Assembly: GCA_951406725.2 (NCBI GenBank)
Contig: OX597827.1
Location: 39,866,001-39,930,000 of the forward strand
Length of the DNA: 64,000 bases
Reading direction: 5' to 3'
Origin: Octopus vulgaris
Taxonomy: Eukaryota
Shown here: in pieces, positions 1 through 64,000 of the stretch
Layout: every line of letters starts with the position of its first letter
Numbering within the stretch: the first letter of the stretch is position 1
Notes under the pieces: generated by a model
What the model was told of the DNA's origin: nothing
The model's database searches: none
Seen by the model: only the letters and a program-made list of their open reading frames with translations
Made by a program: the position numbers and the translations under genes

Positions 1-1031
1 GCGCCAGCCGGGATTGATCTAAGTTTTTGTTAAACTCCAAGTCAGCTTTGATCGAGTAGACAAATGGCTAAAGGCATTCCAGTTGTGACCATCCCGTATT
101 TCTGAACACCTCGGAAAGACTACATTATCCAATTTCCCCTCCTTCTTTAAGATGACAAGGTTTGATTTGAAGGAATTTGATTATTATTTCTAACAAATCG
201 AATGACTACGGTGATTATAGATATGGTGTAAAAAAAAAATAATAAACAAAACATATAATGTTATTTCAAGTGTGAGAAATCTGACCAAACGATGTATACG
301 TGTAACGGATCTCGTTCTTCAAACCACTTTGTTGATAGTTTGTAAACTTTGGAAAAGAAAAAAATAATTATATATTTTTCTTTTATTCATCTTACCAGTC
401 TGTACTTTCGACATAATGTTGGTAAGAGATATCCTACTCTCAGATAAATATGCCAACATATCGTAAAAGTGAATATTCTACGTTGTTTTTTCAGGCTCGG
501 GTCACTTTGAATCAAACATATCTTCGATTAACAGGTGTTCCAAGTTTGAACATAATGAACTATATATATTTCTCCTCGCCACCACTATTTTATTCTAAGA
601 TGTTCTGTCGAGAACAATAAAGTTGGTTTTGTTTTGTTTTTGTTTTTGCTTTTTGCTTTGTACATAATGTATCGGAGGCTGCGTTGCCCAGTGTGTCCTT
701 CCTTTTCACTTAATACGGTAGAGTGATTTGAGAATATTTGGGCAGCTATTTCTGACAGATCGAGCGGTCATGCAGAGACTCCTATTTTTTCCTTAATTTA
801 TCGAGACTAATAAACATACACACAAACTAAAAAGAATGAGTTTGTATAAGTTTACCCTGAGGATGAAGAAAACAGGATTTTGGTTTTCGCATTACCATAC
901 TGTAGATCTACATGTTTAAGTGGGGGGTGGGGGTAGGTAACAAGTTTGCAGATAAAAAAAAAAAAGGAGATAGAAAATGAGAACATATACAAAATAGCTT
1001 TAGGGTCCTCATGAGCCCTCTTTCTGCTTAC

Positions 1032-1205
1032 CTTATCGTATGTCCCTGTATCACCCCATTCTGAATACATTTGCTTCACATCATCGTTTGATAAACAGTC
1101 TTTGAGCAAATTCGCCATCGAATGACATCCTTCGTCAGTTGGGAAACCCAGTTTCACGGCTAAGTTGTGCTTCTCATTTGTATTATTTTCTTTAACTTCA
1201 GACAT
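1032..1205 (-). CDS. First coding exon of a probable METTL27/WBSCR27-like SAM-dependent methyltransferase; gene continues toward lower coordinates
   Basis: ATG at 1205 gives 58 codons (MSEVKENN...DDVKQMYSEWGDTGTYDK) ending at a canonical phase-0 donor AAG|GTAAGC (GT at 1031-1030). Y-x-x-W-(x4)-Y-D resembles the METTL27 N-terminal motif. Family call is from memory of the motif; downstream exons were not found. Confidence 0.55.
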
Positions 1206-1884
1206 CTTAATATTGTTGTTGACAACTGTTGAGTTTTGCTGTAGAAAGTTATCCAGTCCGTTTGGGAGATTGTTCTCTGTTTTGAGTATTCCTTTTATCT
1301 ACCTGAATGTTGAAAGTCAATAAAAGGGACCAGTCACGCTCTAAGTACACACAACGCCCGCGTGCGCTTGCCAAATTGTTTTTTTTTTTTTTCTCTTCTC
1401 TTTATTTCCCCACTTCGTTCATAAATTTTCTTTCTTATCGTCGATCCTTTTGTTGCGCTTTACTTTTCAGTATGTTGTTTGTGTTAGTTACCTCAATAAC
1501 TTCACACCTTCTGAATTGACACTAACCAGTTCAACTGTGCGAATGTCTATGTTATCACCCGAAGTCTGCTTTTATTAAACTGGGTTTCTCTTTCTCTTTC
1601 ACTTTATCTGTCTAGCTGACTGAATTTATTAGCTAAGCTTTCTCTCTCACTCTTTCACTTTAGATATCTATCAATACGACTAACCCAAGTTTGTTTTTTT
1701 AATATTGTGTGCTGTGACAAATCACAACTGATGTACAGGTGTTTATACATGTATGTATACAAACATACATGCATGTGTGTGTGTATATATTTATATCTGT
1801 GTATATATTAAAATGAGGTAGTTTTGGTGAAGAATTTTAAAGTATAACTTTAAAGAGCTGTGTAAGTCCGGAACAAGGCTTTGT

Positions 1885-1886
<2 letters not shown>

Positions 1887-1960
<74 letters not shown>

Positions 1961-1983
1961 ATATATATATATATATATATATA
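1887..1983. repeat. Compound (CT)n(TA)n microsatellite
   Basis: Directly visible. Confidence 0.95.
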
Positions 1984-1984
1984 A

Positions 1985-2159
1985 AAGCTACGTGACCTCT
2001 TGGTCCACAGCTTCTTCCCCAACCCTACCTCCCAACCTGGCTCGTTCCCCTGCTCCGCACTTGCCCTTATCTCTCCAACACCACCCTCCTCACCGGCACC
2101 CATCATCGACCCTATCGCATCACTGACTCCTTCACCTGCACCTCCAGCAATGTTATCTA

Positions 2160-2214
<55 letters not shown>

Positions 2215-3410
2215 ATTCCCTGTACATCGCACAAACGGGACGCCGCTTAGCTGACCGGTTCGCGGAACACCTCCGAGACATCCCCCTCGGCAATGACACC
2301 CCGGTCTCACGCCATTTCCGCTCCACCGGTCACTCCTTGCAACACCTGTCTGTATTCGGATTGTCCTTGCACAGAGGCCATCCGGACTCCCGTTTGCGCC
2401 GTGAACAGGGATTACTCTTCTCTCTTCGCTCTTTTACGCCATCTGGGCTCAACTCCCATTCCCTCTTCATCTAACCTCCTCCCCGACTCCTACTTCTCTT
2501 CACCCCTACTCTCTTTCCCTCTTCTCTCTTCTCTCTTTCTCGCTGCTCCCTCACTCTCCTTCTCTCCTCTCTCTCCGCTCCCTCCTACTTCCTCCCACCC
2601 AACTCTCCTCTCTTGCCCCGACTCCTACTTCTCTTCACCCCTACTCTCTTCTCTCCTACTCTCTTTCTCTCCCCTCTTCTCTCTTTCTCTCTTCTCTTTT
2701 ATTCTCTTCTCTCTTACTCTTTCACCCTCTCTTTCTCTATTCTCTCTTACTCTCTTCTCTCCTCCTCTCTCTCCTCACATACCCACCTTCCCCTCCCCCA
2801 TAAGCCCACCTACCCCTACACATTCCTACACCACCTTCCCTATACTTCCCATTACCCATCCTATCCCACATACCCCACCTCTACCCCCACCCTCTGCCTA
2901 CCCACAAACCCCAACCCTCAGCCGAACCTACACCCCACCCGTGCCTTCTCCACTCTCGCCTCCCCCACCTCCCAATAACAGCACACCACACTACACCATA
3001 CAAAATTACACATCACATCACAACACACCACCCACACACTCATCCCCACATTTTCACACCTACACATACATACACGCACACGTCCAGACCACCAGCCCCC
3101 TTTCACACGCTCATACATACTTTCTTATACACACACGCACCTTCGTGATGGGGGGGGGGGTCACCTTTACTTTGTTATTTCCCCTACTTTCCTTCTCATG
3201 TGTGACCCTTCTGTTCGAGTCAGTCGCCATGATAGATCGTTAGCCCTTACACATATTTTTCTCTCCTTGTTTTTTCTGTGTCCCTTTCTGTAGAAGAGCG
3301 TAAGCTCGAAACGTAAAAGACTTTTTCTATTCCTGAGCGTTATACTAATACATCTGTTTGTTTTGTACACCACCTGTCTTCGTCTTTTGTTTTTTTTCGT
3401 AAACTCTCCC

Positions 3411-3411
<1 letters not shown>
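1985..3411 (+). mobile_element. 5'-truncated Penelope-like element: GIY-YIG endonuclease end, pyrimidine-rich 3' region and terminal repeat
   Basis: Frameshifted ...FTCTSSNVIYCI..CHSLYIAQTGRRLADRFAEHLRDI...REQGLLFSLRSFTPSGLN is the C-terminus of a PLE GIY-YIG domain. Both ends abut (TA)n. Confidence 0.85.
3284..3319 (+). ncRNA. Minimal type I hammerhead-like motif (variant core CUGUAGA)
   Basis: cttt-CTGTAGA-A-GAGC-GTAA-GCTC-GAAA-CG-TA-aaag: stem I cttt/aaag, stem II GAGC/GCTC, palindromic ACGT at stem III. Confidence 0.5.
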
Positions 3412-3448
<37 letters not shown>

Positions 3449-3449
<1 letters not shown>

Positions 3450-4450
3450 CGGGAAAGTTTACGAAAATAAACAAAAGACGAAGGCAGGTGGAGTACAAAC
3501 AAACAAATGTATTAGTATGGCGCTCAGGAATAGAAATAGAACAAGTCTTTTACGTTTCGAGCCTACGCTCTTCGACAGAAAGATATGCAGAAAAAAAACA
3601 AGGAGAGAAAAAAATGCGTGTAGGAGCTAACGATCTATCATGGCGTTCTGACTTCAGGTCGAGGTCAGAGGTCAGACGTTAGACGCTAGAGGGACAGTAG
3701 GGGAGATAACAGGGTCAAGTGACCTCCAAAACAAAGGTGGTCCCAACACAAAGGTGCGTGTGTGTATAAGAGAGTATGTATGTGCGTGTGAAAGAGGGCT
3801 GGTGGTCTGGACGTGTGTATGTATGTGTGGGTGTGGAGATATGGGGATGGGTGTGTGGGTGGTGTGTTGTGATGTGATATGTGTATGCATGTGTAGGTGT
3901 AAAGATGTGGGGATGGGTGTGTGGGCGGTGTATGTAATGTGATGTGTAATGTTGTATGGTGTAGTGTGGTGTGATGTTGTGGGGAGGTGGGGGCGAGAGT
4001 GGGAAAGCCCATGTGGGGTGTGGGTTCGGCTGGGGGTTGGGGTAGAGTGGGGGTTGTGGGGAGAGGGAGAGAGGGAGAGAGGGGAGGGGAGAGGGGAGAT
4101 GAGGAGGAGGAGAAGGAGAGGAGGAGAAGGAGGGGAGAGAAGGATAAGGGGGAGGCGGAGAGGAGGAGGGGGAGAGAAGGGGAGTGAGGGAGCAGAGAGA
4201 AAGAGAGAAGGGGAAGAGGGAAGAAGAGAGAAGAAGGGAAGAGAAGAGAAAGAGAGTAGGGGTGAAAAGATGAAGGACTGAAGAGAAGTAGGAGTCGGGG
4301 GGAGGTTAGATGAAAGTGGGGGAGTTGAGCCCAAATGGCGTAAAAGAGCGAAGAGAGAAGATTTATCCCTGTTCACGGCGCAAACGGGAATCCGGATGGC
4401 CTCTGTGCAAGGACAATCCGAACACAGACAGGTGTTGCAAGGAGTGACCG
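3449..4450 (-). mobile_element. Second copy of the same PLE family, tail-to-tail with the first across a (TA)n tract
   Basis: Reverse complement matches roughly 2328-3411 (GIY-YIG tail, low-complexity region, terminal repeat) with substantial divergence. Confidence 0.85.
3547..3582 (-). ncRNA. Minimal type I hammerhead-like motif (variant core CUGUCGA)
   Basis: Minus strand: cttt-CTGTCGA-A-GAGC-GTAG-GCTC-GAAA-CG-TA-aaag. Confidence 0.5.
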
Positions 4451-4616
4451 ATATATATATATATATATACATACACAATATAAATCTCTGAGCGAGGTAT
4501 AAACAGTAGCTGCACAACATCGTGAAGTATATTTACTACTTAATTGGGAAATCTACTTCCCGATATATATATACATTTCTAAATATCTCAGAGAGATATA
4601 AGCAGTAGTGGTACGA

Positions 4617-5024
4617 TAGAGTAGTTGTGACAGTCCCATAAAGGGAATCACACCACTGCTATTTAGCGCTAGGAAGCATCAACGCTTCCTGTCGGCCATG
4701 ACACATTTCCTGTGTCCTTATGTTTACAAGGGGGAGACAAGCTCAGCCACCCAGCTAAACCTGCATTCAGAGACTAGTTTCTAAGTCTTTTCTCATAAGG
4801 ACACAGGAAATGTGTCAAGGCCGACCCATTCAATCCGTCGGTGTCAAAAGCACTAAGATAAGTGTTGTTTGGGAACAAACATACCTTAGTATCATCACAT
4901 TCATTCAATCTTAATTCTAGGAAGGATTAAACACTAACATTATTAATCAAACTAGGGCTAAATAGCAATGGTGTGATACCCTTCATGGGACTGTCATATT
5001 AAGCTGACAGTATACAACTACTCT
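4617..5024. mobile_element. Fold-back (palindromic) non-autonomous element with a 129-bp templated insertion in its right arm
   Basis: Left arm tagagtagttgtgacagtccca...tgtgtccttatg mirrors cataaggacacagg...caactactcta. Segment 4826-4954 is identical to 5932-6060. Confidence 0.6.
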
Positions 5025-5033
5025 ATATATATA

Positions 5034-5362
5034 TACTCTTTTACTTGTTTCAGGCATTTGACTGCGGCCATGCTGGAGAACCGCCTTTAGTCGAGCAAAT
5101 CGACCCTAGAGTTTATTCTTTGTAAGCCTAGTACTTATTCTATCGGTCTCTTTTGCCGAACCGCTAAGTTACGGGGATGTAAACACACCAGCATCGGTTG
5201 TCAAGCGATGCTGGGGGACAAACACAGACACACAAACATATACACACACATATATATATGCATATATATACATATACGACGGACTTTCAGTTTCCGTTTA
5301 CGAAATCCACTCGCAAGGCTTTGGTCGGTCCGAGGCTATAGTAGCAGACACCCGGGACCATG
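5034..5362 (-). mobile_element. tRNA-derived SINE, family A, head deleted
   Basis: Body and tail match the full copy at 11164-11563. Confidence 0.85.
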
Positions 5363-5364
5363 TA

Positions 5365-5682
5365 TATATAATTAAAAATTAACGCATAGCTTAAGGACCA
5401 ACGAGGCAGCAATATGTTTAGAAATAGGAGTTAGAATCCCAAATCTACCACCGAAATATGACATAGGCAACAGTAGGCGAACAAACAGCTAAAGAATTAA
5501 ACAATTAAAAACATATCATTAAAGATTAATTGTTTAATTCTTTAATCGTTTGCACGTCTATTGTTGTCAGTCATATTTCAGTGATTTCGGTGGTAGCTTT
5601 GGGATTCTGACTCCTATTTCTAAACAGGTTGGTGCCTCATGCATCCTTAAACTTAATGCTTTTTTAAAAATTTTAATGTATA
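5365..5682. mobile_element. Imperfect palindromic (fold-back) element
   Basis: tgtttagaaataggagttagaatcccaaatctaccaccgaaat mirrors atttcggtggtagctttgggattctgactcctatttctaaaca; centre near 5515. Confidence 0.6.
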
Positions 5683-6382
5683 GCTATATAATGCTAGTAA
5701 AAAACCTGTGAACCATTTATACTATCATTGTTATCGTTATCAGTTACTTATACTCACCACAGAAAATACCTTTTTTCGAATGCTTACATTCGAATTTTAC
5801 TCATATATATATCAAATGGATGTCTTAAAAAATTATTCCGCACATACAATAACAGCCATACCAACAATCCAGCATACCTCCATCATCAGCTGCCCCACGG
5901 ATATCACTATGGTTTCGACACCTGGGCTGTACCATTCAATCCGTCGGTGTCAAAAGCACTAAGATAAGTGTTGTTTGGGAACAAACATACCTTAGTATCA
6001 TCACATTCATTCAATCTTAATTCTAGGAAGGATTAAACACTAACATTATTAATCAAACTACAACAAAGAAACACATTTATCCTATGTACAAAAACAGTAT
6101 CGGTAAATTAATTCAATAAGTAAACCTATAAGTAACTCCTAAAATATCTAACTAAACCTAGCCCTTGAAGTCGATGTAGATACTATTCCCACCAGTCTTC
6201 CATAGTTAATCATATAGAAGTGAATGATTTTATATTCTGTTCTTTCTTGGTTGAATTTAACTAATAATATAACTAATTCTGAGTGAATTACACTATTTCA
6301 TAACCCAAAGTTAATAATTAAAACACTCCATACGTATTGAATGTGTGAGTGTGAGTGAGTGTGTGTGTGTGTGTGTGTGTGT

Positions 6383-6430
<48 letters not shown>

Positions 6431-6757
6431 GTGAAGGCGCGTAGCTTAGTGGTTAGGGCAATCGGCTCACGATCGTAAGGTCGCAGTTCAATTCCCGGCG
6501 ACGCGTTGTGCCCTTGAGTAGGACACTTTATTTCACGTTGTTCCAGTTCACTCAGCTCGCAAAAATGAATAGTAGTGCCTGTATTTCAAAGGGCCAGCCT
6601 TATCAGATTCTGTGTCATGCTGAATCTCCTTGAGGACTACGTCAAGGGTACTTGCGTCTGTGGAGTGCTCAGCCACTTGCACGTTAATTTTACGAGCAAG
6701 CTGTTCCGTTGATCGTATCAGCTGGGACCCTCGTCGTCGTAATCGACGGAGTGCTCA
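6431..6757 (+). mobile_element. tRNA-derived SINE, family B
   Basis: A-box TAGCTTAGTGG, B-box GTTCAATTCC; the 3' half is shared with 22007-22390; preceded by (GT)n. Confidence 0.85.
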
Positions 6758-6763
6758 TATATA

Positions 6764-8314
6764 TATAAAACAAAAGAGGGAGTGTATGTCCATGCAGGAA
6801 AAAATATAGAAGAATTTGTGACTGAAAATGCATCTGAAATTGAAAAACTTGTAATTGTTTTTAAATAAATTCATTTACTTACATACCAAACCAGTTTCAA
6901 CAATGATAAAAATTTAATAATTGCGAAGTAGAAAAACATGTTTAAAAGATTCAATGTTTAAAAAATTCAATAACATCAAATATGATTTAAATGCTCACAA
7001 CATTCAATGATATATAAAATGTGGATCACCAAAGTTTCAGTCATACGGAGTTAAGAGGGGAAAAAAATGAAGATAGTAAAAAAAATGGGTTTGTTACAGT
7101 TTCCGTGATTTTTTCCCGTCTAGTGCAGGGATTTTCGCTTATAACAGCGTTTTTTTTTTTTTTTTTTTTTTTTTTTGCGCGGGGGTGGAATCCAGTGTGT
7201 TTATAAATTCCTTCCGTGAACTGATCTGATTTTTAATTCATTAAAGTACTGAGAACGTCTTATTTTGTCGTTCTGTCCGGTTGATTTCACTGTGGGGAAC
7301 GGTCATTAGCCGTTCCAGTTGGTTGAGTCTCTTAAAGGCTCATTTTGTTGTTGTTACTGAAGTTTGATTTCGATCGGAGGTAAAATTTCATTGTTCTAGA
7401 GCTAGGTGACGTCAGCAACTGGTGTTTGTATGGTGTTATTGTATGGTGATTTGAAGTTGCGATTTCGAAACCCGAGTGGGAACTTGTTACTAAAGCTTTT
7501 TAAATTATGTCTGTTATACCTGGTTGATTTTTTGTGGAGAAATTGGATATTTTTTCCTTTTAGTGTTTATTCTTTCTCAAGCATATTCAGCTGTGGTTTA
7601 TGTTTTTTAATGAACATACTTTCCTTATTCAAACGGATTTGGTTTGAAGTGTTTCCAGTGCATTGATAGAGAGGGAACATTTGGTATTTCGAGCTTATGT
7701 TTGCTGGGCATTGGTCTAGGTGTTTGCTTACGGGAATTCTCCTGGTTGTGGGGTTCCAGATTTGTTGCAAAGCCAACCAGACAGATCGACAAACTTGACC
7801 ACCAGAAAAATAAGACGTTATCAGTACTTTAACGAATCAAAAATCAAATCCGTTCGCGGAAAAAAATATAAATACACTGGATTCCAAAGGTTTTGTTAAA
7901 AGCGAAAATCCTTGCACATGACTTAAGAAGAATCGCAGAAACTTTAACAAAAACCTTTTTTTACTATCTTCATTTCTCCCTTATATTTCTCCCTCTTAAC
8001 TCAACATGACCGAACCTCGGGTGATCCACATTTCTTATCGATCACTTCAAACACTATTGAATTTTGTACATTTAAACAAGATAACCCACATTTTGTTGAA
8101 TGTTGTGAACATTTAAATCATATTTGACATTATTGAATTTTATAAAAATTGAATGTTTTAAACATGTTTTTCTGCTTCGCAATTTAAATTGTTTACTATT
8201 GATAAACAAAAAATATTGTTGAAACTAGTTTGGTAAACAATTACAAGTATTTCAAACTAAGGTATATTTTCAACAACAAATTTTCTATATTTTTCCCTCT
8301 TTTGTTTTATATAT
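6764..8314 (-). mobile_element. PLE remnant with long inverted terminal repeats around a GIY-YIG C-terminal fragment
   Basis: About 6764-7270 is an inverted, diverged match to about 7805-8314. The minus ORF 7567-7776 (QQIWNPTTRRIPVSKHLDQC..MFPLYQC..RLNKESMFIKKHKPQLN) resembles a PLE endonuclease end. Flanked by (TA)n. Confidence 0.7.
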
Positions 8315-8315
8315 G

Positions 8316-8410
<95 letters not shown>

Positions 8411-8475
8411 GAGAAAATGGAGAAACATACCTAAATCAATCATCAACCATCAGATAATACCCAATCAATACTTTA

Positions 8476-9765
8476 CGAGGGGCGTTCAATAAGTAATGCC
8501 CCTGACCCACTTCCCATAGCAGTAGAGCAACGAAACTTGGAACAGTTATTAGTCTTTTTCTACATAGGAACCACCCAGAGTTACGCATTTCTCCCATCGT
8601 TTGATGCAGCTCTGAAGACCGTTTTTGTAGAAGACCCCAGCTTGGTCCTCCAACCACGACGTGACTTCAGAAATCAAGGCTGCATCATCTGGGAAACGCT
8701 TTCCTTTCAAAAACAACTTCATGGCTGGAAGAGGTGAAAATCAGAGGAAGCAAGGTCAGGAGAGTAGGGGGGATGGGGATGAATTCATAGCCGCACGCCT
8801 GTGCTTCTGATCTGGCGACACGCGAGTTGTGGATCGGAGCGTTGTCCTGCAGGAGGAGGATGCCTTTGCTGATCTTGCCTCGCCTCTTGATTTTGATAGC
8901 TTCTCTTAATTTCCTCAAAATTGAAGCATAATAGACTCCTGTAATTGTGTCACCCTTTGCCAGTAAATCTGTCTTCACTACTCCGTCCTGGTCCCAGAAG
9001 ACTGTAAGCATGACCTTGCCAGCGGAGGGCTGCACCCTTGCCTTCTTTGGAGGAGGTGAGTCACGATGCTTCCACTGCATTGACTGGGCTTTGGTCTCTG
9101 GATCATAGTGATGGACCCAGGTTTTATCCTATGCAATCAGTCTTTTGAAAAATTTTGACTCATCTTCTTGGCACATCTCCAAATTCATCCTCGAGCAATC
9201 GACGCGTTCTTGCTTCTGGAAAGGTGTGAGCAGCCTGGGAATCCATCTGGCAGATACCTTTTGCATATGAAAATGGTCATGAATGATAGTTTCCACAGAC
9301 CCGGTACTAATCTTGACCTCATGGGCTATTTGGCGAATAGTTATGCGTCGATCTTTCAAAATGGCAGCCTCAACTTGACAGACAGATGCCTCATCAATGG
9401 CAGAAGGGGGCGACCAGATCTGGGAGCTGTTTCCACAGAGTTCCGACCATGTTTGAATTCACGATGCCAGCGTTTTACAAGGTCATATGATGGGGCATCA
9501 TCACCATAAGTTACTTTCATTTCACGAAAAGTCTCCCGTGGTGTGCGTCCTTTCAAATACAAAAACCGGATCACTGCTTGACACTCAGCATGCTCCATTT
9601 CACACTTGACTCGGTTCAAACACCTGTAAATCGGAAACCACAATTAGTTCAGAGCTGTAATTTGCCACTTAACCTATAGAGATATAATTAATTGCACATG
9701 CAAATTTTCAGCTAGATCAAACAACTGCAAGTGGGTCAGAGGCATTACTTATTGAACGCCCCTCG
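8476..9765 (-). mobile_element. Full-length mariner DNA transposon (1290 bp)
   Basis: About 37-bp TIRs cgaggggcgttcaataagtaatgcc(c/t)ctgacccactt; TA duplication at 8474-75 and 9766-67. Confidence 0.95.
8549..9598 (-). pseudogene. Frameshifted mariner transposase
   Basis: Pieces in different frames: MEHAECQAVIRFL.., SARWIPRLL, YDPETKAQSMQW..KVMLTVFWD..LLQDNAPIH, ending GGSYVEKD*. Confidence 0.92.
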
Positions 9766-10479
9766 TATTAAACCATTACACAACAGCTGTCAGCTACAAT
9801 GTAATTATATTTTCTATTTCTATTTCTATGTCTAGTTATATTTGTAACATATTATGTATTATGTCATTGCTGTTGTGTAATGGTTTAATAAAGTATTGAT
9901 TGGGTATTATCTGATGGTTGATGATTGATTTAGGTATGTTTCTCCATTTTCTCATTTTGTATTATTAATTTACGGTAATAATTTTACCCTTGCCCACATA
10001 ATACAGTAGATGAATTAATTGCATCGCAATTTTTAACATTTATGTATTAGTTTTGTTGGGTACCTCTCTAGCAGTATATTGGATATATGTTATCCCATGG
10101 AGGGTTGAATTTACAACCCCTATCTCATTATATATATATATACACACATATATATATATATATATACAATTGTTTCACTTCGCACATAATCAAAATTACA
10201 AAACGTTTATGACAATATAACTTTGCATTTTTAGTACCCTGATCTTTAGGGCAAGGTGGACATTATAGAGTTTACATTGTGATCAATTGAAATACTCCAA
10301 CAGACCAAGCAGATGAAAGCGTGTTTATTGTGTGTGTGCACGCGCGCGCATGCGTTAATATCTTAATTTTTATTTAAATACAATAATGATAATAGTAGTA
10401 CTGAAATAAAGTATATAATAATAAAGATAAAGAATAATAAATAAAGATTAATAATAGATAATGAAAATAATGAAATATA

Positions 10480-13214
10480 TTAATAATAAAAAATAAAAAT
10501 AAAATAAGTTTTTTTACAAAACATGGATATCCATGGTCCTTTTTTGGTTTATGTGCGAGTGTATGTTCTTGTGTTTATATGTGTGCTCGGATGTGCATAT
10601 ACGTATGCTTATCAGTTTAGATTTTATTATTTGAAAAATTTCTTCTGTACTTAATTTACATTTACTATCTGGAATTTGATAATTTATGGCATGGCTTATA
10701 ACCTCCCATATAATCTTATAATTTTTCCTATTATTTATTAATATCCATATAAATTTGCTGAGACTAGTATTATTAATTTATGCCTATTTCTTAAACAAGT
10801 CTCATGGTTCGCAATTCTTCGTTTAAATTGGGTTTCGGTTAAACCTATGTAATGGTACCCTTCAGATTCAGCTACACACCTATATACCAGGTCATCGTAT
10901 TTGCAATTATTAATAAGTTTGAAATTTTCTTTATATTTGCAATCACAATTTTTATTAACATCCTTATCTATATAATTCCTTCGTATATTATTTCTATTAT
11001 TTTCATTTCCAACATTAATATTATTATTATTATTCACTTTATTTGGGTTAGAAAGGGAATCAGTGTGGGTTATTTTCCCTCTGTTATTATAAATTGTCTT
11101 AACATCATTTCTACTTGAATTTCGATTGTTATAAAAAAAACATCTAATTTTCTATTATTAATTAGGCGCAGGAGTGGCTGTTTGGTAAGTAGCTTGCTAA
11201 CCAACTACATGGTTCCGGGTTCAGTACCACTGCGTGGCATCTTGGGCAAGTGTCTTCTGCTATAGCCCCGGGCCGACCAATGCCTTGTGAGTAGACGGAA
11301 ACTGAAAGAAGCCTGTCGTATATATGTATATATATATATGTGTGTGAATATGTTTGTGTGTCTGTGTTTGTTCCCCTAGCATTGCTTGACAACCGATGCT
11401 GGTGTGTTTACGTCCCCGTCACTTAGCGGTTCGGCAAAAGAGACCGATAGAATAAGTACTGGGCTTACAAAGAATAAGTCCCGGGGTCGATTTGCTCGAC
11501 TAAAAGGCGGTGCTCCAGCATGGCCGCAGTCAAATGACTGAAACAAGTAAAAAAAAAAGAGTAAATTGAGGATATAATTCCAAAAAGATTCATTGACAAG
11601 GAATGACCAACTGTTATAGATTTAGAATTAATAATTTCGCTATACTTATCCTTAATTAAATGTTTATGATTAATTAATAATTTGATTTAATTATGTTACT
11701 TTTGATTTGATTCACAAAGGGGATAATAAACCATTAATTATTGGTTTTATTTGGACAATTATAATTTAGATTAGATTTATCAGAATTTATGCAAGAAGTG
11801 TATCTTTTTATTTATATTATAGTTACGATTATAAGTATAATCATATATATTATTAATGTTATTAATCTTTGCTTTACCAGATTTTTTTTTTATTTTCGCA
11901 TGTGCTATTGCCATATTTAGTATCAGGTTTCATGAGTTTAGAATAAACTTTAGAATTTATTTTTACAATCCTTTTATTATTCTTCATATTTTAAAAATTT
12001 TGGCCATTTATCATAGGGTTTTATATAATCATTTTTTTTTCTATCTGTGCTTTCTTTATTTTATCATTATCTTTAGTTTCAGTTCATTCATCATATATTA
12101 TATTTGGCTTACTCCTTATTTTATCTTCACTATTTTCATTAGGTATCTATTCATTGGATCTATAATATATCATTTTATGCATTTTTAGAGAAGATCTCTT
12201 CATTATACGAGAGATAAGTTAGTCCCTTTTCTTTGTTTTTATTGATCTTAGATGATTATTTAGATTATTAATATATCTTAGATTTGTGTTAGGCTTATGA
12301 TACGGTTCATACCTGCCAGTTGCAAGATTAAAGTTAATGTCCAAAAAATCGACCGAGTTATTTTCTTTTTCATTAGAGATTGAAAGACCATAATTTAAAA
12401 AGAATTTAGGCAATTTTTTCTTATATATTTCCAATTTCCTATTTGATGGGGTTTTAATTAGAACCAGTACATCATCCCTATATAATACGCCCGTAATTTC
12501 AGGAAATTTATTATTTAAGTTATGTAGAATGTACATACCTACCAGGTCCGTTACCTGGGAGGAGTCTGCTGACCCCATGGTTATGTCAAATGAATTATAG
12601 GAATCCTTTCTAACCCAATATTTATGATCAAACTTAATTACTGATTTTCTAGCTTTTAAAATAACATTAATTTCTTTCATAAGTTAGTGTAATTTTTAGA
12701 GAAAATAAGAGCCTGATTTAGTATTATAAGATTATTTAGTATTATAATATCCATTTATAAAAATTTGAAATTATATCTGTTAACAGCCTATTGTTTCTTG
12801 GGTGCTTGCCCAAAGTTCTAATTTAATCTTCTTCTTAAGTATAGATATGTATTCATTGAATATATTCATACATAATATACCTATGTCAGATTTTCCAGGG
12901 CATATTAGTCTAACTTTAGGATTAGTTTGGAAATTTTCTTTGTGTTCTTTCAATGTATTTCGAGGTCTTATCATCAATTCTATATTCCGACATTATTTTC
13001 TTAGATTCTAAGTTAATCAATCTTCATACATTCTTATTTACTACTTCATAGTTCTTTGTAATTTCATTCTTAAGAAGTTCATGTTCAAATTGTAGAGATT
13101 TCCTGTCTCATCTGAGTGTACTATAATTCCATTTTTTCTTTTAAGTTCCAGGATTAAAGATTTCAGTTTTCTTAAATGTAAATTCTTTCTAAGAGGATAT
13201 TTCTAAGTTTTTTT

Positions 13215-13216
<2 letters not shown>
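10480..13216 (-). mobile_element. Decayed Naiad-type Penelope-like retroelement (RT plus C-terminal GIY-YIG), interrupted by a SINE
   Basis: TLKEHKENFQTNPKVRLICPGKSDIG; RT FDITMGSADSSQVTDLVG..LYRDD..VDFLDINFNL..YEPYHKPN; EN CDC..C..LVYRC..YIGLTETQFKRRIANH. Ends approximate. Confidence 0.85.
11164..11563 (+). mobile_element. Full-length tRNA-derived SINE, family A
   Basis: Head GGCGCAGGAGTGGCTG.., B-box-like GGTTCAGTACC, internal (TA/TG)n, tail GGCGGTGCTCCAGCATGGCCGCAGTCAAATGACTGAAAC plus A-rich end. Confidence 0.9.
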
Positions 13217-13274
<58 letters not shown>

Positions 13275-13276
<2 letters not shown>

Positions 13277-14260
13277 AGTTAAACGCAGGTGTTATTCAAA
13301 TTCTTTTACTTCCGACACATGTTTCGAAGATATCACTGGTATTATTCCAAAGGAATAAAATGGTGTAAAACAATGTAATCTTCTCTTCAGGGAAATGAAG
13401 AAATAAAACTCGTCAATAAGACATTTTAGCAGAATATGATGGATATGTATAGTGATGAACTGAACGCTATTAAGTAAGCCTATAGAAAGAAGAGGGGTAA
13501 AGGAAAGAAAAAAGTCAGAAATCAAATAAATGAGAAATATGGAACGATGTGTAAATTGAATAAAACCCTAAAGTCTTGGAAAAAGATATATCTAGTGGAA
13601 GTGAAATGTAAGAAGAAAATCAATGTTTAAATTATATATATAATGGTAGATATTACTTATATGAACTAAAGGTGTGTTTCTGCCAATGTTTACATCGGTA
13701 CACATTTAATGGAATAAGATTCCATTCAATCTTATTCTACCTTCCTTTATTAATGGAGACATGAAATCTAGTTGTAATGATATAAACGATATCAATTTTA
13801 ATTTATACGCCAACACCAAACAGAAGAATGGAGATAATCCTTATATTAAGCCCCTTTTTTATTCTAAAGGTAAACTGAAGTCTTTTAAAGATAGTTACAC
13901 TAAAAATAAGGAAACTACTAGCAAAACTATTTGGTTGATTATTCCTAATGGGAGGCAAATTAAATCTAATCTTCCTTTACAGTTTCGGGAAGCTATTATT
14001 AAGAATTTTCCAAAGAATTCTAGGTATTACTCTATTATCAATTCGCACACGGTTAGGATTGGTTTTTCCAACACAAAAAAAATCTCTTTCAAATTATCTC
14101 CTCACATAATAATAGTCTGTTAAATAAGACTCCATTTACTAATACTAACATTAATTTAGCTAATATCATCCATCACCCTAGAAATATTAATAACAAGGTT
14201 ATTGTCTCTGAAGTCAATTCCAACAGAATTGAATTTATATCAAGTAATTCTATGATTAAA
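13275..14260 (+). mobile_element. Second Naiad-like PLE fragment (RT-EN linker) preceded by an inverted terminal repeat
   Basis: ORF 13761-14123 TIWLIIPNGRQIKSNLPLQFREAIIKNFPK..IINSHTVRIGFS resembles the Naiad linker; a minus-strand HHR lies at 13310-13394. Confidence 0.6.
13310..13394 (-). ncRNA. Type I hammerhead ribozyme with intact core and extended stem II
   Basis: Minus strand: ttcc-CTGAAGA-gaagat...(inner ttattcc/ggaataa hairpin)...atcttc-GAAAC-ATGT-GTC-ggaa; GUC cleavage triplet; palindromic ACATGT. Confidence 0.8.
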
Positions 14261-15821
14261 ACTCTATATACCAGTACACTCTCATACAAGGAAAAATTAA
14301 CTTTCAATTATTTTATACACGACTTTCCGTCGTGGTCTGGCTAAACATTTTATGTAACGGTAAATAGAATATGTTATCTACAACTTTGGCCACTGTCCTT
14401 ATTCCTTGGAGTCCAACACAATGACATTCACATCATCTTTCTCTTTTTCAACATCACGCCTGTTACAATTGGTGACTCCGACGTCTAACTCCGTTCCAAT
14501 TAGTGCAAATTATCAGATGTTTCAAACTGTTTAATCGGCTTTACACTTCTATACGTGTATAGCGTTGTAAATATATTATCCATGCTGGCGTAGGCAGTAT
14601 TGTCATAAGTATGAGTCCCACTATAACTGAATAATGACAGTAAACAATGCACAGTCGCTTGTTGCATAACCAATTAAAACGTGCGTATTGATCAAATGTA
14701 TTCATAATATCAATAATCCGTTTCTGTGATTATTCAGATGTGTGTGTGTGTGCGTGTGTGCGTGCGTGCGTGCGTGCGTGCGTGCGCGTATGTGAGTGCT
14801 GGTATGCGTGCGGGCGTATATGTGTGTGCGTGTCCGCGCGCGTGCTATCAGATAAAAACGCCTACCCACAGGTTTTCTTCAAGTCATCATGACAACGATA
14901 TGCCTTATATAATTAAATAGACGCTGGAATACTTAAAATAACTAATGAAATAGTGAAAAATAAATATTAAAATAGCAAATGAATCAGATCAATGCGGATA
15001 ATTTATCTGCATTGTCAGTCAGGTAGTACCAGAAGGTATCATGCCCAATGGCTCCAACGTAGCAATATCAAAACCAACCGAAAGAAGGGAAGAGATGTTC
15101 TGCAGAGAAGACATATACAGAAGCATAAAATTAATGAACTATGTTAGTAAAGTTACTGAAAAGATTGTAGCATGACTAATTGGGAAGAGAATTAGCTTAA
15201 ACGAGATCCAGTTCGGGTTTATGCTCTGACGGAAAACCAATGATGTTATCTTCCTAGTGGTGCAACTACAGAACAAAATATTTAGCTAAAAGAAAGTCAA
15301 TGTATCAAGATTTTGTCGATTGACGAAAGTTTTTTTTTTAACAAGGTCCCTTACGCTATAGTTGATAGTCGCTAAGAAACTATTGATAGATGAATGGTTT
15401 TTGAGAGCCTTACAAGTCATTTACTGAGGTATGCCAGCGAGGTGACGATCAACAACGAGTTCGGTTTGGAATTTGTGAAGCTCGACGGCCATCAGAGCTC
15501 AGTACTCAGTCCGTCTATGTTTCTTAGTCATAGGAGAAGACCGGCTGTCCGAAGGAGCTCCTGTATTTCCATGACTTGGTCACTATACTTGATTTCATCA
15601 TATACCTAAAAAACAAATAAGACTCCTAATTAAGAAACAAAAAATACAATCCAGAGGCTTCAAAGTAAACCTAGCAAATGACTAATGTTTTAGTTAGTAA
15701 GAAAGCGTAAAGGGCCATATTTTCAATGGGAAAATGTCAACAATCAATACGCAAAAAAAGGAATAAGTAGAAATTCCATACGGTTTGCTCACTGTATATG
15801 ATGAATGCACAAGAGGTGCTC

Positions 15822-18297
15822 CAGGGGTTGTAAAAAATTAATTGCAATATATTGGTCCAATTAATTTATTGGAGTCGTACTACCTATTAAATAATTGATT
15901 GCTATCATATCAATTAATTGTAGTTAATTGCAACATTGTCAGCGAAAGTTTTTTCAAATGGTTCATATTTCATTCAACGTTCACTTGGCAAGTACAGCGT
16001 TCTATTATTATTTGAAATATTGTGATAGCACTTTGTTCTGACTGCTGAGAATGTTTCACACATTCTGTTGTACTTAGGAATTGACTATTGTGTATGTTAT
16101 CAAGTGTTGATGCTTGATTCAGACTGCTGAGAATGATGCACATTTTATCATGCTTGGGAATTGGCTATTGTGTATTATTGTCAAATAACCGCTGTCGAAT
16201 GTTGACGCTAGGTTAGGACTGCCGAGAATGATTTACACATTCTGTCGTGTTTGGGAATTGGCTATTGTGTATGTTGTGAAATAATCGCTGTCGAGTGATT
16301 CTTGGTTCTGACTGTCGAGAATGATTCACACATTTTGTCTTCGAGACATTAAATCGTAACTTCGCCTGCAACGCAGTTGTATCTTGAATTCCGTTCCAAC
16401 ATATTAAATGAATCAGACTTTTATCAGTGGAGTGGTGCAATATCTTCTATTTTATACTGTGGCGAAATATATATTATTTTAAACTAACCCATGCCGCGTG
16501 AAAATGTGCAAATCATCAGAAAATATTTTAATCAAACAGACAGTGAACCTGTATGGAAATGCAAGTGTGGAAAAAAGTTGACCCAGAAAAAAGAAACTGG
16601 GTGGACAAATCTTATGAATCATATAAAAAATCAGCATCCAACGTATTCTACTACACAAGCAACTGGACAACCATCTTTATCGAGTTTTCTTTCACAATGA
16701 AATAGTTTGGTCAGTCGCTCAGCCTTAAATGTTTATGGTTGGATTGAGTGGGTGTATGTTGGTTTAAAGCCATTTTCCTTTACTGAAGATTCACGGACTC
16801 GTAAATACACAAACTTGAGAAGTTTGACAAATGTGACCTTAAAGAAATACATTGGGAAACTTACTCAAGAAGTGGAAAAGAAAATATCTGATGAACTTCC
16901 AAGTAAATTTTCGTTGGTAATTGATGGTTGGACTAAGGGTTCAACACATTTCATTGGACTTTTTGCATCTTATTCGTGCAATTATCAAAATGATTTTTGT
17001 ACTGTTTTGCTGGCATTTTAGCCAATGGCAAGTGAAATATCATTCACTGCTTCTGCGTCGAATTTATAGAGTATATGTTAAATGTCTATAACAAAAATTT
17101 AGAAAATGTAGCTATTACCGGAGATAATATTGAAGTGAACATATCTATAGCGAATTTGTGTAGAATACCATTGATTGGATGTGCCTCTCATAAATTCAAT
17201 CTAGCTGTTTCTGTTTATCTCGACAAGCAAGGAGTTCTGCTTGATTAATATGTTGATGGGCAAGCTAAAATCATTAAAATTTGCGGATAAACGTCGGGAA
17301 AAAACGCCTTTGCAACCTATACAAAGAAATAAAACCCGTTGATCCAGTACTTACGATATGATTTAGAGGTACCCAACTCAAGCCGTTTTTAGACTCTTTT
17401 CAAGGCGATCCAATGCTGGTTGATTATCTGTATACCCCACGTGATCATACTGATCTGCAGACACTAAAAGACAATTTACGAAAGTTACGCTCAGTAACAG
17501 TCGCCTTGCAAAGAACAGAAATTGATTTGGGAGATGCTCGAATTTTTTTGACAAAATTCTCGCATTGTATCCTTATGAGGAGTTTAAAAAATATTTGCTT
17601 CCATTGTGCACAGCTCAAATTTTGAAAGTGGAATTGTGGAAATTTTACAACATGCAGAAGATGATGATTTTGCATCAATTTGTTTGAGAAAACGCAGAAA
17701 AAAAGATAAAATTTCACCTCAGCAATATCTGAACTGTAGATTTTTGTTACCAACGTCCAGCATCTGGAAATGCTTCTTCAGCTCAGCAGGTTACACTTTT
17801 AATGATTTTCGGCAATACTTAACACCAATGAATTTAGAAATGCAGTTATTTCTAAAAGTCAATTGCGCTTTCTGGGATGAAGAACTAGTTTCAGAAATTT
17901 GAAATCGTTCATGACTTTTTGCAATATTAGAACATTTTAATTGTGCTACTCGTTTGAGAAACTCTTTCAATTAAATACTTTCAATTTATTTGTTTTTCAA
18001 CTACTGTACAATGTAGATCATTCATGTTGTTTGTTCCCTATTCTAAATCAATAAAATTAAACTTTATTTCTGATAATAAAGTTTTTTGAAACTATAAGAC
18101 GTGCCTTTTATTTTCCTATCATTTTGGCTCTTACCTAAATCGAAGCTAACACTCCAAAATACATGGCGTTTTTACGTTCGGCAAAATAATTGACAATTAA
18201 TTGCAATAATTGATTGGCCTGTGTCCCAATTAAAATTGATTGATTGTTAGGAAAATAATTGATTGGAAAGGTTCCAATAAATTTTTTACAATCCCTG
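15822..18297 (+). mobile_element. hAT-like DNA transposon with TIRs and a short target duplication
   Basis: TIRs caggggttgtaaaaaatt / aattttttacaatccctg; GCTC on both flanks; four gactg(c/t)(t/c)gagaatg repeats at about 16040-16325. Confidence 0.88.
16491..17902 (+). pseudogene. hAT transposase pseudogene (BED-like finger, DDE core, dimerization motif)
   Basis: WKCKCGKK..GWTNLMNHIKNQH; FSLVIDGWT; GDN..IPLIGCASHKFNLAV; LPTS..FFSSAG..LTPMNLEMQLFLKVN..FWD; several stops and frameshifts. Confidence 0.85.
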
Positions 18298-20016
18298 GCT
18301 CTGTGGTCAAACGTAGGCTGACAAGGAAGGTAATCTTTGCATGTTACAGACACACTGAAATAGTTAATAGTAAGAGTACACATGACATTATTACTTTCAA
18401 ATGCTTCAATGGCTTGTTAGATGTAGGTCATGGCTTTTACTATCTAGGCAACCTAGTAAACAGGGAAAATGAAAGTTTTGAAAGCATAGTTATCTGGAAG
18501 TTATTATCTCTGCTAGAAACAAACAGCGTCTCTCTCTTGCAATGAAGGACAGATTGTATAATGCTTGTATACTAAGTATAAGCAGAAGTAATGGTTCCCT
18601 GTACCACATGGTACACCCTGTACCACGGTACATTCACAGACACATGTGTATGTGAGAGGGACAAAGAGAGAGAGAGAGTGCGTGTATGTGTGTGTGTTAA
18701 TATGTGAAGTATGATACAACATGGTAGCGTGATGGGGACCTTGAATGCAGAGTATATGCGAAGGCTGGAAAGAAATAAAGCGAACTGTTCTTTTGGACGA
18801 GTATTGTTAGTGTATCAGTTATTCTTTCACTGGTGTCAAACATTGGACTGCGACCTTGCTAGAGCACCGCCTTCAAAGGTTTTAGATAAACATATCAACC
18901 TTAATCTGGTACTTATTTTATAGATCTCTATTGGATTGTTAACGTAAATAGGGCACTGATTTGCACCACCAAGTACAGATACTGACAAGTTCACACACAC
19001 ACACAAGCACAAACACCAGTGGTGACTCGTGTATAGGCACTGCGGAACTGATGCACCCCTATTTCCACTTGATATTATTGATAACATTCAATAAAATGAG
19101 TCCTTTTTTCTTTAATTCTTTCTTTACATTATATAATCCGTAAGCTTAATGTCAGTAGCCATCCCCTAGTTGTATAGCACTCCACAGTTCCAGCGACGCG
19201 GTGTTTGGCTGTTGTGCGCATATTCACATGTCCCAGATAGGAAACTGCACGATAGGGAGAGAAAGCACTGCTTCCTACTACAGTGTTGCTGCCAGGATTT
19301 GAAAAATAGAGCAGATTTTCCCCCTTATTTTTAAAAACAAGGGGGAATTCGCGGCGGTGTTCAGTGAACAAATTAAACACACTACCCGGCAGTGGCTAAA
19401 ATGCGAACCGATCAAGTCTATGTATAAATTTTCTTTTTATATGTCTGTTTCCTTTTACACAATATTAAAGCAACGGCTAAGAATTTTCTGAAGCAGCACC
19501 CCTATTAATTTTATCTACGCGCCGCCACTGACAAACACACACACACACACACAGATACATGAGTGTGAAAGAGAGAGAGAGGGGGAGGGAGGGGTGTGTG
19601 TGTGAATATATATATTTGTATCACAAAGGCACACTCGCAGACACATATTTGCTCGATATTTTGTACAGATAAAAACACGGAAACCAATATCTAATAAAAA
19701 TTCCTTTTATTAATCGATGATACACAGCAGCAAATCAGGCAATATTTTGAAAGAACTGCCGTTCTCTGCTTTTCCCTGTAGTAAACAGCTGTTTGGTCAA
19801 TATTTTCTACCAGCTGATATACTTTCACTCAACATTTAGTGCTACTGTACTGTTTAGTTGCCTTTGACCAATTGCACTTCTCACGTATACCGTCATTCAT
19901 CTGAGGCTATTGAATCTGGTATTGCTGCCAATGTACCAGCGATTCTGTAATACAGACTTGTATTACGCCATGAAAATTGTTCTTGTAGGTATGGTTCTGC
20001 CTTTAGGAGATACCGA

Positions 20017-20424
20017 GGATCTTTTCGGTTTGAACGGCAGTTTTTCTAGCGGTGTCATATGAAATTGTCACCCATAATTATGACCCTAGTATCGATCTAT
20101 TGCATTTCAATCTATTTTAGGGTTAGGGTTAGGGGGAAGGGTATCTTTTTTCTTCAAAAATGTAAATAAACGCAATCTGTTTCTTAAACGAGGGACATAT
20201 TCATTATGCACAGAATGTTGTTTACCTCAATGGACGTCAGTGATTGGTTGAAATTGCAGAAATTGAAGAAAAAAACAACAAATATCTTACAAACTATAAC
20301 ATTTTCTCAATAAAGCCAAGAGAAAAAGATGTTTTATAAACACATTCTACCAGTATACGAAGTTTAAAATTTTTTAGTTACCTAGAAATTATGTTAAAAA
20401 CTGCCGTTCAAACCGAAAAGATCC
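20017..20424. mobile_element. MITE, Merlin-like (GG-starting TIRs, 8-bp TSD), carrying (TTAGGG)3
   Basis: TIR ggatcttttcggtttgaacggcagttttt / aaaaactgccgttcaaaccgaaaagatcc; flanks gataccga and gatcccga. Confidence 0.85.
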
Positions 20425-22006
20425 GATCCCGACTAAAATCATAACGTCTTGCAACAAGTTGACAGTGCTCATCTGAATCATTTGACGTATCAAGATTGAG
20501 AGTAATACAACCAAATGGACAAAGAATATTTTGGTCAGTATCATTCAATCACGATTCCATTTTAACAACCTTATCTAGACTGAAGTAATTGATAGATGTA
20601 CAATGGCAGTATTTGGCAGTATTTGGCAATTTGATTCAGCAGTACTCCCATTGCTGATTCACTAATCAGGGCTTGCAACAAACAAAATATTTTTTCAGTG
20701 GAATTCATGCTTCCATGAATGAGAATTATGCGCCTGAAATTATTCCTTTGGGAATTTCACCTAACATTTCAGCGACCATCATAACGCTTTTAAAGTTTTC
20801 TTCATTTCTATCATTCATGAGTATTTCTTTAGTTATTGTTAATGCTGTCATACATCCTTTCCCAGAAGGAATTCACTAAGGCTGTTTGCATTTGGTACTC
20901 AGAACTAAAGCACCGTATGAAGTTATAGTATAGTACGTTCTGAGTTCAAATCTCACCGAAGTCAATTTTACCTTTCAATTTTTTTCGAGGTCATTAAAAT
21001 AAAGTGGCAGTCAAATACTATACTCCACTGAAAATCTCTGGGCTTGTGCCGAAATCGGAAACAATTATTTTCAGCACAATCAATTAAATTAGAAGTGAGA
21101 CTCGTGTATGACATTCAATAATGCACTACTATCCATACACGTAAAGGTTTGGATCTTAGTTATTTGTCAAGTCAAATAATGCCTTTATGATATAAGCTTA
21201 CAACAGCTTTTATTTCGTACATATATAACCGTCATAATGCTTTCAAAGAGTTGAAATCGTCTGAGAAAGGACTGTAATGTATGATCAAATGTAACAAGTC
21301 CCCAATGTGATGATGGTGGTCGTCACTAATTTCATGTGAGTGTTCTGTGACAGCCTGAAAAGAAAGTCAGAAGGCAGAGTATATATATAACATAAAGATT
21401 TATTTTTGAAGGGTAACAAGTACTCGCAAGAAGCAATAAGAATTAACTTTTTAGTTTGTGTGTGACTGCTAAACAAATGCTGTAGCGAAACATGAAGAAA
21501 TTCGCATGACTTAACGATTTATTTCATTTGGGTGGCTTATATACTGCAGAATGAAAACAGATACCAATGAAATGAGTTGCGCGACCTTGGTGGTGTACCC
21601 TGTAAGGGTGGGCCGTTAATGCTGCAGCTCTCTAAACTGGTGGTGAACATAGATGTACCATGTTGAAGAAAGAGATGTTGCTTCCTCGCCGTCAAATCCG
21701 CAACTCCTTTAGCTATTTGAAAAAGGTGTGTATACTTCTGAGTGAAAGTTTCCACACGTATCCTTCTGCAGACAGATCTAATTGGATGAAATGACCATCG
21801 TACAAGCCACCACGACAAAATAGCTCTTTTCTGCTACGCTTTTATAGAATGCGGTCTAGCTGCAACCTTCAGAGAAGTCACCTGGTCAGGAGAGAGGTAT
21901 CAATAGTATATGATCATTCCTTATACTTACTATACAATCCAAGTATTTGCCAATAATTTTGTCATGTTTATGCCTTAGCTTCCCAAATACATTTATGACT
22001 AAATTG

Positions 22007-22390
22007 TGGAGGCGCAATGGCCCAGTGGTTAGGGCAGCGGACTCGCGGTCGTAAGATCGCGGTTTCGATTCCCAGACCGGGCGTTGTGAGTGTTTATTGA
22101 GCGAAAACACCTAAAGCTCCACGAGGCTCCGGCAGGGGATGGTGGTGATCCCTGCTGTACTCTTTCACCACAACTTTCTCTCACTCTTACTTCCTGTTTC
22201 TGTTGTACCTGTATTTCAAAGGGCCGGCCCTGTCACTCTCTGTGTCACGCTGAATATCCCCGAGAACTACGTTAAGGGTACACGTGTCTGTGGAGTGCTC
22301 AGCCACTTACACGTTAATTTCACGAGCAGGCTGTTCCGTTGATTCGGATCAACCGGAACCCTCGTCGTCGTAACCGACGGAGTGCTTCCC
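22007..22390 (+). mobile_element. Full-length tRNA-derived SINE (family C head, family B tail)
   Basis: A-box TGGCCCAGTGG, B-box GTTTCGATTCC; perfect 12-bp TSD atgactaaattg. Confidence 0.92.
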
Positions 22391-22983
22391 ATGACTAAAT
22401 TGCCTTTTTTTCTTTTTCACTTTCTTTCTTTCTTCCTTCCTCTCTTTCTTTCTGTCTTTCTTTTTCACTTTTTGTGAAAACTTCTTTCATTTGAAAGCAT
22501 TGCATAAAATCTGATGAAAGACTCCCTGATTACTTTTCAGCAATAAATTTGAGGTGTATTGTAACTTGATCAAACTTACTAACATCTGGCATTTCATAAA
22601 CGATAATAGAATATCCTGAACGCTTTTTCCCATCATTTGCTACGCTGTATAAGACAACTTAAGCCGTACTGGACAACAATATATATGCGCAATGAACTCA
22701 CTCAACAGTTTTTCTTCAAGTCAAGGCATATCCTTTGTCTGTTTAATAGCGGAAATTTTATCCAAAATTTCTACAGTTCTCAACGTGACCTAATTGAGCT
22801 ACATTTACTTGGGCAGTGAACAGTTAAATTTCGATTGCAATTTCAAACATTTTCGGCTTTATACTATATGCTGCTTTGTCACACGGAATTTTGTTGTTTG
22901 TGTTCGTTTACAGTCTACTAATTTCTTCATGGTCTGCTGATGACAAGCACTTTTCACCTGCTTCGTAATCTGGTTTATCTGTC

Positions 22984-23229
22984 AAGACGGCGAGCTGGCA
23001 GAAACGTTAGCACGCCGGGCGAAATGCTTAGCAGTATTTCGTCTGTCTTTACGTTCTAGGTTCAAATTCTGCCGAGGTCGACTTTGCCTTTCATCCTTTC
23101 GGGATCGATAAATTAAATACCAGTTGTGTACTTGGGTCGATAAATTAAGTACCAGTTGTGTACTGGAGTCGATCTATTCGACTGAGCCCCTTCCCAAAAA
23201 TTTCGGGCCTTGTGCCTAGAGTAGAAAAG
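22984..23229 (+). mobile_element. tRNA-derived SINE, family D
   Basis: Head GGCGAGCTGGCAGAAACGTTAGC, core gaggtcgactttgcctttcatcctttcg, internal ~30-bp tandem duplication; TSD aatctg(g/a)tttatctgt. Confidence 0.88.
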
Positions 23230-23534
23230 AATCTGATTTATCTGTTTGTACTTTTCCAAATTTGATATGTTACTATGCACGAACATTATAGAAAAATACG
23301 TGGAAACTGGTTAAAGCGGTGATTGATATTTTGATTAGGTTGCGTGTTGTTCCTCATATTAAAACTAAGTCGCCATTATATATATATATATATATATATG
23401 ATTGTAGAGATGATCGTGTTCTCACGTGGGAAAACCATCTAATAACGACTCCGTCCAGAAGGCTGGAATAATACATATATGTACCAGAAGGGAAAGAGAG
23501 AGACACAATCGAATAGAATGTTTAAGAGATAGAT

Positions 23535-26099
23535 TTTTAGATGGATAGGTTGTATTTTCCATCTAATGTGATTCCGCACATCAAGTTTTGTTAGTAACCC
23601 GGTAAAGAAATACATGGTACAAAGGTGATAACTTTAAATACGTTTATTGTGGTCACATGTATATATACATAAGCTGAATGGAAGTGGTTGATGTATAGTT
23701 GTTCATATATCTACATGCATCTGCGTGGGTTGTTTGTTAGCTGTTAACCCTGGTGTTAGAACCAGTGCAGTGTTGGTGCTGTGTAGATGTTGTTGACGAC
23801 GTTGATGAGACATCATGGTGGCGACGAAGATGGAGGTTGCCGTAATGTGATCAGTGGTTAGACCTTAGAAAGTCTAGAACCAACTGACTTTGAGACTAGA
23901 AGGAGGTGAGTTTTATAGCTGACGGGTAGGCTCAAATGCTTGTTTGGAACAGACTGTCTCACGTGACTTATTTGAAGGCTGTGATTGGTTGGGTTGCATA
24001 TTGGCGCGGGATTAGAGTAAGAGAGATTTTGCGCCAATACCAACCAATCAGAGTGGTAGACATAACGGAGTCCAAAAAGCATCCAAAGGTTAGCTGTTAC
24101 CTGCTGCATTTGTAAGTATGTAATATAAGAAAAGAAGCTCACTAGAGTTCGCTATAGATAGCCACCCACCACAAGTCATTTTGTGGGAGACGAAATAGAC
24201 GATAAAGGAAGATATTTCTGTAACGAAGAGATGATAAAGGTCGCGTAACCAGCAAAACTTGATGTGCAAACGTGATGGACCTACGTCCAGCTAAGTGGAA
24301 AGCACGGGAATGTGAAAAATCAAGGTGAGAATGAGCAGTGCCAAGAATTTGCCTGTAAAACAGTGAGTCGTTTACAGAGGCAAAGGCTGTAGGTGCTACA
24401 AAAACGACAGTGACTAACGAGACAAGTCAAGCCATAAAGATGGCGGCAAAAGAAGGAAGTTCCAATATGTAAGACTTGGTGTTGATCAGACATCAAAGGA
24501 AGAAATACATGGAATGCTACGTGATGCAAAGAAAAATGCGTTTATAAGAGGTGGTTTGTACGTCCTACAAACCAGAGAAGAAACGCATGACAAAAACACG
24601 TAAGGAGCTTTTTTCGGGTGAGAAAAGGCCTGATAAAAACATTCTGCCAGAATAAACGTAAAAATGTGTCGGAGTGGATAGCATGAGCAGACAGCATGTA
24701 TGTGTATATGCATGTATGAACGTTGAGAATAAAAAAAAATTAAATATGAACAAGACATTTAACAATCAAAAGAGGAACAAGAAGGAAGAACGTTCAGCAT
24801 AGAAAGGTGTCCATCAAATAGAACAAAGCATATATATACAAAGATACAGAGAGAAAATGTGAATGTGGTGTCTATAGTAGCATAAGTCTATTCTCCGGAG
24901 CAGTCACTTGCGAGGGAAAGATAAGAAATGTAAATATCTGAGACAATTTCTTCGGCTAATGAACCGATCTGCCAGAACATGTCCGTGTTTATGTAGTTGG
25001 TGTTTTGGTGAGTGGAGGTGGTGCTTGTGTGGGTGGCAGTGTTTGTGGAATGATGGTGTCAGCAAGTGGCATAAATGTTTCGGAAAAGGCTTTTTTTTTT
25101 TTATTCTGTCAAAAGAACAGTCTCTTTTTTTTCCATGAATGTCCACAGTGAACAGTTTCAGTGTGCTTCTAAGAAGGCGATAGGGGTCAGTGTAGGGAGG
25201 TATGAGCGGTCCCTTGATGGTATCATTTCTAACAAACACGTGAGTCCAGCTAGAAATATCCGGAGGAACTACAGAAGAAACAGACAGGTCACGAGGAAGC
25301 ATTGGTGACAGGTCAGCAAAGAATGACCTGAGTCGCGTGAGTAAGATGTGGGGTCCGCATTCGGTAAGTCGCCGGGTGTGTAGTGTGTGCTGTGTCATGT
25401 CGCTATTTTAGTTGGTTTAGTGGTCTGGAACGTCGTGGACATCATTATAGAAAGATAAATGTCCATGCTTTGGCAGCATCGGCATTTTAAAAGGATAGAT
25501 TTTTCACGTCGGAGTTACCATTGGATAAGTTGGATAAGTCCACATTACGTCGGGTCACTACTTTGGATGGATATTTGTTCATTATCACGTCGAGGTTACC
25601 TCTTTAGATGGATAGGTTGTATTTTCCATCTAATGTGATTCCGCACATCAAGTTTTGCTCGTAACCCGGTACAGAAATACATGGTACAAAGGTGATAATT
25701 TTAAATACATTGTATATATACACAAGCTGAATGGAAATGGTTGATGTATAGTTGTTCATATATCTACATGCATCTGCGTGGGTTGTTTGTTAGCTGTTAA
25801 CCCTGGTATTAGAACCAATGCAGTGTTGGTGCTGTGTAGATGTTGTTGACGACGTTGATGAGACATCATGGTGGCGACGAAATTGGAGATCGCTGTAATG
25901 TGGTCAGTGGCTAGACCTTAAAAAGTCTAGAACCAACTGACTTTGAGACTAGAAGGAGGTGAGTTTTATAGCTGACGGGTAGGCTCGAATGCTTGTTTGG
26001 AACAGACTGTCTCACGTGGCTTATTTGAAGGCTACGATTGATTGGGTTGCATATTGGCGAGCAATAGAGTAAGAGAGATTTTGCACCAATACCAACCAA
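23535..26099 (-). mobile_element. Internally deleted Gypsy LTR retrotransposon
   Basis: Direct repeats about 23535-24047 and 25603-26099; integrase C-terminal GPY/F-type remnant THVFVRNDTIKGPLIPPYTDPYRLL..FTVDIHG..DRIK; tRNA-Trp PBS-like motifs beside the right LTR. Confidence 0.8.
25503..25601 (-). promoter_or_regulatory. Three tandem tRNA-Trp primer-binding-site-like motifs
   Basis: 25503-20, 25544-60 and 25584-601 each resemble ATCACGTCGGGGTCACCA (3' end of tRNA-Trp plus CCA). Confidence 0.7.
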
Positions 26100-27334
26100 G
26101 ACTTAAGACTTAAACACATGCATCCTAATCCTCCAAAGAAGTTTTTCCATGGATTAATATTGAACTCTAAAAGCATAAAGACACTTCAATGTATTGGTAT
26201 ACTTATTTATTAATTTTTGTATAAATTTACTATTTTTTTTGAAAAAACATTGTAAATTTCTATTTTCCCCCCTTTCTCAATTTAAAAAATAATTTTCCCT
26301 TCCAAATCTTGAAAATTTGCTTTGCATTGAGGACCGGTTTGATTTCTTTTTTAATTTTTCATACACCCATTTTTATTAAAATTTACTTTCAATTTAGCAT
26401 TCTTTCCTTATTATTTTTTCCTCTCCTATCATTTCTCCACGTGCGGTTAACACAACCCACTATTTACTGACTTATATATATATAGCATCCATGCCAGTGC
26501 CACATAACATCACCTGTTCTGGTGTCACGTAAAAATTCCAATGCTAGTGCCATATAACAGTGGCTGTACTGGTGCTACATGAAAGGGGGTAGGTACTGGA
26601 AGGATGGGTTGTAGGGATAGCAATTCAGAAATATGAATACATACATGTATTTACCAAATTATCTGTCTCGGTAGCTATTCAAGTTCCTCCCTAGCTCTCA
26701 TCATGTAGTATGAAAAAAATCTATATTAGTCAATTAGTAAAAGTACAGCTAGTACAATAGACATCTTTAGACAAGTTACTTACCAAAGTAATGATAAGAG
26801 AATGAAAAAAATTAATCAACAAGATTGTACACTGGTTGGCTTAGGAAAATATAATGATTGTGTAAGTCAGAGAAACTACTGTCATGACAAGTAACATTTA
26901 AGTTTGTTTCTCTCATCACTACTTCAGCCAGTATCATAACGTCTATGTATCAGTGATGAGGTCAGAACAGGACCAAAATATGTTGGGAGTTATCTCCCAT
27001 ACCAAACAAATCAATGGAAATAATGACTAATGCTGATAATTTTCCTCACCATATACTTATTGTTAGCATTTTAATGCTTCCTGCATTAAATATGCTAACA
27101 TTTACATAATGATTGCTTTTCTTTGGGGTGGCATCTGAATTGTTATTATCTTTCTGTTTGTCTATGCAGTTGCATATTTACCTGTCTACCTGCATACCTG
27201 TTTGCCAGCCTGTTTATGTATGCATGTATGTACATATGTATGTACGTATGTACCTACCTACCTACCTACCTACGTATAGATAGATGATTTAGTAGGTCGG
27301 TAGATTATCTACCTACTAAATCATCTACACAAAG

Positions 27335-27385
<51 letters not shown>

Positions 27386-27693
27386 AAGCTGCAAATATAA
27401 ACTAGAGTGTAAGGAGTGTTGTGATGGTGTGAGTTTGAAATAATTTTATGATGTTTAAAAAAATTATTTTATCACTGAAGAACTTTGTTTGAAGAACGTT
27501 GTTTGAAAAATGTTCATTTTCTATGTTTTTGTTTTTATGTTCGCGTTCCTCATTTTGTCTACGTTTGTTTTTATGCCTTGTACCTATATATGCATGTATA
27601 TATACATATATATGTAGGCATGTACGTATATATGCATATATTTATATATTATTTATATTATTATATGTTCGAACGCCACACATCCTTTCCCAA

Positions 27694-27755
<62 letters not shown>

Positions 27756-27756
27756 G

Positions 27757-27801
<45 letters not shown>

Positions 27802-27857
27802 GTATATATATATATGTATATATATATAAATATATATATGTATATGTGTGTGTGTGT

Positions 27858-28731
27858 AATGTCAGTGTGCATACTCAACAGAGTGTAAGTACCTTGAGAG
27901 AAATGTCGGACCTAAGAAGCATCAGATGTGGTATGCAAGAGAGACGACTGCGCTGGTATGGCTATGTGACGAGAATGGATGTAGATAACTGTGTGAAAAA
28001 GTGTCACACCTTGCGGTTGAGGGAACCTGTGAAAGAGGTAGAATCAGGAATACCTGGGATGACCTTCGAACATTGGGCCTCACCGAGGCAATAACTAGTG
28101 ACTGGGACCTTTGGAAATATGCTGTGCTTGAGAAAACTCGGCAAGCCAAGTGAGACCATAACCTTGTGGCCTATGCCAGGGGTGTAACAAGCCCACTTAT
28201 GCTACCTTTCCTTCATTTGACACTAAACTCTGCTTGCAAAGACCTGTTGAGGCAAGTGAAATCAAAATCGAAATCAAATTCGATGACTGGCATCCGTGCT
28301 AATTGAGCGCTACGAGTACCATCCAAGAGTGATCGTTGCCAGAGCAACAAACTGGCTTCCGTGCCAGTGGCACATAAAAAGCACCATTCAAGCGTGATCA
28401 TTACCTGCATCGCCTGTACTGGTGGCACGTAAAAGAAACATTAGAGCGAGGTTGTTGCCAGGGCCGCTGGATTGGCTCCTGTGCAGGTGGCACATAAAAA
28501 GCATCATTTGAGCATGGCCATTGCCAGTACCGCTTGACTGGCCCTCGGGCCAGTGGCACATAAGAGCACCCACTACACTCTCGGAGTGGTTGGCATTAGG
28601 AAGGGCATCCAGGTGTAGAAACTCTGCCAGATTAGATTGGAGCCTGGTGCAGCCATCTGGTTCGCCAGACCCCATTCAAATCGTCCAACCCATGCCAGCA
28701 TAGAAAGCGGAGGTTAAACGATGATGATGAT
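27858..28731 (+). mobile_element. RTE-clade LINE 3' end with repetitive 3' UTR and (GAT)n tail
   Basis: [31 protein letters not shown]; repeated gtggcacataaaaagc units; ends aaacgatgatgatga. Confidence 0.85.
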
Positions 28732-29232
28732 GTGTATATATGTATATATATATATATATATATATCCTTAAATCCTTATGTCTGTCTCTCTGTAACTCAA
28801 CAAAAGAGATTAATAATACTAGGCTTAAAAATTAATTCAGAGTTAAGATAAGCATAAAAACAAAGCACAAAATAATTATTCTATTACTTCAATTACACAA
28901 AAAAAATAAAAGATGATATAAGATCTTTTTTTTTTTTATCCTTTGAATCAACAGCTGCTTGGGCTCTTACAGCTGAAATGGTGTTGGACAGAAAGAGCCA
29001 ACTTATGGTTGTAACTGTTAATGATTAAAAAAAGCAAATTTTAAAATTATAAGAACTTGTGGCGTGGCTGTGTATCTGAGAAACTCACTTTACAACTATT
29101 TTGGTTTAAAGTTCAATCCCACAACTGCAGTGCCTTGGCCAGGTGTCTTCTAAGGTAGCATTATGCCAACCCATACCCTGTGAGTGAAATATACATCATA
29201 CATATGCATACATCATACATATGTATATTTGC

Positions 29233-29263
<31 letters not shown>

Positions 29264-30407
29264 CGCATGTGAGTGTGTAACACTCTCAACTCCATTGTTG
29301 GTAAATCATTCTGCATTAGTTGCATAATGTAGCAGGTCTTGTTCACTGCTTACCACATACTCTCACGTTTCTTCTTTCTCTGTTGGTGCACTCATGTATG
29401 TTAATCAGGCCACATTCACCATTACACCTCTTCATGCTCAGCATGTGTACGTTCACCTTAAGGTGGAGGGCACCATGTATTGTTATCGTCTTTCAAGTAG
29501 TGCAATCGTGTTGGTCAATCTCTGCTCATGTTCATTTCAGAACGAGTGCACTATAGTGGACTTCAGCATCAGCCCATATGTTGATGGCAGTCACAAGGTT
29601 CCTTGCATTGAGTTTTGACTCCAAGAACAGTTTAAGGTGCTTCAAATATGAAGTGGTGACCTTGTCTTTCATTTTTCTGTGCAAAATATTGTCCAACTCC
29701 AGGATTCCAAAGTACTTGTACCCACCATTATCTGGGTCTCCCATTTACTCTCCATTTGGTAGTTCTATACCCCTATAATCTGCTTTTTTTCCCATGTTTC
29801 AAAATGAGCAAATCACACTTTGAGGAGCCAAATTCCATTCCTATATCCTTGCTGCATATCTGTACAGCCTCAACCAGCTCTCCATTTTAGACTCAGTTTT
29901 TAAGTTTTAAATCATCCATAAAGAGATGGTTGAGATGAGCTCTTGTCTTCCTCAGTTTGTTGTGTGCATTGACTTTGTATGGAACTACAGGAAAGTGGGA
30001 TCAAGGCTATAACAGATAGCAAAGGTGAACAAGAATCTCCCAGGAAGATACCACTTTTTTATTGTTACTTCAGCTAAGTGCTGGTTGTTACAAAAAAGAT
30101 GTTTTTCAACTAAGCATGCAGTACTTGATCAGTGCATGCATATTCTCAACCACTCCACACATGTCAAGTGTTTCTAGAATCTAAAAATGCAGCAACATGT
30201 CATAAGCCTTTTTAAAGTCTATCCAAGCCATGCACAAGTTTTTTTTTTTTTTTGGTATCGCTTGCAGTTCTTCGTTACAACCTTGCATATCACAAAGTGG
30301 ACCTTGGTGTCCTTGGATCCTTTTGGTCATCCGTTTTTGTTCTACTAGGAGTAGATGGTTTCCCACAAAGAACATATATATATATATACATATATATACA
30401 TATATAT

Positions 30408-31463
30408 AAATAAATATAAGAGAGTGGTCACTATATTGATCACTCTAGCACCAGTTAATCCAAAAGGTTTCAACCACGAAAAATACATGTTTCCCATGAA
30501 AGCCAGTACGACTGTTAGTTCACGCGGACAGGGCAAATAAAAAATAACAAAAATACAGATTATTTTGGGACAATTGTTTCACTATTAATGAATTAAATGT
30601 AATATTACTTACAATAATCCATTTGTAGCTCTTCAGCCAAGACTATCTGGATGAAATCCACTCAATCACACGCCAGATTTTACCATAACGATAAATACGC
30701 GTGCGGTTCAATTGATTACATCGGACGTTATAATTCAAATGCCCCAACCAACAGCGCGCCAAACTCACACGGAAAACAAATACAGCATTTAGAAATAAAT
30801 GCAGCATAATTATAATTAATTAATAAGGGTGAGAGAATTAGATACTAATTTAATAGTATATTTATTCCACACCAAGTGGCCTAGTGCTACGAGAAACCTG
30901 GATTATTATAATATTTTATAACATATTATAATATTTTCACAAAATAAATATAAGAGAGTGGTCACTATATTGATCACTCTAGCACCAGTTAATCAAAAGG
31001 TTTCAACCACGAAAAATACATGTTTCCCATGAAAGCCAGTACGACTGTTAGTTCACGCGGACAGGGCAAATAAAAAATAACAAAAATACAGATTATTTTG
31101 GGACAATTGTTTCGCTATTAATGAATTAAATGTAATATTACTTACAATAATCCATTTGTAGCGAAACAATTGTCCCAAAATAATCTGTATTTTTGTTATT
31201 TTTTATTTGCCCTGTCCGTGTGAACTAACAGTCGTACTGGCTTTCATGGGAAACATGTATTTTTCGTGGTTGAAACCTTTTGGATTAACTGGTGCTAGAG
31301 TGATCAATATAGTGACCACTCTCTTATATTTATTTTGTGAAAATATTATAATATGTTATAAAATATTATAATAATCCAGGTTTCTCGTAGCACTAGGCCA
31401 CTTGGTGTGGAATAAATATACTATTAAATTAGTATCTAATTCTCTCACCCTTATTAATTAATT

Positions 31464-31466
<3 letters not shown>
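30408..31466 (-). mobile_element. ORF-less HHR-bearing tandem and fold-back element (retrozyme-like or PLE terminal-repeat multimer)
   Basis: 534-bp period (30408 vs 30942); inverted arms 30811-31117 and 31159-31466 with two differences; flanked by TA-rich microsatellite on both sides. Confidence 0.8.
30565..30640 (-). ncRNA. Type I hammerhead ribozyme, intact core
   Basis: Minus strand: ttgg-CTGAAGA-gcta..41 nt..tagt-GAAAC-AATT-GTC-ccaa; GUC triplet; palindromic ACAATTGT. Confidence 0.82.
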
Positions 31467-31542
<76 letters not shown>

Positions 31543-31543
<1 letters not shown>

Positions 31544-31932
31544 GAGCAAAGCGCACCCCCACGTCCAATGGACGGTGCTGGGTTGTCAAACCTTTAAGAC
31601 AAATTTTCTCAAAACAACTTGTCCGACCGTCCCATTTTGTGGAATTATTTCAAGCCAGCCGGCTTTTATTGCGCAAACTGCATGTGCATTTTTCTCGCGT
31701 ACACGTAGTATCGATCGCAACAGCTGATATACTTGCACGTACAAATGCACGTTCCCACGGCTTTATCGATCGCATTCTCACCTGGAATTGATTTTTGTAA
31801 TTTTTTCAAGACTTTTACACGCCTTGATACCATCGGTATCTACATGTCAAATTTGAGTGCAATCGGATGGAGGATGCCCGAGATCCTAGAAGACACACGC
31901 ACAGACAGACAGAATAGATTTTATATAATAAA
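31543..31932 (-). mobile_element. Non-autonomous Helitron-like element, family H1
   Basis: Matches 48879-49270 and 50080-50463; subterminal hairpin ccgtccattggacg; 3' end CTCG|T. Confidence 0.75.
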
Positions 31933-32638
31933 TATTCTCTGCAAGGATGCCTGTTAACACTTCCCATAAGAGGTTAAGACAAGCAATGGGCAGGTAATTG
32001 CCAACCCCATTGCCCTTTCACTGATCTTTCATCAACAATGTTGTCTTTCCCTCCACAATCCATTCCAGAACAGACCCACTCTGTATGCAACTGTCTAATT
32101 GCAAAGCAATTCATTTGACATTGACCTAAACCACTTAAGCCAGTAGCCTTGGATTATATTAGGTCCTGCTGCTCTGCAGTCTGGCAGTTTTGATACCTGT
32201 ATAATTACATCTTCCATAGTTGTGTGTTGTTGTTGTTGTTTCTATTGTTGTAAAAAGTACAATGAGGAGTTTTCTTTCTTTCATCAATAATGATATTGTA
32301 AACCTTGAAAAACTGGTATAAAAGTGTTCAAGTAAAAACAAATTGTGTGTGAAAATGTATTTTAGTATTGTTAGTAGTCTTTTTATATCCTGGAATACCT
32401 ATATCTATCATTATAGGATTTCACAGAAGTGGTTGCATATCATTCCCGTTATACAAATTACAAACCAGTCAGGTTCAGGTATTACTGTGTGCTTAAGAAT
32501 TTCTTTTTTCAGCCACTTGCTTTCGGGTTCAGTCCCACTGTGTGTTAATATAGTGTCTTCTTCTGTAGTCTCAAATCAATAAAGGCTTTTGAGTGAATTT
32601 GGCAGAGAGAACCTGAAAGAAGCTAATCAGATGTATGT

Positions 32639-32691
<53 letters not shown>

Positions 32692-32726
32692 TATGTATAA
32701 AAATATATATGCATATATATATATGA

Positions 32727-32813
<87 letters not shown>

Positions 32814-32815
32814 CA

Positions 32816-33013
32816 CTAGCAGAAATACCCAGCGTTGCCCAAGTTAAAGAGCATAATGAAATTTAAAAACGTCTTCTAGATTACTCATGTCTTAACTGCT
32901 AGTACCTGAGGTACTAACTTTCTACGTTAATAACTCTCCAATGGAACACAGACGTAAAGTGAAATGTTATAAGAAAGTTTTCAACTCATATATGCATGGA
33001 AAGCGGACGCTAA

Positions 33014-33060
<47 letters not shown>

Positions 33061-34450
33061 ACATAATTCAAATACACATTTTGTGTAGCTTATTTCATGA
33101 CCAAAAAACAGGTTCACATTGTAAACAATGAAAGGCTGATTTTGGTGATCCATTTGATAGAGGTAGAAGAGAGCCAATCCAATGATAAATCTAACCTTGG
33201 ACCTTGAAATTTTGCATGAATCCTGGCTCAGTTAAATCTCTTGTGGCTCCAAATTATGTCATCTGTAGTGCAGCGTTATATTGTCTAATTTTGTTTTGGA
33301 AGTGCTTGGAATCGTGGTCAGTTGATGACAACAGTTGCTTCAATGGCTCTGGGAGTTGGGGATTGCATGGAGTTTAACCTTTCCACCACTGCAGCATAGT
33401 GCAGGTGTCTCACCAGGCCACTTCTTTGCTTTACAATGTATGCACTCAGTTGTCATTGCACCAATGGAAACTCTATTGTCATCTGCATAATGAACTGCTG
33501 GATCATAATTGAAAGCTACTTCATAAAAGTTGCTTCTCTGAGCTGTGCAACTGCTCTTCGTTCTGCAGTGAAGATCGTATTCCTTGTCAGCCATGCATAT
33601 CTCTGTTCATTACTTTGAGATGCTCTGACTTTTGTAGTGCACAGTCTGTTAGTTTCTTAGTATGCTTCCCTTTCTGCAGCTGTCTCTCTTTCCCTGGATA
33701 GAGACATTCATTTGGCTGACCTTGACATTGTAGACAAATTTGACACTTTCCTTCTAGGCATGGCTATATACGTATACAGAAATACATGGGTGCAGAAGAT
33801 AGTAAACAATGGGGTAAAGATAGTAAATAACTGGGTAACAGAAATTATATTTCTTAATACAACAGGCAGAAAGTAAATAAGAAATTTTTATGGAAAATAA
33901 AGAATTGTACAGGTTGAAATAAAATTTGTCACTTAGTGAACCAAAGGGCCAGTATCAAAGGAACCAGAAAAAAGCTGTTAACACAAAACCATTACAAAAG
34001 TAAATAAGAAATTTTTAGGGAAATTAACTAAGAGTATGGATTTAAGTCAAATTTTTGAAGTTACTTCTGTCAGTAAATTATGAACTTTTATCAGTAATTC
34101 TGTCAACAACAAAAAAAAAGCACAATATGTTGCAAAAGTAAATAAAAAATTTGTGGGCAAATTTAACAAAGTGTATGGATTGAAGTGAAAATCATGAAGT
34201 TACTTCTGTCAGCAAATTATGTATGAAATTACTTTCATTAGTAATTGTGAAATTCTTTCTGACAGTAATTCGTCATTGTTGCTTGTAAATAGTGATCGAA
34301 AACTTACAGTGAAAACAATGGCGATTGAACTTAAAGTGAAAACAATAGCATCTGAAAAATGATGGTGAAAACAATAAAGAGTGAATTAGATATAGAGAGA
34401 GGTGGGGAGAGAGAAAAATAGAGCTAGCTAGTTAGACAAATAAGATAGTT

Positions 34451-34490
<40 letters not shown>

Positions 34491-34509
34491 GATATAGACA
34501 GATAGATAC

Positions 34510-34554
<45 letters not shown>

Positions 34555-34700
34555 TAGAGATAGAGATGTATAGAGAGATATGGAGAGATAGAGAGAGATG
34601 GATATAGAAATATAGATAAAGCAATATAGACGTCACTGATGCAAGAAAACCGGAAGTAAATATTTTTTTAAACTTTCAAAGACATGAATCTAATATAAAA
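32816..34700 (-). mobile_element. Helitron derivative with RepHel N-terminal fragment and CTAG 3' end
   Basis: ATG at 33761 (MPRRKVSNLS..); AFNYDP..IGAMTTECIHCKAKKWPGETPALCCSGGKVKL; 3' end ..gcaacgctgggtatttctgCTAG|T at 32816. 5' limit approximate. Confidence 0.75.
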
Positions 34701-34849
34701 GAGCAATATTTCCTTTTTTATGACCAATGTTGTAAGGAAAACGATCAATTTTTGAAAGTTACTTTGCAAAGATTTATCTCACTTCTCCACGTAACCCAGG
34801 AACAGCTGTTTTCTGCCCCAGGGAACCTGTTACTCATTATATGAAATTT

Positions 34850-35473
34850 TTAATTCAAATCCACCGACGTTGTGCAACGGTACATGCCTTATTATCACAA
34901 AATTACTTCCCAATGTCATTGAAGCAACGATTATGACGTTTCTGGTAAAGGTCAAGACGTCTTCATACCGCGAAATCCCCTTGTGTCTTCAGCTGCTCAC
35001 TTACCATTTACATTCTGCAGAGTGCAGTTTCCGATTAGACTCAGTTACGCTATGCCCATTAATAAGTCCCAGGGGCAATCGCTGTCTGTCGTTGGACTTT
35101 AGTTAGCCGAACCATGCTTTTCACATGGTCAACTGTACGTTGGCTGCTCAAGAGAGGGTTGTAGGAACAGTTTACATGCCTTCATCCCCCAGGGGAAAAC
35201 TAAAATTGTTGTTTATAAAGAAGTTTTGCAGACTTGCTGTACTGGCGCCATATTTCAGTCCTACATTATTGCTGTTATAATTTTTGTTGCTTTATTTTTT
35301 TCACTTAATTGTTGTCGTTTATATTACACGTGCGGTTCCCTTTAAGACTTACTTAGGTGTTAGTCTTGCCATAAAGTGTGAAAGGTGTTTAAGGGAGGAG
35401 GTGTTAATCGCTTCATTAGTTTCTGAGCCTTTTCGAACTAAGAAACCCGGGCAACGCCGGGTACGCCTGCTAG
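34850..35473 (+). mobile_element. Helitron 3' fragment: PIF1 helicase C-terminus, hairpin and CTAG
   Basis: NPPTLCNGT..QFPIRLSYAMPINKSQGQSL..CFSHGQLYVGCSR..VVYKEVL; cccgggcaacgccggg hairpin; CTAG|T at 35470-74. Confidence 0.88.
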
Positions 35474-35719
35474 TTCTTTTTATCTTTTTCGTTTTTATAT
35501 ATCTTTTTATTTTATTTATATTTTAATTTATCTATGTATTTATTTATTTTTATAAAAAATTTTTTTTAATTGTAAAAATTTAAAATTTTACACATATATA
35601 TATATATATATATTAATGTGTACATTAATATTTTAATGTACATTTTTTAGGAGAACACTGCTCAACTGGATATATTGGGAAGGTGCTAGAAAAGGTGCAC
35701 TAAAATTTGTCCGTCCTTT

Positions 35720-36367
35720 CTCTTTTCATCCACTTTTCATTGCAAGTCACAATCCGATTGAGAAACGGGTCTTTCTTGTTGCGTAAAAGAAGGGAAGACG
35801 ACACTTCAAAATGGCAATCTTTTTGGTTGTCGTTCAATTCGTGTGACATCCGTTTCTCAAGTATTTTTGTTTTTCCAGTCTCTTTCAAGTGGTTGGAAAT
35901 TGTTGTAATTCAGAAGCAAGCTCTCGAACAGTTGTGCGTGGATTGGCTTCCACTAAGGCTCTTAGTTGATCGTTGTCAACATCCGATGACCAACCACTAC
36001 GCTTATCATCTTCAAGACTCTCGTCACTGCTACGAAATTTCTTGAACTACCAGTGTGGTGTACATTCATTAGTGGTTCCTGGGCCAAACACATCGTTGAT
36101 ATCAAGAGCTGTTTCAGCAGCTTTTCGGCCTAACTTGAACTGGAATAAGAAAATTTGTGCAAATTTGCTTTTTGTCCATGTTGTATTCAACGTTCCGGAA
36201 AAAATGGCCTAATTATTCAAAAAGAAAAAAGTAACACTATTAGATAGAGCGATAAACAGGCTTTAAAATGATCTATAAAGTCAAAGTAATTTAACGAAAA
36301 TTAATTTGAAAATACATAATTTAAAACCAAAATTATAAATTCCACACGAACTTTCTTGACAACCTAA
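35720..36367 (-). mobile_element. 3'-truncated mariner (SETMAR/Hsmar1-like transposase fragment)
   Basis: TIR TTAGGTTGTCAAGAAAGT next to TA; FKLGRKAAETA..EANPRTTVRELA..SHELNDNQK..FLNRIVTCNEKW. Confidence 0.85.
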
Positions 36368-36467
36368 TATATATATATATAAGTATATATAATTTTATAT
36401 AATTATATATATATGGCAAATGAAAGACAGAAGAGGGAATATATGAGAATTTATTATCAATATATAT

Positions 36468-49789: not shown

Positions 49790-50062
49790 AGCACCCGTGC
49801 TGGTGCCATGTGAAAAGCATCCAGGCTGGCATTATGTGAAAAGCACTGAGGGTGACACAGCATGAAAAGCACCTGTGCCAGTGCCGCAAAAAAAAGCACC
49901 TAGTACAATCTGTAAAGTGGTTGGCATTAAGAAGGGCATCCAGCCCTAGAAACTATATCAAAACAAACAACTGAAGCCTGGTTCAGCTCTCTAGCTTGCC
50001 ATCTCTTGTCAAACCATCCAATCTATGCCAGCATGGAAAATGGACATTAAATGATGATGATG
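49790..50062 (+). mobile_element. RTE 3'-UTR-derived repeat
   Basis: Matches 28540-28731; (GAT)n tail. Confidence 0.7.
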
Positions 50063-50079
50063 GTTACACATATGATACA

Positions 50080-50463
50080 TCTATTATATAAAATCCGTTC
50101 TGTCTGTCTGTGTGTGTGTCTTCTAGGATCTCAGGCATCCTCTATCCGATTGCGCTCAAATTTGATATGTAGATACCGACGGTATCAGGGCATGTATAAG
50201 TTTTGAAAAAATTACAAAAATCGATTCCAGGTGAGAATGTGATCAATAAAGCCATGGGAACGTGCATTTGTAAAATCGTTTTTTTTTGGAATAGAAAAAA
50301 GTCTATCTTTATTTCTTCTTTTGCTGGTGTCTCAAATTTAGGATAAATCAGTGTTTCTCAAAGGGGTGGCCTATGGGATGGTCGGAAAAGTTGTTTTGAA
50401 AAAATTTGGTTTAAATGTTTGACAACTCAGCACCGTCCATTGGACGGGGTTGTATTTTGCTCA
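50080..50463 (+). mobile_element. Non-autonomous Helitron-like element, H1 variant with a different interior
   Basis: Same termini as 48879-49270; about 50272-50373 is unrelated to the other copies. Confidence 0.78.
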
Positions 50464-51158
50464 TTAAATTTATAATGCAAAAACACTCAGCAGACTGTGA
50501 TAGTCAGTATAATAGAAATATAATTTTAAAATTTATCCTTTCTGTATGGCCTGAAACCAGCTTGATACTGGTCTGAGGCCCAGTAGTTGGGGCTCCCTGA
50601 AATAAAAGATATGATTGTTATCAATTCAGTATATTTATATGCTAAAATATTACTAGTTAAAATAAATTTAGCAGTCAAACTTTGTCTTCCTTTGTTTCTC
50701 CAAAATAAACAAAAGAAAACAAATTCACACGACATTCTTCATTAGAATTCTGCTGTTGACTTCCTTAAGATGTCTTTAGCATAGTGAGTCAGAAATTAAA
50801 GGCATTACTGTTCTGAGTTCACACACCTATGAATAGACACACACGCAAACATGCACACAAACACATACACACACAGAGAAACACATACACACACACACAT
50901 GCATATAAGACACTAAAACCGTTAGCTTCTATGACCTCTAAAAGAAAATAAGAAGACAGGAAAAACAGACACATGAGAACAACATCTGTAATCAAGACAG
51001 CAGGAATTATTTTGCTTCCCACTTCAATTTCAAGAAATAATAGGTGATAAAGTTATTATATATCTATATAAAGCATTGCAAGCTACAGGTTATATATCAC
51101 AAGTGACTTTCAGTTACATTTTCAAATATATTGATTGGAACCTGAATTCATATATATA

Positions 51159-51352
51159 TCATCATCATCATCATCATCATCATTTAACGTCCGTTTTCCA
51201 TGCTAGCATGGGTTGGATGGTTTTGACTGAGGGCTGGCAACTAGATGGCTGCACCAGGCTCCAGTCTTGATCTGGCAGAGTTTCTACAGCTGGATGCCCT
51301 TCCTAATGCCAACCACTCTGAGAGTGTAGTGGGTGCTTTTTATGTGCCACCT
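51159..51352 (-). mobile_element. RTE 3'-UTR-derived repeat
   Basis: (CAT)n followed by the reverse complement of the RTE tail. Confidence 0.75.
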
Positions 51353-51459
51353 GCATATATATGATGTAACATTTGGTATAATTATAAACAGGAAAATGTT
51401 TAAGCCATTTCTCTATAGAGTGAAAAAAAAAACCCAACAGTCTTAATTAATTTTGAAAC

Positions 51460-52755
51460 CTTATTGGGTACTCATCAAAGTTCTTTTACCACATCAACAC
51501 CAAATTTCTCCAATAGTTCCTCATACCCTATGTTGCCTGATATCCTTTTAATGTCTGTATTGATCTTCCAGAACTTTAAACCATTTTTGTACTTTTTCAC
51601 CTCTTCCATCTGCTTTTCTGAAAGTAGTACACATGTGCCACCCTCTGGTGTTCATATATCCTTCTGTAAGGACAAATTTTGCCATCTGCCAACCTGTTAT
51701 ATTCTTTTAGTATACAAATATAATTTACTTCACGGGGAGGGGAATTCTTTGTACAATGTTGTGATTGCATTTCTTTTTTCTTTTTGAATTGTGTAGGAGG
51801 GGGCTGGGTGGGTTCAGTGTCTGTAGAGAGATGGGTCTCAGAGGGTATGGGTGGAGTGGGTAAGGTTTGGGGGTCCCACATCACACTGTTGTTTTTTCCT
51901 CTTTTTTCTGCAATTTTCCATTCTTCCTCTCTTTCCTTTTCCTCTTCTTGCTTCTTTTCTGGCATCTCAGTCATCCTTTCCATAGTCTGCTTTTGCAGAG
52001 GGCAGTGTGCTCTAATGTGACCTTTTTGGCCACATTTAAAACAACACCCCGCACTTTCAACATTAGGTCTCCAATTGATACCGTCTCCACCAAATTTTCG
52101 AGTGTCTCCACTGCAGCCTGTACAATCAGATCCATAGTTTGTCCTTTCCACATTGAGCCTTCCATCTTTGTGGCTTGGAGGACGGCTACTTCTTCCTCAC
52201 TTCCCAGAAGAACAGCTGCTGTGACCCAAGCCACATCAATTTCCAGCGGAATTTCCTCCACCTTTATCCTTGAAGTCCTTCTTCCCAAATAAGTGGTTAG
52301 AAGGACCACTTTGTTTTTACAGTGTTTGTCACATTTTCCTTAGCTTTGGCTTCCATCTTATAATGGACTATAATGGTTCCAAATTTGTTCCCTCTTGCCA
52401 GATACATTAAATCTTGCCAGACTGAGCATAATGCCCTCTCTATAACTTCAGCTTCTACATGTTCAATTTTCCTTTCCTCCACTGAGTACACCTTGTATGC
52501 TTACAGTCTTCCTGTCTATTTTGTCCATATCTTCTGGGGTGGTGACAGCTTAATATCACTGCCCACTCTACATGCCATGTTTTCATATCTTTCAGTATCT
52601 GAAAGGTCCACTTCCATTTTCTTTATTTCTGTCGCTTCAGAGAACCTCTTCTTTTTTAGACATTCATCCGTTCTACCGACTGCAAGAACCAGTTCCTCCT
52701 CCGAAAAGGACAATTCAGAACCACTAAGGTCTGATTAAAACATCCTTTTTGCCAT
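51460..52755 (-). pseudogene. Decayed gag/ORF1-like gene with CCHC zinc knuckle (non-LTR retroelement ORF1)
   Basis: Broken ORFs 52713-51597 including TYLGRRTSRIKVEEIP and CFKCGQKGHIRAHCP (C-x2-C-x4-H-x4-C). Confidence 0.7.
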
Positions 52756-53487
52756 GGCTTCTCATGATTTTATTGAGAGAAAGCACAACTTGAAAACCGC
52801 TGCAAACCAGCACAAAATAACCAACAATTCAAACAAGAGTAATAAACAAACTTCAGCTCACCAGAATGTTGAACAAACATTGAAAAAACCATGTAGTCTA
52901 AACAATTTCACAGTATTTATACTTGAATAAAAGTGGGAAAATCTTCATCTTGCATTATCTCAAAGCTACAAGAATTCAATAACATGATTTGCATATTTTT
53001 TTAGCAATTTCATAGAGCAGTCAGATATGGCTGGATTTGGCTGGTTTGAACAAATACAAAGGAATTAATTTTGGCCGGTTTTGGCTGGTTTGAACACTAA
53101 AAAGTTCTGAAAGTGGTTGTACTGAATTTCATTTTAGCAGTAGCATATATGTATATGGTATTTATGTGTATACTTACACATGAATTCTATGGACCAGTGA
53201 ATCTCTTAGTCATAAACAAATATTTAAGCTTATTCAAGTGTAAAACCACCAAGTCCACACAAGATCCAGCTAATTGATAATTTATGCATATTAACATTAT
53301 ATTATGATTTCTTTTTTCATTCACGAAACAGCTGCTTGTTTTTACATCTGCTCTTACCTTCCTACCTATAGACACAATCAAACTAACACATCTAAAGGGA
53401 CTGCCTAAAAAGCTATTAAAAGCCATATTTTTGAGCCAAACAGATACAATATAAATTTCACGAAACCCTACAGTTCACCATCAATGA

Positions 53488-53550
<63 letters not shown>

Positions 53551-53845
53551 TTAAAACATCACTCTCATTTTTACATCTGCTTTTCCTTGCTGGCATATGA
53601 TATTGGAGAAGATTTTTTTTTAGGCAGTGTTTTATGGCTTGGCACCCTTTCTGATGTCGTTTTTTTTGTTTTTTAACCCTTTACAAGCGTGCAGGAATAA
53701 GATGTACTTATTTTGAAAACTGGAATACACATATATACAGATACATGCACAGGAATGCACACACATATATATAAATAAGTGTATGTGTGTGTGGATGCAA
53801 TATATACAGAGATCCTTATATACAAACATTTGTTTGTGTGTACAC

Positions 53846-53897
<52 letters not shown>

Positions 53898-53909
53898 GTT
53901 TATATTATG

Positions 53910-54168
53910 TATGGCATCCGTGTCAGTGACACGTAAAAGCACCAACCGATCATGGCCGTTTGCCAGCCTGCGCTGGCTCCTGTGCCGGAGGCACGTAAAA
54001 AACACCCACTACACTCACGGGGTGGTTGGCGTTAGGAAGGGCATCCAGCTGTAGAAACACTGCCAAATAAGACTGGAGCCTGGTGCAGCCTCCATGGTTT
54101 ACCAGACACCGGTCAAACCGTCCAACCCATGCTAGCATGGAAAACGGACGTTAAATGATGATGATGAT
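53910..54168 (+). mobile_element. RTE 3'-UTR-derived repeat
   Basis: Matches the 28300-28731 motifs; ends aaatgatgatgatga. Confidence 0.78.
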
Positions 54169-54453
54169 GTATGCATGTATGTATGTAAAGTATACTGACA
54201 GTTCGAAAAAGAAAGCAGTGAACTTAGGCTTATAATGAGCAGAATGTTTGGATACCTGTGGAGTATAACCTCCCATTATAATTGTTTTGTAGTTTCAAGG
54301 AGCTGGAACGGGTCGCCGAATTGTTAGAGAGTGAGAGAAGGGGTGTCTATTGTCTAAAAGAAATCTTTTATCTAAAATATCTCCAGGCATGTTCTTGACC
54401 CCTAGACAGAAGATAACCTGTTTTTATTACAAATTTTTATAAATCTTTACTGG

Positions 54454-54489
54454 TATCTGATAAGATGAGATACATCGAAACTGGTAATA
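54454..54489 (+). ncRNA. Degenerate minimal hammerhead motif
   Basis: tat-CTGATAA-gatg-agata-catc-GAAAC-TG-GTA-ata; G8A change in the core. Confidence 0.5.
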
Positions 54490-54736
54490 TTTTCTTAATA
54501 TAATTTTTATTAAATTCCCTTTTAAATTGAAATGTCTGAGATTTACTTCTGTGCTTATTTCCTTCCCCATCTTTTTTATATGTGCATGTATATATATATA
54601 CATACACACATATATATATATACATATATATATATGTATATATATATATATATGTGTGTATATACACACATATATACACACACTCACACATATATATGTA
54701 CATATATGTATATATATATATTCTTTTATTCATTTA

Positions 54737-55120
54737 TTCTTTTACTTGCTTTAGTCACTCGACTGTGGTCATGCTGGGGCACAGACTTTAGCCAAACAAA
54801 TCAACCCCAGAACTTATTCTTTATATGCTAAGTACTTATTTTATCAGTCTCTTTTGCCGAACCGCCAGGTGATGGGGATGAAAACAGACCAGCATTGGTT
54901 GTCAAGTGATGGTGGGGGGACAAACACAGACAAACACAGACACACATACACACACACACACACACATACTTTCAGTTTCCATCTACCAAATCCACTCAAG
55001 TCTTTGGTCTGCCCATGGCTACAGTAGAAGACAGTTGCCCAAGATGCCGCACAGTGGGACTGAACCCAGAACCATGTGGTTGATAAGCAAGCTACTTACC
55101 ACATAGCCACTCCTGTGCCT
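54737..55120 (-). mobile_element. Family A SINE
   Basis: Reverse complement matches 11164-11563. Confidence 0.85.
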
Positions 55121-55311
55121 ATATGTGTGTGTGCGTGTGTGTGTGTGTGTATGTATATTTATGCATGTATATAGCCTTTAAGTTTGTTTACAGGGAAACA
55201 TTTTTGAGTACACATATAAAAGCTTCTATTTGAATGATACCAATGTGCAACAGCAGTTTTATGGGTTTGTACTAAGCTGTGTCAATATAATGTAGGATAA
55301 CTATAGTAATA

Positions 55312-55910
55312 ATAATAATCCATGGCTGGAATTTATAAATATTTTAAATCTCTATAAGTACATTTTCACTTGAAACATGTGATAAGTACATTTCCACATA
55401 TCACATGTTTCATACAACCATAGTCTGTATTCCTGAGGTGATTAATTACAGCTGGCACTTCTTCCATGAATTCATTGAGGAAGTGCCTGCTGTGACTAAT
55501 GGAAAACCAATGACCTATACTACCCCATTCCAACACGTACACACACAAATATCAAAACAAGTCTAGCCTCACCACACACGCCTCCCTCTTCTTTATCATT
55601 ACTGTTCCTTTCTTGTTTTCCATCATCTACTATTCTTCCCAAAGAAATACACACAGAACTGACCACATACCCAAATGAACCTTTTGGTTGGTGAGAATTG
55701 ATAAACATCCTTCTATTTCCAACTTTAATGCCATATCACCTGAAGAAATGAACACATGAACTAAGACCCCACCTGATATCCATTGATATTACAGATTGTA
55801 CTGTAATTATCCCAGGAATGTGGACTATGGTCATAAGAAAAATGTGATTTGTGGAAATGTGTGTAGTGATGCCTTAAAAATATTTATAAATTCCATTCAT
55901 GGATTATTAT
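55312..55910. mobile_element. Old fold-back element
   Basis: About 55312-55451 mirrors 55801-55910 imperfectly; internal near-palindrome at 55454-55487. Confidence 0.5.
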
Positions 55911-55936
55911 TATTATTATTATTGTTGTTATTATTA

Positions 55937-56022
<86 letters not shown>

Positions 56023-57339
56023 TTTTTATTACTATTGCTATATATATATATATGATGATGATGATGATGATGATATATATATATATATATATATATTATA
56101 TACATACACACACACACACGCACACACAAACAAGGAATTGGGGAACTGAGAGAAACAGTGACCTCAAAATTTAAAATCACCATTACTACCAAAGATCTCA
56201 TTTTAATCTCACGGCTATCAGCAGTGTGCCCACTCCAATCCAACAGCTACTGTCATTAATCACACTATAATACCATAGCTACCTTTGGCACTTAACCATT
56301 ACTTACACAGGTAACCTCATGCTTATATCACATTTACTACAAATGCTAAGGAGGCCAGCTATCAGAATCATTACTTTCAGTTCAAATGCTGCAGTGGTTG
56401 ACTTTGCCTTTCATCTTTTCATGGGCAATAAAATAAGTTCCAGTTGAACACTGGGGTTGATGTAATTGACTCCCTACGTTTCCCTCAAAATTTCAGGCCA
56501 TTTTCCTATTGTAGAAAGGTTTATTAATTCTGCCTGTACCGCTTGTTACCAGACTGTAATATTGCAACTGCCAATAGAAACCACATTCTAATACCATAGC
56601 TAACACAAAAACTATCACTTATTAATGCAAACAAAATCACTAGAGATTAACATTCTGATTTCACATCAACCATCTGTGCCCAATTTGAATCCAAACTGCA
56701 TACATTCGAATGTTATAGTTTATTACTGAAAGAGAAAGTGGACACTGTATTGTGTCAAGTGCATTGTGTTTCATGGCTCAAATTGCACAACACTATGATT
56801 ATCATAGTTACTTGATGTTGATGAGTCAATCCTTTTTTTAATTCTTCCTTATAATGAAGTATGAATAAGAAGTGGTTTCTATGAAAATTTCTATATGAGA
56901 AACGAAGTTTTACAATGCAATGGAACTAGGAAAAAGCATGGCATCTAGTTTAAGAGCAACTAGAGAATGCATGTAGAATGTAGCATAAGCCCAAGATTTT
57001 CTAATATTGATAAGAGAAAAATGTATTTTCTTCATCAATCTTGAATATAATAAGCTTTATAATAAGCATAATGTAAAAGTTATCTATGGTTGTTTGGAAA
57101 TCGTCACATTATGAGTATCCTTCCACAACTGAAGTTATAGAACTCAACCAATAGCCAGACTGAAATTAAAGCAACAATACCTCTGATGTGGGATGATCCC
57201 AGCCAAAACACATTTAATCACAGGTCTCATGGAAGCAACTAACTTATGGCTAAGCAATAACAACAACAACAACAATTAGGATTGAATTAACCGATTATAT
57301 TCCTCCTCTCTGAACATGTGACCCTGGGTCAATGTAAAA

Positions 57340-57805
57340 AATAATCCCATCATCATCATCAGGGCCCCCACCACCACCACCACCACCACCATCATCTTCA
57401 TAACTGTCATTACATTATTAGGCCTCACCATCCCTTCTGCCATCACCATCATCAGCATTATCATCATTGTCATCATCATCATCATCATCATTGTCTTCCT
57501 CTTCCTTGTCCCATCATCATCATTATCATCATCATATTACCACCATCACTCTCATCATCACTACTGTCATCATCCTCATCGTCATCTTCATCATCTTCCA
57601 CATCATCATCATTGCAATAATCATCATCTTCCACATCATCATCATTGTAATAATCATCATCTTCATTGTCCTCATCCTTAGCGTCATTGTCATTGTTGTC
57701 ATCATCATCACCGTTGTCATCATCATCCTCCTCCTCATCATCATCATCATCATCATCATCATCGTCGTCGTCATCGTCGTCATCGTTGTCATCGTCAACA
57801 TCAGC
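57340..57805. repeat. Degenerate (CAT)n trinucleotide tract
   Basis: Directly visible. Confidence 0.9.
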
Positions 57806-58140
57806 AATGTTTTTACATAGTCATTAGTGTACTGTTATCTATTATTTGGACATACCCATGTTACCCACTGAATTGAAAAAGAAAAAAAAAATATATTAAA
57901 ACAGTGATTGCGTCTTATTAATCTTCAGAACCGTTGTTTAACAGATATTTGTATATTTAGCTGCTATTCATATTCATTTCTGAAAATCTGCTTATTTATT
58001 TCTGTTTGTTTATTTCACATGTTAATGTCTTTTATCTTTCTATTTTTCTTTTCTTTGATTTTAAAATCTTGCTTTGCTTCTTTCCTTTCTCTTCCTTCAT
58101 TTTCTTTCTATCTGACTTTCTCTTTCCTCCTTTCTCTTAG

Positions 58141-58213
58141 GATTCAACACAACCCTGACATAATTTTAACTCAGAGATAAATGAACAAACAATCCGCTGT
58201 TATGCATTGTTAT
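58141..58213 (+). other. Candidate spliced exon (5' UTR plus start MNKQSAVMHCY, or non-coding)
   Basis: Long polypyrimidine tract, CTGAC branch-like site near 58112, TTAG acceptor at 58140, GTAAGT donor at 58214. Confidence 0.3.
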
Positions 58214-58272
58214 GTAAGTGACTTGATCTTAAGTCAGGTCTGGTCACTAGAAGTACTGTACCTTGGTTATTT

Positions 58273-58690
58273 TACTCTTTACTCTTTATTCTTTTACTTG
58301 TTTCAGTCATTTGAATGTGGCCATGCTGGAGCACCACCTTTTAGTGGAGCAAATCGACCCCAGGACTTATTCTTTGTAAGCCTACTACTTATTCTATTGG
58401 TCTCTTTTGCCGAATCGCTAAGTTACGGGGACATAAACACACCAGTATCAGTTGTCAAGCGATGTTGGGGGTACAAACACAGACACACAAACATATATAC
58501 ACACATACATATATATATACATACATATATACGACGGGCTTCTTTCAGTTTCCGTCTACCAAATCCACTCACAAGGCTTTGGTCGGCCAGAGGCTATAGT
58601 AGAAGATATTTGCCCAAGGTGCCATGCAGTGGGACTGAACCCGGAACCATGTGGTTCGTAAGCAAGCTACTTACCACACAGCCACTCCTA
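58273..58690 (-). mobile_element. Family A SINE
   Basis: Reverse complement matches 11164-11563. Confidence 0.88.
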
Positions 58691-58993
58691 CATACATTAA
58701 AACCAAAGGTTTTATCTGTTTATTTGAATCATTGTCCCCTTTTCTGCTCACTTGAATTCCCTGTACAGGCAATCTTTACCCTACTGATTTGGTCCTTGGT
58801 AAAGATATCAGAGTGTAAATTCAAATCATATGAGCACTACAAAGTGTTTTCTTTCTATATTGAGATTCTCAATCTCATCTGTTAACTCTATATTTAATAT
58901 GAGGACCTTTGAAAACTAACCAGGAATAATTATGTGGAGAGGAAATTAATAATGACTAATATTGTTTGAATATTTCAACCCATATTGAAGACA

Positions 58994-59037
58994 ACTTAGG
59001 ACCAGTTTCAGCCTTGTTATGACTTCATCAGCAAAGT
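58994..59037 (-). ncRNA. Minimal type I hammerhead motif
   Basis: Minus strand: actttg-CTGATGA-agtc-ataacaa-ggct-GAAAC-TG-GTC-ctaagt; intact core and GUC triplet, one mismatch in stem I. Confidence 0.65.
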
Positions 59038-59204
59038 ATAGACTTCACTATATTACCAAAAGTAGTAATGGAAGGATCACTAGTAAGTGTACAAGATAGC
59101 ATAGAAAAATAATGTAATGTAATGGTTGGATTAGGGAAAATATAATTATTTAGAAAATTAATGTATCAGAGATACCATCTTCATGAAGAACAATAGTTAA
59201 ATAT

Positions 59205-59704
59205 ATCTTTTACTTGTTTCAGCGATTAGACTGCGGCCATACTGGGGCACTGCCTGAAGAATTTCAGTCAACCTATAGATTATTCTTTCGATTTTTTTTT
59301 TTTTTGTAAAGCCTGGTACTTATTCTATCAGTCTCTCTTATATCGCACATTCGGATGTCCTCTACTCAACTCCTCGATATCTAGACTTCTCCCTCTATAT
59401 CTACGTATTGGGCTAGTCTACTTCGTCGTCTGGGGGCATCCACACAACAGTCTCTTTTACTGAACTACTAAGTTATGGGGACATAAGCACACTAACACCA
59501 GTTGTCAAGTGGTGGTGGAGGACAAACACTTATACTAACACAAACACACATAAGATGGGCTTCTTTCAGTTTCTATCTACCAAATACACTTTAGTTGGCC
59601 AAGACTATAGTAGATGACATGCCCAAAGTGCCACACAGTGGGACTGAACTCAGAGCCATGTACTTGGGAAGCAAACTTCTTACCACACAGCCATGCCAGC
59701 ACCT
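59205..59704 (-). mobile_element. Degraded family A SINE with a 111-bp nested insertion
   Basis: SINE body interrupted at 59337-59447; insert flanked by cagtctct on both sides. Confidence 0.75.
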
Positions 59705-60269
59705 ATATGTTAACATGTTTAATGTAAGGATCATTAAAAACTAATTAAAAAAAATTGACTCAGTAAAGAAAAAATAATACTAGACAACAACTAAGATTTG
59801 AGGTGGACTGGCAACATCATTAAAATACCAGAGAAAATACCATGCAGAAATTAGTTGTGGCTTTATGTTCTGAGTTCAAATTCCACTGAAGTCAACTTTG
59901 CCTTTCATCTTTCTGAGATTGATGAAATAAAGTAACTACTAGCTTCCTCCACCCAAATTTATAGCCTAGAATAAGGGAACTCCATCATTCAAATTTGACC
60001 ATGCCTTAATACTTGTATGTTTAGGTGAATGGACAAGATATTTGAAGGAAGACTGGTAGTTGCCCATGCATGCAAGTCTCAACTCTGTAAATCACAGATG
60101 TCTATCTAAGGGAAAACTCCCTTCTTGGGTTGATATAGCTTCACACCAGTGTCATTGTAGGTGTCGTGGTCAGAATGCAAAGAGTCAGAAAAGATACAAG
60201 GCAATTGACAGTTCTGCAAATCAATCACCTTAAATTGGTACATTTTTATCAATGCCAAAAAAGAAAATG

Positions 60270-60570
60270 TGTTTGTTCTTTCTCGAGCCACACCTGGCTC
60301 ATACGGCCAGTTTCCTGGTTTCCTTGGCATATAGGTTCCCCACCTGGATGGGATGCCGGTCTGTCGCAGGTGAGCTGCAAGATGCAGTAGGAAAGCGTGA
60401 GAGAAAGTTGTGGCGAAAGAGTCAGCAGAAGTTCGCCATTACCTTCTGCCAGAGCTGCATGGAGCTTAGGTGTTTCACTCATAAACACACACATCACCCA
60501 GTCTGAGATTCGAACCCACAATCCCTCGACCGCGAGTCCACTGCTCTAACCACTAGGCCATGTGCCTCCA
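60270..60570 (-). mobile_element. tRNA-derived SINE (family C head, alternative tail)
   Basis: Perfect 14-bp TSD caaaaaagaaaatg; head resembles 22007. Confidence 0.88.
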
Positions 60571-61110
60571 CAAAAAAGAAAATGGCAAAGTTGAACTCAG
60601 TATGTAGACACTGAGAACAAATACCATAAAGCATTCTATCCAGTGCACTAACAAATCTACCAATTTTTATTTTTCAGCCATATTTAGAACACCCTATTCA
60701 CAAAGCATAGTGTTCACCTAATTTATTTCTGGTCAAGTTACATATCTGGAATAATGTTGTTACTCTTCCTCAAAACATTCCCCTTCAACCTCCCTAACAC
60801 ACAACAATAACCAGTAGAACCTCTGATAAAAATAAAATAAGGCAGAACAAGACTGCTTTTGGACATCCAGGAGGAGTTTATTTTTTCTATTTTTATTTCT
60901 TTAACTTGAAGATACCAGTAGCAGAATGTTAGCAAATCCAGAGGGAGATGTGTAGCTGATACTTAACAGAAACCAAAGTTATTATATTACTTTATTTTTA
61001 TCTTCACTACTTCATTTCACTGAGTTATCAGGAGAGAATAGCTTTCAAGGGCTTCATATATTTTACCCCAGTGTCACTTTGATGGCATACACTGCTTTCT
61101 CACTCAATAA

Positions 61111-61424
61111 AACTGATAAACGTCACCCTTCTCAAGCCTAGCCAGGCTCATGGGCCCAGTTTCCGGTGGCGGTGGCGTATGTGTTCCCCCCAGCTGGACG
61201 GGACACCAGTCCATCGCAGCGTTACTCAAGAAACAGGAAGAGAGAGTGAGAGAAAGTTGTGGCAAAAGAGTACAACAGGGGTTGCCACCACCCCCTGCCG
61301 GAGCCTCGTGGAGCTTTTAAGTGTTTTCGCTCAATAAACACACACAACGCCCGGTCTGGGAATCGAAACCACGTTCCTCCGCTTGCAAGTCCACTGCCCT
61401 AACCACTGAGCCATTGCACCTCCA
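61111..61424 (-). mobile_element. tRNA-derived SINE (family C head, alternative tail)
   Basis: Head nearly identical to 22007-22200; flanked by tcactcaataa repeats. Confidence 0.85.
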
Positions 61425-61823
61425 CTTATCACTCAATAATAATAATAATAAAATTATGGGTTACATTAATATCTCTAGCAGTTACAGACCTGAACATGTA
61501 GTCATTTGATTTTTGCAGCAAGAATGATAATGAATTTAATGACAGAATTAACAGAATTTCAGAGAAACAATCTCCTTGGTATATTCTCTTTGAAATATAA
61601 TATTGGAGACAATCGTTCTGCTCTCAGTTGTAAATGTGAGAATTGTTTTCTAGGTATTTGTGAGTCCATCAATTGCAGCAACTAAGGTACCATGTACATT
61701 TGCCAAATGTAGACATTTCAGCAACCATGAGTGAGGAATACAGTGAAATACCTTCCTATAATCAAATGATAATCACAAGGCTTCTTTGGTGCTTTCTAAC
61801 TCCAGACAGTAGTTTTGAATGTA

Positions 61824-62046
61824 TACTCTTTTACTCTTTTACTTGTTTCAGTCATTTGACTGTGGCCATGCTGGAGCACCGCCTTTAGTCAAGCAAATCG
61901 ACCCCAGGACTTATTCTTTGTAAGCCTACTACTTATTCCATCGCTCTCTTTTGCCAAACCACTAAGTTATGGTGACATAAACACACCAGCATTGGATGTC
62001 AAGCAATGTTGGGGAGGCAAACACAGACACACAAACATATATACAA

Positions 62047-62085
<39 letters not shown>

Positions 62086-62307
62086 ACATATATATATATA
62101 TATACATGATATATATATATATATATACATATATACATATACATGACAGGCTTCTTTCAGTTTCCGTCTGCCAAATCCACTCACAAGGCTTTGGTCGGCC
62201 CGAGGCTATAGTAGAAGACATTTGCCCAAGGTGTCCCGCCGTGGAACTGAACCCGGAACCATGTGGTTGGTAAGTAAGCTACCTACCACACAACCACTCC
62301 TACGCCT
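61824..62307 (-). mobile_element. Family A SINE
   Basis: Reverse complement matches 11164-11563. Confidence 0.88.
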
Positions 62308-63661
62308 ATGTATGTATGTATGTATGTATGTATGTATGTATGTATGTATGTATGTATGTATGTATGCATGTGTGTATGTATGTACATATATATGCATGCA
62401 TGCATACAAGTATGCATGTCATTATTCAGTTCTATTTCAAGATTTCTTGCCAATAAAGAAAGAGCCAGTTTCTAACCTAGAGCTCAGGCCCCTTCATTCG
62501 AATTTCAGCATCAAGGTTTTTTGATTGCATGTATATATGTATGTGCAGATTTGTATGTTTTGTATGTATGTATGCATGTATGTATGTGTGTATGTATGTA
62601 TGTATGTATGTATGTATGTATGTATGTATGTATGTATGTATGTAGATTATTTAAACTGCATCCTTTTCATGCAAGTCAACTTCCAAGTCATTGCAATTGT
62701 TTGATGAACCCAGTAGCATGAAACTCAAGATACAGAAATTTGCTTTATATAAACTGTATACTACACTATAATTAAGTACTCTCTCCTTCTTTTATAGATA
62801 GATTGAAATAGTTGAATATGTGTGTGGTAGTGACATTGTGTAATTTGATATACTTGTGCACCGCTTTCTATCTAGATGAGAATAGCAAAAAAAAAAAAAA
62901 ACGTGAAAGTTAGGCCAGGGGTGCCCAAGTTTCTTTCTCTTTTTATTTTTATTTTCTTGTGATTCCCTTTTGATGAAATGTAATTAATTCAGAGCACATT
63001 GTGTATAAAAATCAAAGAAAATATATTAAAAAGTTAATTATAAATTTTAGCCTATGAATGACTTAATCAATAGAGAATGATTATATAGTCAGTTAACTCT
63101 TCAATAAATAAAGCAGAATTATCAAAAATGTATATTGAGAATTTACTTGTTTCTGTGCGGTTTTTTTTTTTTTACAAACTTTTATAAATATAATATTGGG
63201 TATAAAATAACTATAAAAGAGGTTGGTTAGGGGAAGACCCTAAATCATGGTGTTAATTACCAGTTAAAGGGGCACAATGCTAATAAAACCTATGATGTTA
63301 ATACAGAGGAAATTATCATGGAGTACTATGGGTGGTTGTTTATAAACAATATTGTTATGTTGTATAAAGATAAAATTTGAGATTATCAAAAATGATATCA
63401 TAACCAAAATAGGTAAAATCTGTGTATATATCAATTTTCAACATTAAAAAGTAAAGATTACATGGAATCAGTTTAATATTTATTTATGTACTTGATTATT
63501 TACTTATTAGGTGGTTTCTATAACGACTGCTCTGGGTATTTACTTATGAAATACTGGAAAGATAAACATGATATCTATATATTAATTATAAGCCAAGAAT
63601 CAAAAAAACATTAAAGATGTGTACAGATACACACACATATTTATCTATCTGCACACATGCA

Positions 63662-63934
63662 CACATACATAAATATTTATTTGTTTACGTGGATATAGTA
63701 TAACCATCTCACATAGACTTAAGTAACTAAAAGGTATCTATTTATGAACAAGAAAGATAACAATTTATAAGGGATAATAGGTTAATAGGTTATGCACTTT
63801 TATACACATATACACATATACAAATATTTATATGTTTATATGGATATAGTATAGCCATCTCACATAGACCTAGTAGCTGAAAAATCTCTATTTAAGAACA
63901 GTAACAATTTTAAGGGATAAGAGGTTCATAGGTA
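63662..63934. repeat. Diverged ~150-bp tandem duplication
   Basis: tggatatagtata(a/g)ccatctcacatagac...aagggataa..ggtt.ataggt occurs twice. Confidence 0.7.
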
Positions 63935-64000
63935 AGGATATCAAAGTAAGAAAACAAAGTAATAAGAATTTATAGAAAATGATAAAAAATATATATAACT

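Follow-up and report, generated by a model that had tools for sequence, protein, structure and literature searches.

The window analysed here is a 64,000-nucleotide stretch of contig C14 in the 2.8-Gb genome of Octopus vulgaris. It contains a single head-to-head inverted copy of a 534-nt tandem element with a type I hammerhead, inserted in a (TA)n tract at C14:39896408-39897466 (Table 1). Monomer coordinates refer to a 534-nt reference in RNA sense, whose position 1 lies just after the predicted cleavage site and in which stem II occupies 474-477 and 519-522. In these coordinates, the insertion runs from (TA)n through 161 to 1, one full monomer and 534 to 474, and then turns and continues with 519 to 534 and 1 to 292 before entering (TA)n again; its two arms, 755 nt and 308 nt long, have 4 nt in common. 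The turn lies in a palindrome, of which the 307-nt arm at 30811-31117 is the reverse complement of the 308-nt arm at 31159-31466 apart from two differences, one base absent after 30993 and G/A at 31057. The GCTA and TAGC on either side of its loop make up stem II in a hammerhead of type I (minus strand), and where the first repeat goes on into TCTTCAG the second switches to the reverse complement. The initial annotation had described these arms, their two differences, the 41-nt loop, the turn exactly at stem II and the divergence of the two repeats, and on recheck all were exact. Stem II of the first repeat in the window carries ACTA, a private variant; the family allele, TAGC, occurs in 114 of 116 motif matches (from partly overlapping loci), and both exceptions are this same window copy.

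The insertion sits at the upstream edge of broken open frames on the minus strand (29532-30444), whose motifs seem to resemble those of a non-LTR reverse transcriptase. A 387-nt dispersed repeat is present at 31548-31934 and 48877-49263 in inverted orientation (91% alike), and its first copy adjoins the right TA flank.

Table 1. Features of the inverted insertion, in window coordinates
Feature	Position	Strand	Remarks
Left flank	30374..30407	.	TA-rich microsatellite target
Whole insertion, head-to-head inverted 534-nt hammerhead tandem element	30408..31466	.	From mapping to the monomer
161 arm	30408..31162	-	RNA-sense monomer 474-534, full monomer, 1-161; outer end is the fixed family terminus 161
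Complete type I hammerhead motif	30565..30640	-	From motif scan; predicted cleavage between 30569 and 30568; stem I TTGG/CCAA, CUGAAGA (from 30636 down), stem II GCTA/TAGT (family TAGC), 41-nt stem II loop, GAAA, short palindromic stem III
One full monomer, from one predicted cleavage site to the next	30569..31101	-	533 nt (534 in the L002 reference)
Second hammerhead, truncated	31098..31162	-	Ends at the 5' edge of stem II and lacks the CUGANGA core
GCTA	31114..31117	+	Corresponds in the cDNA to the 3' strand of stem II; the folded-back 3' end is predicted to pair here
Palindrome loop	31118..31158	+	41 nt; cDNA-oriented stem II loop, which contains an imperfect inner helix and runs on from the 161 arm
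TAGC	31159..31162	+	4-nt microhomology at the inversion junction (monomer 474/519)
292 arm	31159..31466	+	RNA-sense monomer 519-534, then 1-292; outer end is the fixed family terminus 292
Right flank	31467..31542	.	TA microsatellite target

The element family and its class

The repeat is a non-coding tandem monomer of 533-535 nt, and a 22-nt motif of it matches exactly at 2,351 sites in the genome; among the first 100 of these matches, arrays reached 14 monomers in a row, spaced at 533-535 nt. A type I motif is found in each monomer and the hammerhead core is conserved across them. This motif was located by a simple stem and core scan, which gave two matches in the 64-kb window; an Rfam search of the window at gathering score gave none, hammerhead included, and the lowest-energy predicted fold of the monomer is without stems I and III. 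Open frames overlapping the insertion are short and AT-rich (77-87 aa from stop to stop), without protein-coding capacity, and an RT and GIY-YIG ORF is absent from the element.

In these respects the family is similar to non-LTR retrozymes (Cervera and de la Pena 2020, PMC7229834; bioRxiv 10.64898/2026.07.22.740005), which in the accessible text are likewise non-coding tandem monomers of low GC with one type I hammerhead each, dispersed in short arrays; its monomer, however, is 534 nt long compared with 150-450 bp in PMC7229834. The main text of that paper contains neither "inverted" nor "target site", and the accessible text describes no fixed ends or inversions. [quoted passage not shown] Unlike PLEs, the element has no ORF, and its tail (161-292) is 131 nt, compared with 30-40 in the published accounts. 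It shows the traits of PLE-mobilised elements, namely the head-to-head inverted 5'-truncated copy and a tail at one end (two fixed termini). Judged by sequence, it fits a non-LTR retrozyme with a PLE-type inverted copy and a one-sided tail, for which self-cleavage is predicted. It is a new member of an already known class, and the feature observed is real.

A second, unrelated type I hammerhead-like motif was detected on the minus strand of the window (13218-13400, core from 13390, 50-nt loop II). It ends close to a TA run (13218-13274) and probably marks the end of a further PLE or retrozyme. At L268 (G000:C1:183005000-183014500), positions 3543 and 3790, an inverted pair belongs to yet another hammerhead family, which has the same stem I and a loop II that is similarly long.

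The two ends of inverted copies

Terminus 292 adjoins a TA run at 893 places in the genome. We examined the first 100 of these, all on C1 and C2, together with 23 of 27 places from a second flank pattern (the other four overlapped), giving 123 loci. A head-to-head inversion was mapped in 80 of them; one further locus, L175, is also inverted, but its mapping failed. Tail-to-tail inversion occurred only inside one complex locus of the 123. Four loci with several junctions and two duplicates of one insertion were set aside, leaving 74 inversions for analysis. The duplicates belong to an inverted insertion that is present three times on C1 with identical flanks (L068, L126 and L128; counted once), and so was copied within a larger duplication or host element.

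These inversions had been located through their 292 end. Where the opposite end could be seen as well (66 cases), it lay at 161 in 64, and never at 292. A second sample was taken from the opposite side, comprising all 57 matches to a 161-end pattern. It contained 36 inversions (7 already in the earlier set), and the far end was 292 in 31 of the 33 with both ends visible (29 clear, and two after reading an over-extended and a complex alignment); the remaining two ended at 273 and 226, and none at 161. Thus, pairs of the type 161/161 or 292/292 were never seen. Non-inverted copies end at the same two sites, and both termini are AT-rich, like the TA target. Of the 74 loci with both ends visible that were scanned for target duplications, three are flanked by one of 13-14 nt; most of the others lie in TA runs, where a duplication cannot be recognised.

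The two arms of an inversion carry nearly the same alleles, being discordant at 6 of 854 polymorphic-site comparisons against about 35% between random monomers. Because the arms share alleles, both probably come from one transcript or source. We also considered arm alleles as a test of one versus two templates, and dropped it since the arms agree in the short- and long-spacer classes alike (5/479 and 1/375 discordant, respectively).

Central junctions and the ribozyme stem

The exact stem II junction was found at only three places in the genome, on C4, C6 and C14, also when one mismatch was allowed, and control matches numbered zero. The three loci have different flanks, arm lengths and alleles (5-9 differences per 300 nt) and therefore represent separate events; recurrence through duplication was ruled out by the different flanks and alleles. 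The junction was not present among the 74 sampled inversions, and its three occurrences amount to about 0.5% of an estimated 575 inversions genome-wide, whereas a hairpin outside the ribozyme (123/143) served as junction six times. The initial annotation gave the ribozyme stem a special role, from which an enrichment of breakpoints at hammerhead stems would be expected. After correction for how often arms pass each position, 18 arm ends fell in the stem II hairpin (474-522) against 15.3 expected (p=0.27), and 31 in the whole hammerhead motif against 22.9 expected, a borderline excess (p=0.05). Two bins, both picked after seeing the data, were raised: 498-534 (23 vs 12.1, p=0.002) and the non-ribozyme bin 41-100 (36 vs 24.3, p=0.01). 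The raised rate on the 3' side of the stem II hairpin would fit pausing of the RT on hairpin entry. Genome-wide, the ribozyme anchor gave 16 short fold-backs, position 92 gave 17 (one of which seems unrelated) and position 432 gave one; of the 16, two lie at stem II and one at its inner helix, the rest being AT-rich micro-palindromes or inserts. Thus, the ribozyme-specific claim fails, and stem II is one of several strong hairpins that are used rather than a dedicated device.

Short spacers between the two arms were more frequent than expected. Spacers of at most 50 nt were found in 32 of the 74 inversions, compared with 14.4 after permuting partners (reached in 0 of 20,000 permutations), and spacers of at most 15 nt in 14 compared with 4.6. 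In the 29 new junctions of the second sample this was replicated only partly: six spacers were at most 15 nt (p=0.006), and nine at most 50 nt, which falls short of significance (p=0.08). The other 42 of the 74 have spacers above 50 nt and unrelated arm lengths, and yet the same 161 and 292 ends. Microhomology of at least 4 nt occurred at 12 of 61 junctions, long-spacer junctions included, against 2.6% expected, and inserted bases at 13 of 74. In three loci (L112, L130 and L084) the inserts repeat or invert nearby element sequence, in a manner that we take to resemble polymerase theta end-joining. Of the 29 short-spacer junctions that carry no inserted bases, 14 show microhomology of 1 nt or none, and some lack a loop; loop-free palindromic joins are seen at L089, L132 and L145. 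Many near-symmetric junctions thus need no snap-back, and the one in the window perhaps needs none either.

For a cDNA ending at TAGC, the predicted fold pairs this end back on GCTA with an MFE of -5.6 kcal/mol, and the predicted pairing of its last base (0.88) ranks fourth among 381 candidate snap-back sites. Compared with shuffled sequences the cDNA fold is weak (z -1.44, 15/200), whereas the stem II hairpin in RNA reaches z -4.9. Junctions at the site of rank 3 recurred six times, at rank 4 (stem II) three times and at rank 7 twice; the corresponding rank test gave p=0.046 with only seven junctions, some of them found through anchored patterns. It is likely that strong cDNA hairpins generally, and not the ribozyme in particular, seed some junctions. 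One further inversion (L205, G000:C19:59372362-59372438) has its turning point within the stem II loop, at the inner helix, where the microhomology measures 9 nt.

Proposed two-ended priming and its alternatives

We favour, with moderate confidence, a mechanism in which both ends of a cut (TA)n target prime reverse transcription and the two cDNAs are joined centrally, in the window by a snap-back on stem II. A PLE reverse transcriptase/endonuclease would cut both strands of the target, and 161 and 292 would be the two RT start sites that bound the PLE "tail", one per target strand. Each target end would probably prime one cDNA, both copied from the same transcript or source. The cDNA from 161 would stop at the 5' edge of stem II, where its 3' TAGC could pair with its own GCTA, held in place by the inner helix, and be extended; the new sense strand would then anneal to the cDNA from 292, and repair would close the gap. 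The assignment of 161 and 292 as start sites on two strands is made by analogy with PMC11167929, because two start sites and extension of both strands were found there.

The initial annotation had proposed that a cDNA snaps back on the ribozyme hairpin and primes itself. The turn at stem II, its recurrence at three loci, the excess of short spacers and the predicted pairing of the 3' end agree with such a step, but as a mechanism it is insufficient in view of the two different fixed ends and the arm lengths. In 17 of 31 short-spacer inversions the looped arm is not long enough to have served as template for its partner. The same holds for three of the six 123/143 hairpin junctions and for the stem II locus on C4, where the looped arm measures 226 nt compared with 307 nt and lacks monomer 162-292, which the other arm contains. 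These copies therefore need a separately primed second cDNA. In the window and on C6, the length of the 161 arm would suffice for it to template all of the 292 arm; even so, the 292 arm of the window ends exactly at 292. Snap-back alone is thus insufficient for most copies, if the ends are priming sites. The idea of self-priming is also not new, as PMC3846280 already proposes it, on an antisense template, for Penelope palindromic junctions.

Several parts of the two-ended reaction have precedents. In vitro, according to the available part of PMC11167929, the PLE protein of Poseidon PAc, a predicted dimer, cuts and extends both strands of an AT-rich target, and two internal start sites bound the tail; hammerhead cleavage is unnecessary for insertion. 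These properties are shared with the scheme above. As a difference, the start sites of Poseidon PAc are stated to be non-homologous to the target, whereas the termini here are AT-rich like the TA tract, and the accessible text gives no account of inverted insertions or of a central joint. R2 elements provide a likeness for the joining step, in that "snap-back" 5' junctions arise when the cDNA 3' end primes on itself before the 5' joint is made (PMC11371274, as available). The tandem and inverted ends of PLEs, the formation of which is named an open problem in PMC8557442, were ascribed in the accessible portions of that paper and PMC3846280 to self-priming on an antisense template and endonuclease resolution; in contrast, the end statistics of the present family speak for priming at each of the two target ends. 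L1 twin priming, reportedly described by Ostertag and Kazazian in 2001, also uses two primers, which lie on opposite target strands, and is said to produce 5' inversions with a variable second primer site and cDNAs that span adjacent stretches. In the octopus family, by contrast, the two putative start sites are constant and the cDNAs are often copies of one and the same stretch.

It is possible, though rather unlikely, that after two-ended priming the cDNA 3' ends anneal directly through the 4-nt TAGC/GCTA, as in end-joining and without a fold-back, stem II being a mere source of microhomology. The excess of microhomology, which extends to long-spacer junctions that cannot be hairpins, is consistent with direct annealing, as are the loop-free joins and the junction inserts. 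The right arm of the window carries the family-majority state at both sites at which it differs from its mirror, and this points in the same direction; however, one of the two lies at a CpG (one CpG site of 6 in the arm) and may represent later decay, and the two differences are ambiguous between the models. Evidence against direct annealing comes from the recurrences. With equal use of the 316 short-range sites that have at least 4 nt, about 0.2-0.8 events are expected per site, the probability of two further stem II events is 0.017 to 0.19, and the looped junctions that recur are those with the best predicted fold-back.

A less probable alternative is an Arkhipova-type model, close to that of the initial annotation, in which a long cDNA (or antisense RNA) self-primes on stem II and an endonuclease later cuts the double-stranded hairpin at 161 and 292 and integrates it. 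It would account for the short-spacer excess, the alleles common to both arms and the same monomer register of both arms in 22 of 31 short-spacer events, and if the ends were cuts rather than starts, the argument from arm lengths would be void. Palindromic junctions have been read as self-priming (PMC3846280, in the part available), and the tail has been ascribed to endonuclease resolution of an intermediate (PMC8557442, likewise). However, the inversions with spacers above 50 nt and unrelated arm lengths end at the same two sites, as do non-inverted copies; the tail ends were mapped in vitro to RT start sites (PMC11167929, available text); and copying back to the primer predicts the same terminus twice, a pattern that did not occur.

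That the copy was inserted first and inverted later, when replication switched templates at the inverted repeat of stem II, is very improbable. AT-rich tandem arrays are susceptible to such switching where they contain local inverted repeats, but it would not place the far end at 292 beside a TA run, and it predicts a symmetry between head-to-head and tail-to-tail inversions that the single complex locus does not provide. A library fold-back chimera or an assembly error is extremely unlikely, as three loci share the junction despite their sequence differences and different flanks, the window arms differ at two sites, and the right arm stops at terminus 292 and enters the TA run, where a chimera would have gone on mirroring the left arm up to the flank; contigs from four runs over 31100-31200 contained no joint and no piece spanning it, but they are short, come from other samples and cover a high-copy palindrome, so that bridging was not expected and they are uninformative.

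Beyond this family, two-ended priming may extend to PLEs in general, although we put this forward more tentatively: the inverted-repeat-plus-tail architecture could be the footprint of priming at both ends by a dimeric RT-endonuclease that starts one cDNA at each of two fixed RNA sites, using opposite strands of the target, and template hairpins, ribozyme helices among them, could seed the bridging snap-backs. The stem II junction alone is a minor case, and the useful result is a countable family-wide rule, in which 161 at one end is paired with 292 at the other, neither site ever occurring at both ends, and the central joint tends to fall at short spacers and predicted cDNA hairpins. A literature search that covered main texts and few subscription papers retrieved in the accessible text neither a mapping of PLE or retrozyme inversion breakpoints to hairpins nor a two-ended rule. 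The end rule links the in vitro result of two start sites and two strands (PMC11167929, as far as available) to inverted genomic structures. It also argues against self-priming as a complete account, and it yields specific junction predictions for the in vitro system. The family is young and has hundreds of inversions; if the two-ended reading is true, it has recorded the reaction at single-base resolution.

An autonomous partner was sought among GIY-YIG loci, of which only the top candidates of 6,136 were scored; blastn found no match to the monomer in 30 of 148 such loci or in 17 longer stretches. Elsewhere in the genome there is a family of 781-aa RT-GIY-YIG ORFs with many open copies, which we take to be Neptune-like by its Cys linker and in which no sequence in common with the monomer was detected. 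The 781-aa ORF is preceded by an overlapping ORF of 400-479 aa (L255:1768-5468, L256, L259, L265 and L266), situated between it and an upstream copy of the 3' end of the same element. Such an extra ORF is unusual for endonuclease-bearing PLEs.
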